Assembly (NCBI GenBank): GCA_016788825.1
Contig: JAEUSD010000001.1
Coordinates: 19,391-83,390, forward strand
DNA from: Candidatus Doudnabacteria bacterium
GTDB taxonomy: Bacteria > Patescibacteriota > Dojkabacteria > J137 > JAEUSD01
Direction: 5' to 3'
Length of the DNA: 64,000 nucleotides
The notes under the pieces were generated by a model, which saw nothing but the letters and a program-made list of their open reading frames with translations, searched no databases and was not told the origin of the DNA. How positions within the stretch are numbered: the first letter of the stretch is position 1; each line of letters opens with the position of its first letter. The translations under genes were made by a program, and so were the position numbers. Below are positions 1 to 64,000 of this stretch, in pieces.

Positions 1-2779
1 TAGCCTCGATCTGTTTTGCTAACTCAATTGAAACTTGTTCCCCTTTCTTTGCCAATACTTCTCCGGTCGCAGGGTTTACAAGATCTTCAGCCAAGAATCT
101 TCCAGTAACTCTGCCACTAAATGGCTGATTCCTCTTGTCTGTCTTGGCTAGATAGATACCCTCTTCTGTGTGACAATCCTCTTCTTTGATCACCACATCC
201 TGAGCGACATCAACCAACCTTCTGGTCAGATAACCTGAGTCTGCAGTACGTAGAGCTACGTCTGCGAAGGACTTTCTAGTACCACGAGCTGCAACAAAGT
301 ATTCAAAGTTATTCAAACCACTCTTGTAATTATTCATCAATGGCAGGTCTACAACATTACCCTGTGGGTCCGTTACTGTACCACGTACACCAGAAATGTT
401 TTTTACCCAAGAGGACACAGGTGTAGCACCAGAGTCATTCAAGTGGGTCAAGTTGCTAGACTTTTTACGAGCCAGATTCCATGTCTCATCAGCAATCTGC
501 TCATATATGGCCACCCACAGATCTCTCTGAAGTCTCTGTAATTCCTCTCGTGTAATCAATCCCTCTTCAAAGTCATTCATTAGAGCTTGTTCGCGTTGTG
601 CAAACTCAGCAAGCTTCTCATTTACCATTGGATCAGCTCCAAATTCGAATTCTTCCATAGAGACTGAGAAACCAGATTGCCTAGCAAACTTGAATCCTAG
701 ATCCTTCATGCTATCCAATACTGTAATAGCCTCATCTCGACCGTAGCGGTTGAAGATATCTGCGGTTATGCTCTGTACATCTTTACGTGCCAATGTTTTG
801 TTTACAAATCCGTAACCTGCTGGCAGTATTGAGTTGAAGATGATTCTACCCACAGTTGTGGTAACCATGTCTCCATTTAGCAAGAATTTAACTGGCTCGT
901 ACAGAGAAACATGTCCTAATGCGTATTTGCTATTTGCCTCATCTACACTCGCGAACGCGTGCTTTGGATCTTCAGTTTCTCCCTGCATCAATGTCAGGAA
1001 GTAGATTCCCATCGCCATATCTTTTTCCATGTTCATGATCGGCTGACCATTTGCCATAGACAACATGTTGCTTGGTGCCATCATTCTCTCTTTCACTTCT
1101 TCTACTGCTTGCTTGGAAAGAGGTAGGTGCACAGCCATCTGGTCTCCATCGAAGTCAGCGTTGAATCCACGACACATAAGTGGGTGTAGTTGGATTGAGT
1201 TTCCTTCGATCAAGATTGGGTAGAAGGCTACGATACCTTGCTTGTGCAAAGTCGGAGCACGGTTTAACAATACTGGGCGGTTGCGGCTTACTTCTTCCAA
1301 TATATCCCAGACAACTGGAATCTTCTCTTCGTAAATCATACGGGCTCGAGCAGGGTTTGTAGCATAACCTCTCGCCACTAGCTCACGGACGATAAATGGC
1401 TTGAACAGCTCCAATGCGATATTTTTTGGCAATCCACATTGGTAGTGTTTAAGTTCTGGTCCTGGAACAATAACAGCACGACCAGAATAGTCTACACGCT
1501 TACCCAACAAGTTCTGACGGAATCTACCTTGTTTACCACGTAGCATGTCAGATAGAGACTTGTATGGCAAACCACGAGAGTTGGATGTTGGGGCACCGGG
1601 ACGGTGACTGTTATCCAACAATGCATCCACAGCTTCTTGTAACATTCTGCGCTCGTTTCGCAAGATAATCTGAGGTGCCCCCAGATCCATCAAACGACGT
1701 AGGCGGTTATTGCGGTTAATCACACGACGATAAAGATCGTTTAGATCTGAAGTTGCGAATCGGCCTCCAGGTAACTGAATGATTGGGCGCAAATCCGGAG
1801 GTAATACCGGTAGTACATCTAGTACAACCCACTCTGGATTTACATTAGCCTGCTTCATCCCGTTAACTATCTTTTTGCGCTGGATAGCACGAGCTTTCTT
1901 CAATTCAGATTTTGTATTTGCAATAGTATCATCGAGTTCAGCAATCAACTTGTCTAAGTCGAGTGCTTGTAATAATGTGCGAACAGCTGGAGCACCCATG
2001 TCAGCTTGGTAGAAGTCAAAGCCTAGGCTCATGATATCGTTCTGTTCCTCCTCTGAAAGGGTGAAGCCAACTTCAATTTGTTCTACCAAAGAAGCCAAGG
2101 TCTTAAATTTTTCTTCCAAGTTCTCCAACTTTTGATTGTAAGCCGACTTGATGTGCGCCTGTTTCTTGCGCTCATCTCCGCGCATACGCTCAAGATGTAC
2201 ACCTAGTTTCTGCTCATCTTTTTCTTGTTTGCGTGCATCAGCTGTCTTCTCTTCTGATTCTTTCGTTATCTCAGCTAGCTTCGATTCTAGCTCAGCTTGT
2301 AATTCAGCAACCTGTTGGTCTTTGATCTCGGAGATCTTGGCAATCGCTTCTGCTTTGCCGTTATCTTCGACAGAGGTTACAACGTAACGCGCGTAGTAGA
2401 TCACAGTTTCCAATTTCTTTTGTGGAATATCCAAGATCAGGGCCAATTTGTTGGGCACACCGTGAGAAAACCACACGTGAGTCACTGGAGACACAAGGCG
2501 GATATGCCCCATGCGTTCGCGACGTACGCGTTTGTGAGTTACTTCTACCCCACAACGGTCACAGACAATACCCTTGTAACGAACCTTTTTGTACTTACCA
2601 CAGAAACACTCAAAGTCTCTGGAAGGTCCAAAGATCTTTTCATCCATCAAACCATCCACCTCCGGTCGGAAAGTACGATAGTTGATAGTTTCAGCCTTGG
2701 TTACTTCTCCGTGAGACCATGACATCATGTCCTCTGGTGAAGCCAACACTATTCTGATTGCATCGAAGTCGCGAATCAT
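1..2779 (-). CDS. rpoC: DNA-directed RNA polymerase subunit beta' (N-terminal ~925 aa; the 3' end runs off the window edge)
   Basis: The reverse-strand reading frame is open from the ATG at 2777-2779 to position 1. Translation begins MIRDFDAIRIVLASPEDMMSWSHGEVTKAETINYRTFRPE. It contains the zinc-finger CGKYKKVRYKGIVCDRCGVEV and the catalytic NADFDGDQMAVH motif. It lies 30 bp downstream of rpoB. It is absent from the ORF track only because it has no stop inside the window. Confidence 0.93.
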   Translation of the reverse strand, partial: MIRDFDAIRIVLASPEDMMSWSHGEVTKAETINYRTFRPEVDGLMDEKIFGPSRDFECFCGKYKKVRYKGIVCDRCGVEVTHKRVRRERMGHIRLVSPVTHVWFSHGVPNKLALILDIPQKKLETVIYYARYVVTSVEDNGKAEAIAKISEIKDQQVAELQAELESKLAEITKESEEKTADARKQEKDEQKLGVHLERMRGDERKKQAHIKSAYNQKLENLEEKFKTLASLVEQIEVGFTLSEEEQNDIMSLGFDFYQADMGAPAVRTLLQALDLDKLIAELDDTIANTKSELKKARAIQRKKIVNGMKQANVNPEWVVLDVLPVLPPDLRPIIQLPGGRFATSDLNDLYRRVINRNNRLRRLMDLGAPQIILRNERRMLQEAVDALLDNSHRPGAPTSNSRGLPYKSLSDMLRGKQGRFRQNLLGKRVDYSGRAVIVPGPELKHYQCGLPKNIALELFKPFIVRELVARGYATNPARARMIYEEKIPVVWDILEEVSRNRPVLLNRAPTLHKQGIVAFYPILIEGNSIQLHPLMCRGFNADFDGDQMAVHLPLSKQAVEEVKERMMAPSNMLSMANGQPIMNMEKDMAMGIYFLTLMQGETEDPKHAFASVDEANSKYALGHVSLYEPVKFLLNGDMVTTTVGRIIFNSILPAGYGFVNKTLARKDVQSITADIFNRYGRDEAITVLDSMKDLGFKFARQSGFSVSMEEFEFGADPMVNEKLAEFAQREQALMNDFEEGLITREELQRLQRDLWVAIYEQIADETWNLARKKSSNLTHLNDSGATPVSSWVKNISGVRGTVTDPQGNVVDLPLMNNYKSGLNNFEYFVAARGTRKSFADVALRTADSGYLTRRLVDVAQDVVIKEEDCHTEEGIYLAKTDKRNQPFSGRVTGRFLAEDLVNPATGEVLAKKGEQVSIELAKQIEA

Positions 2780-2809
2780 AGTTGTTTATTAATAATATTA
2801 GTTAATAAA

Positions 2810-5800
2810 TTAAACCGCTGCCTCGTCAGTCCCCTCGTTCACTTCAAATCCACCCTCTGGACTTTCAAGTTCGGCTACTACTTGGGCTTGGTCTGCTGCA
2901 GGAGTATTTTCACCAATACTATCTACAATCTCATCCAAGCTTGCATTTTCAATAAATGGATCCACCACCGCTCCGATCTTTTCCAACTTCACACATAGAG
3001 CAGCCAATTCTCGATCAAATACATTGAATGACTCTGGTACAGATGGGACTGTTACATCCTGCCCTGTGATGATTGATTTGTATGCTGCGGAACGTCCTAC
3101 CAAATCGTCTGACTTGATAGTCAACATCTCGTGCAATACATAAGGTACTCCATGTGCTTCTAGTGCCCATACTTCCATTTCTCCGAACCTCTGTCCTCCA
3201 CGTTGAGCCTTACCTCCAAGAGGTTGCTGAGTAACCATGGTGTATGGTCCAGTTGAACGAGCATGTACCTTGTGGTCAGCCAAGTGCTCTAACTTGAAGA
3301 AGTACCTTGGTCCAACTGTAACCTTCTGGTCATATGGTTGTCCCGTGCGTCCATCAAATAGAGCAACTTTCTCTTCATAATCAACGCCGGCTTTCTTGGC
3401 CATATCCATCAATGGTGCAGTATCGTAGTCAGTAAATGGAGGGATTTCTACACGAACTCCCAATTTTGCTGCTAGTGCACCGATATGCGCCTCCATCAGC
3501 TGTCCCACATTCATACGACGAACCATAGATCCTGGTCCGACAATGATATCTACTGGCTCACCGTCTGCTGTATAAGGCATATCTTCTTGTGGAAGAATTT
3601 TGGTGATAACACCTTTATCTCCGTGATACCCTGTCAACTTGTCTCCTACAGAGATCTTGTGAGTCTTTGCAACCCAGACTTTCACTTGTTTGATCACACC
3701 AGGGTTAAGTTTTGCACCAGTGTTTTTGTCTAATATTTGTACACTTACCACTACTCCACGGTCTCCGTGAGGAAGGCGAAGTGAGTTGTCACGCACATCT
3801 CGAGCATAGTCTCCAAAGATCGCTCGTAGCAATTTTTCTTCAGCGCTCAGCTCTGTTTCCCCTTTAGGAGCAATAATTCCTACCAAGATATCGTTTGGCT
3901 CAACATGAGCTCCTACACGTACTACTCCACCCTCGTCCAAGTTTCTTAGAGCATGTTCACCAACATTTGGAATATCTCGAGTAATCTGTTCATCACCCAA
4001 TTTTGTCTCACGAATTTCTTGAGTGTACTCGTAGATATGAACTGAAGTTAGGACATCTTCTTTGAGTAACCTCTCTGAGATCACAATTCCGTCTTCATAG
4101 TTGTACCCATCGTACACAATGTAAGCAGTACGTAGGTTAGCTCCAAGAGCGATCTCTCCGTTTGCTGTACATGGGGCATTGATGATTACCTGTCCCTCTT
4201 CGATCTTATCTCCACGCTTTACAGCTGGGGTTTGGGAGAAAGAGGTAGATTGGTTTGTGCGGCTAAAGGTTTCTATCTCATACTCTTTCTTATACTTCTT
4301 ACCTTTAGCCGGTGTGTATTCAACAATTACTTTGTCCGCATCTGCGTAGGACACAACCCCCTCAGCCTCAGCGTAGACATTACGGCCTGTCGCCTTTGCT
4401 GCAACCTTCTCAAAACCTGTCCCTACAATTGGTGGATCTTGTCTCAACAAAGGCACAGCCTGAGTTTGAGTCTTAGATCCGATTAGGGTGCGGTTTGGGT
4501 CATCCATGGAGGCGAATGGGATCAATGACAACCCCAAACCGCCAATCTGTGCAGGGCTGACATCTACCAAGTCTACCTCTGAAACCTCTACTTTGAGGTA
4601 GGTACGGCCATCACGCACATAAGTCTTATCTTCTAACATGTTTCCCTTTGCATCTGTGTGAACACTTCCGCTAGCGATCTTGTACCTCAGCTCTGTCTCG
4701 GCATCCAAGTAAACAACCTCGTCTGTTACAAAAGGCACGATCTTGATCTCGGTCAAGCCTGCTTTATCTGCAGCCTTCACAAGACTATCACTCAGTTCAT
4801 CGCCCTTTTTTGCAATCACTTTTCCTTTATCATCATGTAGATCACTCCAGATTGCACGGCCTTTGAAGTCTGCCAATTTGTCTTGTCCAATCTTAAACTT
4901 GTTCACAACTTTCATGTACGGAGCTTCCAAGAAACCGAAGTCATTCAAACGAGAGAATACAGACATGTGCATTACAACCCCGATAGATGGACCTTCTGGT
5001 GTATTTACTGGACAAATCTTAGAGTAGTGAGAGTTATGTACATCACGAACAGAGAACGTTGCACGCTCTTTGGTCAAACCACGTGGTCCACCTGCAGTGA
5101 TACGTCTCTTCGTCTCAATCTCGCTCAACACATTCTGTTGATCCATAAACCTAGATAGCGCGCTTCCACCAAAGAACTGGTTGATTGCGGCGATTACTGG
5201 CCTGGTGTTGATGAGCATCGAAGGAGTAATGTTGTCGTCAGTAGAGTAAAGACTCATTCTGTCTTTTATATTCTTCTCCATTCGAAGTACTCCAACACGG
5301 ATCTTGTCGGCGATAAGCTCACCAACTCCGCGGATGCGACGGTTGATCAAACTATCAATATCGTCCACTGGGCGACGACCGTTATTCACTTCGATCAAGG
5401 CTCTTACAATTTGAACAATGTCTTCTCTATTTAATAGATAGTCGGCCGGAGTGATATCTTTATCAATGTTTAGTTTTTTGTTTAGCTTGTAACGTCCGAC
5501 TTTACCCAAGAAGAAACGGCGCTTATTGAAGAATAATCCTTCGATAAACTCACGTGCATTCTCGATAGTTACAGAGTCCTCTGGACGAAGCTTGCGGTAG
5601 ATTTCAATAAGCGCCTCATCTGTATTATGGCTAGGATCTTTCTTCAAAGTAGCATCCACGAAGCTAACTTCGCCATTATCCACATCTTCCAAAACCTTGC
5701 GGATCTGATCATTGGATGAATATCCTAACGCACGCAACAATGTAGTCAACAAAATCTTAGGGTGCTTCTCCAACAACTTCACACTCATTACTCCGTATTT

Positions 5801-6307
5801 GTTTACCTCAAAATCAAACCACTTTCCTCGCAGAGGCATCAACTTAACTGTGTATAGTCTCTTCTTTGGTTTGGAAGCTTTGGATTCTACAAACAACAAT
5901 CCTTCAGAACGAAGGATCTGCAAAACAACCACACGCTCATTGCCAGATACCATAAAACTACCACGCTCTCCCATAAGTGGCATGTCTGCCAAGAAGATCT
6001 TCTGTTTCTTGATCTCCCCTGTACGCTTGTTGATCAACTTCACGTGCATGTGTACAGGAGCATCGTATGACAACCCCAACTTCTGAGCCTCACGGAAACT
6101 ATGCTTAGGATCATCCCAGCTAAAGTCTTCGAATATCAACTCCCAACTTGAGTTGGTGTAGTCGGTGATTGGGTTAACTTCATCAAACAACTCGTAGAAA
6201 CCTGTATCCTTAAAATCCGCAAAAGAGTCCAGTTGTGCGTCAAGAAGATTGATATCTAAATTCTTAATGGGACGCTTGGCGAGGCTGATTCTGTTGATTG
6301 CAGTCAT
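2810..6307 (-). CDS. rpoB: DNA-directed RNA polymerase subunit beta
   Basis: 1165 aa ORF. N-terminus MTAINRISLAKRPIKNLDIN. Conserved RpoB blocks are present (GRYKLNKKL, rifampicin-region SQFMDQQNVLSEIETKRRITAGGPRGL-like, C-terminal catalytic region). It is immediately followed by rpoC. Confidence 0.96.
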   Translation of the reverse strand: MTAINRISLAKRPIKNLDINLLDAQLDSFADFKDTGFYELFDEVNPITDYTNSSWELIFEDFSWDDPKHSFREAQKLGLSYDAPVHMHVKLINKRTGEIKKQKIFLADMPLMGERGSFMVSGNERVVVLQILRSEGLLFVESKASKPKKRLYTVKLMPLRGKWFDFEVNKYGVMSVKLLEKHPKILLTTLLRALGYSSNDQIRKVLEDVDNGEVSFVDATLKKDPSHNTDEALIEIYRKLRPEDSVTIENAREFIEGLFFNKRRFFLGKVGRYKLNKKLNIDKDITPADYLLNREDIVQIVRALIEVNNGRRPVDDIDSLINRRIRGVGELIADKIRVGVLRMEKNIKDRMSLYSTDDNITPSMLINTRPVIAAINQFFGGSALSRFMDQQNVLSEIETKRRITAGGPRGLTKERATFSVRDVHNSHYSKICPVNTPEGPSIGVVMHMSVFSRLNDFGFLEAPYMKVVNKFKIGQDKLADFKGRAIWSDLHDDKGKVIAKKGDELSDSLVKAADKAGLTEIKIVPFVTDEVVYLDAETELRYKIASGSVHTDAKGNMLEDKTYVRDGRTYLKVEVSEVDLVDVSPAQIGGLGLSLIPFASMDDPNRTLIGSKTQTQAVPLLRQDPPIVGTGFEKVAAKATGRNVYAEAEGVVSYADADKVIVEYTPAKGKKYKKEYEIETFSRTNQSTSFSQTPAVKRGDKIEEGQVIINAPCTANGEIALGANLRTAYIVYDGYNYEDGIVISERLLKEDVLTSVHIYEYTQEIRETKLGDEQITRDIPNVGEHALRNLDEGGVVRVGAHVEPNDILVGIIAPKGETELSAEEKLLRAIFGDYARDVRDNSLRLPHGDRGVVVSVQILDKNTGAKLNPGVIKQVKVWVAKTHKISVGDKLTGYHGDKGVITKILPQEDMPYTADGEPVDIIVGPGSMVRRMNVGQLMEAHIGALAAKLGVRVEIPPFTDYDTAPLMDMAKKAGVDYEEKVALFDGRTGQPYDQKVTVGPRYFFKLEHLADHKVHARSTGPYTMVTQQPLGGKAQRGGQRFGEMEVWALEAHGVPYVLHEMLTIKSDDLVGRSAAYKSIITGQDVTVPSVPESFNVFDRELAALCVKLEKIGAVVDPFIENASLDEIVDSIGENTPAADQAQVVAELESPEGGFEVNEGTDEAAV

Positions 6308-6559
6308 ATTATTAAATATGGTTAATATTATTTAGTTCTCACTTCAGTCAGCAAAAAAAGCACATACTACTGAGCCGAGTATGCGCTTGGTGATTCCAAG
6401 ATTAGTTTTTTATGTTCAAAATCATGGTTTAGTATTAGAGACTGCGTGAGCGGTGTGGATTTATAGCATAAATTAGCTAAAACGGGAAGCCCTCGGAGAG
6501 CAATTTAATAGTTTATATTTATAACATTATGATACAATCGGCGGTAAAGATCAATATAT

Positions 6560-8128
6560 ATGAGTAAAAAGTCGACCACACAAGTTAGAACACCAATAGT
6601 TGCCGTGATGGGTCATGTTGACCACGGTAAGACTAGTCTCTTGGATGCAATCCGGGGGACAAACGTTCAGGCAAAAGAAAAAGGGGGAATCACTCAAAAC
6701 ACGCGCGCGCATCAGATTGTGAGCGAAAGTGGACAGAAGATCACCTTTATCGATACACCTGGGCACGAAGCGTTTGGCGCTATGCGCGCGCGAGGAGCAG
6801 CTGTGACAGACTTTGTACTTCTTGTAGTTGCAGCAGATGATGGTATTCAACCTCAAACAAAACAATCGATCGAGTTTGCAAAGTCTTCCAAGACACCGAT
6901 TATTGTAGCTATCAACAAGGTAGATATCCCAGGAGTTAAGGTAGAGAAAGTGAAGCAGCAACTTTCTAGCTTTGGGGTGCAGGTTGAGGAATACGGTGGA
7001 GACAGTATGTGTTTTGAGGTATCAGCAACCAAAGGGACAGGTTTGAAAGAGTTGATCGAGGGCATTGAACTACTTGCTCAAGTTTCAGAGCTTAAACCAC
7101 ATCAACCGGAAATGGGGAGCTTAGCCGAGGCGTTTGTACTCGAGTCTTCGCAAGACAAAAAGGTTGGCGCGGTTGCTTTGTGTATTTGCAAAGCTGGAGA
7201 ACTCACCAACCGCGCCATTGCTACCTCAAAGTCTAGCGAACCTTTTAAGGTTCGCAGCTACTTAGACCAAGAGCAGACCAACGTTGAATCTGTGTTTGAA
7301 TCGGACCCTTTCTGGGTTACCGGCTTGAAAAAACCTATGCAATCAGGGGATAGAATATATTTCTTCTCTGATGAAAAGCAGGCACAAAAAGTTTACTCGG
7401 AGATCAAGTCGCAGCCAGATAAAGCGTCTGAGGCCGACCAGCTCGATACTACAAGTAAACTGGTGGCCTTACTTTTGCAAAAGAAAAGTAAGGAAGAGGG
7501 ACTCGAAAAGAATAAGCTAAATATTATTGTGAAGGCTTCCACCTTTGGTACTCTCGAAGCTATAAGGAACGAGCTTCAGAAACTAGGTACCGAAGAAAGT
7601 GAGATCAATATTCTTTCGGCAGACACAGGGGATGTAACTGAGAGTGATATTAGGCGTGCAAAGTTGGCGAATGGAATCGTAGTTAGCTTTCAGCTTCCTA
7701 TCAGTACAAATATCGAGAAGCTTGCCAAACAAGAAAAGATTTTGGTCAAAAACTATGAAATTATCTACGAGATCACTGACGAACTAGGAGCTGTATTAAA
7801 CTCCCTTGGAGAACCAGCCGAAGAAGAGGTCGAAGTTGCTCGCGCCCGCGTGAAGCAAGTTTTCAAACTTTCTGATGGGACACTTGTCGCGGGCGCCGAA
7901 GTCATCAAAGGAACCCTACTCAAAGGTTACAGGGTCTATGTGGAGCGGCCGAGCGAGAGTACATCAGATACGATCGCTGAGCTCGGCCGCGGCAAGATCA
8001 CCAACCTCCGCATCAACAAAAACGAAGTGAAAGAAGTCAAAAAAGGCCAAGACTGCGGAATCATGATCGATCCACAAGTTGAAACCATCGCCGAAGGCGA
8101 CGAAGTCGTCGCGTATAAAGTTGAATAA
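6560..8128 (+). CDS. infB: translation initiation factor IF-2, short form lacking the N-terminal domain
   Basis: 522 aa. The G-domain motifs are [15 protein letters not shown] (G1), DTPGHEAF (G3) and NKVDIP (G4), followed by IF-2-type domain II and C-terminal domains. It is divergent from rpoB. Confidence 0.85.
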
Positions 8129-8144
8129 TTTTTATAAAAAACTC

Positions 8145-8570
8145 ATGCTTAAACAATTCGGAGTCCCACAGCCGTTCAAACTAAGTACAGACTACAGCTT
8201 CCCTGAGGATCTCGACTACTCTGGTATCCTATATGAAAAAATGATCCACGAAACAGGCCTCGCTTCAAACCCAACCATACTTAGTGGCAAATTCTCCACG
8301 ATATTTGATGATGAAAGTATTAAGAGGATCTTAGAAGAGCTTGGAACTGAAGGTAAGGCCATAATAACAGAGCTAGTATTTTTAAGGCATGACCTCATTA
8401 CCGCTGGCAGAGCAACAGGAATTAATCCAGTATTTATACAAGAATATTATTTAGCTTTTTGGAAGTTTTTTAGGGAGGCTGTAGCTGGAAATAAAAAACC
8501 TGAACAAATAATTGATGCTATTAAGGAGCTTAATAAAGCTCACGAAGAAGGTGAAGTAGCATCAATATAA
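8145..8570 (+). CDS. hypothetical protein
   Basis: The ORF at 8079..8570 overlaps the infB 3' end. The internal ATG at 8145 (MLKQFGVPQPF...) lies just after the infB stop and is the more plausible start. The region is AT-rich and I see no recognisable domain. Confidence 0.45.
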   Translation: MLKQFGVPQPFKLSTDYSFPEDLDYSGILYEKMIHETGLASNPTILSGKFSTIFDDESIKRILEELGTEGKAIITELVFLRHDLITAGRATGINPVFIQEYYLAFWKFFREAVAGNKKPEQIIDAIKELNKAHEEGEVASI

Positions 8571-8615
8571 AACCTTCAGACTATTCACAAAGCAATAATC
8601 CCCCTATAATAAGTC

Positions 8616-10550
8616 ATGGAAGCTTTACCGCCGACAGTGACGGCACTGAAACAGATGGAGCAGCAGACGATATCGCCTGTAGCTCAGACACCTTCACCTG
8701 CTGCTCCTGTAGGGCCCTCTCTACCCTGGTATAAGAAACTATTTGGCAAATTTAAAGTGCAACCTATTTGGGTGAAGGCCATCGTGGTTGGGCTAACTCT
8801 TGTGTTTTGTTTGGGAAGCACGATGGCCGTGATGACCTTAACTGCTTTGGATACAAAGATCTTTCAGTTAACTTTGGATGGAGTCGTGCTTGATGAAAAA
8901 GGATCACCTGTCGCAAATGCCATAGTCGCACTTGATACTGCAATCGGACGCACCGACACTTCTGGAAAATTCTTTTTCGGTAACTTGGAGATTAAGAAAT
9001 ACAAGCTAGAGATCAGTGCCGAAGGCTACGAAGATTTCTCTCAAGAAATCGTGATCTCACGTTCATTCCTTAATTATGCGAATAACCGCACATTCACACT
9101 TAAAGAAGCCGGTGAGGCAAGTATCGCCGGAAGGTTGATTAGCCCAGACGCGGCGTATGACTTCGTGAACGATGTATTTGAAGTCGGCGACAAAGCATTC
9201 AATATTGGACTTGATGGTAAATTTGAGCTAACTAAGCTCGAGACTGGTAAGCAGAAGGTCGAATTCAAGTCGGCCGCGTTCAAAGATCTCACCTGGGATC
9301 TGGAACTCAAAGGCGGCCGAAACGATTTGGGGGATATCCAGCTAACCCCCACAGGGGACATTGTCGGTTCATTGGCCAGCTGGCTACGTGAAGATATTGT
9401 GGATAACATTGAAATTACAGTCGAAGGAGTACCAAAAGAGCAAATTATCTTGGACGCATCTGCAGGCGAGTTCATTGTAAAGGATCTAGAAGTCGCGCGT
9501 AAATACAAACTACGTACCCAGGCTGCTGGATACCTGACGCGCGACTATGAGATCGGCATCGATCAGGGACCAAACCAGATCTTCGAGTTTAGGATCGTCG
9601 AAGACCTCAAACTTCCACTTGTGCGTGAGATCGAGCGCAATGAACAGTTGGTCGCCTTAGAACTTGATGGCAAGAACCCGGTCACACTCACACAGGAACA
9701 AAGAGACCCACCTTTCGGCGCAGAACTTGTGCAAGACGTTGTTTATTACTTTTCTACAAGAGATAACATTCAAAACAATATCGGAGGGGATGGTTTCTCG
9801 GCCTATGTCACCAACCTTACCGGAGGTAACCCACAGAGATTAACCTCAAATGTCCAAAACTTAGGCCGGCAGGTACCAAACTTCGAGGCTCAAAAGATCG
9901 CAAACGTCCGCAAAGGCAGCACTGCCCAAGCACGTATTCTAGAAGTAATGGATTTGGCTGGTAACGGTCGTCAGACTATCAAGGATATCGCTCAAGGGCA
10001 GTTTGGAGATATTGTTATCAGCGATGATGGGAAAGTTATCTACTTCTATATCCAAAGTTCGGATACCCAAGTCGCTGGTGTATATCGTGCCAACATCGGG
10101 ACCAACCCGGTCCGACTTTTCAACAAACAAAATATCCAACTACTCTCTGTCGGACCTGATGGAAATCGCCTACTCTACTCTGCACGCAATGAGGCTACTG
10201 GACTATCCGATTTGTACACTTATACAAATTCAACCGGACAAGATACCACAGCCAAGAGTGCCATCACAGGTGGACAGTATCAATTTATTGAGGATAGCGA
10301 TACCCTGGCCATATTCGTGGACAATCGCCAAGGCGCATCAAATGTCTATCAATTAGACGTCAGCACAAATACCGAGACACTACTTACCAAGTTTACTGAC
10401 AACGTCGAAGGTGTAGAGGCCATCTGGCAGCAAGGCAAGTTGATAATCTACCAGTCAAACAAAGGTGTATACGCTTTGGACCCCAAAAAACCGAAACATG
10501 GGAAACTCATAACCACAGACTTCGAAAGGTATACCGGCTACGACTTCTGA
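8616..10550 (+). CDS. membrane-anchored surface protein with repeated carboxypeptidase-regulatory-like (beta-sandwich) domains and a C-terminal TolB-like beta-propeller
   Basis: 644 aa. One TM helix (WVKAIVVGLTLVFCLGSTMAVMTL). Three segments resemble CarboxypepD_reg folds (e.g. GVVLDEKGSPVANAIVALDTAIGRTDTSGKFFFGNLEIKKYKLEISAEGYED). The C-terminal half has repeated propeller-like blades (LLYSARNEATGLSDLYTY...). Domain calls are by eye only. Confidence 0.65.
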   Translation: MEALPPTVTALKQMEQQTISPVAQTPSPAAPVGPSLPWYKKLFGKFKVQPIWVKAIVVGLTLVFCLGSTMAVMTLTALDTKIFQLTLDGVVLDEKGSPVANAIVALDTAIGRTDTSGKFFFGNLEIKKYKLEISAEGYEDFSQEIVISRSFLNYANNRTFTLKEAGEASIAGRLISPDAAYDFVNDVFEVGDKAFNIGLDGKFELTKLETGKQKVEFKSAAFKDLTWDLELKGGRNDLGDIQLTPTGDIVGSLASWLREDIVDNIEITVEGVPKEQIILDASAGEFIVKDLEVARKYKLRTQAAGYLTRDYEIGIDQGPNQIFEFRIVEDLKLPLVREIERNEQLVALELDGKNPVTLTQEQRDPPFGAELVQDVVYYFSTRDNIQNNIGGDGFSAYVTNLTGGNPQRLTSNVQNLGRQVPNFEAQKIANVRKGSTAQARILEVMDLAGNGRQTIKDIAQGQFGDIVISDDGKVIYFYIQSSDTQVAGVYRANIGTNPVRLFNKQNIQLLSVGPDGNRLLYSARNEATGLSDLYTYTNSTGQDTTAKSAITGGQYQFIEDSDTLAIFVDNRQGASNVYQLDVSTNTETLLTKFTDNVEGVEAIWQQGKLIIYQSNKGVYALDPKKPKHGKLITTDFERYTGYDF

Positions 10551-11194
10551 TTCATTTCAAACTCCCTTAATTCCTCTACTACTGGGTTGACTAGTTGATC
10601 AGTGATATCTGAAGGTTTTATGGTGCAAACAGAAAAAATCTGCTGCTCTATTCTTTGCATACCTCGCGCAAGTTGTTCGAACTTCTGGGGATCTTCTTGG
10701 GTATTTTTGTTCAAGGCAAACCGACTTCTCCCCTCTTGCATACGTTCTTCCAGTGAGGTTACCCCAAAAGGTGTGACACGGTGATCGCTGTACGCACAGA
10801 TCTTTTTTGCAGTATCAGAATGAACCGCATTCTCCAATGCCTTGGAAAAACCGATGGCACTCAATAAGTCCATTACACGTGTCGGCTGATTAAGTTCTCG
10901 CGCGATTTCGTGGGTAGCTACATGCTCATCGGTTCCGTACTTACCCACGAAATCGCGCTTCACCCCCTCCCAATATTCAAGTCCCTGAGGTTGGAGAAAA
11001 TCCGGAAAAAGGTCGAGTTTGAACTTCAAAATATTTCCCATGTCATGCAGCAAGCAGGCTGCAGTTATCTCCGAAACCTCACCCAAACCAGGAGTGTTCA
11101 GAGCTATTACTCTAGCCACTGCCGCAACTCTCAACATATGGAGCTGCAGACTTGGCATAATTTGATACTGTTCGTAAATGCTAGTAATGGTCAT
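10538..11194 (-). CDS. HD-domain phosphohydrolase
   Basis: 218 aa. H..HD motif (AACLLHDMGNILKF), consistent with the HD superfamily. Confidence 0.7.
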   Translation of the reverse strand: MTITSIYEQYQIMPSLQLHMLRVAAVARVIALNTPGLGEVSEITAACLLHDMGNILKFKLDLFPDFLQPQGLEYWEGVKRDFVGKYGTDEHVATHEIARELNQPTRVMDLLSAIGFSKALENAVHSDTAKKICAYSDHRVTPFGVTSLEERMQEGRSRFALNKNTQEDPQKFEQLARGMQRIEQQIFSVCTIKPSDITDQLVNPVVEELREFEMNQKS

Positions 11195-11235
11195 CTCTAA
11201 TTATACAGCTTGGTAGACAGTGCTAAAATCTGATT

Positions 11236-12948
11236 ATGTCAGATATTGAGGAAATAAAAAATCGCTTGGACATCGTAAGTATTGTGGGGGAGTATGTTCC
11301 CGACCTCAAACGTGCTGGACAGAGTTTCAAGGCACCATGCCCTTTTCACAAAGAGAAAACTCCCTCGTTTATAGTGACCCCAAGTATTCAACTGTTCAAA
11401 TGTTTCGGATGTGGCGAAGGCGGAGATGTGATCAAGTTTATTCAAAAGATAGAGAGGGTCGAGTTTGGAGAAGCTCTGCAGATTGCAGCCTCAAAAGCCG
11501 GCTACGAACTAAAGAATCAATCCAGTGGCAATAAGGCTTTCAAGGAGCAATCCAAAAGAGTATTGGAAATGAATAATTTGGCTTGTAGTTTTTGGGAATT
11601 TATCTTGCACAAGCATAATGCCGGGAAGCCAGGCAGAGACTATGCTACGAAGCGGAAACTGGCTGAACCCCAGCTTAAGCTGTTTCGCATTGGATACGCA
11701 CCAAAAGGGAACAACCTCTTAAAATTTCTACTCAGCAAAGGATTTAATCAAAATGAGTTGCTTACAAATGGTCTAGTGGTAGAACGAAACGGGCAGATAA
11801 TCGATAAGTTTAGGGATCGTCTGATGCTGCCAATTCTGAATGCCAAGGGGGATGTGCTGGGGTTTAGCGGGCGAATTGTCACACCTAACGAGTATGCCCC
11901 CAAATACCTCAATTCGCCCGAGACTGCAGTCTACAAGAAAGGAGAAATTCTGATGGGCTTGCATCAAGCTATACCTGCTATGCGCGAACACAAATTTGTG
12001 ATCCTTGAAGAGGGAAATATCGACCTACTCTCATCTCACCGAGTTAAAGTAGGAAATATCCTAGCTACTGGGGGAACCGCTCTTACACTTGAGCAGTGTA
12101 AGTTAATAAAACGCTACGTTGATATTGTTTACTTCTGTTTTGACTCAGATAATGCAGGGCTTAACGCGCTGATCAAAGGGATTGGACTTGCCGAGCAAGC
12201 AGGGCTAAAGCACAAAGCGTTGGATATTGGTCAACACCAAGACCCTGACGCCTTGATAAGTGCAGATCCTCAATCCTGGGAAAGAATAATTGCGCAACCA
12301 ATCAATAGTGTAGAACTGGTAATGAAGCGAATCGAAAAGGAGTATGATCTGGGAACCCCAGATGGGAAATCTGACTTGTTCGCGAGAATGATCCCAGTCC
12401 TTCAAAGCCTGAAGGATAAAGTCCAACTTGCCCACTTCGCAGAAGAACTGGCTGTAAAAGTGGGAGTGCAAGTTGACGATGTACACTCGGCAATCAAGGC
12501 GGGCGCTACGCGCCCGCCGCTCAGAACCAAAGCTTCTGAGTCAACAACCGTAAGTGTCAACGTGGCCCCACATTTCAACAACAAAGAGATCTACCTTCTG
12601 TCATTGTTGTTACAAGTTCCCAATCTTAAAGACCTCGATATCAGCCAAGAAGTATTTTCTGATCCTGCTTGCAAAGATATTTTGGTCCAAATGCAAAAAA
12701 CATCAGACTTTGCCACTATCTCGGCAAATATCTCAGATGCAGGTCGAGAAGCATTGCAGCAAGCACTTGCACTCGATGTTCTGAGTATCGAAGACCCGAA
12801 GGCTGAGGCCGCCAGGGTGTATAGAATGCTTTACACAACATCTATTCGAAAAGAAATTTTGAATTTGCGTCAGGCGCTCCATGAAAATCCTGACAACGAA
12901 GAATTACTTGCCAAGTTGCAGTACTACTCCAAAGAGCTTAGACTGTAA
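11236..12948 (+). CDS. dnaG: DNA primase
   Basis: 570 aa. N-terminal CHC2 zinc finger (CPFHKEKTPSFIVTP...FKCFGCGEGGDVIKF). A TOPRIM region is present (LEEGNIDLLSSH, CFDSDNAG). Confidence 0.9.
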   Translation: MSDIEEIKNRLDIVSIVGEYVPDLKRAGQSFKAPCPFHKEKTPSFIVTPSIQLFKCFGCGEGGDVIKFIQKIERVEFGEALQIAASKAGYELKNQSSGNKAFKEQSKRVLEMNNLACSFWEFILHKHNAGKPGRDYATKRKLAEPQLKLFRIGYAPKGNNLLKFLLSKGFNQNELLTNGLVVERNGQIIDKFRDRLMLPILNAKGDVLGFSGRIVTPNEYAPKYLNSPETAVYKKGEILMGLHQAIPAMREHKFVILEEGNIDLLSSHRVKVGNILATGGTALTLEQCKLIKRYVDIVYFCFDSDNAGLNALIKGIGLAEQAGLKHKALDIGQHQDPDALISADPQSWERIIAQPINSVELVMKRIEKEYDLGTPDGKSDLFARMIPVLQSLKDKVQLAHFAEELAVKVGVQVDDVHSAIKAGATRPPLRTKASESTTVSVNVAPHFNNKEIYLLSLLLQVPNLKDLDISQEVFSDPACKDILVQMQKTSDFATISANISDAGREALQQALALDVLSIEDPKAEAARVYRMLYTTSIRKEILNLRQALHENPDNEELLAKLQYYSKELRL

Positions 12949-12959
12949 CAGCAATAAAT

Positions 12960-13868
12960 TTGATCCACATACCCATGAGTAACTTTCGTCGCCAAGCAAC
13001 TAGATTTAGAACTATCATTTTGCTACTTCTGTTAGTAATTGCTGGCTTAGTAGTTTTTATCATCAGTAGGCAGAACAGAACTAGCCCAATTCCGGAGAGT
13101 AGTCTATTTACTGCCGGAGTACGAAACATTCGCCAAGAGATCACTGCAGAAGGCAACCTCAAGGGGGTAGATACTCGCCAAGTCCTAGCACCAGCCGGGG
13201 CGGAGATCACAGGAATCAACTACTCTGTAGGAAGTACGGTAAATAAAGCAGATGTGATAATGGCATTGTCTTTGAACGGTCGAACTGTAGAGCTAAAAGC
13301 CCCAATAACCGGAACACTGACTCGTACAGGACTCAAGGTGGGCGATATCTCTAGCGGAAGTACTGCATTTGAAATAGCGGATACGAGTTCCTACATTATT
13401 GAGCTGGCTGTGAATGAAGCAGATGTAGTTGCATTGATCCCTGCACAGCCAGCCGAGCTTGTTTTTCCCGCCTTATCCTTGGATGAGGTGTACTCCGCCG
13501 AGGTGGGAACGGTAGCTCTGGCCCCAAACACTAGCTCTGGCGCAGTCAGTTACTCTGTAACTATCAAGCCTTTGGAGCTCCCAGATAACTTCAAACTCGG
13601 GATGAGTGTAGATGTGACTATCATCAGCGCTCAAGTAGATGGGGCACTCGCAATCCCAGAGAACTATTTAATCGAAAAGAACGACGAGTTCTTCGTCAAA
13701 CACATTACTTGGAACGATGACAATAAGCTAACCTACACAGAGACTGAGCGTAAGGTGGAGATTGGGTTAAGGACAAATGAGTATGTTGAAATTACTTCTG
13801 GATTGGCGGAAGGAGATATCGTACTTGAACCTACAGCCAACGTTCAGAGAAGATTTGGATTCTTCTAA
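12960..13868 (+). CDS. HlyD-family periplasmic adaptor / membrane fusion protein (MacA/YknX-like)
   Basis: 302 aa. N-terminal TM anchor. The biotinyl/lipoyl-like hairpin region and beta-barrel domain pattern are typical of efflux adaptor subunits. It is followed by ABC ATPase and FtsX-type permease genes. Confidence 0.75.
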   Translation: MIHIPMSNFRRQATRFRTIILLLLLVIAGLVVFIISRQNRTSPIPESSLFTAGVRNIRQEITAEGNLKGVDTRQVLAPAGAEITGINYSVGSTVNKADVIMALSLNGRTVELKAPITGTLTRTGLKVGDISSGSTAFEIADTSSYIIELAVNEADVVALIPAQPAELVFPALSLDEVYSAEVGTVALAPNTSSGAVSYSVTIKPLELPDNFKLGMSVDVTIISAQVDGALAIPENYLIEKNDEFFVKHITWNDDNKLTYTETERKVEIGLRTNEYVEITSGLAEGDIVLEPTANVQRRFGFF

Positions 13869-13870
13869 AT

Positions 13871-14557
13871 ATGCCCAATGCCCTCATTTCTCTCCAAAAT
13901 ATTACGAAGGTATACAACAGAGATGCGGACAATGAGTATCGCGCACTCAAAGGGGTAGATCTTACTATTGATGAAGGAGAATTTGTAGCAATTATGGGGC
14001 CGTCGGGCTCTGGTAAAACCACTTTGATGAATATTCTAGGGGCTCTCGATACACCTACTTCCGGGAAGTATCTGCTTAGGGGGCAAAATGTGGGAGACTT
14101 ACACCCCAATGAACTTGCCGAGTTTCGGAATAAACAGGTGGGATTTGTATTTCAACAGTTCAATCTGCTTCCAAGATTTAATGTTTTGGACAATGTGCTC
14201 TTGCCTACTATCTACGGCCAGGTCTCTGATGCTGAAGAGAAGGCGAAATTGGTTTTGGCCAAAGTGGGTTTGGAACACAAGATGAATAGTCGTCCGAACC
14301 AGCTTTCTGGTGGGCAAGTTCAGCGAGTTGCTATTGCCAGAGCGCTTATCATGTCTCCGGCCATCATAATGGCCGATGAACCAACGGGGAACTTGGACAG
14401 CAAAACCGCTACAGAAATTATGGCATTGTTTGAACAGTTAAATTTTGAAGGTAATACTATCATCCTAGTTACCCATGATGAAGAGGTTGCAGACTATGCG
14501 AAACGGACGATCAAGGTAAGGGATGGGGAAGTTATCAATTCACGTAAACAAAAATGA
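13871..14557 (+). CDS. ABC transporter ATP-binding protein (MacB/LolD family)
   Basis: 228 aa. Walker A GPSGSGKTT, signature LSGGQVQRVAIARAL, Walker B IIMADEPTGNLD. Confidence 0.92.
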   Translation: MPNALISLQNITKVYNRDADNEYRALKGVDLTIDEGEFVAIMGPSGSGKTTLMNILGALDTPTSGKYLLRGQNVGDLHPNELAEFRNKQVGFVFQQFNLLPRFNVLDNVLLPTIYGQVSDAEEKAKLVLAKVGLEHKMNSRPNQLSGGQVQRVAIARALIMSPAIIMADEPTGNLDSKTATEIMALFEQLNFEGNTIILVTHDEEVADYAKRTIKVRDGEVINSRKQK

Positions 14558-15771
14558 GCATTCGAGAATTAGTCAAAATTTCATGGTTTTCTATTCGCGC
14601 AAACAAAGTGCGCGCCGTGCTCACCACTTTGGGGATCGTAATCGGTATTGGAGCTGTAATTGCAATGTTGTCTGTCGGTCAAGGCGCGCAGCAAGTAATT
14701 CTTGAACAAGTTGAGGGATTGGGGGCCAATACTGTTTCCATCATTCCGGTGGCAAATTTCCGTGGCCCCCAATCCCGGTCTACATTTCAGCAGCTCTTGG
14801 TGAATAGGCTAGATAAGAGGTTGCTGGAGACTTTTGCGAATGAAGTACGGTTTCCGGAAGTGGAACAGATCGGGGCCGAGCTTAGCAATAGCTACGAGGT
14901 GAGTTATCGGTCCGAGGCCGCTTTTCTGACTGTTTATGGTGTCTCTGCATCGCTTTTCGATATTAGAGAGGCCGAGCTGGACAGAGGACAGCTGTTCGAT
15001 GCAAACGATGAGGCACGTCAAGCTAAGGTGGCTGTATTGGGGAGTCAAGCTGCTCAACGGTTATTCAACCTGGATGACCCAATCGGGAAGGTGATCAATA
15101 TCAATGGGATTAAGTTTACGGTGGTTGCGATTCTAAAGCCAAAGAGTGCTGGGGTAGATAATCGTGTGGATATTCCGCTTACCGCGATGAGCTCGTACCT
15201 TACTGGTTCGCGTGATGTATCGCAAATCGTTCTTCGTGCCAAAGATGAGAGTGTAGTGGATACTTTGGCGACGAAGGTCGAAGATGAGTTAAGGGATTTC
15301 TACCATGTGGCAGAAGGTAAACAGGGGGATTTTACGGTTTTTACCTCACAAGATATTCAGGAATTAGCCTCTACTGTGACCAGTATCTTCACAACCCTAC
15401 TCGCAAGTATTGCCGGTATCTCGTTGATTGTCGGAGGAATTGGGATTATGAATATTATGTTGGTTTCTGTGACTGAACGTACAAAAGAGATCGGTCTTCG
15501 CAAGGCTGTAGGCGCCAAGCAAAGCGCTATCTTGGGGCAGTTCCTAATGGAATCGGTCCTCCTGACCTTGATTGGGGGGATTATTGGGATTGTGCTTGGT
15601 GTCGGACTTGGACTCCTTGTCGGCGCGGTAGGCGGGTTTACAATCATTATCTCTTTGCAATCTATCGCATTAGCCACATCCGTGTCTGTGGCCATCGGCC
15701 TTGTATTTGGCTTCTACCCCGCCTACCGCGCCGCCCAACTCAACCCGATCGAGGCGTTGAGATATGAGTAA
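14554..15771 (+). CDS. ABC transporter permease, FtsX/MacB type
   Basis: 405 aa. N-terminal TM (MacB_PCD-like), a large extracytoplasmic domain, and a C-terminal FtsX-type four-TM bundle. A 4-bp overlap with the upstream ATPase indicates translational coupling. Confidence 0.85.
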   Translation: MSIRELVKISWFSIRANKVRAVLTTLGIVIGIGAVIAMLSVGQGAQQVILEQVEGLGANTVSIIPVANFRGPQSRSTFQQLLVNRLDKRLLETFANEVRFPEVEQIGAELSNSYEVSYRSEAAFLTVYGVSASLFDIREAELDRGQLFDANDEARQAKVAVLGSQAAQRLFNLDDPIGKVININGIKFTVVAILKPKSAGVDNRVDIPLTAMSSYLTGSRDVSQIVLRAKDESVVDTLATKVEDELRDFYHVAEGKQGDFTVFTSQDIQELASTVTSIFTTLLASIAGISLIVGGIGIMNIMLVSVTERTKEIGLRKAVGAKQSAILGQFLMESVLLTLIGGIIGIVLGVGLGLLVGAVGGFTIIISLQSIALATSVSVAIGLVFGFYPAYRAAQLNPIEALRYE

Positions 15772-15807
15772 ACCCTTATGCTATCCTAATGTAACTATGT
15801 TTCTAGT

Positions 15808-16251
15808 ATGAATACTTCTAACCCTATCTGGCAACAATTTGATTTGGAGAATAACCTCCTGAAAGAGTATCAGTATTGGATGCTTCTAGTCCGCAAGAAG
15901 AATGTGAAGTTAGGAACATGTGTCGCTATTTTAAAGCGTGATGCCTTCCCTCTATCAGAAGCCACCTCAGAAGAAATGGCAGAATACGCACTGGTTGCAA
16001 GAGAAGTCGAAACAGCCTTAAAAAGTGCTTTCAAACCTCACTTAGTTCAACATCTAGCACTTATGTTCAAGGATAAACAAGTTCACTTCCACATTATCCC
16101 CAGGTATACAGAGGTCATTGAATTTGCAGGCCTACGTTGGGAAGATGATAATGTTCCTGATCCCTTATCCCAAAAGGGTGGGGAAGTAACCCAAGAGGTG
16201 CTAGAACAGATTAGGCAAGAACTCAAAAAGCACTTACGACAAGTCGTTTGA
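15808..16251 (+). CDS. HIT-like domain protein (degenerate histidine triad)
   Basis: 147 aa. Motif KQVHFHIIPR resembles the HIT signature H-phi-H-phi-H-phi-phi with the first His replaced. Assignment is tentative. Confidence 0.45.
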   Translation: MNTSNPIWQQFDLENNLLKEYQYWMLLVRKKNVKLGTCVAILKRDAFPLSEATSEEMAEYALVAREVETALKSAFKPHLVQHLALMFKDKQVHFHIIPRYTEVIEFAGLRWEDDNVPDPLSQKGGEVTQEVLEQIRQELKKHLRQVV

Positions 16252-16974
16252 TCCCAAGTAGTGTTTCAGCGTGAATTTCAAATTTGGATCTAGGTCTGTT
16301 TGTTTGCTGAGCCAGATTAGATAGTCAGGCTCAGATTTGGCTACTTCTTCCCAGGTCTTACCTTTGTGTTTTCCAAACTTTACATGTCTTAGCAAGATCG
16401 GTTTAGTTGCTAGATCTTGCATGTGTTGTAAGATGATTTCCTCCTCTGTTGTGTCGAGTTGTTCAGAAACCACAGCATACAGTTTGCGAAAGAGTTTTTC
16501 CAAGATTATTACATCTCCTTCTGCATCGTGGGCTGTTACCCCAGGCTCATCCAAATCAAGCGCATAGCGCAGGTATTGTAGACTTCGACTTTGTAGTGGC
16601 TCTTCGTTCATATCTTTTTCTAGATACTTGTGAGCTACTTTGAAAGTGCAAATATATTTGGGTGTTTCTATCCCTTCGTTGCGCAGTATTCCGATATCAA
16701 ACTCTGCGTTGTGAGCGACAAGGATGTTGTTTTTAAGTAGCTCAGGAAGCTTTGTATATTCTTCATGATCAGCAAATGCTGGCTTGCCTTCAAGCATTCG
16801 GGGGTGGATATGGTGGACAGACATTGCAAAGAATGAGATTGGGACAGGCGGCTGGTACAGCTGGTTTACCATCTCCCCTCCGTCGAGTTTGTACGCCAGC
16901 TGTACCAGCCGGTCTCCCGGAAAGGCATTACCCGCAGTTTCAGTATCTAAGAATATTACGTTCACGAGATACAT
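16234..16974 (-). CDS. DnaQ-like (DEDDh) 3'-5' exonuclease with a C-terminal DUF3820-like domain (exonuclease X-like)
   Basis: 246 aa. Exo I motif FLDTETAG, Exo II HNAEFDIGIL, Exo III H..D (AHDAEGD). C-terminal KFGKHKGKTWEEVAKSEPDYLIWL matches the DUF3820-type tail seen on ExoX-like enzymes. Confidence 0.75.
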   Translation of the reverse strand: MYLVNVIFLDTETAGNAFPGDRLVQLAYKLDGGEMVNQLYQPPVPISFFAMSVHHIHPRMLEGKPAFADHEEYTKLPELLKNNILVAHNAEFDIGILRNEGIETPKYICTFKVAHKYLEKDMNEEPLQSRSLQYLRYALDLDEPGVTAHDAEGDVIILEKLFRKLYAVVSEQLDTTEEEIILQHMQDLATKPILLRHVKFGKHKGKTWEEVAKSEPDYLIWLSKQTDLDPNLKFTLKHYLGSNDLS

Positions 16975-17028
16975 TCTACCAAATTAAGCTAACGAAAGGC
17001 CTTTTTGCTGAACAGTGGGTAAAAATAT

Positions 17029-18795
17029 TTACTGTCGTGGATTGCCGGTGACGGTCACTTTGTTGTTTGTAAGGTTCGGATCTGTGATGCTAGCGTCTTG
17101 TGTAAGCTCCGATGTAATTGTGATTGAGTTAGTGGATGAGTTTGTCACAAAACTCATCCCAGCCGTCGCCGTGCTAGCTGCAGCAAGATCAGCACTAAAG
17201 ATACAAACTATTTGCCTGGCCGTACTTTGGCTGCAGGTTGCCTGGCCTGATGAAGACGGCCTTATGGAAACGTCCACACTAAAGTTCGTAGTTACCTTGA
17301 TAGCCTTGCTTACACCGGGTCCTGCATTTCGTACATTTACGATCCATTGAGTAGGATTTGTGGCACTTGTTTGTGGAACAAGCCTGGTTGAAGTAACAGT
17401 CAAATCGGCTATATTATCCGTATTTGGTAAGTCTACATATTCATTTGTGAAGGTGATTTTTCCTAGTTTAAAATCCCCTCCCGCTACTTCGGAATCCCTA
17501 AATACTATGTTATCCGCAGCATCCACAAATGCAAGGAATATATCGCGATTGCGAGCAAAAAACTCCCGTACCTCTCCCGTATTGGCCAGACGACTGAGCG
17601 GGAGAGTGACCCCAGCTTCAAATCCGATTATGAAGTAGACGCTGTCAAGCGGTCCTGGGTTTAATTGGGCCAAACCACCGACACCGTTGAAATAGGCACT
17701 TAGGTCAAACTCCTTGGTACTTGCATTGTTGGGATTCAAGAGAAAGGCACGTCTATTGTAAATGTACCCCCACCCAGAAACAATTGCACCAATTTGATTA
17801 TTTTTACCAATTATAGGTCTGAGCAAGAGGTCTTCCCTCTCCTCAGGCTTACCTAACGCCACTGCACTCAATTGCACATCTACAGTTGTCTTAGTCGGTA
17901 GGTATCCCCTCACATACGGAGTTGCATCTGGGGCAGAATAGAAAAGCGCTGCTGAGTCAAAAGGAGTGAAAGTGAACTGGAATGCATAGATGGCATTTTG
18001 AGCATTTATTAAGTCTTGGAAGTTGATCACCGTTTCCCCCACCCTACCATTTGTCAGACGCTTCACCGTTCCGTACAAACTATTCGCAGGCAATGCCGCT
18101 CCCTGAGCCCCTCTTGCTATACTGCTAACTATGTATATCCCCCCACGATAGTCTTTCACCAGATTAAACGAACGTGCATGATTCTGTGCCTGGTCATAGC
18201 CTGTAGGGGCACCTACATTGATTTTGGCAAATGATTGTACGGCACCTGTTGTAATAGTTACTTTGTGGACTTCCAATTGAGTAAACGTAGTATCGGTAAA
18301 ACTTGTAAGATATATTGTGTTATTCAATTCGTCTATTAAAATCGGCCTGGAATTGTTTGTAGAATCGGTTAGAAATCGCTTACCATTCCCTACCGGCAAT
18401 GAGGTGGTAGTTTCTTGTCCCAATGGAAGCTTAGCAATGGCATGCTCAAAGTAAATATTCCCGTCAAAATAGATAGAGTTGCTTTCAAGCACGTAAATGG
18501 AATTGTTCATTTGAAAGATCCGCACAGGATAATAGCTATCCGAATACCTACGAGAAGCGATATCTTCTGTAATTATGTATTTACGGCAACGGTTGGTAGT
18601 AAATACATAGCCATCGGGGCATGGGTCTGAACGGACAGGAACTGCTACGGCCGCTTTTGGGGTGAGTGCTGCCACACTGACATCTTGCTCTGGAGCCGCT
18701 GGCACTGTGAGGGTTTGGATTACAAGTGCTGTCACCACAAACAGAGCCAACAACAATACAAACACGACTCCTGGGCTAAAATTCCTAGTGCGCAT
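17029..18795 (-). CDS. secreted/surface protein with a C-terminal DUF11 (conserved repeat) domain
   Basis: 588 aa. N-terminal signal/anchor (VVFVLLLALFVVTALVIQTL). The C-terminal ~110 aa resemble the DUF11/TIGR01451 repeat (WIVNVRNAGPGVSKAIKVTTNFSVD...LTNNKVTVT). Confidence 0.65.
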   Translation of the reverse strand: MRTRNFSPGVVFVLLLALFVVTALVIQTLTVPAAPEQDVSVAALTPKAAVAVPVRSDPCPDGYVFTTNRCRKYIITEDIASRRYSDSYYPVRIFQMNNSIYVLESNSIYFDGNIYFEHAIAKLPLGQETTTSLPVGNGKRFLTDSTNNSRPILIDELNNTIYLTSFTDTTFTQLEVHKVTITTGAVQSFAKINVGAPTGYDQAQNHARSFNLVKDYRGGIYIVSSIARGAQGAALPANSLYGTVKRLTNGRVGETVINFQDLINAQNAIYAFQFTFTPFDSAALFYSAPDATPYVRGYLPTKTTVDVQLSAVALGKPEEREDLLLRPIIGKNNQIGAIVSGWGYIYNRRAFLLNPNNASTKEFDLSAYFNGVGGLAQLNPGPLDSVYFIIGFEAGVTLPLSRLANTGEVREFFARNRDIFLAFVDAADNIVFRDSEVAGGDFKLGKITFTNEYVDLPNTDNIADLTVTSTRLVPQTSATNPTQWIVNVRNAGPGVSKAIKVTTNFSVDVSIRPSSSGQATCSQSTARQIVCIFSADLAAASTATAGMSFVTNSSTNSITITSELTQDASITDPNLTNNKVTVTGNPRQ

Positions 18796-18840
18796 AACGG
18801 ATATAGATATGTACTACTGTAAGGGAAGAAAGGTGCGAAG

Positions 18841-19605
18841 TCAATTCGGGGCCTTGGGGTGCAACTTCAAGTCCATCTTTGTCAAAAATTCCAAGGCCAC
18901 CTCTTTAGTCAACTGAAATACCTCTGCCTTGCTGTAGCTTTTTTGGCGTTGAGCAAATTCGACTTTGGCGGCAGCGCCGTGGGCGCTGCCGTAGTCTGCC
19001 TTTTTGTACTGCATGTAAATCATTTCTACAAATTCGTGCATCAGAATATAGGGTCGTTCAGACTCTTGGACCTGATCTTCGATCCAGATCTCGCCTTTGG
19101 GTATCCAAGGATAGACGTATCCATGTCCGCCTTCGATGAACTCTGTACGGTAATGGTTACGAACCTCTTCTCCGTTTACGATCCAAACTGTCACATCTTC
19201 GCCGAAAAATTCACCATATTTGTGGAGGCGGATCTCGGGCGCCACGTCAGATCCATCAGCTGTTTCATCGTAAATGTCGCCCGACAATTGCCACCGCAGC
19301 TTTTGTTCTAATGCCAAGGAAGTATCGTATGCTTTTTCCCAAGGGGTTCCTGCTTTCATGAGTCTGGCATAGGCCAATGCGTGGTGGATATAGCATTGCC
19401 TGTCGATTTCCGTTGCCTTCTGATTTATCCAAATCTCTCTTTCGGGGATGAAATCAAAATCATAGTGGCTACCGAAGCCGCCGAATTCTTCGGCGGTTTC
19501 ACTGCTGTTGCGTACCACTAAGTCGTCAACCAGATAGACTTTATAATCACCATAGGTATCAAGTAATTGTTTGGAGGTCTCTGACATTTTATACGTTACT
19601 TTCAC
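18841..19605 (-). CDS. hypothetical protein with an internal tandem domain duplication
   Basis: 254 aa. Two ~85-aa halves align. Shared pattern: V.V(D/N)...VRN.......GG.G....(F/W)IP...EIWI.......R..YI..H(H/E). No known family recognised. Coupled to the upstream GNAT gene. Confidence 0.6.
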   Translation of the reverse strand: MKVTYKMSETSKQLLDTYGDYKVYLVDDLVVRNSSETAEEFGGFGSHYDFDFIPEREIWINQKATEIDRQCYIHHALAYARLMKAGTPWEKAYDTSLALEQKLRWQLSGDIYDETADGSDVAPEIRLHKYGEFFGEDVTVWIVNGEEVRNHYRTEFIEGGHGYVYPWIPKGEIWIEDQVQESERPYILMHEFVEMIYMQYKKADYGSAHGAAAKVEFAQRQKSYSKAEVFQLTKEVALEFLTKMDLKLHPKAPN

Positions 19606-20155
19606 CGATAAAGAATACTTCTACTGACTGGAGTACCTTGGCGAATTTATCTCGAGAGTTTATAGGGGCAATCATACCCGAATCATCTTCGTGCACTTGG
19701 CCAGATTTACCAACAAAGGAATAGTTCCTGCCCAGAGGTTGGAATCCAAACTTTGCAAACATTCCCCCCAACTTATCAATATCGGTATTGAGAAATGCTA
19801 TGTCCGCACCCCACTCCTGCGCAATTTTCAACCTTTCCTCAATTAATTTGCGGCCCACTCCTTCTCCTCTGTGCTCCTTAGCTACAGTCAAACCTCCTAG
19901 CCCTGCTATTTTTAACTTTTCACCTTGAAATTCAACTTCTTTCTTGAAGAATGTTGCCACACCGACCAATTCATCTCCTAAATATGCAAGAACGTAAGTG
20001 TCGGGATCTTTCCAAAACCATTCCTTTATTTCCTCTGCCCAATCTGGATCTCCCGCCTCCTCAATGTCGAAGTTTCTATCTCCAAAGTTTTTACGTACTA
20101 TTTCTAGTTCGGGAGATAACTCGGAGAAGGTTTGAATTTGGATTTTTTCAGGCAT
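19589..20155 (-). CDS. GNAT-family N-acetyltransferase
   Basis: 188 aa. Acetyl-CoA binding motif A region (AKEHRGEGVGRKLIEERL) and the typical GNAT beta-alpha topology. Confidence 0.8.
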   Translation of the reverse strand: MPEKIQIQTFSELSPELEIVRKNFGDRNFDIEEAGDPDWAEEIKEWFWKDPDTYVLAYLGDELVGVATFFKKEVEFQGEKLKIAGLGGLTVAKEHRGEGVGRKLIEERLKIAQEWGADIAFLNTDIDKLGGMFAKFGFQPLGRNYSFVGKSGQVHEDDSGMIAPINSRDKFAKVLQSVEVFFIGESNV

Positions 20156-20163
20156 TCGCCATT

Positions 20164-20637
20164 CTACACCGCAAAGCTGAAGAAGTCTTCGGGTAGTTGG
20201 AGTCCGAAGGGAAGCACAGGCGCTGGGCCTTTGAGGTAGGTCGCCAAATCATGAGACTCGCGACGAAGTTTCTCTTCATAACCTAAAACTAGTAGGGTAT
20301 TGCCGCTTGCGGCCCCGAGTTCACGTTCAATATTCATATCTTTGTAAACCCGCACATCGGCCAAAGGCCCAGAACGATCATCAACGAAGTTCCCATTAAA
20401 TTTCCACATATCCAGCATCTTACTACCTTCAAAATTCCAGATGAAAGAGATAGCATAGTTCATATCGGCGAAGTATTTAGGGTCGGACTTTATTAGCTTA
20501 CGGACATGTCGCTCTAGATCTTGTTGTTGAAAACCTTTGTAAGAATCGACTGCATCCCTATCTGGGTAAACGATTACTTGCTTACCGTCAATGAATAAGT
20601 CAATTGAATTGTAGAAGCTGTAGTTGGATATTGTCAT
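20164..20637 (-). CDS. hypothetical protein
   Basis: 157 aa ORF with coding-like composition. It lies 8 bp upstream of the GNAT gene on the same strand. No recognisable motif. Confidence 0.55.
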   Translation of the reverse strand: MTISNYSFYNSIDLFIDGKQVIVYPDRDAVDSYKGFQQQDLERHVRKLIKSDPKYFADMNYAISFIWNFEGSKMLDMWKFNGNFVDDRSGPLADVRVYKDMNIERELGAASGNTLLVLGYEEKLRRESHDLATYLKGPAPVLPFGLQLPEDFFSFAV

Positions 20638-20652
20638 AATAATGAATTTAAT

Positions 20653-22026
20653 TTATTTATTCTTCGCCACAATTTTGACCTGCGCTAGCTCGTGGAAACC
20701 ATACTTGCCATGTTCACGTCCAAACCCAGAGTTTTTGTAACCCCCGAATGGGTTAAATGGCATGATGTAGTTAGTTCCATTCACACTCACCATTCCAGAC
20801 TGAATTGCTGATGAAACTCTCTCCGCTAATTCGCTGTCTGCGCTGAACACATAAGCGCCCAACCCGTAGGCAGTTTCGTTCGCTAGAGCGATGGCTTCCT
20901 CTTCTGTTTTGAAAGTCATAATCGGCAGCACTGGACCAAATACTTCCTCGGTCCACACACGCATATCTTTCTGCACATTTGTCAGAATAGTAGGAGCATA
21001 GAAGGCTCCACCAAGTTCTTTCTCCAAACTCTTACCTCCCACAACAACCTCTGCGCCATTGGCAACAGCGTCTTCTACTTGAGCAACTAGTAGGTCTAGC
21101 TGACGTTTGGCAACCAAGGGGCCAGTTTCAGTTGCCGCATCTTCAGCGTTTCCAACCTTTTTTACCTCAAACACTTCTTTTAATTTCTCTACCACCTTGT
21201 CGAAGATACTCTCGTGCACGATCAACCTCTTCAATCCGTCGCAACATTGTCCCTGATTTAATAGTCGATTGAAGCACACCGTACCTACCGCGACCTCCAA
21301 ATCTGCATCCGCAAACAGAACCCCTGGTGCGGAACCGCCCAACTCCATCACTGCTTTGATAAACTTTTCGCCTGCAAGCTTGTATAAGTACTTACCTGTC
21401 TTTGTGCTTCCGGTGAAGTTAATCAGATTAATATCTTCGTTTACTAATACATCACCAACCTTACCGTCGCCATAAACTTCGGCGAAAACATCTTTGGGTA
21501 AGTGCTTAGTCATCACTTCTTCGATAAATTTACCGCTTAGTGGACACTCTTCAGAATGCTTCAATACAACTGCGTTTCCCACAAGTAAGTTCTGAATGCT
21601 TGCCCACACGAAGTTTGCAAAAGGAAAGTTCCAAGGGATTACCACTGCTGCGACGCCGATGGGTTCAAAGAATACTTGGTGCAATTCGGCGTCGCTCTCG
21701 AAAGTCGTTTCCGGAGCTAAGTACTTTTCAGCATTATCCAGGTACCACGAGAAATAACTGGCACTTCCGTCTACATCACTCAACGCTTCTGTGATAGGCA
21801 TACCCATTTCCTTGGCTTGTATCGCTGCTAGCTCTTCTTTGCGAGAAACAAATTCGTCCAAAGCGCTACGTAAGTGTTCGATTCTTTTGGCTAAACCTAT
21901 ATCTCTCCAGGCGACCCGCGCAACGTGTGACTTGGCTACCTTATCTTTAATTTCCTGTGGTGTAGATACTTCAACTTCATCAATAACTTCGTAATTTGAG
22001 GGGTTTATGGACTGTATTTTGGCCAT
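20653..22026 (-). CDS. NAD(P)-dependent aldehyde dehydrogenase
   Basis: 457 aa. ALDH glutamate active-site region ELGGSAPGVLFADADL and the catalytic Cys region FNRLLNQGQCC. Rossmann GxxxxG regions are present. Confidence 0.9.
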   Translation of the reverse strand: MAKIQSINPSNYEVIDEVEVSTPQEIKDKVAKSHVARVAWRDIGLAKRIEHLRSALDEFVSRKEELAAIQAKEMGMPITEALSDVDGSASYFSWYLDNAEKYLAPETTFESDAELHQVFFEPIGVAAVVIPWNFPFANFVWASIQNLLVGNAVVLKHSEECPLSGKFIEEVMTKHLPKDVFAEVYGDGKVGDVLVNEDINLINFTGSTKTGKYLYKLAGEKFIKAVMELGGSAPGVLFADADLEVAVGTVCFNRLLNQGQCCDGLKRLIVHESIFDKVVEKLKEVFEVKKVGNAEDAATETGPLVAKRQLDLLVAQVEDAVANGAEVVVGGKSLEKELGGAFYAPTILTNVQKDMRVWTEEVFGPVLPIMTFKTEEEAIALANETAYGLGAYVFSADSELAERVSSAIQSGMVSVNGTNYIMPFNPFGGYKNSGFGREHGKYGFHELAQVKIVAKNK

Positions 22027-22144
22027 TTAGGTTTCGAGAATAATAGTAGCCAATGTTAACAAACTTTCTAGGGATGTCTAGACTATTCTGGTTTCTTCCT
22101 GGTTTAGAATATTTTACTGTGTTTGCACAGAGTACAGGGGGGGG

Positions 22145-23113
22145 TTAACTCTCTAACTGACTTATCGACTTGAAGTAGTTTTCTAGTTCTTCTCTTACAT
22201 CCTTTGCTATCTCAGAGCCAAAACTACTAAGGACAAGCTCTACCAAGAAACCCTGGAAAAGTTTATCATTAGTTACATTCTTCTTAGCTCTAAGATACCT
22301 CACAGCCACCCTCCCTTCTCTACTAAGTCTATCTCCAATATTCCTTAGAAACTTATTTCTATTTAGCCCTCTCCAATTTAGAAGGGCAATTAAATCGTTA
22401 ATCCGACTACTTGCTTTCTGAGCTTCCTTGCTCTTAAAGGAGTTTGCTAAGTCCTTTATCAGATCATCCCAAGAGAAATTTTGCATAAGTTTTGTTAAGT
22501 ATCCACCATCATCACCCTCTGGGGCTGTCACTTCAGCTTCCCCCGAAATGGACAAGGTCGCCAACCTCTTAAAAAAGGGACTTGGTACATAATAACCCCC
22601 ATTTTCTATACACAGGATAACGACTAACTTAGACCTCCATTTCTGTAAGTACCTAAGCATCCCCACGTCTTTGTCTTCATTAGCTGCCAGTACTACACCA
22701 TAATCAGTTTTTAACTGAAGTGCTGAAAGTCCCATCTCTAGTGCATCAATCTCTACTTGAAAAGTCTGAGATAGTCTTACTATAAAATCATTCTTTAATG
22801 CTTTCAGATTAATTTCTCCAAACTCAGGGGGAATTGGAGTACTGTTAGTTACAAACCTAACAACTTCCTGCACCAAAAGTAACTTCTGGGCAATGTTTAG
22901 TAAATTAAACAATTGTCCTCCTAGCTCAATGTCATCGAATTCTATTTGTGTGGCTACTGCGTTCCTTTCCTCCTGCGGAACATCAATAACGGAACTAATT
23001 GAGTCCTGCCATTGCTGGAGGATTTCTCCTGAGACATATTCAAGTAAAGCAATGGCCTGTCTAGCCTGTTCATTTGAGAATACGTAAACATCCAGATTAA
23101 TAATATTTTTCAT
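22145..23113 (-). CDS. hypothetical protein (AT-rich, lineage-specific)
   Basis: 322 aa ORF in a distinctly AT-rich segment between the ALDH gene and tRNA-Ser. No recognisable domain. Confidence 0.55.
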   Translation of the reverse strand: MKNIINLDVYVFSNEQARQAIALLEYVSGEILQQWQDSISSVIDVPQEERNAVATQIEFDDIELGGQLFNLLNIAQKLLLVQEVVRFVTNSTPIPPEFGEINLKALKNDFIVRLSQTFQVEIDALEMGLSALQLKTDYGVVLAANEDKDVGMLRYLQKWRSKLVVILCIENGGYYVPSPFFKRLATLSISGEAEVTAPEGDDGGYLTKLMQNFSWDDLIKDLANSFKSKEAQKASSRINDLIALLNWRGLNRNKFLRNIGDRLSREGRVAVRYLRAKKNVTNDKLFQGFLVELVLSSFGSEIAKDVREELENYFKSISQLES

Positions 23114-23160
23114 GTCTGGATATTACCATTATATTACTATAACTGAACAGTACACATGAT

Positions 23161-23364
23161 TCAAGAAAATAGTTGGGGAAGTTTCATAGGAAGTTGGCCT
23201 ACATGAGCCAGTAGGTTCTCATGTTCTCCGGGGTGAAATGGATCTAGGGTCGCGCGGTTAGTAGTTCCATACGCTTTCGTAAGGTCCACCAAGCCGTCTA
23301 TTATTTTGTCTAGTTCTCCTTTATTTATACCCACCATCGACTTCAATAATACTTCCGTTGACAA
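23161..23364 (-). CDS. small hypothetical protein
   Basis: 67 aa ORF immediately upstream of the 322-aa ORF on the same strand. It may be spurious. Confidence 0.25.
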   Translation of the reverse strand: MSTEVLLKSMVGINKGELDKIIDGLVDLTKAYGTTNRATLDPFHPGEHENLLAHVGQLPMKLPQLFS

Positions 23365-23474
23365 AACTGGCTATCAATAAAAAGGTCTTCTATTCCAAAC
23401 CAATTCTAAGCTCTGCCTGCCTGTTAGGAAAGGCATCGCTGTCAAAATATTATTATTTATCTTTGAAAGACCTT

Positions 23475-23562
23475 CGGAGAGGGGGAGATTCGAACTCCCG
23501 CTGGGTTTTACCCCACTAACTCGTTAGCAATGAGTCCCCTTGAGCCTCTTGGGTACCTCTCC
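23475..23562 (-). tRNA. tRNA-Ser (anticodon GCT), class II with long variable arm
   Basis: The reverse complement folds as GGAGAGG-TA-CCC..GGG-(ACTCA)TTGCTAA(CGAGT)-long variable arm-GGGAG TTCGAAT CTCCC-CCTCTCC-G. It closely parallels E. coli tRNA-Ser(GCU). Discriminator G. There is an A31-C39 mismatch in the anticodon stem. Confidence 0.85.
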
Positions 23563-23651
23563 AATAAAATTTCGCAAAATTTGTATTGCAATACATTGTT
23601 GGCGAAACGGACAAATTATAACATCAGTGCATAATTTAAGTCTCTCAAAAT

Positions 23652-24314
23652 ATGCATACAATCTTTATCCTTACTGACAATCTCCGTTTCGCCCTACAAC
23701 TGAGACGGGAACTGCAAAGGTTTAAATTATCACTTCACATACTGCTCGATCCCACCCGCTGTGACAAACCATTACAGAAGTCCCCCAAAGCTACGCTGGT
23801 TGTAAACATGGAAAAATCCTTCGCACATAGTCAAATTGTTTGCCGACAGCTGCACAAGAAATTTCCTTTGATGGCAAAAGCTATAGTTATGGGAAAGTAC
23901 AATAGTTTCCAATATATAGAATCGGGTAAATGCGGCGCTGATGAGTACTTCAGTTCAGATTTAGCCATTGAAGATGTCTGCAATCGATTGGTCAAACTAG
24001 CGTCACGGCCACCAGTTCGTCCTGAACGAGAGATAGTCCTGAGTGAATACACCATAAACACAGAAGGTGGGACTGTACATTACGCAGGGAAACCCTTGCA
24101 CTTGCGCCCCAGAGAATTTGAGATCCTGAAGTTACTGGCTGAAAACCATGGAAAAGTCGTATCTCGCGAGAAGATAGAGGCCAACCTCGAAGGCGGGCGG
24201 CGCACAAGTATTCACGCGCACATTTGCAATGTGCGCAAGAAATTAAGCAGCTGCGCCGCCCGCAACATTATTCAGACGATCCACGGCGTGGGGTACATGA
24301 TCCGAGTTGACTGA
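23652..24314 (+). CDS. OmpR/PhoB-type winged-helix transcriptional regulator with atypical (probably non-phosphorylatable) receiver domain
   Basis: 220 aa. The C-terminal trans_reg_C pattern is LRPREFEILKLLAENHGKVVSREKI...TIHGVGYMI. In the N-terminal receiver-like fold, the expected phospho-acceptor Asp position reads N (TLVVNMEK). Confidence 0.65.
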   Translation: MHTIFILTDNLRFALQLRRELQRFKLSLHILLDPTRCDKPLQKSPKATLVVNMEKSFAHSQIVCRQLHKKFPLMAKAIVMGKYNSFQYIESGKCGADEYFSSDLAIEDVCNRLVKLASRPPVRPEREIVLSEYTINTEGGTVHYAGKPLHLRPREFEILKLLAENHGKVVSREKIEANLEGGRRTSIHAHICNVRKKLSSCAARNIIQTIHGVGYMIRVD

Positions 24315-24335
24315 TGGAGCTCGCAAAGCTTCCGC

Positions 24336-25304
24336 TTGGCAAGATGCTATATAATGTCAGAAATGCCGACGCAAAGAACATCACTCGGAGACTTACTTCG
24401 CCGAGAACGCGAAAAACAACAACTAACGACAGCCCAAGTGGCGAAGAAAACTTTTATTCGAGCTGAAGCTATCGAAGCTCTGGAGGCTGGGAATTATGAG
24501 TTCTTTGGTTCACCAGTGTATGTAAACGGGATAATGAAGTCGTACGCTACGTTTCTGCGGGCGGATTTGGACAAAGTAGCTGCTCTGTACCGCAGAGATA
24601 CAGCCACAGCCAAAAAAGCAGCCATCCAAGAGACCAAATCTGCCCCCAAGACATTTATCCCAACTTCTTTCATCTACAGTCGCAAAGGACTCACTGCCAT
24701 TGGTCTGGGACTGCTGCTAGTTATTGGAGCAGCTTTCATACTCAACCAGGTTCAGGCACTACTTACCCCGCCTCAACTGACAATTACCGTGCCGCAAGAG
24801 CTCGCCGCAGACTACACGGGGGAACTTCTCATCTCCGGAAATAGCTTTCAGCTGAAGGGAAGAACATCCCCACGCACAGTTGTACGCTTTGGCGGTGAGG
24901 TGTTGGAAGTAGATTTGGACAATACATTTGCCACACCGGAGATACCGTTAGCCGGAGATGAATTCTTGGCAACGCTCACCGCCACAAACCAGCTGGGTCG
25001 TACCGCTACGATCAACTTGACTATCCGCAAAGCCGGCAGCAGTGTAATAAAAGTGGATAAACTCTCTGCACTTATCGAAGTCAGAGATGCCACCACGCAG
25101 GTGCTCATCCGAACAGATGGCAAGATCCAATTTGATGATAGATTGCTACCTTCGGAGGTGATCAGCGTGGAAGCGACCACTCGGATCCAGATCGAAACTG
25201 CGGATCCTCAGCGCCTGAGGATCCGCATAAATGGCACCGACTACACGACCTCTGCCCTTTCTACATCGTGGGAAATCGTGGAAGGGAGTGTGGTTCAAAA
25301 ATAG
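24336..25304 (+). CDS. rodZ: RodZ-like cytoskeleton/morphogenesis protein (HTH + TM + C-terminal domain)
   Basis: 322 aa. N-terminal XRE-type HTH (LGDLLRREREKQQLTTAQVAKKT...) is followed by the RodZ-typical GSPVYVNGIMKSYATFL segment, a single TM helix (AIGLGLLLVIGAAFIL) and an extracytoplasmic C-terminal domain. Confidence 0.6.
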   Translation: MARCYIMSEMPTQRTSLGDLLRREREKQQLTTAQVAKKTFIRAEAIEALEAGNYEFFGSPVYVNGIMKSYATFLRADLDKVAALYRRDTATAKKAAIQETKSAPKTFIPTSFIYSRKGLTAIGLGLLLVIGAAFILNQVQALLTPPQLTITVPQELAADYTGELLISGNSFQLKGRTSPRTVVRFGGEVLEVDLDNTFATPEIPLAGDEFLATLTATNQLGRTATINLTIRKAGSSVIKVDKLSALIEVRDATTQVLIRTDGKIQFDDRLLPSEVISVEATTRIQIETADPQRLRIRINGTDYTTSALSTSWEIVEGSVVQK

Positions 25305-25532
25305 CCAAATCTACATTCTTGGTAGATGACTTCTCTCTTTACATTTCCATTGACCACCTAGGTACCTACTGTTATGATCTTTATAACTTCCTGAACAGAA
25401 AGTTGGCTCGGAGTCCAGAAAATGTACGCGAACCTCAGATGAAAGAGCCATCTGGAAGTAAATACTCTGCTTGAGCCAAACCCGGGTTTGCATCAGAGTT
25501 TCCAAAAAACGAAACATGTCTAAAAGAGTCCC

Positions 25533-25553
25533 GCACAGCGGGAAACGAAGGTG
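25533..25553 (+). promoter_or_regulatory. T-box-like antiterminator core (GAAGGTGGCACCAC) in the serS leader
   Basis: Sequence AACGAAGGTGGCACCACTCTG contains GGUGGCACC. This matches the T-box consensus core GGGUGGNACC, with N=C complementary to the G73 discriminator of tRNA-Ser. It lies about 10 nt upstream of a strong terminator hairpin and about 100 nt upstream of the serS ATG. Confidence 0.35.
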
Positions 25554-25562
25554 GCACCACTC

Positions 25563-25627
25563 TGCCTAGCTTAGAGTCCTTGTGTATATTAAGTATAGTC
25601 GTACTTGGTATACATGAGGACTTTTTT
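25563..25627 (+). terminator. Rho-independent terminator/attenuator hairpin immediately upstream of serS
   Basis: A 14-bp stem AGTCCTTGTGTATA...TATACATGAGGACT (two G-U pairs) is followed by TTTTTTGTTTT. The serS start codon is only ~25 nt downstream. Confidence 0.6.
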
Positions 25628-25651
25628 GTTTTAATTATTACTTAAGAGATA

Positions 25652-26914
25652 ATGCTAAACCCCGAAATCATTCGTAAAAATCCTGACATGGTGCGCAAAA
25701 ACACAGCGGAACGTAATATGGACCCAGCCCTGGTCGATGCCTGGCTACAGAAAGATGCAGAGCGCAAAAAGACCCTGGCCGATGTTGAAGACTTGAATCG
25801 TAAGAAAAATGAGTTGGCAAACATGGGGAAACAGGGAGTGGATGTGGAGACGATTCGCGCACAAGGAAAAGAAGTGAAGGAGGCAAGTGTAAAGCTAGAA
25901 GAGAGCCTGAAAACTGTGGAGGAGGAATGGTTGACATTGATTAACCAGATTCCGAACTTGCATCTGCCTGATGTAAAGATTGGCAAAACTGATACCGAGA
26001 ATGAAGTGGCTCGTGAAGTTGGTGAAAAACCAAAATTTGATTTTGAACCAAAGGACCACTTCACTTTGGGAACTGAATTGGGACTTTTGGACTTTGAGTC
26101 TGGCGCGAAGGTTGCTGGCTCTCAATTCTATTTCCTCAAAGGTGATGCTGTACTTTTGGAGTTTGCACTGATTCAGTTTGGGCTGGAAATTTTGCAGAGC
26201 AAAGGTTTCCAACTAGTTTCAACTCCTGATCTAGCGAAATCTCGTTACTACCTCGGGACAGGCTACGCTCCACGTGGCGATGAGGCGCAGATATATGAGA
26301 TCGAAGGTGAGGACCTGGGCCTCATCGCCACGGCTGAGGTGACTATGGCTGGAATGCACGCTGACGAAGTTCTAAACCTTGAACAGTTGCCACTCAAGTA
26401 TGCAGCGATTTCACATTGTTTCCGTAAAGAAGCCGGTGCCTACGGGAAGTATTCAAAAGGTTTGTACCGTGTGCATCAGTTTACAAAGTTGGAAATGTTT
26501 GTGTACTGCGAACCTGGCCAGTCTGAAGCGATCCACCAAGAGCTTTTGGCTGTTGAAGAAGAGATCGCACAGCAGTTAGGCATCCCTTACCGAGTTTTGA
26601 ATATGTGCTCAGGCGACCTGGGAGCCAGCGCCGCAAAGAAATACGACTTGGAAGCTTGGCTCCCAGGTCGCAACGACTACGGCGAAATCACATCGACTTC
26701 AAACTGCACCGATTTCCAAGCTCGCAACCTAAATATCAAGTACCGCAATGAAGAGGGCAAGAATGATTTCGCCCACATGCTCAACGGTACTGCGATCGTA
26801 ATGTCTCGTTTCCCGATTGCTATCATGGAGAACTACCAGCAAGCCGACGGCACGATCAAAATCCCTGAAGTGCTACGTAAATACTTTGGGAATAGGGAAT
26901 TTATTGGGAAATAG
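25652..26914 (+). CDS. serS: seryl-tRNA synthetase
   Basis: 420 aa. N-terminal coiled-coil tRNA-binding arm. Class II motifs are present (motif 2 FRKEAGAYGKYSKGLYRVHQF, motif 3 region GTAIVMSRFPIAIMENY). Confidence 0.95.
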   Translation: MLNPEIIRKNPDMVRKNTAERNMDPALVDAWLQKDAERKKTLADVEDLNRKKNELANMGKQGVDVETIRAQGKEVKEASVKLEESLKTVEEEWLTLINQIPNLHLPDVKIGKTDTENEVAREVGEKPKFDFEPKDHFTLGTELGLLDFESGAKVAGSQFYFLKGDAVLLEFALIQFGLEILQSKGFQLVSTPDLAKSRYYLGTGYAPRGDEAQIYEIEGEDLGLIATAEVTMAGMHADEVLNLEQLPLKYAAISHCFRKEAGAYGKYSKGLYRVHQFTKLEMFVYCEPGQSEAIHQELLAVEEEIAQQLGIPYRVLNMCSGDLGASAAKKYDLEAWLPGRNDYGEITSTSNCTDFQARNLNIKYRNEEGKNDFAHMLNGTAIVMSRFPIAIMENYQQADGTIKIPEVLRKYFGNREFIGK

Positions 26915-27009
26915 GTTAGGCAAGTTTACAGCTGGTTATATCGGAGTTAAAATCCAGCGCAGGCGGAAGGATACAATTAGTCATACACTTTACGTCTTCA
27001 AACCTTAAT

Positions 27010-29676
27010 TTACTCCAGTATCATTCCCTTCACAATCCCTCCCCACTCTACAAGCGTGAACCCTATGCGTTCAGGAGCCTGATAATCGCTTCCCCATTGC
27101 ACCATATCTGGTAATGAGCTTACAGGAATTGGATTCAGCAAAACCCTAATTGCTGTTTCAGGTGTGGGTGAAACAGCTAACGGGATCACTTTATCGATAG
27201 ACTGGGCATCAAAGAATTGCATCACGTAGAAAGGCGCTTCTTCGAGTTGCGGCAACCAATACTGCATAAAATCTGCACTCTCTGTTGCATTTAACCCCAA
27301 CCGATTAAGAGTTTGTGTTAAGTAATTACTCATATCTTGTTTCGCAACGACTTGTTGTATCACAGGGCTGGTCGGTAATGGTGCGTTAGCCTCCCAGAAT
27401 AGGTATCTATGCTTTTTCTGAGTCATCAAGTCCATAAGAGTGCCATTTGGATTTGCCAAGACATTCCAAACACCACTGTACTTAGGCTCAACTCTTACAA
27501 TATCAAGGTCTCTAGGCAAACTAACACTAACTTCTGTAGGAGTTGTCGGATAAAGGTAGATCACAGGCTCCGCATAGCATGTTGGTGATACCATATCTTC
27601 TCGAAATACTGCACGCCAAATTCCTAATGTGTCTTTCCATAACAAGACTGGTTCATACTCTAAGTAAGTCTCATAATCAACCGCCGCAACTGATTTGGTC
27701 ACTATCTTTCTATTATCATAGAAAATCTTAAATAAAGGCCATGATTTGTCGGTCACTATATATATTTCATCCCCTTGGTCCGTTGTGGCAGCTAATTGAA
27801 CCCCAGATCCCAAATCCAATTCAGCCTGTTTAAGCTCTTCGGAAATATCTAGTAAAAGCTTACTGTTAGGTGTAACGGCGCCATTCAACCCCATTCCCTG
27901 TGTATTCAAAAAGTTACACCCAATAGGATCTCCTATGTATTGAATGGTATTGGTATTGAAGAGTTGATAGCCAGCATCTGCAACATCTGGAAAATCTTCT
28001 AACACCTTTGAAGCAGTCCAAACAAGGTCCCTTGATGTGTAGGAATAATAAGCCTCTTTTGCCGTATCTTCATAGTAAACGAATGGCTGATTGAAACCAG
28101 ATTTTCCTAATTCACTTCTAAGTCCTGCGACAGTTCTAATTGAAACCTTTGAATCAACAGCATCCACCACCGAAAGTTTTGAACTTTTAGGATCTCGGTT
28201 TGAATAAAACTGAGATCCTGACCCTAAAGTATCTAGCAAGTACAATTCAGCCAAAGATTCACTTGTAAATAATTCTCTTCCTACCGTGCTGTTTACAATA
28301 AGCTCTTTCCCCTTATAGTCAATTTCTCGGTTATTAATTGAATCAACGATATCCAGATCCAAAGCGGCATCAAAAGTAATTCCAACTTCGGGCATTGATT
28401 TAACCTCACTAATAAAGCTATCTGGAGCTGTATAAGACAATATCCGAGGTTCCTGTCGTAGAATGTTCACGTTATCGTAATCCCTACCCAAAACATACTT
28501 GTTATCTCCTAGATCAATAAACAGTGTTGCAAAAGTAACCCCTAGCTTAATATCGGCCTCAGTTGGAAGACCTTTCACAACATCACCATAGGGCATTTCG
28601 CTACTTAAGGCTAAATAGACATTTTTACCAGGATATATAGTCTTCATTTGACCTACAAGATAGTATTTTGTCGTAGCGGCAAAAGACTTAGTGTATATCT
28701 GATAATCAGGTTTCGTGACTCCGTTAACAGTAATATAACAATCCTGACCTGTTTTACAGTACTCCATCTGGAAAGGGAAGTATTGGTCTATCAAGGTCAT
28801 CAACGTAGGGCCAACCTCTTCTTTGATATCTAAATACCATATGGCTTGATCTGTTTCTATGACGCGGGTTTCGGGCGTAGTAGTTGTACTCTCTGTTGAC
28901 GAGCTTTGTTCCGGAATAATTTCGGTAGAAGTCCCCGTTTTCCCATAGGTCAAGAAGAATAAGATTAAACCTATAACCACGACTGGCAGAGCCAAAAGTG
29001 AAACCTTCGCACCTACCGGAAGAGCCTTAAACTTTGTCGTCATTTTTTGCCACATATTAGTTTGAGGTTGAAAATTAATACTCTGTTGCACCGAACTTAC
29101 TAATGTCGAAGAAGGCACAAACTCTGGTGCGGATACAATTTCAGGAATTGCCAAAAGCAGGAGCGGAATCGTAAGAACACGCATCTTCATTTGTTTCTTG
29201 GCCATCTGTTCAAGTCCACGGTAGTATTTTGCTTTTACGGTGCTTTCGGTGGTTTCCAAAAGCTCAGCAATCTCCGTAAATTTCATATCTTCCCAAATCT
29301 TGAGGATAATGATTTCTTTGGTGACTTCATCCAACTTATTCAGTTCGGACTTCACCTGCTCGAGTAGAGCACCGTCAATTACAGCATTTTCAACAGGAGG
29401 AAAGTCGGAAACAGTCTGTTCTTCATCTTCAAGCGGTTCAATCTGGGGTTTATTACGGAATTTTTTATAAATTAGGTTTCTGGCGGCACCAATTAGCCAT
29501 GCGTGTGGGTTATCAACTTTAGAATAATTTTGCACGAGACTTAAGAAAACTTCGCTGACAATATCTTCAGCATCGGCCTTATTTCCCAACTTGGAAAATG
29601 AGTAGCGGTAGACGTTTGGCAAATATTCTTCGTAAACTTTTGGTATTTGTGAGTGTTGCATACCTAGTAGTACCAT
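27010..29676 (-). CDS. ECF-type sigma-70 factor fused through a TM helix to a ~650-aa extracytoplasmic domain
   Basis: 888 aa. N-terminal sigma region 2 (VYRYSFSKLGNKADAEDIVSEVFLSLV) and region 4 HTH (EIIILKIWEDMKFTEIAELLETTESTVKAKYYRGL). Then a hydrophobic TM segment (RVLTIPLLLLAIPEIV) and a long non-cytoplasmic domain with no recognisable fold. Confidence 0.75.
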   Translation of the reverse strand: MVLLGMQHSQIPKVYEEYLPNVYRYSFSKLGNKADAEDIVSEVFLSLVQNYSKVDNPHAWLIGAARNLIYKKFRNKPQIEPLEDEEQTVSDFPPVENAVIDGALLEQVKSELNKLDEVTKEIIILKIWEDMKFTEIAELLETTESTVKAKYYRGLEQMAKKQMKMRVLTIPLLLLAIPEIVSAPEFVPSSTLVSSVQQSINFQPQTNMWQKMTTKFKALPVGAKVSLLALPVVVIGLILFFLTYGKTGTSTEIIPEQSSSTESTTTTPETRVIETDQAIWYLDIKEEVGPTLMTLIDQYFPFQMEYCKTGQDCYITVNGVTKPDYQIYTKSFAATTKYYLVGQMKTIYPGKNVYLALSSEMPYGDVVKGLPTEADIKLGVTFATLFIDLGDNKYVLGRDYDNVNILRQEPRILSYTAPDSFISEVKSMPEVGITFDAALDLDIVDSINNREIDYKGKELIVNSTVGRELFTSESLAELYLLDTLGSGSQFYSNRDPKSSKLSVVDAVDSKVSIRTVAGLRSELGKSGFNQPFVYYEDTAKEAYYSYTSRDLVWTASKVLEDFPDVADAGYQLFNTNTIQYIGDPIGCNFLNTQGMGLNGAVTPNSKLLLDISEELKQAELDLGSGVQLAATTDQGDEIYIVTDKSWPLFKIFYDNRKIVTKSVAAVDYETYLEYEPVLLWKDTLGIWRAVFREDMVSPTCYAEPVIYLYPTTPTEVSVSLPRDLDIVRVEPKYSGVWNVLANPNGTLMDLMTQKKHRYLFWEANAPLPTSPVIQQVVAKQDMSNYLTQTLNRLGLNATESADFMQYWLPQLEEAPFYVMQFFDAQSIDKVIPLAVSPTPETAIRVLLNPIPVSSLPDMVQWGSDYQAPERIGFTLVEWGGIVKGMILE

Positions 29677-29718
29677 TCTGACGGAAAAAGTTGCAGAATT
29701 GTAGTGGTAAAATCACGC

Positions 29719-30552
29719 ATGCCAGAGCTACCTGAGGTAGAAACCACAATTCGTTACTTGCGACCAGCCTTGCTGGGTGAGGTGATACGCGATTTGACTG
29801 CGTCAAATCGCGGGGAAAGTCACTTCAATATTCCTTTCTCAGAAGTTCAAGAGCGGATTATTGGGACAAAAACCGCAGCGCTGAATCGATTAGGAAAATG
29901 GATGCTGTTTGAGTTCTTAAACCCGGAAGAGAATTCTGAACTAAAGGCAGTCGGTCATTTGCGAATGTCTGGAAGGTACAAAATCGCCGACGAGGTGATA
30001 AAGCATCCGCATAACCGCTTTCAAATACATTTAGAGAATGGGCGAATCATCAACTACATTGACCAACGTAGGTTTGGGACATTTCATTTTGTAGAAGATT
30101 TTAAGAACCACAAAGCCTTAGCAGCGCTGGGGCCAGATATTTTGGCTGCCGATTTCACAGCAGAACAATTGTATGAAGGACTACGAAAAACGAAGAAACC
30201 CCTCTACTCTGCGTTGCTCGACCAAAGCATTGTGGCCGGCCTGGGAAATATCTATGTAAATGAGACGCTACATGCGGCCGGCCTGCATCCTCTTATGCCG
30301 GGCCTCGCTATTACTCCCACCCAAGCTGAAAGACTCCTCCGCGAGGCCCGCCGTATCCTCACCCTGGCTCTCGAAATGAAGGGAACTACTCTGATCGACA
30401 ACCTCTATCAAGACCCCGAAGGCAAGACCGGTCAGTTCGCGAAAATGCTTCAGGTATATGGGAAAAAGTCCGATCCCGATGTTGAAGTACTAAAGATTGG
30501 TGGACGCTCCGTATTTGTGCACAGAAACACGAAGCCAACTTTTTCCCACTAG
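29719..30552 (+). CDS. formamidopyrimidine-DNA glycosylase / endonuclease VIII family (Fpg/Nei), zincless-finger variant
   Basis: The ORF at 29704..30552 has its true start at MPELPEVE (N-terminal Pro nucleophile, Glu3). An H2TH region is present. The C-terminal segment VYGKKSDPDVEVLKIGGRSVFVHRNTKP keeps the conserved Arg but has no cysteines where the CxxC...CxxC zinc finger normally lies. Confidence 0.85.
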   Translation: MPELPEVETTIRYLRPALLGEVIRDLTASNRGESHFNIPFSEVQERIIGTKTAALNRLGKWMLFEFLNPEENSELKAVGHLRMSGRYKIADEVIKHPHNRFQIHLENGRIINYIDQRRFGTFHFVEDFKNHKALAALGPDILAADFTAEQLYEGLRKTKKPLYSALLDQSIVAGLGNIYVNETLHAAGLHPLMPGLAITPTQAERLLREARRILTLALEMKGTTLIDNLYQDPEGKTGQFAKMLQVYGKKSDPDVEVLKIGGRSVFVHRNTKPTFSH

Positions 30553-30594
30553 AAGGGTTGTATATTTGGTATATAGCTGATATACTGGGTATAT

Positions 30595-30948
30595 ATGAAA
30601 GATGTAATAGCCTTAGTTCCTGAGGATGTCTCACAAAGCATAGAGTTACTCTTTAAAAGGATGCGAGCTGATAGTCAGTTCAAGAACTGGACCGACCATG
30701 AAATAGAGTTGTTTTGGACTAATCAATTAGAATGTGTCCACAGTCAGTTTGAAAGTTGGGGTATCATTAGTGCAAGTGATCTCGTAGTCAGGCTACTTTG
30801 GCTACTCAAACATAACCGAAGGTTATTTGAATCTACCCTCTCCTACCACATGACAGGTGGGCATGGACCACTAATGATCACTCATCCTGCCGGATATCCA
30901 ATAGCACTAGCGTCTTTCCTAAAATCTATCTCAGGAGTTGAATCATAA
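30595..30948 (+). CDS. hypothetical protein
   Basis: 117 aa ORF, convergent with tsaD. No recognisable domain. Confidence 0.4.
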   Translation: MKDVIALVPEDVSQSIELLFKRMRADSQFKNWTDHEIELFWTNQLECVHSQFESWGIISASDLVVRLLWLLKHNRRLFESTLSYHMTGGHGPLMITHPAGYPIALASFLKSISGVES

Positions 30949-32154
30949 ATCCCACCCTGGCATTCTATCCATTTGCTCAAAATCGTTGAGGTTGTAGAGT
31001 TTGGCGATGTTTTCGGAGATTTTTCCTTGCTCTTCAAGTTGCCTTAACGCTACTGTGGCTGCAAGGCCGATCATGCCGGCGTTGTCGGTGAGGAGGGCGC
31101 GATCTGGCGCGATGTGGAATCTTACTTGGGACTTTGTGGCAAATTCCGCGATCAGATCGCGCAGACGAGGGCTAGCAGCTACACCACCACCTAGCAGTAG
31201 TTCTTGAGCAGGAAACTGTTTCAAAGCGGCTTCTAGCTTCAAAACTAGGGTTCTCAGTGCGGCTTCCTCAAACATTACGCACAGCTCCCCAATTTGTTCT
31301 TCAGTCAACTTCTCTGCTCTACCCGTTTGCTTGATATCTAACTTGTGACTAACACCGCTTAGTTCATTGATCAGCTGCTTCGCCGCAGTTTTCAGGCCCG
31401 AATAGCTCATGTTTAAATCACCAGAGTTCGCCATAGGGATCGGCAACTGGTACTTCAGTTCTTCGTCCCCGGCGGCGTAACCTTTTACAAACAAAGTCTG
31501 CTGATCCCGTTCCAACCTAATATCTAGCTGACTGCGGGACTGCCCTGCAAGCTTGGAAATCTGCGGTCCGCCGGGATATTCTAGGCCAAGCATCGTGGCA
31601 AATTTATCGAAGGCTTCACCACAAGCATCATCCAACGTTTGGCCAACCTTGCGAATCGAATACAGATCTTCCAGAACCAATATCTCAGTATGCCCACCAG
31701 AAACCAGTAGTCCTAAAGCAGGAAATTCCCAATCTGCGTTTTTGAGATCCAAGGCCGAATACAAGTGGCCGGCCATATGGTTCACACCCAAAAGTGGCAG
31801 CTTGTATTCGGCCGCCAACTCCTTCGCTTTGCGAATCCCCACTTCCAGCGCAATCGCCAAACCTGGCCCTTGAGTAACCGCGATGTGCGTAACTTGATTT
31901 AGTGCGACATTCGCAACTTCCAAAGCTTCTTTTAGAACTTCGTTAATTTTATTCTCATGCGCCACACGTGCGATGCTAGGAACTACTCCACCATAAGCTT
32001 TGTGCAAATCTAGCTGTGAAAACACAACATTGGAAAGAATCTCACCATCACGTACCACCGCCACAGAGGTTTCGTCGCACGAAGTTTCAATTGCAAGAAT
32101 CAGTTTATTCATTCCACCCCCTACTCTCTTCAACTGCAATATGCCTTTTGCCAT
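30943..32154 (-). CDS. tsaD: tRNA N6-adenosine threonylcarbamoyltransferase TsaD (Kae1/YgjD family)
   Basis: Motifs ILAIETSCDETSVAV, the metal-binding HMAGH..H (GVNHMAGHLYSAL), and C-terminal GGVAAS. The likely true start is the internal MNKLILAIETS (about 32112), which would overlap tsaE by 8 bp. Confidence 0.9.
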   Translation of the reverse strand: MAKGILQLKRVGGGMNKLILAIETSCDETSVAVVRDGEILSNVVFSQLDLHKAYGGVVPSIARVAHENKINEVLKEALEVANVALNQVTHIAVTQGPGLAIALEVGIRKAKELAAEYKLPLLGVNHMAGHLYSALDLKNADWEFPALGLLVSGGHTEILVLEDLYSIRKVGQTLDDACGEAFDKFATMLGLEYPGGPQISKLAGQSRSQLDIRLERDQQTLFVKGYAAGDEELKYQLPIPMANSGDLNMSYSGLKTAAKQLINELSGVSHKLDIKQTGRAEKLTEEQIGELCVMFEEAALRTLVLKLEAALKQFPAQELLLGGGVAASPRLRDLIAEFATKSQVRFHIAPDRALLTDNAGMIGLAATVALRQLEEQGKISENIAKLYNLNDFEQMDRMPGWDL

Positions 32155-32581
32155 CAGCCACCTCCGTTATTTTTACATCAATCTTCACCAGCTTTGGCAA
32201 ATTGACCAAATCTTTAGATAACAAACCGCCCCACTCCATCACAATAATATTCCCATGTCGAATATATTTCTCTAAACCAATATCCCGTAGATCTTGCTCT
32301 GTTTTTAACCGCCAAGCATCTACATGAACAAAGTTTCCCACCCTTTCGTTGTATTTAAACGAATACTCGCGAATATATACGTAGCTCGGGGAAACGATCT
32401 CATTTAACACCCCGGCGCCTTTGGCAGCCCCCTTCACAAAATGAGTCTTCCCGGCGCCGTAGTCACCAGTCAGCAAGACCACGAAACAATTCTCTGCTCC
32501 ATACAGCTGCAGCCATTTTTGCATCAATTTTTCTGCCAAAGCCATCGTGGCTGCAGCAGAAGTAGTTTCAAACAAACTCAT
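32105..32581 (-). CDS. tsaE: tRNA threonylcarbamoyladenosine biosynthesis ATPase TsaE (YjeE)
   Basis: 158 aa. Walker A GDYGAGKTHFVKG. Typical TsaE size and operon position upstream of tsaD. Confidence 0.85.
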   Translation of the reverse strand: MSLFETTSAAATMALAEKLMQKWLQLYGAENCFVVLLTGDYGAGKTHFVKGAAKGAGVLNEIVSPSYVYIREYSFKYNERVGNFVHVDAWRLKTEQDLRDIGLEKYIRHGNIIVMEWGGLLSKDLVNLPKLVKIDVKITEVADGKRHIAVEESRGWNE

Positions 32582-33111
32582 TTCTTAGGTTTAAAAGATT
32601 TAGTCTTAGTTAAAACCACCTCCACCCCACTTGATTCAGCAAGTTCCTGGGCATATTCCTCAATCGGTTCCAGATTTGCCAGCTTTCTATTCTGCTCCAT
32701 CTCTTGCCAATCTTTGACTTTGCGCAGAACCAACTTATCTCCTTGATCCGCAAACTGAGTACCAAATTCTTGTGGTCGACCTTGTCTCACACAAACCCGA
32801 TCAGTCAAATATGCCAACCACGAGACATCAATATCATCTCTGTTCTGGCTAAGAAGCAACAAGTAGCCAAGTTGCTTTGTCACGTCTTCAGTTTGCAAAG
32901 CAATCAAATAAGCATAGTACGCCGCTTCTTCACCCACCTGCGAAATGGTAGGCCAGCCAATTTCAGAAATCACAGCATCCAAGACCAAATTATTTTCTCT
33001 AGCCCGATCAGCCAGGCGCTCACTATCTACTTTCTCATCCTTCCACAGAACCTCTGTTTCTTTTATAGCTTTCACCAAAGCTGATGTGAAGCTGCGCTGC
33101 TTCTTCGACAT
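32578..33111 (-). CDS. hypothetical protein translationally coupled to tsaE
   Basis: 177 aa. Its stop overlaps the tsaE start (ATGA). No TsaB/Kae1 fold motifs and no RimI/YrdC motifs recognised. Confidence 0.55.
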   Translation of the reverse strand: MSKKQRSFTSALVKAIKETEVLWKDEKVDSERLADRARENNLVLDAVISEIGWPTISQVGEEAAYYAYLIALQTEDVTKQLGYLLLLSQNRDDIDVSWLAYLTDRVCVRQGRPQEFGTQFADQGDKLVLRKVKDWQEMEQNRKLANLEPIEEYAQELAESSGVEVVLTKTKSFKPKK

Positions 33112-33201
33112 AAAGGATTATACACCAATCAAAGCGCCCCTTCACCTTCACTACTTGCGTAATCAAGGATTCGGGGCGCCTAACTGCGATATTATTGCAA
33201 A

Positions 33202-33474
33202 TTATGCAACCATCTCGCGGAACTGTTTACCAGCGCGGAAGCGTGGTACGTTCTTAGCTGGAACGCGAACTGGAGCGTTGGTCTTAGGATTGCGTTTCAT
33301 GCTCTCCTTTTGGTGTACAGCACGGAAAGTTCCGAAACCGGTTAGAGTTACAGAATCACCTTTCTTTAAGCTGGACATCACAGCGTCCAATACAGCATCC
33401 AAAACATCTGCTACCATTTTTTTGGTTGCACCTGTCTTGCTAGCTACTGCATTTACTAAATCTTGTTTGTTCAT
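33202..33474 (-). CDS. hup: DNA-binding protein HU
   Basis: 90 aa. MNKQDLVNAVASKTGATKKMVADVLDAVLDAV...GFGTFRAVHQKESMKRNPKTNAPVRVPAKNVPRFRAGKQFRE is the classic HU/IHF fold with the arm motif. Confidence 0.92.
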   Translation of the reverse strand: MNKQDLVNAVASKTGATKKMVADVLDAVLDAVMSSLKKGDSVTLTGFGTFRAVHQKESMKRNPKTNAPVRVPAKNVPRFRAGKQFREMVA

Positions 33475-33818
33475 TTGAGTTTTCCCTCCTTTCTAGTGGA
33501 TTTCCCTATAAAGGGATAGTTATTGCTTTAAATTTCATTACAGTAATACCGTAATGTGACCAAAGTCTATGACGAAGTCGGCGTTATGTCAAATAAACCT
33601 TTGTGAGTAAGGGAATATTTGACAGAGTTCAGAAAAACCTGTAGCACAAAGACTTTGAACCATCCGTAGCACCAGATCAGGTTGAAGAAAACCTTTACCT
33701 ACAAGCCTTATTGCCCACTTAGCATTCAAGTGCTGTCAGAAAATAATTCTCCCCTCCTCTACCCAATGCTGCACAAAGTTCTGGCTGGACTATACTAATA
33801 TCTCTCAGCTAACAAGGT

Positions 33819-33848
33819 TTTCACGTGCAATATATGTTACACGTGAAA
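33819..33848. promoter_or_regulatory. perfect inverted repeat TTTCACGTG-N12-CACGTGAAA (candidate operator) in the hup-def intergenic region
   Basis: 9-bp perfect arms, each containing the palindromic CACGTG, separated by an AT-rich 12-bp spacer. About 60 bp upstream of the def start. Confidence 0.4.
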
Positions 33849-33905
33849 GAATATGATTTGGCTACAAGTACTAATCTTTTTTTCACTAAACAGCTATAAT
33901 ACCTG

Positions 33906-34454
33906 ATGGTTCGGGATATATTACAAATTGGCAACCCTATTCTGTATAAAAAATCAGCCCCGGTTGCGGTGAAAGACATCCCTAGTAAGGAAATTCAGAC
34001 TTTGATCCAAGACATGCTTGAAACATGTGCCGCACACGATGAAGAGACGGCAGGGCTTTCGGGAGTACAGATCGGTGAACCAACTCGAATATTTATTATC
34101 CGCAGGGTGGACTTAGAGTCAGAACCCTGGGAGGTATGTATAAACCCAGAGTTGGAAATCGACGCCAGCGTACGATCAACTGTATGGGAAGGATGCCTGT
34201 CAATCGGAACAGGAGCTGAACGCGTGTTTGGGCCAGTAGAAAGACCTGACCACGTAAAGATGACATGTTTGAACGAGAAAGGGGAACAAAAAACCGTTGA
34301 TGCTAAAGGTTATCTGGCACATATCATACTTCACGAGTTTGACCACCTAGAAGGAAAACTTTTCCTACAGTACATCGCAGACCCTAGCAACATTTGGCGT
34401 AGCGAAGATTTGGACGAATACCTCGAGGAGAACGGAACTTTTCCACCTAGTTAA
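33906..34454 (+). CDS. def: peptide deformylase
   Basis: 182 aa. Motif 1 GLSGVQIG, motif 2 EGCLSIG, motif 3 HEFDHLEG. Confidence 0.92.
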   Translation: MVRDILQIGNPILYKKSAPVAVKDIPSKEIQTLIQDMLETCAAHDEETAGLSGVQIGEPTRIFIIRRVDLESEPWEVCINPELEIDASVRSTVWEGCLSIGTGAERVFGPVERPDHVKMTCLNEKGEQKTVDAKGYLAHIILHEFDHLEGKLFLQYIADPSNIWRSEDLDEYLEENGTFPPS

Positions 34455-35961
34455 TCTCAGCCCGAAACTGCATCGCCTGCATAATGTGCACATCGTGCAC
34501 TTTCTCTGAATCGGTAAGATCTGCAATAGTTCTCGCGATTCGCAACAGCTTGAAGTATGTGCGGCCGCCGAAGTTGAGACGTTCATGCGCAGCTTGCATT
34601 ACCTTAGCGGCGGCCGGGGTAAGTTGTATCACTTGCAACAACTCTTTACTGTGGATTTGAGAATTGAGAGTGTTCGTACTAGATCCACGGCGGCTTAATT
34701 GTCGACTCCTTGCTTGTATTACCTGCGCCGCCATTTGTGCTGATGTAAGATCTGTCAATTCTTGCTTGCTGGGGGTAAGTTCCTCCCAGGCAACTTTTGA
34801 CACAATTACGCGCAAATCTATTCTGTCCCAGATAGGACCTGACACTTTCTCTCGGTATGAACGGACTTCCTTCGCGCTGCAGCTGCATGGTTTGACTCCT
34901 GAATTGTAGTACCCGCATTTACAGGGGTTCATTGCTGCCACAAGTTGAAAATCTGCAGGAAACTTTACACTGTGGGTTGCACGGGAAACTACGATCTCTT
35001 TATCTTCTAATGGTTGGCGCAAGCTATCCAGTGCCTGCCGGCTAAACTCTGGAAACTCATCCAGAAACAGTACCCCGCGGTGAGCCAAAGTTACCTCCCC
35101 CGGCTGAGGAACTGTTCCACCTCCTACCAAAGCAGACACTGAGATACTGTGGTGAGGAGAACGAAACGGAGGAGAGTACAGACTTTCACGTGAAACACTT
35201 TTTGCCGAGACACTCTCGATTGCCGCAACTTCTAGCACCGCATCTTCTGACAAGGACGGTAGAATCGAAGGTAAAGCCTTTGCTAGCATAGTTTTTCCCG
35301 CACCTGGGATACCGGAGAGAAGTAGGTGGTGCCCGCCAGCTGCAGCAATAAGCATTGCCTGTTTGGCTAATACCTGACCGCGAATATCCTCAAACTTTGT
35401 GGTGTGAGCAGCCTGGGTCGACATTTTGTCGCTAGAGGAGAGTAGTGCCCCCAAACTTTCAACTGAAAAGCTCAGCACTTCTTGTAAATGGTCGATAGGG
35501 TAGAGGTTTACCCCTTTGATTAACGTTAGCTCCTGAGTACATTGCGCAGGAACCACCACATCCGTAATGCCAGATTCTAACAGACCGGTTATCAGCGGTA
35601 AGATTCCCTTCACAGGGAGGACTTTGCCTTCGAGGTTGAGTTCCCCTACAAATGCCACTTTGCGCGTGGGGATAGTAACTTGTTCTGTAGCGATGAGAAA
35701 ACCAACAGCAATGGCAAGATCGTACACCGGACCAGTTTTGGGAATGTTTGCCGGCGCGAGGTTTACGATCACTCGTTGGGGGACAAACTGCGCGCCGGCA
35801 TTGCGAATTGCAGACATCACCCGTTCACGGGACTCCTGGACCGCCTTATCCCCCAGACCAACTATGGCGAAATGGCTTAACCCACTGCGGTAGTCGACCT
35901 CCACCTCAACAGGGACCCCCTGCATTCCAAGCAGGCAAGCCGAAAAAACTTTTGCATACAT
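34447..35961 (-). CDS. comM: Mg-chelatase-like AAA+ protein YifB/ComM
   Basis: 504 aa. N-terminal Lon-protease-like domain. AAA+ Walker A GIPGAGKTMLAKAL and Walker B LFLDEFPEF. C-terminal Mg_chelatase_C region. Confidence 0.9.
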   Translation of the reverse strand: MYAKVFSACLLGMQGVPVEVEVDYRSGLSHFAIVGLGDKAVQESRERVMSAIRNAGAQFVPQRVIVNLAPANIPKTGPVYDLAIAVGFLIATEQVTIPTRKVAFVGELNLEGKVLPVKGILPLITGLLESGITDVVVPAQCTQELTLIKGVNLYPIDHLQEVLSFSVESLGALLSSSDKMSTQAAHTTKFEDIRGQVLAKQAMLIAAAGGHHLLLSGIPGAGKTMLAKALPSILPSLSEDAVLEVAAIESVSAKSVSRESLYSPPFRSPHHSISVSALVGGGTVPQPGEVTLAHRGVLFLDEFPEFSRQALDSLRQPLEDKEIVVSRATHSVKFPADFQLVAAMNPCKCGYYNSGVKPCSCSAKEVRSYREKVSGPIWDRIDLRVIVSKVAWEELTPSKQELTDLTSAQMAAQVIQARSRQLSRRGSSTNTLNSQIHSKELLQVIQLTPAAAKVMQAAHERLNFGGRTYFKLLRIARTIADLTDSEKVHDVHIMQAMQFRAEIN

Positions 35962-36030
35962 GAGTCCATGCTAGCTGGCAATTCTTAAATAATTATTAAC
36001 TCTAGCCAAACTAGTGTATGATTATGCTGT

Positions 36031-36945
36031 ATGGAGAAGCATTTCTTGCAAACAGAATTTTGGGCAGAAGTCAGGGCAAAGCAGGGGCATCAGCCGGTTT
36101 GGATCAACAACAATCTATTACTCGTAAAACAAACCCCTCTAGGAGGATTCGGTTACATGCCCCAGGTTCAAGCCGCAAGTATTGATTATGCACAATTGGT
36201 GAAGCAAGCTAAAGAGCTTAATTTGTCGCATATTCTAGTTGACCCAGCAGACTTGGATTCCACCCCGTTGCCCAAAGTCCCAAACTCTGTACCTGCAGAA
36301 TCGCTTTACTACCGTCATACTTGCATCGTAGACCTCACGCCCGATCTTGATCAAATCCTGGAAAGAATGAAGCCTAAATGGCGTTACAACGCGAAATTGG
36401 GGGGGCAAAAAGGTGTAGTGGTTGAAGTGAGTGATACCGACGAAGTATTTGAAATATTTTGTGACTTATTTTTCAAAACCGTTGCCCGCCAAAAGTACTT
36501 TGGTCGTGATAAGGCTTACTACGAAGTGATTTGGAATACACTTCGCCCTCAAGGAAAAGTTAAAATCGCTGTTGCCAAGTACCAGGGACAACCCCTCACT
36601 GCATGGATGTTGTACCTTGGGGAGCAGACGGTTTACTATCCCTATGGAGGCAGCAGTGAGTCTGGTCGAGATCTAATGCCCGGTCATGCACTTGTGTGGG
36701 GGATTATCCAGTGGGCGAAGGCGGCTGGTTTTAAGCAGTTTGACTTGTGGGGAACTCTCGGCCCAGCCGCCGACGAGCAATCTCCTCAGTATGGTTTTCA
36801 TCGTTTCAAGATGGGTTTTGGGGGGACAGAGATTTCCTATGCTGCTAGTTTTGTGGTCGTGATTTCCGCTTGGCGATATGGCTTGTTTAGACTCGCAAAT
36901 TCTCTTCGCTGGCTACTTCTCAGGCTCAGCAAAGCACTCAAGTAA
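36031..36945 (+). CDS. FemAB-family peptidoglycan interpeptide-bridge aminoacyltransferase-like protein
   Basis: 304 aa with a FemAB/GNAT-like layout (LQTEFWAEVRAKQGHQPVWI...; C-terminal acyltransferase-like half). Family call is by eye only. Confidence 0.6.
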   Translation: MEKHFLQTEFWAEVRAKQGHQPVWINNNLLLVKQTPLGGFGYMPQVQAASIDYAQLVKQAKELNLSHILVDPADLDSTPLPKVPNSVPAESLYYRHTCIVDLTPDLDQILERMKPKWRYNAKLGGQKGVVVEVSDTDEVFEIFCDLFFKTVARQKYFGRDKAYYEVIWNTLRPQGKVKIAVAKYQGQPLTAWMLYLGEQTVYYPYGGSSESGRDLMPGHALVWGIIQWAKAAGFKQFDLWGTLGPAADEQSPQYGFHRFKMGFGGTEISYAASFVVVISAWRYGLFRLANSLRWLLLRLSKALK

Positions 36946-36946
36946 C

Positions 36947-38092
36947 CTAGTCTCGTTGCAGCGGCATGATAATGTGCAGAAAATCTTTGTCTTTGGAGTC
37001 TTTGAATACTGCTGCGGCCAATGGACCGTTTGTGGCAAAGCTTACCTCGTCCCCTTGAATGTGAGACACCAGCTCGATTAAGAACTGCAAGCTGTACGCC
37101 CCCTTGAAATCGGAGCTGCCAGTAACATCTTTCAGTTTAAGTTGGACTTCGTTTTGCCCCATCTGACTAATGCTGCTGCGCATGGTTAGTGTAGTTGTTT
37201 CTAGGTCTAAGTCCCAATCCACACGATAGCCTTGAGAATTCTTAGCAAAAGTGTAAACCACTTTCAGCGCATGTTCTAAATCGGCTTTGGGAACAGAGAA
37301 GCTTAAGGATTCGTCTGCAGGGATCACTTTTGCATACTCAGCATACGGTCCTTCGATCAATCTCACACTCACTTCGATCTCGCCACAGCGATAAATAATT
37401 TGAGTCTTTGCTTCGTTAACAAAGATTTCACATTCTTCCACATCTTCCGCAGAGAGGATTTTGATAAGCTCTTGTAGTGGACGCGCAGGAACTATCAGTT
37501 TCATTGGCTCTTCCGCACTAGAATCTGTTACCTCAATAGTCTTCAGAGACAAACGATAGCCATCTAAACCGACAAGGGTAACTTCGTTTTCTTTTAGCTC
37601 AGGGTCTATCTCCCACAGCACACCTGTATGTTGGACCTTGCTAGTCACCACATCTGCTGCACAAGCGAAAACTACTTTTGTAAGTGCATCAACCAACAGG
37701 TTTGACTTGACTTTCATCAAAGGTTTTTCGCTAACGCGTGGAAGAATGGGAAATTCTTGCGCGGATATGGTAGCAAACTCTGCCTGAGCCTTATCTGTAA
37801 GCGCTTTCAGCGTATCTCCCTCTTGCTTGAGTACCACATTTCCCTCTCCGGTTGCCGCTACAAAATCTGCAAGCAATTTACCTGACACAGTAAGGCTTCC
37901 TTCACTCTCAACCTGACCAGGTATCCACAAATTTATCCCCATATCTAGATTGGTAGCTGCAAGGTGTAAGTTAGTCTTGTTGACCTCAACTAAAACATTA
38001 GAGAGAACAGGAATATTGGGCTTCACACTCACTGCTCTAGTTACATAGTTTAATGCTTTGCTTAGGCTGTGCTGTGCAAGTTTGATCTCCAT
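36947..38092 (-). CDS. dnaN: DNA polymerase III beta sliding clamp
   Basis: 381 aa. Three-domain clamp pattern. The N-terminus MEIKLAQHSLSKALNYVTRAVSVKPNIPVLSNVLVE is typical, and it sits immediately downstream of dnaA. Confidence 0.92.
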   Translation of the reverse strand: MEIKLAQHSLSKALNYVTRAVSVKPNIPVLSNVLVEVNKTNLHLAATNLDMGINLWIPGQVESEGSLTVSGKLLADFVAATGEGNVVLKQEGDTLKALTDKAQAEFATISAQEFPILPRVSEKPLMKVKSNLLVDALTKVVFACAADVVTSKVQHTGVLWEIDPELKENEVTLVGLDGYRLSLKTIEVTDSSAEEPMKLIVPARPLQELIKILSAEDVEECEIFVNEAKTQIIYRCGEIEVSVRLIEGPYAEYAKVIPADESLSFSVPKADLEHALKVVYTFAKNSQGYRVDWDLDLETTTLTMRSSISQMGQNEVQLKLKDVTGSSDFKGAYSLQFLIELVSHIQGDEVSFATNGPLAAAVFKDSKDKDFLHIIMPLQRD

Positions 38093-38299
38093 AAGTTTCT
38101 ATATTTTTATAAACTAGAATGTTTAGTATTAGGCAATGTAGATTTGTGTATAAACTTCAATTGTGGCCCATTATATCAAAGTAATCGTGAAGCAACAGCA
38201 TGTGGAAAACTTTATTTTGACTAATTGCTTTGTGACTATAGTTGACCAGGCAAATATACTTTAGGATAAAGGAGTTTAACTGTGGATGAATTTGTGAGC
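38093..38299. promoter_or_regulatory. candidate oriC segment (dnaA-dnaN intergenic) with DnaA-box-like 9-mers and an AT-rich stretch
   Basis: DnaA-box-like 9-mers are TGTGGAAAA (38201-38209) and TGTGGATGA (38282-38290), each 1 mismatch to TGTGGATAA, plus TTGTGGCCC. An AT-rich run tatatttttataaactagaatgtttagtattagg at ~38101-38135 is a possible DNA-unwinding element. Confidence 0.5.
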
Positions 38300-39676
38300 T
38301 TAATTCTGGATATCTTGTCCCAAAGTCCCAACTATTTGTTGGAGTTGAGCCTTGAAATTACTGTCGGTTAGCAGCATTGACTTCACTTTATCCACAGCAT
38401 GCATCACGGTTGTATGGTCCTGACGGTCGAGTAGAGTAGCGATTTCTTCTAACTTGTAGCCAAGTTCTTCTCTGAGGACATACATGCAGATCTGCCTGGC
38501 CATGGCGACATCCTTTGTGCGGCGTGGCCCCTTGATGTCTTTTATCTTCACATTTAGCGTTTGGGCCACGCACTTGATCACGTCCGGAACTTTGACTTTC
38601 TCACGCTTAGCATAGGAGTCTGTTCCCATGATCCGGGCAACCTCTTCTAGACTAAGATCGCCCTCAGGTTTCATCTGATTGAACAAACTCACCTTTTGCA
38701 AAGCTCCTTCGAGTTCGCGGATGCTCTCGGTTATCTCGCGGGCCATCATTTCCAAGACAGTACGGCTGAGCTGCGCGCCCATGCTGACAGCCTTGCGCTC
38801 CAAGATAGCTAAGCGCAGCTCAAAATCTGGCTTGGTGATATCTACTACCATACCTCCCTGAAAGCGAGTCTTAAGCCGGTCTTCAATATCTTTAATGTCT
38901 TCGGGGCGCCGATCTGCGATCAAGATGACTTGGCTATTGTTGTTGTGTAGCTCGTTGAAGGTGTTGAAGATCTCTCCGCGAGTTGCTTCCCATTTCGAGA
39001 TCTGCTGTACATCATCGATGATGAGAATATCTGCAGAACGATACTTATTTCTAAACTCGCGGTTCTTATTGCTTTTTATGGCCTTCACCATATCGTTCAT
39101 AAAACCTTCGGACGCAGTGTAGACAATCTTTTTGTTCGGCGAACGCTCCAAGATACTGCGTCCGACCGCTTGAGCCAAATGAGTTTTTCCTACCCCGCTG
39201 GGACCAAAGATGTACAGGGGGTTATAAATAGTGCCAGGTGAGCCAATCACTGCAGATGCTGCAGCATGAGCTATTCGGTTGGCATCCCCGATGATGAAAC
39301 TCGACATTGTGTACCGAGGATTAAGTCCGGCGGTTTGCAAAAGGGTATCAATACTTGCGGCAGGCGATTCGCTGCTCAACGGTAGTAGCGGCGTTGAAAG
39401 TTGACTCTGTTGGGTGAGATCTTGCTGAACGATGAATTGTGGCTCTACAGAGTTGCCGTAGACATGGCTAATGGTGTCGGTGATCAGCTTAGTATATTTT
39501 TGTTTCAACCAATCGGATGTGAATGGGTTGGGAACTGCAATGGTTGCCTGCGATTCTCCAATATTAACTAACCTCGCTCCTGAAAAGAAGGTCTTGTATA
39601 TTGCAGGGGAATCGAGTTTGACTTCGATTTGAGCCAGCACTGTTTTCCATAGTAATTGTTGTTCTGCAGCAGGCAT
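38300..39676 (-). CDS. dnaA: chromosomal replication initiator protein DnaA
   Basis: 458 aa. AAA+ Walker A GPSGVGKTHLAQAVG, Walker B ILIIDDVQ, sensor motifs, and C-terminal domain IV with the DnaA signature (KDVAMARQICMYVLREEL). Confidence 0.96.
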   Translation of the reverse strand: MPAAEQQLLWKTVLAQIEVKLDSPAIYKTFFSGARLVNIGESQATIAVPNPFTSDWLKQKYTKLITDTISHVYGNSVEPQFIVQQDLTQQSQLSTPLLPLSSESPAASIDTLLQTAGLNPRYTMSSFIIGDANRIAHAAASAVIGSPGTIYNPLYIFGPSGVGKTHLAQAVGRSILERSPNKKIVYTASEGFMNDMVKAIKSNKNREFRNKYRSADILIIDDVQQISKWEATRGEIFNTFNELHNNNSQVILIADRRPEDIKDIEDRLKTRFQGGMVVDITKPDFELRLAILERKAVSMGAQLSRTVLEMMAREITESIRELEGALQKVSLFNQMKPEGDLSLEEVARIMGTDSYAKREKVKVPDVIKCVAQTLNVKIKDIKGPRRTKDVAMARQICMYVLREELGYKLEEIATLLDRQDHTTVMHAVDKVKSMLLTDSNFKAQLQQIVGTLGQDIQN

Positions 39677-39818
39677 TTTCTATGATAGAATGATATTTAG
39701 AAATCGCTGGACAGTAAGCGGGATTCGAAAGTAGACATAGAATATATCCACGTGGATAACTTGTAAATATCCTGTAGCTAAATTATCCTTTTGGAGAGAA
39801 TTTGAGATATAATCAGCC
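39677..39818. promoter_or_regulatory. dnaA upstream region with inverted DnaA-box pair (candidate oriC/dnaA autoregulatory site)
   Basis: ATATCCACGTGGATAA (39744-39759) is two overlapping inverted boxes TATCCAC / GTGGATAA. There are further partial boxes AAATATCCTGT (~39765) and TTATCCTTT (~39783). Confidence 0.55.
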
Positions 39819-40205
39819 ATGGTTCTAGAGAAGTTACCTTTCTTGATAGCAGCTTTTATACTAGGATTCTTTGTTGTGGCTCTAATGTTTACGAAAGAGA
39901 AGTTGTGGCTACGAATATTGCAGATCTTTCTCCCAACCCTAGGCTTTATTGCCGTTTTAGTTGTGCTACTTAATTGGCGTTCTGACTTTGTCTCTCTAAA
40001 CAGTGCCCTGGTTGTGTTTTTGGGAAGTGCGGTCATTGCCGAATTATGTATTTGGGGAATTAAAGGCTATGTTCAGTCATTGGCGACTAAGCGGCAAAGT
40101 CTTCTTGTTCCGCTAATATATGGGGTTGTCTTAACCTTCATACTTTTGGTAAGTCTTTGTTCATTCGCGCTGGTATATTCTATTGCTCTCACACCTCCTG
40201 CTTGA
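39819..40205 (+). CDS. hypothetical integral membrane protein
   Basis: 128 aa, four predicted hydrophobic helices. No motif recognised. Confidence 0.45.
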
Positions 40206-40206
40206 T

Positions 40207-40503
40207 ATGGTAAGTCTTATCCTAAGTATTCCAAAGAATATAGCCAAGTTACTGATTCGAATTTATCAGAAACTTTTTTCTTTTGATCACTCCTTCTGGG
40301 CGAAGTATGTGAACTATCGTGTCTGCATTTATCATCCCTCTTGCTCAGAATATACTTATCAAGCAATTGATCGATTTGGGTTGCTCAAAGGCGGTTTGAT
40401 GGGAGCTGCCCGTATTTGGCGTTGCAACGGGGTGAATATGGGCGGGGAAGATCCTGTTCCTGAGCATTTCAGTCTCAAGCGTAATAATCAGACAAACAGC
40501 TAA
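40207..40503 (+). CDS. yidD: membrane protein insertion efficiency factor YidD
   Basis: The ORF runs 40183..40503; the probable start is the ATG at 40207 (MVSLIL...). Conserved YidD core [33 protein letters not shown]. Origin-proximal location as in many bacteria. Confidence 0.7.
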
Positions 40504-41886
40504 CTACTTTTCTTCTTCTGCCCTAAACCTTGTGAGTTTGCGGAATGTGCTGCGAATACTTTCTACCGAGTCTGGACCGTCAATATAGCTTTTTAACTGT
40601 GGTAGGAATTCAATCTCTGGCTTGCGTGCAGATATTTGGTCTACTAGGTGATCTTCTGGAGCTTTGCCCCGGATAAGCTCAATTGCCAACGAGGTACGCA
40701 TGGCACAGTTTCGCAGTTCTGGTTTATTTGCAAGGCTGGCTAGCGGTTGCTGCGCAACTTTTCCAATTACATTCATATTTACGTTTATGACTGGGCCGGA
40801 GAGCACCGAATTTGTTGCTGGATGACGGTCAAAGTAGGTATATATCTGATTCAACCAATCAGGGGCAACTTCTACTTCGGGTCCTGTGAATGCTGTAACT
40901 GGGGCTTGAATGCTTTGCAAGAGTAGGGTGAGCTTTTCACCTAGAGTGTAGGCCCCGGGAAACTTCATAATGTGCACGTTGGGGAAGAGTCGGGCAATGT
41001 TTAGGGACTGATCGATGCAAAAGTTGTCGAGAGCGTAAATCTGAAAACTGTAGTTGAAATCTTGCTCTTGCAGGCATGTGAGGATGCGAGCGATTTGTTT
41101 TTGGTTATTTCCTACTGGGATGATCACGGCAATCTGTTCCGTCTCGCCTTTGCCAAAATTTTCTGAGCGGTAATCTGCGAAATTCGTACGTAATGTACGA
41201 ATTTCGCCTGTCACCAAGTAGCTAAGCTGGATATATAGACTGTTTAAACCGTAGCCTTTAAACCACTCACGGATACTGTTCAAAAGCCCCTTGTTGAATC
41301 GTCTCCCATCCATCTCTACAAATACGTCGTCAAGAACTTTTACTTTGCCAAATTTTTCGATCAGGAGAGAGAATATGGCGTCCTCGTTAACGTTCACCCC
41401 ATGGTCGAAACCCCCAACTTTATCAAATACCCATTTACGACAAGACAGGGAGGTTCCCCACATTGCTTGCTTGGGGTTGAGGCGGTAATTTATCAGGTCT
41501 AAACAGAAATTTATCCACGGGGAAACGTTGAAGAATCTTACACGTGTCCCCACGCCAACGACTTGAGGGTCTGCGTATGCAGCGACGATCTTTGAGATCC
41601 AATTCTGAGGTAAACGTGTATCTGCATTGGTTACCAAGACCAATTCTCCGCTGGCACTGCGAATCCCTTTGTCATATGCGAAGCGGGTGCCTTTGCGCGG
41701 TTCGGTTACAACTGTAGCACCAGCCTTTTGCGCTACCTCTGCTGTGCGATCGGTACTGGCATTGTCAACAACAATGATTTCCACCTCGCCCTGATAATCT
41801 TGTGACTGCAGATCGCGGATTGTTTGTTCTATCTGCAGTTCTTCGTTGTATGCTGGTATGGCAACACTTACTCTAGTCTGTGACAT
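40504..41886 (-). CDS. tandem family-2 glycosyltransferase (two GT-A domains)
   Basis: 460 aa. N-terminal GT2 (VAIPAYNEELQIEQTI...VVDNASTDRT...DAD-like NADTRL). A second GT2-like half (IAVIIPVGNNQKQIARILTCLQEQDF...YALDNFCIDQS). Confidence 0.75.
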   Translation of the reverse strand: MSQTRVSVAIPAYNEELQIEQTIRDLQSQDYQGEVEIIVVDNASTDRTAEVAQKAGATVVTEPRKGTRFAYDKGIRSASGELVLVTNADTRLPQNWISKIVAAYADPQVVGVGTRVRFFNVSPWINFCLDLINYRLNPKQAMWGTSLSCRKWVFDKVGGFDHGVNVNEDAIFSLLIEKFGKVKVLDDVFVEMDGRRFNKGLLNSIREWFKGYGLNSLYIQLSYLVTGEIRTLRTNFADYRSENFGKGETEQIAVIIPVGNNQKQIARILTCLQEQDFNYSFQIYALDNFCIDQSLNIARLFPNVHIMKFPGAYTLGEKLTLLLQSIQAPVTAFTGPEVEVAPDWLNQIYTYFDRHPATNSVLSGPVINVNMNVIGKVAQQPLASLANKPELRNCAMRTSLAIELIRGKAPEDHLVDQISARKPEIEFLPQLKSYIDGPDSVESIRSTFRKLTRFRAEEEK

Positions 41887-41889
41887 AAA

Positions 41890-42744
41890 TTATTCTCCAA
41901 TTTCGCCTATGGTCTCATCAGACTTGATGATCCACAGATGTACGTTTGTTTTCTCTAAACGCTGTCTCAGGGGTAAGATATGATCAAAAGCGATCAACTC
42001 CTGTAACAGAATATATGTATCTAGCGGTTTCTCACCGCTGATGATTATACCTAATATTTCTGGGCCGGGCTTGTGTGTGGCAAATGGGTTGTGCAACAGG
42101 TCTGTGGCCTCTTTTGTAGCAGATGGATCTAACTTGAGAGTTTTTATTTCCAGAGACAAGTAATTGTCTTTTAGCTCTAAAGCAAGTTCTTCGTGCGTAG
42201 TAGGGTGCATTAGTGCGACTCTCCAAGGGTTAGCCCCCTTGGCAATGAAATGCTTGTCGAGCGTTAACAGGTAGTCCTCGAGACCATTTTTGTCGAGTAC
42301 ACTACGCACTTCTTCTACGAGCAGTATGGGTGCGAGCACTGGTACGAGGCGCAGCTCCTGATGTTTTGTTACAGTAGTTTCGGATATATCTAGCTGCGCC
42401 TCCGACAATAGGGCTAAGTCCTTGTTAGCAGTCAGCTCGTTATTCTTGGCAATTTGGATGCTCAACTTAAGATACTGACTAAATGCGGAAGGTATTTTGA
42501 GGGGAACCTCAAGGGGTTGTTGTCGAAATCTGATGATAGTCGATTCAGTATTGTTTAGGTCAAAAAGCCCTTTGTAGGTATGCACAATTTCTTCTACTTC
42601 GTCATAGATTTCCTGCCACAGTTTCACTCCTACCCGTGAAGTAGTCTGGACCTTTAGAATATTTGTGCCAAAATTGAATGAGATAGTTTCCAACTTTGAC
42701 ATTTTACATCTATTCCGCCAGACTATCATAGGTGAAAAAAACAA
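41890..42744 (-). CDS. hypothetical protein
   Basis: 284 aa ORF downstream of the glycosyltransferase on the same strand (3-bp gap). No recognisable domain. The start may be the internal MSKLETIS. Confidence 0.5.
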   Translation of the reverse strand: MFFSPMIVWRNRCKMSKLETISFNFGTNILKVQTTSRVGVKLWQEIYDEVEEIVHTYKGLFDLNNTESTIIRFRQQPLEVPLKIPSAFSQYLKLSIQIAKNNELTANKDLALLSEAQLDISETTVTKHQELRLVPVLAPILLVEEVRSVLDKNGLEDYLLTLDKHFIAKGANPWRVALMHPTTHEELALELKDNYLSLEIKTLKLDPSATKEATDLLHNPFATHKPGPEILGIIISGEKPLDTYILLQELIAFDHILPLRQRLEKTNVHLWIIKSDETIGEIGE

Positions 42745-43346
42745 CTGCCAAACACAAAAAGTCTTTTAATCTTCTTAAGCCAGAGCTTCCTCCGCCTTCG
42801 GCATGGGACCGCATATATGACTGGATTGTGACTAGGGCGAGAGTAGTAGTAGTGGTTTGTGAAATCTTGATAGTGCTTGCGTTTATAGGAAAGGTGATAG
42901 TGGATATCCAAGCCAAAGATATAAATCAGGCCCTGGAGGAGAAATCTACAACACTGGCACAATTTTTCGGCACTATAGAGAGTGAGTTAAGAGATATTCA
43001 GCAGCGCGCAGGTGTTTATCGCAATGTGTGGGAGTTTTCGAACAGTTTTTCCAGTATCTTAAGGGAAGTTCAGAGCTATATAACTAATCCCGGTGTAAAG
43101 GTTACGATTACGATCAGCGGGAAAAATTTGACCATTCGAGGCGATGACAACTTGCAAGCCTTGCAGTTGATTGAATCACAAATGAAGACATCTCCCAATT
43201 TCAAGGATGTAAAGCTAGAACTGAATACTGAATCAAGTGAGGTGGTAGCAGAAGTGGGTAAGTATGCGATCACGGCAACAATCTTGGAATTGGATACACG
43301 AATTAAACTAGACGAAATCGAAACTACGACAGATATTACACAGTAA
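42732..43346 (+). CDS. PilN-like type IV pilus assembly protein (tentative)
   Basis: 204 aa. Short cytoplasmic N-terminus with an NLLKP motif reminiscent of PilN INLLP. Single TM, then a periplasmic/extracytoplasmic coiled-coil plus ferredoxin-like region. It is followed by a PilO-like gene. Confidence 0.45.
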   Translation: MKKTTAKHKKSFNLLKPELPPPSAWDRIYDWIVTRARVVVVVCEILIVLAFIGKVIVDIQAKDINQALEEKSTTLAQFFGTIESELRDIQQRAGVYRNVWEFSNSFSSILREVQSYITNPGVKVTITISGKNLTIRGDDNLQALQLIESQMKTSPNFKDVKLELNTESSEVVAEVGKYAITATILELDTRIKLDEIETTTDITQ

Positions 43347-43349
43347 TCT

Positions 43350-43976
43350 ATGCCAAGGGGAAGTATAAGTGCCAGAATAAATAAAATTCTTGAGACGAAG
43401 CAAGGTCAGGCTTATGCTGTGGCGGCCGGAACGGCCGCCGTGGTTATAGTGTTGATTGGGTTTGGCATTTTTCCTATCTTGAGCTCAATATTCTTCGTAA
43501 GTGAACAGAATGCGATCAAGCAGCAAGTCTTGGATAGCATGACTGTGAAGGAGCAGAATCTGCGAGGTCTTGTCAGCAAAGAGTTTAATAATCGGGCAGT
43601 AACGTTGGCTCTAAAAGCTGCTATGCCTGATCAATTGGAGCAGGCCGTCCTAATTGAGAAAGTTACAAATTTGGCAGCGTTAACTGGCTTGCAAATAAAC
43701 TTAATGAGCTTCACCGAACTGGAAACAAAAATTGAGTTGCGTGAGACTTTTGATGTAAGTGCAAACCTTCAAGGTAAAAGTTTTTCAATGAGTGCCTACG
43801 GAAGTCGATCTGGGATAGAAGGATTTGTGACTGGTGTCGAGTCGATGCATCGAGTGGTGAATATCCAAACTCTCACAGTGGGAAGAAGGGATGATGAAGA
43901 CTTGCAGCAGGGGGGGCAACTGGGCAAAGAATACAAACTAGATCTGCAGGGTGAGATATATTTTATAGCGAAATAA
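43350..43976 (+). CDS. PilO-like type IV pilus assembly protein (tentative)
   Basis: 208 aa. Single N-terminal TM (AVAAGTAAVVIVLIGFGIFPIL), then a coiled-coil segment followed by an alpha/beta domain. Adjacent to the PilN-like gene with a 3-bp gap. Confidence 0.45.
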   Translation: MPRGSISARINKILETKQGQAYAVAAGTAAVVIVLIGFGIFPILSSIFFVSEQNAIKQQVLDSMTVKEQNLRGLVSKEFNNRAVTLALKAAMPDQLEQAVLIEKVTNLAALTGLQINLMSFTELETKIELRETFDVSANLQGKSFSMSAYGSRSGIEGFVTGVESMHRVVNIQTLTVGRRDDEDLQQGGQLGKEYKLDLQGEIYFIAK

Positions 43977-43977
43977 G

Positions 43978-44217
43978 ATGGATAAAACATGGATTAGACT
44001 GATACTTTTGGCGATAGTGATCATGGTAGTAGTGATAGGATGGGATATATTCTTGACTGTTTCAGGTGCGAAAAATACCAAAGAGTACAATGTGATAGAT
44101 ATCAGCCCCAATTTGTATGGGCTTACCGAGCAGCATTTGAGGAATGATCCTGAGTTTTTTAAGTTTGAACAAGGGGTATCTACAACGACTACGACCAGTA
44201 CTGCTGGTGCGAATTAA
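43978..44217 (+). CDS. small membrane-anchored protein (possibly PilP-like component)
   Basis: 79 aa, N-terminal TM, Thr-rich tail. Coupled to the PilO-like gene (1-bp gap). Confidence 0.35.
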   Translation: MDKTWIRLILLAIVIMVVVIGWDIFLTVSGAKNTKEYNVIDISPNLYGLTEQHLRNDPEFFKFEQGVSTTTTTSTAGAN

Positions 44218-46472
44218 CTCTGGAGGTTCTCTTCATTACTCCCACCGCCTTTCTTGCGTGATAAAAACTCATCTGCATCCGTGATGAGCACATCTCTGGT
44301 TTTGCTACCGACTGCTGGTCCGACGATTCCCATCTCTTCCATTTCTTCGAGCAGTCGGGCCGCACGGTTAAATCCTATGTTTAGTTTTCTTTGTAGGAAC
44401 GACGACGATCCTTTTTGGTAGTTGACTACGATGCGTACAGCCTGAATAAAGAGATCGTCGTCTGACATACCTTCTGCCTCGCCTGGGGCAAGTTGGTTAC
44501 CAGTTTCGCTCTCCAGCACTGCTGTGACGTACTCAACTTCTGGTGCTTGTGCTTTGATGAAATCAACTACACGGATTACTTCTTCTTGAGCTACATATCC
44601 TCCTTGTAGACGAGTGGCTTTGGTTTTGTCCGGGGCTTTGAACAGAAGGTCTCCCTTTCCCATCAAACTTTCAGCCCCAATATCATCGATGATTACCCGA
44701 GAATCAACCCCGCTAGTCACACTCATTCCGATACGGGCGGGGATGTTGGCTTTGATCAGCCCTGTGATAACGTTTACCGAAGGTCTCTGAGTAGCTAGTA
44801 CTAAGTGGATTCCAACTGCGCGGGCTTTTTGGGCCAATCGCACAATTGCAGTTTCTGCTTCGACGCGATTGGCCGTCATCATCATATCTGCCATTTCATC
44901 GATTACGATTACGATGTATGGCATTGCGGCAAACCCCATCTTTTGGTTGTAGCCCTCAATATTTCTGACTTGAGATTTGTTTAGTACAGTGTAGCGGCGT
45001 TCCATTTCGTTTACTGACCACTTGAGTGCATTCACAACTTTTTCCATGTCAGTGATGACGGGAGTAAGTAGGTGCGGAATATCGTTATAGTCGGATAATT
45101 CAACCTGTTTCGGGTCAACAAGGATCAGTTTTACCTCGTCAGGAGTTTTGCTCATCAATAGAGTAACGATGAAACTGTTTGTAAGGATAGATTTTCCTGA
45201 TCCTGTAGCTCCGGCGATCAGTAAATGAGGCATCTTCTGGATGTCTGCTACCACTGGCTTTCCATTGATATCTTTTCCGACAACTGCTGGAAGGTTAGCC
45301 TTGCCAGACTGCATTTCTTGTGACTCAATTAATTCCCTGATCTTCACCTCATCTCGTTTGCCACGAGGCACTTCAATTCCGAGGTAGGTTGTCCCTGGGA
45401 TAGTTTCGATACGGACAGCTTGAGAGTCAACTCCAAGGGCCAAAGCGATATTGGGACTGAGAGTTACGACTTTGGAAACTTTTACTCCTAGAGGGATATC
45501 TAAAGCATACTGTACAACTGAAGGGCCAATGTAAGCGTCCATCACTTTGGCATCGATATCAAAGCTGTTGAGAGTTTGTTCAATAATTTTGGCATTGCGC
45601 TCTTTGTCTGCATCGCTTGGCTTCGTTTTCTTGAAAGGTGCGAGTAAACTAGATGGCGGCAGTTGCCAGTTTGGATATTTCAACTCTTCGAAGGAGAGAC
45701 CGGACTCTGGCACTGCCGCCTCTTTTATCTGCGGCTGCTCCCCAGTGTGTTTGTTTGGCTGGATTCGTTGAATTTGAGGCGTCGCAGCCGCCACCTCGGT
45801 TTGTTTTATTGCTGTCTCAATAGGTGTTTCTTGTTTACTTCTTTGAAAGTCGCTGAAGCGTAGTTTCCCATTAGGGGTCTGTTGTTCCAACTTTTCTGCT
45901 TCTTCGTCTACTTCTTGGCCACGGTACTCAAAAAACCAGTTAACAATGCGAGAAATAAACGCAAAGACTGCTTTTATTCTTTCTACGGTTTCGCTTAGAG
46001 AGAGCGAAAGGGCAATCGGGGTAAAAATGGCAATCAGCGCTCCCAATACCAATGGGGTGTATTGGGCAAATACGAGTGAATCGGCAAACAAGTCATAAGC
46101 AAGGAAATAACCTATGAACCCGCCTGCTTGTCCGCTATCGCGGAGCAAAATTGCTGCGGTCTTCGTGGATGCTAAAGATGATACAAAAGCCGGGATCAGC
46201 AAGCAAAGGATAAACTGCGCAGCTAAACTGCCAGTATTTGCTAATGGCCATGTAGCACCCAGTAGACGGGCACCAAGGTTTAAAAGAAATATTCCACTCA
46301 CGAAAGTTGTCTGGCCAAATAGGCCCTTTGCTTGGGTGAAAAAGTTTGCTTCGGTGGTGTTTACGAAGAGTCCGATAATCAAAACTGCTGCCATCAAAAT
46401 ACACAAAAGGCCCAACACAGTAGATGTTTCGCGGCTATCGTAAGTAATTTGTTTTTTGCGACGTCGACCCAT
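44214..46472 (-). CDS. ftsK: DNA translocase FtsK
   Basis: 752 aa. N-terminal polytopic membrane domain, linker, motor domain with Walker A GATGSGKS and Walker B, and a C-terminal gamma winged-helix domain. Confidence 0.9.
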   Translation of the reverse strand: MGRRRKKQITYDSRETSTVLGLLCILMAAVLIIGLFVNTTEANFFTQAKGLFGQTTFVSGIFLLNLGARLLGATWPLANTGSLAAQFILCLLIPAFVSSLASTKTAAILLRDSGQAGGFIGYFLAYDLFADSLVFAQYTPLVLGALIAIFTPIALSLSLSETVERIKAVFAFISRIVNWFFEYRGQEVDEEAEKLEQQTPNGKLRFSDFQRSKQETPIETAIKQTEVAAATPQIQRIQPNKHTGEQPQIKEAAVPESGLSFEELKYPNWQLPPSSLLAPFKKTKPSDADKERNAKIIEQTLNSFDIDAKVMDAYIGPSVVQYALDIPLGVKVSKVVTLSPNIALALGVDSQAVRIETIPGTTYLGIEVPRGKRDEVKIRELIESQEMQSGKANLPAVVGKDINGKPVVADIQKMPHLLIAGATGSGKSILTNSFIVTLLMSKTPDEVKLILVDPKQVELSDYNDIPHLLTPVITDMEKVVNALKWSVNEMERRYTVLNKSQVRNIEGYNQKMGFAAMPYIVIVIDEMADMMMTANRVEAETAIVRLAQKARAVGIHLVLATQRPSVNVITGLIKANIPARIGMSVTSGVDSRVIIDDIGAESLMGKGDLLFKAPDKTKATRLQGGYVAQEEVIRVVDFIKAQAPEVEYVTAVLESETGNQLAPGEAEGMSDDDLFIQAVRIVVNYQKGSSSFLQRKLNIGFNRAARLLEEMEEMGIVGPAVGSKTRDVLITDADEFLSRKKGGGSNEENLQS

Positions 46473-46542
46473 GCTTATTAGCTTATCAGTATAGTATAAC
46501 AGGCTAGTGGGTCCTTTCCGAGAGGTGCTAAACTAATTTTGT

Positions 46543-47319
46543 ATGCAAGTTCTAGACAAAGATACTAAGTTCGCTCACTTGGGAAAACCAGGAGGAGCGT
46601 TTACACCAGGATTTCGTAGGCGATTAAACAAGTTGATGAGCGTTTTGGACTTGCGGGATAAAAAAATACTAGATGTTGGTTGTGGGGAGGGGGTGTGGTT
46701 GGCGGAATTTGCCAAACTCACGGCGCCCGAAAACGTATTTGGTTCTGAGTATGATAGTGAGTTGGTAGCTGAGATTGTCCGGCATGGCTCAGATGCACTT
46801 GTAGATTCACACATTCCATTGACCAATATCGTAAACTGCCCAGCAGAGGCTTTGCAGTTTGCGGATAATACTTTTGATATTGTGTTCTCGCACGAAGTGC
46901 TGGAGCATGTTCAGGATGATGCGAAAGCAGTTTCCGAGGCGATTCGGGTTTTGAGGCCTGGGGGGTACTTTGTGGTCTTCACCCCGAATCGCGGCTGGCC
47001 ATTTGAACAACATGGAATGTTCTGGTGGGGCAAATATTACTGGGGGAACATTCCTTTGTTGCCATGGTTCCCATGGCTTTACCGCATATTTGCCCCGCAT
47101 GTTCGCAATTACTGGTGGTGGGATATTCGTAGACTGATGACTTCGGTTCCAGGTGTGCAAATCTACAAGCATGATTTTGTATTTCCGGCTTTTGATCGTT
47201 TGAAATATAAGTGGGGTGGGGTTGGAAAACTCATCCAGCAAACTTTCTATGCGCTTGAACACACTCCCTTAAGAGTCTTCGGGATAAGCCATTTAATAAT
47301 CGTCCAAAAGCCTACTTAG
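46543..47319 (+). CDS. class I SAM-dependent methyltransferase
   Basis: 258 aa. Motif I ILDVGCGEGVW, motif post-I, and VLRPGGYFVV. Trp-rich C-terminal extension. Confidence 0.8.
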   Translation: MQVLDKDTKFAHLGKPGGAFTPGFRRRLNKLMSVLDLRDKKILDVGCGEGVWLAEFAKLTAPENVFGSEYDSELVAEIVRHGSDALVDSHIPLTNIVNCPAEALQFADNTFDIVFSHEVLEHVQDDAKAVSEAIRVLRPGGYFVVFTPNRGWPFEQHGMFWWGKYYWGNIPLLPWFPWLYRIFAPHVRNYWWWDIRRLMTSVPGVQIYKHDFVFPAFDRLKYKWGGVGKLIQQTFYALEHTPLRVFGISHLIIVQKPT

Positions 47320-47351
47320 CAAACTAGGTTGGTGTCTGCTAAAATTATCTG

Positions 47352-48416
47352 ATGCAACGAGATTACTACGAAGTCTTAGGAGTAAGTAAATCTGCTTCCA
47401 AAGATGAAATTAAAAAGTCATACCGCAAACTTGCGAAAGAACTACATCCAGATCGAAATAAGGCCGCTGATGCAGAGGCAAAATTCAAAGAGGTTCAACA
47501 GGCTTATGATGTGTTGTCGGACCCGCAGAAGCGAGATGCCTATGATAAGTATGGCTTTGCAGGGTCGCAGGCTTTCAACGGTGGTGGGGGTATGGGTGGT
47601 TTTGCGGCTGATGTAGGAGATCTAGGTGATTTGTTTGGTTCATTCTTTGGCGGAAACTTTGGAGGCTTCGATTTTGGCGGTGGTATGCGTAGTGGAAGTC
47701 GTCGTGGGGCGGATATTGAGGCTACCCTGCAAGTTGAATTCAATGAAGGGGTGTTTGGTGCTGAGAAGAATATCTCTTACAAAAGAAAAGTGAAGTGCGA
47801 CTTGTGCGCAGGTTCTGGTGCCAAAGATGGGAAAAAACAGACCTGTCACGAGTGTGGGGGGCGAGGTCAAGTGGCACGTACTCAACAGACAATATTTGGA
47901 ACGATGCAAACGATAACTACTTGTCCGACATGTGGGGGAACTGGCCAAGAGATCGTGGATAAATGTACGAAGTGTAAAGGTGAGGGAAGAGTAGACCACA
48001 ATGAAGACTTTAAACTCAAAATTCCGGCCGGCATCCCGGATGGGGTGACTCTACGTTTTGCTGGGCAGGGGCATGCCGGCCAGCATGGTGGCGCTCCTGG
48101 CGATTTATACATCACTATCGAAGTTGCTGCTCATCCGCGCCTGGAGCGCCGCGGCAATGACATCTACCTAGATCAAGAGATTGACGTAGTTACGGCCACT
48201 CTAGGCGGTGAGGTTGAGATTCCTACCGTGCATGGGCAAGTCACAATGAAGATTCCGGAGGGGACTCAGCCAGGTAAGGTGCTTCGTTTGAGCGGCAAAG
48301 CCGGTCCGAAATTCAAAGGCCATGGGAATGGCGACCAGTACGTGCGAATTCAAGTAAAAATCCCCGAGAAACTTAGCCGTGATGAGCGCGCGAAGTGGGA
48401 GCAGCTGCGTGGATAA
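47352..48416 (+). CDS. dnaJ: molecular chaperone DnaJ
   Basis: 354 aa. J-domain with HPD (LHPDRN), a Gly/Phe-rich linker, four CxxCxGxG zinc-finger repeats and a C-terminal substrate-binding domain. Confidence 0.93.
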
Positions 48417-48464
48417 CCGCATATTTTCTGCAACTTTATTCCTTTTTCTGCCATACTATTAGGT

Positions 48465-50153
48465 ATGGAAAGTAACTATTCGGCTTTAGTGACTGAGCTC
48501 TATCGTTATGCTTTGTTTAAGCTTAGAAATAAAGAAAAAGCAGATGAAGCAGTGCAAGAGGTATTTGTCCGCTTACTAGCCTCTGATAAGCGTAATCTAA
48601 AGGATTTAGAGCTAAAACGTTGGTGCATAGGGATTTTGCGCAATGTTATTCTTGAAAGTTATAAGGAGGTAACAAACAGCCTCATGTATGAGGAAATAGA
48701 TACGACAGATCTTGAGGGCGAAACTATCTCAAGTGAATTACTGAAATCCGTATGGGTATGTCTAAACAACCTTGACGAAGAGAGTCGTGAAATAGTGACT
48801 TTAAAGGTATGGGATGAGCTCAAATTTGAAGAGATAGCTGAAGTTTTAGCGATGAACGCAAACACGATAAAGGCAAAATATTACCGAGCAATTGAAGATC
48901 TTAAAGCCATGCTAAACAAAGAACCTGACAGGAAAACGTATGCTGTGTCTTTACCTTTGTTACTTATGTTGCTTGCAAAGCTGAAAGACTCCAAGTTATT
49001 GCTACCGAATAGCACTTTATTTAAAGCATTAAATATTAATAACCACAGTATGGCTAAATTCTCTATTACTACCTTATCGCCTAAGACTATTGTAATTTAT
49101 GCTACTGTTCTGGCAACAGTGATTGTCGCGTCGGCAGCAATTGTTGTCAGCCTTGCTAATCAAGAGCGGTTCCCAAATCCGCAGATTCCCGTAGCTCCAT
49201 CAGTTAGTACCTCAGTTTCCACAACGACTAGTTCAACAATAACCCCCGAACAAGAAGATGTTGAAGTTATAAGTATGGATGATAAATGGAATATATATCG
49301 TTTTAACAAACTAGGTTTTTCAATTAGGATTCCCAAATACACAAACTACTTTTACGGCGGATGTGAGTATAAATCGAATGAGCCTCGACCGGGGAGCAGT
49401 TATCGACCAGTTACCACACTCACACCGGTTAGTTACTTTGTAGAGGGAAATAAGGTGTACTTCTTTCCAGAGTACGGGTACAAGTTAGGTGGACAAACAG
49501 ATACAGATATAGGCAATGGCGCACAGATAAGTAACTATAGCTCGTGTGATAGGGTAACTTTTACAAAAGATGAGGTGATGACCGAGATCTTTATGCTGTC
49601 TAGTTGGGTAATGTTATTCGAAGTGAACGAGGATGATGGACAGGTAATTTATGCCCCGATTGGTCAGGCATATACATTCTTTGATGGTGATAATGTAGGG
49701 CTGGATCAAGAAATCCATGATTCCATCGTGGTCCATACGGGTGAGTTTAAAGAGTGTAAGAATGGTAGTCTTTTGCTCACGATGACTATTCCAGGAGACT
49801 GGTCGTGTAACTCGACTGCAGGAGAGGTTGGAAAAGGGAATATGAGTACCAATCACAATGGATTTACGTTTGATAACCCTGAATTACCTTGGATTTGGAT
49901 TACTAGCCAAGGTCGTGGCCCAAACTGTATGCTCTGTACTTCTGGCACAGTATTTTTTGAAAACCCAGTATTGAAGGTGGTTAATTTTGAAGAAGAGGGG
50001 AAGGTAAAGGATATTATAGGGACCCTAAAAAGCTGGCCAGTAGCGGGAATATCTATTTCGATTAGGTTTCAAAATTCAACTGAGCCAACGTTGAAGCAAA
50101 AGGTACAGCTAGTAGAGGTGCTAAACAGTATCACGGGTGTTACGCTTGATTAA
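48465..50153 (+). CDS. ECF-type sigma-70 factor fused via TM segment(s) to a ~330-aa Cys-containing extracytoplasmic domain (paralogue of 27010..29676)
   Basis: 562 aa. Region 2 (LYRYALFKLRNKEKADEAVQEVFVRLL) and region 4 (EIVTLKVWDELKFEEIAEVLAMNANTIKAKYYRAI). Then hydrophobic segments (VSLPLLLMLLA; IVIYATVLATVIVASAAIVVSLA) and an extracytoplasmic domain with several Cys. Confidence 0.72.
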   Translation: MESNYSALVTELYRYALFKLRNKEKADEAVQEVFVRLLASDKRNLKDLELKRWCIGILRNVILESYKEVTNSLMYEEIDTTDLEGETISSELLKSVWVCLNNLDEESREIVTLKVWDELKFEEIAEVLAMNANTIKAKYYRAIEDLKAMLNKEPDRKTYAVSLPLLLMLLAKLKDSKLLLPNSTLFKALNINNHSMAKFSITTLSPKTIVIYATVLATVIVASAAIVVSLANQERFPNPQIPVAPSVSTSVSTTTSSTITPEQEDVEVISMDDKWNIYRFNKLGFSIRIPKYTNYFYGGCEYKSNEPRPGSSYRPVTTLTPVSYFVEGNKVYFFPEYGYKLGGQTDTDIGNGAQISNYSSCDRVTFTKDEVMTEIFMLSSWVMLFEVNEDDGQVIYAPIGQAYTFFDGDNVGLDQEIHDSIVVHTGEFKECKNGSLLLTMTIPGDWSCNSTAGEVGKGNMSTNHNGFTFDNPELPWIWITSQGRGPNCMLCTSGTVFFENPVLKVVNFEEEGKVKDIIGTLKSWPVAGISISIRFQNSTEPTLKQKVQLVEVLNSITGVTLD

Positions 50154-50266
50154 GTACGAAAGTATTAAACCTTACTGGCTAAGGCTTAGTATGGTTGATG
50201 TTTGACAGATATGTAACGACATATATATAATAAGAAATAGCTAAAAAGTTAGCTATAAGTACTGCT

Positions 50267-51073
50267 TTGCCTCAGCTAAATTCACTGCTTGTAAATATGT
50301 CTGTGCTAAGTTTGGTAGATTTGATCGGCTTTGAGGTGGGGTTCGACGAGCAAAATGAACGCTTAGACTATGATCCTCAAAGGGTGAGTTGTGCTGGCAT
50401 TTCGACTGTGAAGTTGAGTGATATCCCCGTGCTTTTGAACAAAGCTTTACGTTATCCCGAAACTGTTTATTCCTGCTACAGTGGCATTTCTCCATGCGGT
50501 GGAAATGTGTCTTGGCCTGAGGGCTATAGTTACGATGTTAGCGTGATTCCAGTTGGCTTGTTGGGTATCGAATTTGTAAAGACTCATGTCCACGAGACTG
50601 ATGATGCAAAGCAAGGTAAGGCATCAGTAGTCCAGGTTTTGAATGGGGATGTAACATTGCTAATGCAGAGGAATTTACCTAAAAAAGATATTTTCGATAT
50701 CGATACTAGGGTGGAAAGAGTGATTGTGGCTGATCTTCGAGCTGGGGATAAGCTGGCTATTCCAACTGGTTATATGTACACCTTTATAAATGCTGGGACA
50801 AGACCTGCAGTGTTTGGCCGTACATTCAGACGTGAACATATAATTGACTACAAAAAACGCCTACAACGCGAAAATGGGTTGGCTTATTATGTGATTGCCA
50901 AGAATGCACGCAAGGAACTTGTGGCCAACCCGAGGTATAGAAACATTCCTGCTCCTGAGCAGCCTGAGTTGGCGGAGATCAACAGAATGGCCAATTATGA
51001 GCCAGAGAATGAAACTGGGTTATTTGAGGAGGTGTGTGGGTCCCGCTACAAATTCTCTGATATGTGGAGTTGA
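50267..51073 (+). CDS. cupin-like protein (possibly cupin-type sugar-phosphate isomerase); tentative
   Basis: 268 aa. The segment PVGLLGIEFVKTHVHETDDAKQGKASVVQVLNG resembles cupin motif 1 (G..x5..HxH..E..G). No other motif is confident. Confidence 0.4.
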   Translation: MPQLNSLLVNMSVLSLVDLIGFEVGFDEQNERLDYDPQRVSCAGISTVKLSDIPVLLNKALRYPETVYSCYSGISPCGGNVSWPEGYSYDVSVIPVGLLGIEFVKTHVHETDDAKQGKASVVQVLNGDVTLLMQRNLPKKDIFDIDTRVERVIVADLRAGDKLAIPTGYMYTFINAGTRPAVFGRTFRREHIIDYKKRLQRENGLAYYVIAKNARKELVANPRYRNIPAPEQPELAEINRMANYEPENETGLFEEVCGSRYKFSDMWS

Positions 51074-51077
51074 ACGA

Positions 51078-52424
51078 CTAGTTTTTCACACTCGGCAGTG
51101 GGTCAGTTGACTGATTTCCAAAACCGCCAATAGGTCCAAAATCTGCAAAAGAATTATTCGCTGTTGTTGGAGCGATATCTGCACCTACTGGTGCTGGGTC
51201 AGGTGTGATAGTTTCTGTGGCAGCTGCCAATGGAGGTAGTTCGGGTTGGCTAACTTTTTCTGCTTGTTTTACATTCGTTGGTGGCTTGGGCGTAGAATCC
51301 AAGCCATCTGTCGTTTGTTCAGTCTTTGGGGTATGGTTAAAGACTTTTTGGTCTAAAGTCTGAGTGATTTTTTTCTCCGCATCGGTGACGTTCATATTCA
51401 GAGTTATTTCCGCCTGAATACTGTCTCCGACATAGTTATATTCTCCAAATAGCTTGCGAATGTTGACCTTGTCTTCTTGATAGGATGTCAGCACAAGTGT
51501 TTTTGTGTCATCCATGGGTATGAAAACGAAGCTTGCCCAGGTATCGCTAAGCTCGACGAGGGGGTTTTTATTTGGTGTAATTGGTTGATGCTTAAGTAAT
51601 TGTTGCGCCGTGTCCTTACTTACTTTGCTGAAAGCGATTTTATCTGAGTTTACTACCAGGTTTTGATAGATTTCTTGGCGAGATTTTGCCTCGATCAAAC
51701 TCAATGAAGAGAATACTTTATGCTGGGCATCGTCGTGATCCGCGCCCAAAGCGATAAGTTTTCCGACGTTCTGCCATGTAGATGCAGATGTGTACTTGTT
51801 GCGGAAAGCATTTGTCTTCCAATAGATGGCGGTCAATAGTTCTGTGGCGATCCCGTTCGGGATCGCCACATCCAATTCGTTGCTTGCAATCAAAATTGTT
51901 TCGGCATATGACTTAGCTTCTGGGTAAACCAAGTTCTGGTTTGCGTACTTCGTATTTTCTGCACGAAAATCGATGTTTGTGGTCGGGATCTTTGTCCAGA
52001 TCGACTTGTTCTCTGCGAGGATTTCTTCTAAGTCTTGCTGTGTCTTGATTCCGAGAGTGTAGATTGCTTTGTAGTCAGGCAGCCCTTGCTGGCTGTGAAT
52101 ATCCTGTGAGACAAGTTCTCCTGATTCTGTGAAAACTAGTAATTTTATTTCGTCAGCTGTTTCTTCCCATTTCACCTCTTTTACTTTGGCATCTCCGCGA
52201 GGAAGTCGAATACTAAAAAATCCGCTACTCAGTTTCTCAATAAATTTTATGCTGGCGGTAGAAACTAATTTGCCTAGTGTGGCAGAAGGGAATTTGCCAT
52301 TAACCATGACTTCTACTGAAGAGCCGGACTTTTCGGCTAGTAGCTTTGATAGTGCTACGGTACTGATAAGCTTGTCTACATCGAAGAATGTGATTTTGGT
52401 AATTACGAGTACTCGATCTGACAT
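51078..52424 (-). CDS. hypothetical protein with low-complexity Pro/Thr-rich C-terminus
   Basis: 448 aa. The N-terminal region is faintly DHH-phosphoesterase-like (VLVITKITFFDVDKLISTVALSKLL) but the DHH motifs are not intact. The C-terminal ~90 aa are low-complexity. Confidence 0.5.
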   Translation of the reverse strand: MSDRVLVITKITFFDVDKLISTVALSKLLAEKSGSSVEVMVNGKFPSATLGKLVSTASIKFIEKLSSGFFSIRLPRGDAKVKEVKWEETADEIKLLVFTESGELVSQDIHSQQGLPDYKAIYTLGIKTQQDLEEILAENKSIWTKIPTTNIDFRAENTKYANQNLVYPEAKSYAETILIASNELDVAIPNGIATELLTAIYWKTNAFRNKYTSASTWQNVGKLIALGADHDDAQHKVFSSLSLIEAKSRQEIYQNLVVNSDKIAFSKVSKDTAQQLLKHQPITPNKNPLVELSDTWASFVFIPMDDTKTLVLTSYQEDKVNIRKLFGEYNYVGDSIQAEITLNMNVTDAEKKITQTLDQKVFNHTPKTEQTTDGLDSTPKPPTNVKQAEKVSQPELPPLAAATETITPDPAPVGADIAPTTANNSFADFGPIGGFGNQSTDPLPSVKN

Positions 52425-52466
52425 TTTGCTCTAGCTAACCTGGTTAATGGATCATAACAGAAATAC

Positions 52467-53207
52467 GTGAACTTCCTCAAATATTTGTTAGAATTGAGGA
52501 TGGATTGGTTGAAAAGACAAGACAATGCATTGTATTGGTTGCTGGGAGTGAATGTGGGGCTCTTTGGTTTAATAATGTTACTCACTGCTGGCTTGGGGTT
52601 AAATGCAGAGGGGGCGTGGGGTTTGTTTCTTAATTTGTTTGGAAGTGTGAGTCGGGGGGAAGTTTTTGCTGGTGAGGTAGCTAGATTGGTAACTGCCAAT
52701 TTCTTGCATGCGGATTTGTTGCACTTGGCGAGCAATATGTATGGGTTGTGGTACTTGGGGGAAGCTGTTCAGCGGGTGTTTGGGCGCAAATGGTTATTTT
52801 CCACTTATGTGATCACAGGCGTGGCGGCCTCAGTGGTCACTGTGGCCGCCACGCCTTACCCTTCTGTGGGAGCTAGCGGGGCTGTATTTGGCTTGATGGG
52901 GATCTTGATCGGTGCTGCGTTGCGCAGGTCTCGTTATGGAGTGGATTTTCCTTTTGATTGGAGACAGATTCTCCCGCTGGTGCTTTACTCGTTATGGTTT
53001 GGTTTCTTGGCGGGGGGGACTATAAATAACTGGGCGCATATTGGGGGACTGGCTGTAGGGGGTTTGATGGGGTACTTGTTGCCGCGCAGAGATATCAACT
53101 CACATGTGTTCTGGGGGCGTGATGTAGCATTCTATTTCTCGGTGGTGTTGGTGGTGGTATGCTATATTCTGCAAGGTATATTTATATTTTCAACTTTGAG
53201 AGCATGA
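52467..53207 (+). CDS. rhomboid-family intramembrane serine protease
   Basis: 246 aa. Catalytic GASGAVFGLMG (Ser) and the His helix NWAHIGGLAVG. Six TM segments. Confidence 0.82.
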   Translation: MNFLKYLLELRMDWLKRQDNALYWLLGVNVGLFGLIMLLTAGLGLNAEGAWGLFLNLFGSVSRGEVFAGEVARLVTANFLHADLLHLASNMYGLWYLGEAVQRVFGRKWLFSTYVITGVAASVVTVAATPYPSVGASGAVFGLMGILIGAALRRSRYGVDFPFDWRQILPLVLYSLWFGFLAGGTINNWAHIGGLAVGGLMGYLLPRRDINSHVFWGRDVAFYFSVVLVVVCYILQGIFIFSTLRA

Positions 53208-53851
53208 ATTTACTTTTCTTAGGCCCGCCCGGAAGTGGTAAGGATACTCAGGCTGAACTTTTGGCGGCTGGTGGTGATTTTGTAGTGGTGTCTACTGGGC
53301 AAGTAATGCGGGATGGAATTGTGGCTGGAAGTGAGCTGGCCTTGCAGGCTAAGAGTTTTATGGATGAAGGGAAGTGGGTGCCAGATGAGATTGTATATAA
53401 GTTGTTGGCGGAGCATGTAAAGAGTCTTGGAGATAAGAGTATTATTTTCACAGGGGCGGTGCGCCGTGCAACTCAGATTCCTTTGTTAGAAGACTCGCTT
53501 GATGCTGTTGGCAAGAGTTTGGACAAAGTCTTGTATTTTGATCTTCCGGATGCCGAAGTGATGAATCGCCTTTCCAATAGATGGTTTTGTCCGCATGACA
53601 AAACCATCTACAACACGTATTTCAAATCTAGGTCTCCCAAGGTTGCTGGGGTTTGTGACAAATGTGGAAACCAACTCGTTCAACGTGATGATGACAAGCC
53701 AGAAGTCGTCCAGCAGCGGTTGGCTGAAGTACGCCAGTTTGATGCAGATATCTTAAGTGCTTATGAGGCTAAAGGACTTTTGGTGCATGTGGATGCTACA
53801 CCTAGTGTGGAAGATATTGCTGTTAAGGTGCGTGAACTTTTAGGACTATAA
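53204..53851 (+). CDS. adk: adenylate kinase (zinc-lid type)
   Basis: Start MNLLFLGPPGSGKDTQAELLA (P-loop). The ATG at 53204 overlaps the rhomboid TGA (ATGA). The LID has C-x2-D...C-x2-C, a metal-binding variant. The upstream extension in the ORF track (53159) is an ORF-finder artefact. Confidence 0.9.
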   Translation: MNLLFLGPPGSGKDTQAELLAAGGDFVVVSTGQVMRDGIVAGSELALQAKSFMDEGKWVPDEIVYKLLAEHVKSLGDKSIIFTGAVRRATQIPLLEDSLDAVGKSLDKVLYFDLPDAEVMNRLSNRWFCPHDKTIYNTYFKSRSPKVAGVCDKCGNQLVQRDDDKPEVVQQRLAEVRQFDADILSAYEAKGLLVHVDATPSVEDIAVKVRELLGL

Positions 53852-53854
53852 AAT

Positions 53855-55651
53855 ATGACAACGAAGCTAGAAATTCAAAAACTCCTCGCAGAGGCACTAC
53901 AAAAGTGTTTTGCTGTTAGCAAACAACCAGACCAGGTTCACCTTGAACGCCCAGCTGATTACTCCCATGGTGATTGGGCGAGCAATATCCCTATGGTTTT
54001 GGCGAAGGAGCTGAAGCAAAATCCAAAGCAAATAGCCGAAAAATTGGTTGCCGAGATTTCTGCAGATAAAGGCGCGTTGTTGCAAAGTGTAGAAGTTGCA
54101 GGTCCAGGGTTTATAAACTTCAGAGTACTAGATTCGGTACTGGTCGGAGAACTTGAGGAGATTGCGAGACTTAAAGAAAAGTTCGGACATCAACAAATAA
54201 ACTCAGGGAAAGTGATTCTAGTTGAGCATACCTCACCTAACCCGAACAAAGAATTTCACCTAGGACATTTAAAGAATAATGTTACAGGTCTTGCGGTTAG
54301 TTACCTACTTGAAGCATCTGGCGCAAAAATCTTTCGTGATTGTATAAACAATAATAGAGGGATAGCTATCGTTAAACTAATGTGGGGCTATCTACGATTC
54401 GGTCGAAAGGATGAAAAAGTCGTAACGGATGTTCATTACTGGTTTGAACACCAGCAAGAGTGGCATACTCCGGGATCAATCGGCTTAAAGCCAGATAGGT
54501 TCATGGATAAAATGTACACTTCGGGAGCACATGACTTCAAGAATTCTCCTGAGGTGGAGGGTATTTTGAGACAGATGTTACTAGATTGGGAAGCAGAAGA
54601 GCCTCACGTGTGGGCTTTGTGGAAATTAACTCAGGATTGGGTATGGGAGGGTTATGAGAGGTCTATAGGTAGGGTGGATGGGTTTAAATTTGACCGAATT
54701 TGGAACGAACATGAGATTTACAAGAAAGGAAAGGAACATGTATTGGCGGGTCTCGAAAAGGGGGTTTTCAAAAAGACAGAAGATGGGGCAATAGTGAGTG
54801 ATTTGAAGGAATTTAATCTGTCAGACACTATCTTAGTTCGTGGCGATGGAACAAGTCTTTACATAACCCAAGATATTGAGCTAACAAACTTGAAGAGAGA
54901 GACTTTTCATCCCGACCAAATGTTTTGGGTGATTGGTCCAGAGCAGAGCTTGGCAATGAAGCAGATGTTCGCTGTTTGCAGCTTGCTGGGGTTTGGGCGT
55001 TATGAAGATTTTCACCATATTTCTTATGGTTTCGTGTCGATTAGAAACGCAGAGGGTAAAGTATCGAAGATGAGTTCTAGGGATGGTACGGCAATTTATG
55101 TAGACGATCTTATCGATTTGGCGAAGGAAAAAGTACTTAATTATATTGATGAAAGCATTCTGGGTGAGGAACGAGATCAAATTGCTGAACAGGTCGCAAT
55201 AGGGGCGATAAAATATAGTCTTTTAAAAGTTTCTAGAACTACTGATCAGGTTTTTGATATCGATACAACACTAAGTTTGGAAGGTGATTCCGGTCCTTAC
55301 ATCCTATACTCTTATGCGAGGGCGCAGGCGATATTGAAGAAGTCAAATCTGCAGGAGTATTCGGTTGATACTGACTGGGAAATTTCCGAGATAGAGCGAG
55401 AGTTGATGCATAAGCTGAGCACCTTTCCTGAAGTAGTCTCTTTGGCTATTGAGATATACGCGCCAAATATTGTGGCGGGGTATGTCTATGAACTGGCCCA
55501 GATTTTTAACAATTTTTATACTCATACGATTATTCTTAAAGCTGAATCTGAGAAACTGAAGTTGAATAGGCTGATGCTTGTTAAGGGGTTTCAGCAGGTG
55601 ATGCATAATGCGTTAGGTATCCTCGGGATCGAACCGTTGGACAAGATGTAG
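53855..55651 (+). CDS. argS: arginyl-tRNA synthetase
   Basis: 598 aa. N-terminal Arg_tRNA_synt_N domain. Class I HIGH-type motif (PNPNKEFHLGHLKNNVTG). C-terminal DALR anticodon-binding domain (ends ...GIEPLDKM). Confidence 0.9.
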   Translation: MTTKLEIQKLLAEALQKCFAVSKQPDQVHLERPADYSHGDWASNIPMVLAKELKQNPKQIAEKLVAEISADKGALLQSVEVAGPGFINFRVLDSVLVGELEEIARLKEKFGHQQINSGKVILVEHTSPNPNKEFHLGHLKNNVTGLAVSYLLEASGAKIFRDCINNNRGIAIVKLMWGYLRFGRKDEKVVTDVHYWFEHQQEWHTPGSIGLKPDRFMDKMYTSGAHDFKNSPEVEGILRQMLLDWEAEEPHVWALWKLTQDWVWEGYERSIGRVDGFKFDRIWNEHEIYKKGKEHVLAGLEKGVFKKTEDGAIVSDLKEFNLSDTILVRGDGTSLYITQDIELTNLKRETFHPDQMFWVIGPEQSLAMKQMFAVCSLLGFGRYEDFHHISYGFVSIRNAEGKVSKMSSRDGTAIYVDDLIDLAKEKVLNYIDESILGEERDQIAEQVAIGAIKYSLLKVSRTTDQVFDIDTTLSLEGDSGPYILYSYARAQAILKKSNLQEYSVDTDWEISEIERELMHKLSTFPEVVSLAIEIYAPNIVAGYVYELAQIFNNFYTHTIILKAESEKLKLNRLMLVKGFQQVMHNALGILGIEPLDKM

Positions 55652-55681
55652 TAATTGCCTATTTGGGTGTAAAATGTAACT

Positions 55682-56104
55682 ATGAAAAGATTGTATCGAC
55701 CTAAAAAAGATCAAGTGATTGCCGGGGTATGTGCGGGCTTGGGGAGGTATTTTGAGGTAGACCCTATCTTTGTGCGGATTTTGTTTATCCTGTTTACCTT
55801 GGCTGGCGGTGGCGGCGTGCTACTGTATATCCTGCTGTGGGTAGTCATTCCCTCAGAAGATGCCGTCTCGCAAGAATTTGGTTCAACGGTGAAGGAAAAC
55901 AGTGCAGAGATCAAAGAAAAAGTGATGAACGTAGCCGCAAAGTGGGAAGATGGCCGCCACCGCCATATGTGGGGTTGGTTGGTGGTATTCTTAGGAGTCT
56001 TTTTGCTACTAAGTAACTTGGGTGCGTTTCAATGGTTTCGCCTTGACCTAGTATGGCCAATTTTGATCGTGACTTTAGGTCTGATTCTAATTGTTAAAAG
56101 ATAA
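55682..56104 (+). CDS. PspC-domain membrane protein
   Basis: 140 aa. N-terminal PspC domain (LYRPKKDQVIAGVCAGLGRYFEVDPIFVRILFIL) followed by TM helices. Confidence 0.75.
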   Translation: MKRLYRPKKDQVIAGVCAGLGRYFEVDPIFVRILFILFTLAGGGGVLLYILLWVVIPSEDAVSQEFGSTVKENSAEIKEKVMNVAAKWEDGRHRHMWGWLVVFLGVFLLLSNLGAFQWFRLDLVWPILIVTLGLILIVKR

Positions 56105-56106
56105 CA

Positions 56107-57060
56107 ATGTCCGCAAAGAATTACCGTGAGATAAGCAGTGCGTTGGTTTGGGGGTTGGGGTTGATAGGGGTAGGAATAGTTTTACTTCTAAATACAACCG
56201 GAACACTTAGTTGGGATATATGGCAAACTGTAGTTCAGTTTTGGCCAGTTGCGTTGATAATCGCCGGGTTGAACTCAGTCTTTGGCCACCGGAGATTGGG
56301 AGCAATCGTTGTGCCAGTGCTGGGACTTGGGATGCTTGGCTTCGCGTTCTTTTACTCCTACATCACGTTGCCCGGAAATGAGTGCTGCGTAATAGCACCT
56401 CCTGCTCCAGGTTCTTCTGCCCAGGTCTCTGTTCCTGATTCAGACAAAGGTGTGCAAGTAATGAATGTAGAACTAGATGTCGATAGCCAAAAGGTAGCCA
56501 TTAATGAAACGTCCTCCGGTAGCTTATTTACATTGAGCGGCATCATCCCTCAAGCAGAGTTAACAACTTGGCTCAAAAGCGAGGTGGATGGGGAAGTGGC
56601 AAATATCTTGGTCAAAAGCCCTGATAACAGTAAGCAGGTGGAAGGTGGGGTGAAGGTTGAGATTGCCACCAGGACTGCGGAGACAGCATTCGACCTTAAG
56701 TTATCAAGTTCAAGCCTGACTTTGGGATTGAAAGATTCTCAAGTTAAAGACTTCGAGCTAAATGCTAATTCCAGTTCAATAAACATCACACTTGATGGAA
56801 CTGCTGCCCCAACACAGACAAGTAGACTCGTTCTTAACTCCAGCCAGCTAAACATTAAGCTTCCAAAGAATGTAGGGTTCAAGGTGACTTATGAGGCAAA
56901 CAGTTCAAACGTAGTATTTGCTGGCGACGAAATATCTGGGAGAGGCGTGTATACCTCAGAGAATTATCAGGATGCAGATTTTAAGTGGGTAGTAGTACTG
57001 GATGCAAATAGCAGTAAGGTCTCCTTCTCATTTGATGCAGACAAGGCTACGAACCTATAA
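56107..57060 (+). CDS. membrane protein with C-terminal beta-rich adhesin-like domain (LiaF/DUF4097-like), partner of PspC
   Basis: 317 aa. Four N-terminal TM helices. The C-terminal ~200 aa are a repetitive beta-strand domain. It sits 3 bp downstream of the PspC-domain gene. Confidence 0.5.
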   Translation: MSAKNYREISSALVWGLGLIGVGIVLLLNTTGTLSWDIWQTVVQFWPVALIIAGLNSVFGHRRLGAIVVPVLGLGMLGFAFFYSYITLPGNECCVIAPPAPGSSAQVSVPDSDKGVQVMNVELDVDSQKVAINETSSGSLFTLSGIIPQAELTTWLKSEVDGEVANILVKSPDNSKQVEGGVKVEIATRTAETAFDLKLSSSSLTLGLKDSQVKDFELNANSSSINITLDGTAAPTQTSRLVLNSSQLNIKLPKNVGFKVTYEANSSNVVFAGDEISGRGVYTSENYQDADFKWVVVLDANSSKVSFSFDADKATNL

Positions 57061-57154
57061 GCCCAATTTGCTTTACTTTGAAGCTTTTGGTTAAAAAGTG
57101 TGGTGATGGTGCCTTTCCCGCTCGAAGGTGGGCCTCTGAAAATGTAAGTGTGTG

Positions 57155-59665
57155 TCATGGCAATATTTTAGTCGGTAGGGATAGTTTTGCAACTGTCTTT
57201 TCGATGTCTATCCCTTCTCCCAATACTCCTTTCCATAGGTCACCCTCTTTGTCCAGGCGGTTGCGCATCGTTTTGATAGTAAATTCGGCGGGGTCTAGGC
57301 GCGCGGTGACTTCTGACCACTTCAACGGGGTGGATACCCGCGCGCCGGCAATTGGACGAACGGAGTAGGCGCAAGCCGTTGTTTGGCCTTTGCGATTTTG
57401 CAAATAATCAATGTAGACTTTTCCTTGGCGGTCCTCAGGCTTGCGCTCAAGACTGACCAGTTTTGGCAAACGACTTTGGATTTCGACGGCTACCAATTCG
57501 GCAAAAAGCTTCACTTGCTCAAAGTTGTATTTAGCCGCAAGCGGTAGATAGATGTGCAATCCTCGTTTGCCGGATGTTTTGCAAAATGCAGGAACTTCCA
57601 GGTTTTCACAAAGTTTGTGCAATTCTTGGGCAACTTTCACCACATTACTAAAGTGTGTGCTTTCTGGGTCCAAATCAAACAGAATGTAGTCAGGTTTCTC
57701 TAGGCTTGTAACCCGTGAATTCCACGGGTTGATCTCGATACAGCCAAGGTTTGCCAAAAATAGAAGTGTCTCTTTGTTTTGGCAAAGAATATAGTCAAGT
57801 TCTCGATCATTTGATTCGGAGTAGATTTTCTCTTGTTTTACATAGTCAGGAACATCTTGAGTGTAGTCTTTGTGGTAAAAGCTTTCACCTGAGATACCGT
57901 TGGGGTGACGGTTTAGGTTTTGTGGTCGATCAACTAAGTACGGCAGCATGAGTTCTCCGACGTCGTTGTAGTATTCGAGTAAGTCACGCTTTGTATATTT
58001 ATCTTTGGGCCAGTAGATTTTCTCCAGATGCGTAAACTCTAAGTCCGGTAATTCTTTAGCCTCGGGAGGTGTCACTTTTTGTTCGGCCTGGACCTCTTTT
58101 GCATTTTTGTCTTTGCGCAGGCCGAGGAAGACTGGGTGGCGCAGGAGGTGTTCGTCAGTCCATTCTGTGAATTTCACCTGCGCCACATACTTAGGACTCA
58201 CCCACTGAGCAACAGTTTTGGAGTCGATGAGGTCTGTATTTGTGAAAGGTGGATTCTTCAATGCAGACTTATCCAAGAGCGCTTTTATCTCTTGGATGTT
58301 ATGCGAGTTAAATCCAGTTCCGACATGACCTCTAAATAGAAGTTCCCCTTTATCGTATTCGGCCAATAATAATGAACCAAAACCTTTCTGGCTTCCTTTT
58401 GGTTTTGTATAACCGCCGATCACGAATTCGCGCTCGTTTGCGATTTTGATTTTCAGCCAATCCTTTGAACGCCCAGAGGCATATTTGCTGCTTTTCTTCT
58501 TCGCGATAATCCCTTCTAACCCAAGCTTCTTTGCACTTTCGAACAAGCTCTTTCCATCTGCAAAAACTTCACTTAGCTGTATATGTTTAGAAGGTTTGAT
58601 GATTTGCTTCAAGATCTCTTGACGCTTTTCCAAACTTAGATCGCGCAAATCGAACTTGTCGAAATAGAGGATGTCAAAGATGTAGTAAATGAGTTTTTGC
58701 GGTGTACCTTTTTTGTAGTTTTGGAGCAACTGGAAGCGCGGAACGCCTTTGTTGTCTATGGCGACAACTTCTCCATCAAGTAACAGGGTTCCAGGTAGCT
58801 GCTCCAATGCTGATACGATCTGGGGAAAGTCAGGGTTGAAATCTTGATCGTTGCGCGAATAAAGCCTGACTTTCCCATCCTTTATCTGGGCCAATGCACG
58901 GTACCCGTCCCATTTGAGCTCATAAAACCATTTATCGTTAGTAAACTCATCAGATAGGCTGGCAAGCATTGGCTCCACGTTTTCAGGCAACTTTGCTTTC
59001 TCAGGTTTCCCTATCTCAATATTAGGGCTTTCCGGTTCTGAAATTGGTTCTTCTTTGGGCCAGCTGACTTTCTTGTGTTTTTTGCCTTCTGTTATCTCGT
59101 CCATTGTTCTGCCTGAGCGAACTGATAGATCTTGCTGGGGGATTACTTTGTTTGCTGCTTCGTCATCGTGCTTGATCAGTAGCCAAGAGTTGTTTTTGGA
59201 GGAGAATTTGTTCTTAATTTTTACAATGGCGAACTCTCCATGTAGCTTGTGGCCGTGAAGTCTAAATTTCAAGTGTCCGTCTTTGAGATGTCGCTTCACG
59301 GCCTGTTCCTCGTTTTCATCGGCGTGGACTATCAGGGGAGAGTAGGTTCCTTCATCCCAGATCATCACGGTGCCGGCACCGTAGTTTCCTTCTGGAATGG
59401 TGCCTTCGAAATTGTTGTACTCCATTGGGTGATCCTCCACTTCCATAGCGAGGCGTTTTTCATGTGGGTCCAGGGTGGGACCTTTGGGCACTGCCCAGCT
59501 TTTCATCACCCCTTCATTCTCTAAACGGAGGTCAAAGTGCAGGTGTGATGCTGCGTGTTTTTGGACTACGAAGCGGAGCCGCGCGGGCTTTTCAGGTTTA
59601 ACGGTACCGCGCGGCTCCGGAGTATTTTTGAAATTGCGCTTTTGATGATATTTTTTAAGAGGCAT
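57155..59665 (-). CDS. ligD: multidomain ATP-dependent DNA ligase D (PE - ligase - Pol domains) for non-homologous end joining
   Basis: 836 aa. N-terminal 3'-phosphoesterase domain (HAASHLHFDLRLE). Central ligase with the KxDG adenylation motif (ELKWDGYRA). C-terminal primase-polymerase domain (ILFDLDP...GKRGLHIYLPL). Confidence 0.9.
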   Translation of the reverse strand: MPLKKYHQKRNFKNTPEPRGTVKPEKPARLRFVVQKHAASHLHFDLRLENEGVMKSWAVPKGPTLDPHEKRLAMEVEDHPMEYNNFEGTIPEGNYGAGTVMIWDEGTYSPLIVHADENEEQAVKRHLKDGHLKFRLHGHKLHGEFAIVKIKNKFSSKNNSWLLIKHDDEAANKVIPQQDLSVRSGRTMDEITEGKKHKKVSWPKEEPISEPESPNIEIGKPEKAKLPENVEPMLASLSDEFTNDKWFYELKWDGYRALAQIKDGKVRLYSRNDQDFNPDFPQIVSALEQLPGTLLLDGEVVAIDNKGVPRFQLLQNYKKGTPQKLIYYIFDILYFDKFDLRDLSLEKRQEILKQIIKPSKHIQLSEVFADGKSLFESAKKLGLEGIIAKKKSSKYASGRSKDWLKIKIANEREFVIGGYTKPKGSQKGFGSLLLAEYDKGELLFRGHVGTGFNSHNIQEIKALLDKSALKNPPFTNTDLIDSKTVAQWVSPKYVAQVKFTEWTDEHLLRHPVFLGLRKDKNAKEVQAEQKVTPPEAKELPDLEFTHLEKIYWPKDKYTKRDLLEYYNDVGELMLPYLVDRPQNLNRHPNGISGESFYHKDYTQDVPDYVKQEKIYSESNDRELDYILCQNKETLLFLANLGCIEINPWNSRVTSLEKPDYILFDLDPESTHFSNVVKVAQELHKLCENLEVPAFCKTSGKRGLHIYLPLAAKYNFEQVKLFAELVAVEIQSRLPKLVSLERKPEDRQGKVYIDYLQNRKGQTTACAYSVRPIAGARVSTPLKWSEVTARLDPAEFTIKTMRNRLDKEGDLWKGVLGEGIDIEKTVAKLSLPTKILP

Positions 59666-60443
59666 GACTTGCTGCTTTGAATTTCGTGAGACTTTCTTGC
59701 AGTAGTTTTGTGAGGTCGTCAGCGTCGATCTTGTGGTGCTCGGCTGGCTTATTTACTTGAATTGTCTTATGCTTGGCTTTGGCCTCGATGAGCTTCTTGA
59801 GCTTGGCGATATAGTCATCTTTGTAATCAGAGATATCAAACTCTTCGGACATTTTCTTGATCAGTTCTAATGCCATGTCCAATTCTTTTTCGTTTACATC
59901 TACGTTGCCGGGTAGATCTAGTCCCTTGGCGGATCTCACTTCTTCTTCGTATCTCATCTGGTTGAGGATCAGCATGTTTCCCTTGGGGGCAATCAGGCAA
60001 AGTCTTTCTCTGTTCCGCATCACGAACTCGGCGACTCCGACTTTGCCAGACTTCTTCAGTGCTTTATTCAGCAATGCATACAGTTTCTTGGCTTTGGGGT
60101 CTGGTTCGAGATAGTAGGGAGTATCGAAATATATTGGGTCAACGTCGACTTCGTCTACAAACGATGTGATTTCTAGGTTCTGGCTTTTTTCCATGTCTAC
60201 TTTTTCGAAGTCGTCAGGTTCTAGGACGACATAGCTACCTTTTTTATGTTCATAGCCTTTGACGACGTCTTTCCAGGCGATTTCCTCGCCTGTTTTGGCG
60301 TTGATGCGTGCGTAGCGGATGGGGGCTTTATCCTTTTTGCTGAGTAGGTCTAGGTCAAGCTGAATAGCGTTTGTGGCGCTGTACAATCTGACTGGGATGT
60401 ATACAAGTCCAAATGTTACTCCTCCGGTCCAAATTGGTCGCAT
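59655..60443 (-). CDS. ku: Ku DNA end-binding protein
   Basis: 262 aa. Ku core begins MRPIWTGGVTFGLVYIPVRLYSA. An 11-bp overlap with ligD indicates an operon. Confidence 0.9.
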   Translation of the reverse strand: MRPIWTGGVTFGLVYIPVRLYSATNAIQLDLDLLSKKDKAPIRYARINAKTGEEIAWKDVVKGYEHKKGSYVVLEPDDFEKVDMEKSQNLEITSFVDEVDVDPIYFDTPYYLEPDPKAKKLYALLNKALKKSGKVGVAEFVMRNRERLCLIAPKGNMLILNQMRYEEEVRSAKGLDLPGNVDVNEKELDMALELIKKMSEEFDISDYKDDYIAKLKKLIEAKAKHKTIQVNKPAEHHKIDADDLTKLLQESLTKFKAASHAS

Positions 60444-60460
60444 GGGTTATTCTATATGAA

Positions 60461-60853
60461 TTAGCTTAACCGCTCAAGCTTTCCTTTTTTCTTCACAATA
60501 TTCTTGTAGTCCCACTGGATTTCTCTGCCTTTTTGCAGCCAGCGTTTGAGGTCGTCTGTACTAACTTCATCGATAGATGTGTAGAAAATAGATGCATCTT
60601 TGAATTTCCCGCCTTTTACATCCAAGCCAGCTTCTTCGAAGCTGGCACCGCTCCAAAACATTAGCCGAAGTCCAGCCTTCTGTTTGCTGTAACCTACGAT
60701 CGGATTCCCACCTAAAAACCACACAGGATGTTTATGCCAAACTTTACTTTCTGCTTCTGGTAGGCCTTTATCTATTTCCGCGGCCAAAAGCTCACAAATC
60801 TCTTTATCTGCTGGGGATAGCTTGTCGTTGTAGGTTGCGATGTCAGTATGCAT
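60461..60853 (-). CDS. DUF1801 (YdhG/YdeI-like) domain protein
   Basis: 130 aa. The pattern ...KVWHKHPVWFLGGNPIVGYSKQKAGLRLMFWSG... fits the DUF1801 fold. Immediately upstream of ku on the same strand. Confidence 0.55.
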   Translation of the reverse strand: MHTDIATYNDKLSPADKEICELLAAEIDKGLPEAESKVWHKHPVWFLGGNPIVGYSKQKAGLRLMFWSGASFEEAGLDVKGGKFKDASIFYTSIDEVSTDDLKRWLQKGREIQWDYKNIVKKKGKLERLS

Positions 60854-60925
60854 TTTGTTTGATTAATCGAATAATATAGTGGTCTTGTCTTTGAAAATCA
60901 AGATATATTAAGCTTGGGGTTGGCG

Positions 60926-61504
60926 TCAGCATAAGGCCTCAGCAAACAGAAGTACATTACTCATTTGATTGAACAGCCCTGCCCTCTGAGACATAGGTAT
61001 AAAGTATTCTTTGGTCTCGTAGATATAGCGTTTTTTCTTTTCTGTATCTTCAATAAACTGTACACCAATTAGGTTTGTAATCCTATCGCAGATCTTTATT
61101 TGCATTGCACCGAGAGCAAGTCGTTCATTAATTTCAATATAATCAAAGATTCTTTTGTAATAAGCTGCCACCGAACTTTCATCTTTATTATCGAAGTCGT
61201 TTGGCTTGGTACAGAGCTCCACCATAACCCTTACATTACTACCAAATCTAGTTTCAATCTTTTCCAAACTAACATTATGGTCCTCGACAATATCATGAAG
61301 TATTCCAGCTATAAGTATGTCTTGGTCTTCTACGCCCGAAACAATTAATTGTTCCAACACTGCATTTAGGTGTCCCCAATACGGGTATGGTGATAGCTCA
61401 TCTTGAACTTGGTATACAAGACTTCTTTTTTCACCCTTTGCGGATTTAGTAACTAAATCGAGGGCTTTTATTATTTCTGCAATACTTATATCCTTTGTGC
61501 TCAT
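60926..61504 (-). CDS. HD-domain hydrolase (small RelA/SpoT-like or YfbR-like HD)
   Basis: Probable start MSTKDISIAEII (ATG at 61502-61504); the ORF track's longer 61648 start would overlap the upstream gene. HD motif GILHDIVED. Confidence 0.62.
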   Translation of the reverse strand: MSTKDISIAEIIKALDLVTKSAKGEKRSLVYQVQDELSPYPYWGHLNAVLEQLIVSGVEDQDILIAGILHDIVEDHNVSLEKIETRFGSNVRVMVELCTKPNDFDNKDESSVAAYYKRIFDYIEINERLALGAMQIKICDRITNLIGVQFIEDTEKKKRYIYETKEYFIPMSQRAGLFNQMSNVLLFAEALC

Positions 61505-61505
61505 T

Positions 61506-62216
61506 CTATTTATACTCCACCACAGCCAACCAGATACAATCTGAGACTGCTTCGTACTGGTGCCAGGGGTAATTAAAGTCTTTATCGTAAAAAGTGTCGT
61601 GAGAGAATCCGGGTGCCATATAGACCCGTTGATACAGACTCTGGTCATCTTGTTCTTTAAACTTGTTCATAATTCCCAAACCATAAATTTGGGTATGGAA
61701 CTCTTTAGGGAACGGGTGAGTATTATGAATGCTGGAGGCTGTATCGCTGGGTAGGAACCAGCAATTGAACTCAAGGTTTCCAATACGCTCTACCGGAGAG
61801 CGGAGTATTTTGTATACCCATTTAGTGGGATCATTGGGATAGCGTTTCTGGTTGTTGTCCCAGTTCTCAGTGCAATATTTATTTAGGTCCGGATTAGTTC
61901 TGGCTGGGTCAAAGGCAAATGTCAAAAGAATGGCTTTGGAAATCTTGGACTCCAGTTCAAAATCTTTCAAGAGATATGACTTCGAAGGAAGTAGAGTATT
62001 GTAAGCGTCAATTATGATAGGCTCATCAGAAATATTGATAAGTAAGCCATACTGAGAAATTTCAAGCACATCCAAATCCTCAAGGAGTTCGGCATCGAAG
62101 AATTTATTAGAGAAGCTAAGTTTTGTTCGCATAGATAATAATACACTAGCTCTTTGATTTTTTACCTTCAAGTTCCAGCTTATCCGACTCATCTCTATGA
62201 ACGCCATCTGTGCCAT
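61506..62216 (-). CDS. hypothetical protein (AT-rich)
   Basis: 236 aa ORF whose TAG stop lies 2 bp from the HD-protein start. AT-rich codon usage. No motif recognised, although an H/D-rich segment (SSIHNTHPFPKEFH) might be metal-binding. Confidence 0.5.
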   Translation of the reverse strand: MAQMAFIEMSRISWNLKVKNQRASVLLSMRTKLSFSNKFFDAELLEDLDVLEISQYGLLINISDEPIIIDAYNTLLPSKSYLLKDFELESKISKAILLTFAFDPARTNPDLNKYCTENWDNNQKRYPNDPTKWVYKILRSPVERIGNLEFNCWFLPSDTASSIHNTHPFPKEFHTQIYGLGIMNKFKEQDDQSLYQRVYMAPGFSHDTFYDKDFNYPWHQYEAVSDCIWLAVVEYK

Positions 62217-62400
62217 GTAGTATTAATACATTTTTCATTCTATATTTAATAATTTCTAAGTAATTGATTTCCACATAAATCACTTCTTTTAATAGATTCA
62301 AAGTTGTTGCTACTGAACTTGTGTGCAGAAATAATATTAGCTTTGTTTCTATTAAACAGTTTTTTAAAAATCATGTTTTATACATAATATTAGATTAATA

Positions 62401-62485
62401 CGGAGAGGACAGGATTCGAACCTGCGATCCCTTGCGGAACACCCGTTTTCGAGACGGGCCCTTTCAACCACTCAGGCACCTCTCC
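62401..62485 (-). tRNA. tRNA-Ser (anticodon CGA), class II
   Basis: The reverse complement folds as GGAGAGG TG CCTGAGTGGTTGAAAGGG C CCGTC TCGAAAA? The anticodon stem-loop is CCCGT CTCGAAA ACGGG with anticodon CGA. Long variable arm, T-arm AGGTTCGAATCCT, discriminator G. Confidence 0.85.
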
Positions 62486-62564
62486 GTAGTCGATTATATC
62501 AATAAGTTCGTGAAACGCGCAGAAGTCTTGTTTAAAGTATATACATAGATATATACTAGGTTCT

Positions 62565-62915
62565 ATGGATACACAACAAACAACAACGTTACCAACTACT
62601 AATGATGTGCCTGTGGCGGCAGCGGGGGAAGCCTCGTCTGCGCAGCCTGGGACGTCCGCCGATGCCGCCACATTAGGGCGTATCAAAAGTTTAGGTGAAG
62701 TGGGGACTGCCTTGGTGGAGATGTCTAATGGCCGCAACTTCGATACAAATATTTTCTCGGCTCGAACTGCGCTTCAAGAATTCCGTGATGGGATTGCGAA
62801 GCTCAATCTTGAACCTCAACTACAAAAGGGGATGGATGATCTGATGAAAATTCTGGAAGATATGCTTGGCAAAAAGATGCAGGATACTTTCGATACACCA
62901 CAGCAGAATTTTTAA
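62565..62915 (+). CDS. small hypothetical protein between two tRNA genes
   Basis: 116 aa. GC-rich, with a Thr/Ala/Gly-rich N-terminal half and a helical C-terminal half. No motif. Confidence 0.35.
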   Translation: MDTQQTTTLPTTNDVPVAAAGEASSAQPGTSADAATLGRIKSLGEVGTALVEMSNGRNFDTNIFSARTALQEFRDGIAKLNLEPQLQKGMDDLMKILEDMLGKKMQDTFDTPQQNF

Positions 62916-62918
62916 ATT

Positions 62919-62992
62919 TGCACTCGGCAGGACTCGAACCTGCAACCTTTTCTTCCGCAAAGAAATGCTCTATCCAGTTGAGCTACGAATGC
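62919..62992 (-). tRNA. tRNA-Arg (anticodon GCG as read; unusual G34)
   Basis: The reverse complement GCATTCGTAGCTCAACTGGATAGAGCA TTTCT TTGCGGA AGAAA AGGTTGCAGGTTCGAGTCCTGCCGAGTGCA is near-identical in its acceptor/D/T arms to E. coli tRNA-Arg. The anticodon loop is TTGCGGA, giving anticodon GCG. Discriminator A. Confidence 0.75.
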
Positions 62993-63033
62993 GTGATGGT
63001 GTTGGATTATACCAAGTTTTGGCGAAATCGTGT

Positions 63034-63627
63034 TTAAGCCTTGTCTAAATCAGGCAAAAATTGGGAAATTGGCAAATACTCGCCGTATATTATCCTAGAA
63101 ACGAAGTTGTATTCAGCTTCTGCAGGGGTAGAGTACTTTAGATGTGAAATCATTAATTCAAATATTTCCTGCAGATCCTCTTTGTCGATAAGGATCGTAA
63201 TCCTGGGTTCGCGTAAATGTCTTGGGAAGTCCAAGTATAGAATGTGTTGGTTTTCTTTCTTTGCAAGCCAAAATCGGGCAATATTATCCCAGGTGTATAG
63301 GATAGAGTAAGTGTAAAAGCCTTTGTTTGTGATGCGGTGTTCGGTCTCGATAGGTGGAATAGTTCCATGGATAAACCATAGAGCTAGGAAAGCGATCATC
63401 ATTAGGATAAGCCAAGGGTAGCTCGGGTACTTAGATAAGACAACAAACAGCATCACGGCGAGCACCAGGGCCGCGGATGATAAGTACCACACCTTCGTTT
63501 TTGGTCGCCAGATCCGCGATGGTGCTCGCCAGCTGAACAGTGTTTCTAGAGTTCTCCTACTATTGCTATTCTCCGCTTCGCGGCTAGGTAACTTAGCTAA
63601 TTTAACTTTGCTGGCTTTTCCTGGCAT
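63034..63627 (-). CDS. hypothetical membrane protein
   Basis: 197 aa. Two hydrophobic helices (AALVLAVMLFVVL; WLILMMIAFLALWFI). No motif. Confidence 0.5.
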   Translation of the reverse strand: MPGKASKVKLAKLPSREAENSNSRRTLETLFSWRAPSRIWRPKTKVWYLSSAALVLAVMLFVVLSKYPSYPWLILMMIAFLALWFIHGTIPPIETEHRITNKGFYTYSILYTWDNIARFWLAKKENQHILYLDFPRHLREPRITILIDKEDLQEIFELMISHLKYSTPAEAEYNFVSRIIYGEYLPISQFLPDLDKA

Positions 63628-63705
63628 CCTTCATTCTAGTCTGTGAGGCCTTGGGGTGCAACTAGGTAGGTGATAGAATCGGGCTACGGCTATTAAAACA
63701 GGTAT

Positions 63706-64000
63706 ATGGGTCGCTTAATTTATTATGAACAGCCTCAAGTACTGTGTAAAGTATTAGATCAATTAGACCAAGCCCCAGGTTGGGAGAAAGTGTTAGAGTG
63801 GATTCAGTTGCAAACTGAAACTGACCCAATGAAAATATTCTATGAGCTTCTTGCGTGCCGTGAATTTATTAAGGATATACTTAATGCAGTGGGTGATAAT
63901 AGACTACAGGTCTTGGAAAGTATGCGTGAATGTCTGCACAGTGGGAATAGGGACCTATTATCATCTGTGGAATATACTAAGTGGTTTGTAGCCCTTAATA
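63706..64000 (+). CDS. hypothetical protein (5' partial view; continues beyond window)
   Basis: The open frame from the ATG at 63706 (MGRLIYYEQPQVL...) reaches the window end without a stop. Confidence 0.35.
   Translation, partial: MGRLIYYEQPQVLCKVLDQLDQAPGWEKVLEWIQLQTETDPMKIFYELLACREFIKDILNAVGDNRLQVLESMRECLHSGNRDLLSSVEYTKWFVALN

Follow-up and report, generated by a model that had tools for sequence, protein, structure and literature searches.

In a genome labelled Candidatus Doudnabacteria, ku and ligD very probably constitute a conventional NHEJ module; the AT-rich slot beside them, which lies downstream of tRNA-Ser(CGA) and is prone to recombination, would hold unrelated cargo. Five minus-strand ORFs were confirmed in the region of interest of the window (the whole 64 kb stretch of DNA analysed), encoding LigD, Ku, a DUF1801 protein, an HD-domain hydrolase, and a candidate bicupin (Table 1). 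The initial annotation had read these as five tightly stacked genes of an extended NHEJ operon. All five are present, but a 72-nt gap separates the HD and DUF1801 genes and a 17-nt gap separates DUF1801 from ku; the bicupin ORF, whose stop had been placed 2 bp before the HD start, ends 1 nt from it (TAG-A-ATG). As described below, the upstream genes vary between strains and are absent beside ku/ligD at the other loci compared, and the extended operon is not sustained.

Table 1. Features of the ku-ligD locus and its upstream region, in window coordinates
Feature	Position	Strand	Description
ligD	57155..59665	-	three-domain DNA ligase D (3'-phosphoesterase, ATP-dependent ligase, AEP polymerase), 836 aa
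ku	59655..60443	-	bacterial Ku, 262 aa; 11-bp overlap with ligD
DUF1801 / YdhG-like (frataxin-like fold)	60461..60853	-	130 aa; inside variable tract
Stand-alone RelA/SpoT-type hydrolase (HD_4)	60926..61504	-	192 aa from ATG at 61504; strain-specific
Candidate bicupin metalloprotein	61506..62132	-	208 aa; ORF readable to 62216 (236 aa); strain-specific
Spacer	62133..62399		very AT-rich, non-coding, between tRNA-Ser and bicupin gene; GC 0.262
tRNA-Ser(CGA)	62400..62486	-	ARAGORN and Rfam (58.8 bits); upstream border of variable tract
tRNA-Arg(GCG)	62919..62992	-	ARAGORN and Rfam (67.9 bits); in conserved flank, also in L001
Strain-variable tract	60444..62600		DUF1801 allele, islet 60855-62388, 5' part of tRNA-Ser and its upstream region

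The Ku-LigD pair

Profile searches place the domains of LigD in the order 3'-phosphoesterase (PE, residues 35-149), ligase (233-520), and Prim-Pol (558-811), with matches to Pfam LigD_N, DNA_ligase_A_M/C, and LigD_Prim-Pol. The whole protein scores 576 bits against TIGR02776 (cut-off 373), and its best NCBIfam whole-protein model is NF004628 (837 bits, full length). The ATP-dependent ligase domain (TIGR02779, 316 bits; cut-off 228) retains the adenylation lysine and motifs III-V, seen as KWDGYR (KxDG), DGE, EGIIAK, and WLKIK. In the AEP primase-polymerase domain (PF21686, 299 bits; TIGR02778, 248 bits, cut-off 215), the DxD, SGxxGxH, and D..N motifs are all found as FDLDP, SGKRGLH, and IDYLQN. 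The PE domain (TIGR02777, 216 bits; cut-off 144) carries KHAASHLHFDLR and DHPMEY, which supply the His/His/Asp/Arg and His/Tyr residues that we take to be essential from the P. aeruginosa literature. Matches in the PDB extend to solved PE (2LJ6, 3N9B), ligase (1VS0, 6NHZ), and polymerase (2FAO, 5DMU) domains. The PE-Lig-Pol order proposed initially is correct. Ku displays the core β-barrel (PF02735, 156.9 bits) and scores as a bacterial Ku equivalog (TIGR02772, 296 bits; cut-off 150). The two genes are adjacent and co-oriented, and the overlap reported for them is exactly 11 bp.

Both proteins are constrained relative to strain L001, which is ~98% identical and matches the window on both sides. 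LigD shows a dN/dS of 0.063, Ku displays no amino-acid change even though 2.2% of its nucleotides differ, and the range for ku-ligD is given as 0.016-0.063; the dS of the pair resembles that of the flanking core genes. LigD, Ku, and DUF1801 are native in GC, GC3, and codon usage. Judged from sequence, Ku and LigD are predicted to be an intact, standard two-gene bacterial NHEJ module under strong purifying selection, and the initial observation of a complete pair holds, with both genes found and all catalytic motifs kept. Domain content and order, catalytic motifs, and the adjacent, co-oriented genes are shared with P. aeruginosa-type NHEJ; the difference is the host, labelled a candidate-phylum bacterium. 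LigD is only ~45-50% identical to the LigDs of named phyla, and its own clade (55-67% identity) was found only in low-GC MAG contigs.

End-joining activity, the transcription units, and what the proteins encoded upstream act on are inferred here, and the mechanism is taken from the characterised family. The ku and ligD genes would be translationally coupled through their overlap, and a Ku homodimer would bind the ends of a double-strand break and recruit LigD, whose PE domain would heal 3' ends, whose AEP polymerase would fill gaps with a preference for ribonucleotides, and whose ligase domain would seal.

The strain-variable tract

Sliding identity to L001 is 97-100% outside 60444-62600 and 5-82% inside, with high identity returning exactly at the ATG of ku (60443). 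Blocks from blastn stop at 60854 and 62389; where the intervening islet stands here, L001 carries a DUF4202 cassette of 573 bp instead of the bicupin and HD genes, with DUF4202 located 1 nt from DUF1801. The spacer cannot be aligned with L001 and matched no Rfam family, and tRNA-Ser differs between the strains in its D-arm and variable arm while its anticodon arm and 3' half are identical. Both tRNAs named initially as upstream bounds, tRNA-Ser(CGA) and tRNA-Arg, were recovered by ARAGORN and Rfam. A conserved plus-strand gene of 116 aa lies between them.

The AT-rich segment noted at 61000-62400 coincides with the replaced islet: at 0.367, the GC of 60855-62388 is below that of every other 1534-bp segment along the 64 kb (segment mean 0.444, sd 0.021), and its AT-richness exceeds chance. 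Of the 55 genes in the window, none has a GC or GC3 lower than the HD gene (z -2.7 and -2.5). Atypical composition applies to the islet and HD gene but not to LigD, Ku, and DUF1801. Likewise, synteny with L001 is broken only by the swap at 60444-62600; the flanks and ku-ligD occupy the same locus. The suggestion of a horizontally acquired cassette survives for approximately this tract but not for ku-ligD, which is native and common to both strains. Atypical composition together with polymorphism between close strains, the marks of a tRNA-linked island, was found only for ~60444-62600 and not for Ku-LigD. No recombinase or integrase was found among the ORFs of 57-64 kb. A search of 60600-62600 for direct repeats derived from the tRNA, such as a second copy of its 3' end at the distal border, also found none. 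In the reading that we prefer, the HD and bicupin genes make up a strain-specific islet, swapped for DUF4202 in the sister strain, with DUF1801 lying within the same exchanged tract.

The proteins encoded upstream of Ku and their relatives

The DUF1801 protein belongs to its family by score (PF08818, 35 bits; cut-off 27.2) and by its YdhG-like fold. Its dS from the L001 allele is ~2.0, versus 0.03-0.10 for the flanks, and its dN/dS of 0.035 against L001 points to purifying selection. In spite of this deep allele divergence, the gene lies directly upstream of ku in both strains, at a spacing of 17-30 nt; this position, together with the purifying selection, may therefore reflect a lineage-specific functional link between DUF1801 and Ku. 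Across 80 loci of the DUF1801 subfamily, neither Ku nor LigD was found within ±8 kb (0/80), and Ku is absent beside the closest non-self DUF1801; the recurrent neighbours are small DUF2200-like, VOC, and SRPBCC genes. DUF1801 is thus no conserved partner of Ku and is part of the exchanged tract. The closest known proteins are the frataxin-like YdhG/Fra proteins of Firmicutes; YdhG/Fra, the DUF1801 member that has been characterised, donates iron in the manner of frataxin (PMC10855754). The protein here is 15% identical to the solved relative and falls in a subfamily of its own, with members of 130 aa and 65-77% conservation across phyla.

The HD protein matches HD_4 (2.8e-11, 43.8 bits; cut-off 27.2) and covers only positions 13-151 of the 687 in TIGR00691, the RelA/SpoT hydrolase region. 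It carries the metal and catalytic motifs PYWGH, HDIVED, and KICDRITN with no synthetase or regulatory domains, and its PDB matches are Rel hydrolase domains, Mesh1, and bacterial SAHs. From these features it is a putative small alarmone hydrolase (SAH) of the hydrolase-only type. A single HD_4 domain, its size, and the His, HD, ED, and K..DR..N motifs are shared with SAH/Mesh1 proteins; it differs in that its identity to relatives from phages, plasmids, or the PDB is only ~30%, and its gene has no adjacent partner synthetase. The gene is missing from L001.

The 236-aa ORF reported initially is present at 61506-62216, but its start is probably M29, since its homologues all measure 205-210 aa and the same protein has 208 aa in the NCBI annotation. 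The fold assigned to the 208-aa protein is a bicupin with a double β-barrel, although no Pfam or NCBIfam family, and hence no curated cupin model, matched at E ≤ 0.01. H136, H139, E144, H146, and H191 are invariant in 26 homologues, in a spacing (HxxHx4ExH) that departs from the canonical cupin motif (GX5HXHX3-4EX6G). Known kin are the bicupin domain of fungal aldos-2-ulose dehydratase (PDB 4A7K/4A7Y) and the bacterial bicupins BacB and OxdC, from which it differs in its 14% sequence identity and lack of a Pfam cupin match; it is also a free-standing protein. On a Shinella plasmid, a homologue lies among sugar ABC-transporter, Gfo/Idh/MocA, and sugar-isomerase genes, and the protein probably acts on a sugar-like small molecule. 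Neighbours of its homologues are varied and never include an HD gene, Ku, or LigD.

The comparison covered two strains of this lineage and six related loci, which amount to about four independent contexts. These six have the nearest LigD (LigD 61-64% and Ku 72-76% aa identity), and in every one of them ku and ligD are immediately adjacent on the same strand, abutting in one (L183) and overlapping in the rest. The genes upstream of these pairs all differ, and none is DUF1801, HD, bicupin, or DUF4202 (0/6). The same four were likewise absent from 80 further Ku loci (0/80), which are metagenomic, distant (≤45% identity), and high-GC, while the L001 positive control was detected. Recurrent association with ku/ligD across lineages was therefore found for none of DUF1801, HD, and bicupin. 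The nearest relatives have Ku-LigD at other loci. Three independent contexts place it close to tRNAs, and in one relative a large serine recombinase abutting tRNA-His is 3.8 kb away. Native composition, stability between the strains, and differing loci in relatives fit a two-gene module that was transferred or relocated by itself at an older date.

Alternative readings and significance

That all five genes, or at least DUF1801-Ku-LigD with the HD hydrolase, form one NHEJ operon in which HD and DUF1801 are accessory, acting in nucleotide/alarmone control or end processing, appears unlikely. The genes share a strand with gaps of 1, 72, and 17 nt and an 11-bp overlap, and no terminator-like site was found on the minus strand between them, so that read-through transcription of all five is possible. 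DUF1801 is kept beside Ku under purifying selection, and an HD-superfamily gene occupies the slot in both strains, with DUF4202 of L001 1 nt from DUF1801. Against this, the initial proposal of accessory factors fails on a ground that it had itself named as refuting: the genes do not co-occur with ku/ligD elsewhere, whether in the DUF1801 loci, the Ku loci, or the nearest relatives; the closest non-self DUF1801 lacks Ku, and the characterised DUF1801 member is an iron donor. Furthermore, the composition of the HD gene is foreign, and the SAH and bicupin genes are missing from the ~98% identical strain, in which Ku and LigD are still strongly constrained. It is less likely still that the whole block is one recently acquired genomic island at the tRNA-Ser/tRNA-Arg site. 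The flanking tRNA genes, the AT-rich part, and the shifting, tRNA-proximal loci of the relatives' Ku-LigD accord with such an island, as does the known horizontal mobility of NHEJ genes (PMC7719229). The composition of LigD, Ku, and DUF1801 is nevertheless native, Ku-LigD is common to both strains with dS like that of flanking core genes, polymorphism is confined to 60444-62600, and neither an integrase in 57-64 kb nor a far-border copy of the tRNA 3' end was found.

The bicupin and HD genes could instead constitute a toxin-antitoxin/defence pair like toxSAS/SAH, in which the upstream gene would encode the toxin and the alarmone hydrolase would counteract it. Their 1-nt gap, their strain-specific AT-rich islet, the sporadic phyletic distribution of both families, and the known role of SAHs as antitoxins of toxSAS toxins (PMC7229694) speak for this reading. 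We regard it as highly improbable: the upstream protein is a bicupin and not an RSH nucleotidyltransferase, it lacks the toxSAS toxin fold and has neither a RelA_SpoT Pfam match nor a PADLOC match, the HD protein has only a weak BrxF-model match in PADLOC (E 0.0091, 14 bits), bicupin homologues never have an HD neighbour, and viral relatives were not found. In each strain the slot contains a gene of the HD superfamily (HD_4 here, DUF4202 in L001), and each protein passes PF01966 at ~23 bits. Random cargo would be unlikely to show this pattern. Even so, we give little credence to the idea that the slot upstream of ku-ligD is selected to hold a frataxin-like DUF1801 and some HD-superfamily phosphohydrolase in this Doudnabacteria lineage. 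If true, the alarmone hydrolase and DUF4202 would represent a non-orthologous replacement between strains, and nucleotide/alarmone hydrolysis would be tied in function to end joining in cells that have small genomes and are not growing; it might, for example, gate or supply the ribonucleotide-preferring LigD polymerase.

With a conventional ku-ligD module beside a variable slot as the preferred reading, the locus offers a clean case, from a CPR population, of a tRNA-adjacent hot spot where genes are swapped on a kilobase scale. The annotation of HD and DUF1801 as new accessory factors of NHEJ, tempting as it is, lacks support and is removed. A fold (bicupin) is now assigned to a Pfam-less family of ~137 representative clusters. 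NHEJ has been associated with large genomes and/or slow growth (PMC7719229), and no description of it in Patescibacteria/CPR was found in the literature searched. An intact, selected Ku-LigD pair in a candidate-phylum bacterium runs counter to the association with large genomes and is in line with the slow-growth correlate.

The Ku–LigD pair and its gene stack

The Ku–LigD pair, described as complete in the initial annotation, is intact and selectively constrained. LigD scores above cut-off with the NCBIfam equivalog model of DNA ligase D and with those of the single domains, and matches to solved LigD structures cover its PE, ligase and polymerase parts. Profile matches place LigD_N (PE) first, followed by DNA_ligase_A_M/C and then LigD_Prim-Pol, the PE-Lig-Pol order originally proposed for this three-domain protein. 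The expected motifs are present in the PE (KHAASHLHFDLR, DHPMEY), ligase (KWDGYR, EGIIAK, WLKIK) and polymerase (FDLDP, SGKRGLH, IDYLQN) domains, and Ku scores 296 bits with TIGR02772 (cut-off 150). Comparison with L001, a 12-kb contig of a close strain from another sample that was found by exact-sequence look-up of Ku, revealed 97.8% nucleotide identity across LigD and Ku, low dN/dS values (0.063 and 0.016, respectively) and not a single amino acid change in Ku. By what is described for the family (PMC8656161), Ku would bind break ends and recruit LigD, whose PE domain would generate 3′-OH ends, whose polymerase domain would fill gaps with a preference for ribonucleotides, and whose ligase domain would perform the final sealing.

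All five co-oriented minus-strand genes reported at this locus are present in the ORF list, Ku and LigD overlap by exactly 11 bp, and tRNA-Ser(CGA) and tRNA-Arg lie upstream. The stacking is tight at the Ku/LigD overlap and at the junction of the two most upstream genes, which reads TAG-A-ATG (a 1-nt gap, not the 2 bp first given), but gaps of 72 nt and 17 nt separate HD from DUF1801 and DUF1801 from Ku. The most upstream ORF, to whose product we assign a bicupin fold, does exist at the 236-aa length first described, but translation most likely starts at M29 to give 208 aa, because all homologues are 205–210 aa long and the NCBI annotation of the same protein ("Candidatus Doudnabacteria bacterium" MAG) is 208 aa. 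A permissive Rfam search of 56.5–64 kb retrieved no RNA elements besides the two tRNAs. Promoter-like (11 versus 10.9 expected) and terminator-like (9 versus 6.5 expected) sites occur at chance level and hence were not used as evidence.

Features of the Ku–LigD locus (window coordinates)
Feature	Coordinates	Strand	Source	Remarks
LigD	57155-59665	minus	ORF list	836 aa
Ku	59655-60443	minus	ORF list	
DUF1801 protein	60461-60853	minus	ORF list	130 aa
HD protein	60926-61504	minus	ORF list	192 aa from ATG at 61504
Bicupin-fold ORF	61506-62216	minus	ORF list	probable real extent 61506-62132
tRNA-Ser(CGA)	62400-62486		ARAGORN + Rfam	
tRNA-Arg(GCG)	62919-62992		ARAGORN + Rfam	
116-aa ORF between the tRNAs	62565-62915	plus		no family match

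Codon usage deviates more in the 116-aa ORF between the tRNAs than in any other gene of the window (B z = 2.6); its conservation in L001 with a dN/dS of 0.04 makes it probable that this is a real gene. Downstream of tRNA-Ser, the spacer is very AT-rich (GC 0.26) and contains an inverted repeat of 16 nt at 62288-62356, whose arms are 88% complementary and 37 nt apart.

A tract exchanged between close strains

L001 shares both flanks of the locus with the window, namely the DUF5673 gene, the 116-aa gene, tRNA-Arg and tRNA-Ser on one side, and Ku, LigD, LiaF-like, PspC, ArgRS and ADK genes on the other. In a sliding plot, identity is 97–100% from 64000 to ~62610, falls to only 5–82% between there and the Ku start codon (60443), and returns to 97–100% from that codon down to 55622. 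Within the divergent interval, L001 has, in place of the bicupin and HD genes and the 72-nt spacer (60855-62388), a 573-bp stretch that codes for a DUF4202 protein of 177 aa. The genes flanking the tract differ with a dS of 0.03–0.09, and DUF1801 is only 80.5% identical with a dS of ~2.0. The identity plot and per-gene divergence therefore establish Ku–LigD as the conserved unit here, with DUF1801, HD and the bicupin gene inside a tract swapped between close strains. The tract starts within the 5′ half of tRNA-Ser(CGA) or upstream of it, since the D-arm and variable arm differ from those of the L001 tRNA (3413-3498), while the anticodon arm and 3′ half are identical.

A second discontinuity was observed in ArgRS (53855-55651). 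Its first ~267 nt are ~99% identical to L001, and the remaining ~1.5 kb (54122-55621) cannot be aligned by blastn; the two proteins (598 and 593 aa) share only 43% identity, and the surrounding ADK, PspC and LiaF-like genes are 98–99% identical. The pattern looks like an intragenic mosaic or a xenologous aaRS replacement.

The AT-rich segment placed at 61000-62400 in the initial annotation was borne out: no other 1534-bp window in the 64 kb has a GC content as low as that of the 60855-62388 islet (0.367; mean 0.444, sd 0.021), and the L001 alternative cassette is similarly AT-rich (GC 0.368). Across the block as a whole, the HD gene and islet are atypical, with HD ranking last of 55 genes in both GC and GC3 (z −2.7 and −2.5), but LigD, Ku and DUF1801 fall inside the native range. 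Neither integrase genes in 57–64 kb nor an att-like direct repeat of a tRNA 3′ end at the far border was found. The alternative that the block is a horizontally acquired cassette holds for the exchanged, AT-rich upstream tract but not for Ku–LigD, which is native in composition and stable between strains and did not arrive recently in this one.

The upstream genes and their link to Ku–LigD

The HD-hydrolase identity is upheld by a match to HD_4, with the RelA/SpoT model matching only over its hydrolase part (positions 13–151 of 687), by PDB matches to Rel hydrolase domains, Mesh1 and bacterial small alarmone hydrolases, and by retention of the PYWGH, HDIVED and KICDRITN motifs. By these features, the protein is a predicted stand-alone alarmone-type hydrolase (SAH) that would cleave (p)ppGpp- or (p)ppApp-type nucleotides. 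For the bicupin protein, the probable role is that of a metal-dependent enzyme with a sugar-like small molecule as its substrate. In Dojkabacteria contigs (L003-L005, 5001-5624), its homologues occur between two GIY-YIG genes and also with dCMP deaminase; a Sedimentisphaerales MAG has its copy close to CRISPR and transposase genes, and in other CPR-like contigs the neighbors are SDR or SLT genes. The Clostridium homologue stands alone, and that of a Shinella plasmid (L186, 7001-7654) is surrounded by sugar ABC-transporter, Gfo/Idh/MocA and sugar-isomerase genes.

Several readings of the HD/bicupin pair were set aside. A toxSAS system was rejected because the partner of HD is a bicupin. A broader defense or toxin–antitoxin role was likewise discarded, as PADLOC returned no match for the bicupin protein and only a weak BrxF-model match for HD (E 0.0091, 14 bits). 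Phage origin was rejected: scans of viral contigs retrieved no relatives of either the HD protein or the bicupin family, and SAH-like genes in phage and plasmid records are only ~30% identical to HD. PHROGs assigned HD to generic phosphohydrolase families only.

HD and DUF1801 had been proposed as NHEJ accessory factors. The fold of the DUF1801 protein is frataxin-like. The 130-aa DUF1801 subfamily is 65–77% identical to proteins from Bacteroidota, Acidobacteriota, Proteobacteria, Verrucomicrobiota and others, and neither Ku nor LigD was detected by tblastn within ±8 kb flanks at any of 80 species-representative loci (L018-L097), the locus of the closest non-self member (74%) also lacking Ku. 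The subfamily instead sits in a conserved small-gene neighborhood, in which a DUF2200-like ~121-aa gene follows in 28 of the 80 loci, and PhnB/VOC-like, glyoxalase, SRPBCC and OmdA-like genes are frequent. Conversely, no relatives of DUF1801, HD, the bicupin or DUF4202 were found at 80 metagenome Ku loci, which are only distant (≤45% identity) and high-GC and thus serve as a negative co-occurrence sample, not for synteny; the scan recovered L001 as positive control. Upstream of Ku–LigD in the nearest LigD relatives, the window's DUF1801, HD and bicupin genes had no match. One such locus (L182) does have a DUF1801 gene, but a different one of 120 aa that lies on the opposite strand at a distance of 2.8 kb, amid OmdA, HTH and AHSA1 genes. 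Homologues of the bicupin never had HD or Ku as a direct neighbor in the contexts examined, and the literature searched contained no paper linking DUF1801 with LigD. Because every co-occurrence test was negative, the outcome that the initial annotation itself had named as pointing to coincidental neighbors, the accessory-factor proposal is not supported. The upstream genes are most likely independent cargo.

Some coupling of the genes at this position is a low-probability reading, based on the retention of an HD-superfamily gene and DUF1801 in both strains. DUF1801 lies directly upstream of Ku in both and is under purifying selection, and HD_4 (60926-61504) and DUF4202 (L001 3549-4082, 1 nt from the DUF1801 start) are alternative cassettes that each pass PF01966 at ~23 bits. 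No pairwise similarity between the two proteins was detectable (E 0.35), their common ground being only at the superfamily level, and with two strains the shared arrangement may be coincidence.

History and significance of the module

The nearest LigD relatives, on contigs with 31–35% GC, are 61–64% (LigD) and 72–76% (Ku) identical, and their Ku and LigD genes always form an immediately adjacent same-strand pair, overlapping except in one locus (L183). The surroundings differ: the pair lies here between ArgRS-PspC-LiaF and tRNA-Ser, and in the relatives within an iPGM-sortase-PPDK neighborhood (three contigs) or two other contexts, and the upstream genes differ from context to context. No housekeeping orthologues common to the window and related loci were found that could calibrate Ku–LigD divergence. 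At three independent loci, tRNAs are found near Ku–LigD. In L181, a large serine recombinase of 490 aa sits directly against tRNA-His (1909-3463), 3.8 kb upstream of Ku, and tRNA-Arg(TCT) and tRNA-Lys(CTT) lie just 3′ of LigD (10592-10839); that pair may be carried on an integrative element. Horizontal exchange of NHEJ genes has been reported (PMC7719229), and the present data fit a picture in which the two genes moved together at an earlier time.

The locus combines an NHEJ module of standard type, found in an unusual host, with a strain-variable islet. The literature searched yielded no paper describing NHEJ in CPR. As a correlation of NHEJ with large genome size and/or slow growth has been described (PMC7719229), it is mildly notable to find Ku–LigD in a MAG labelled as CPR.
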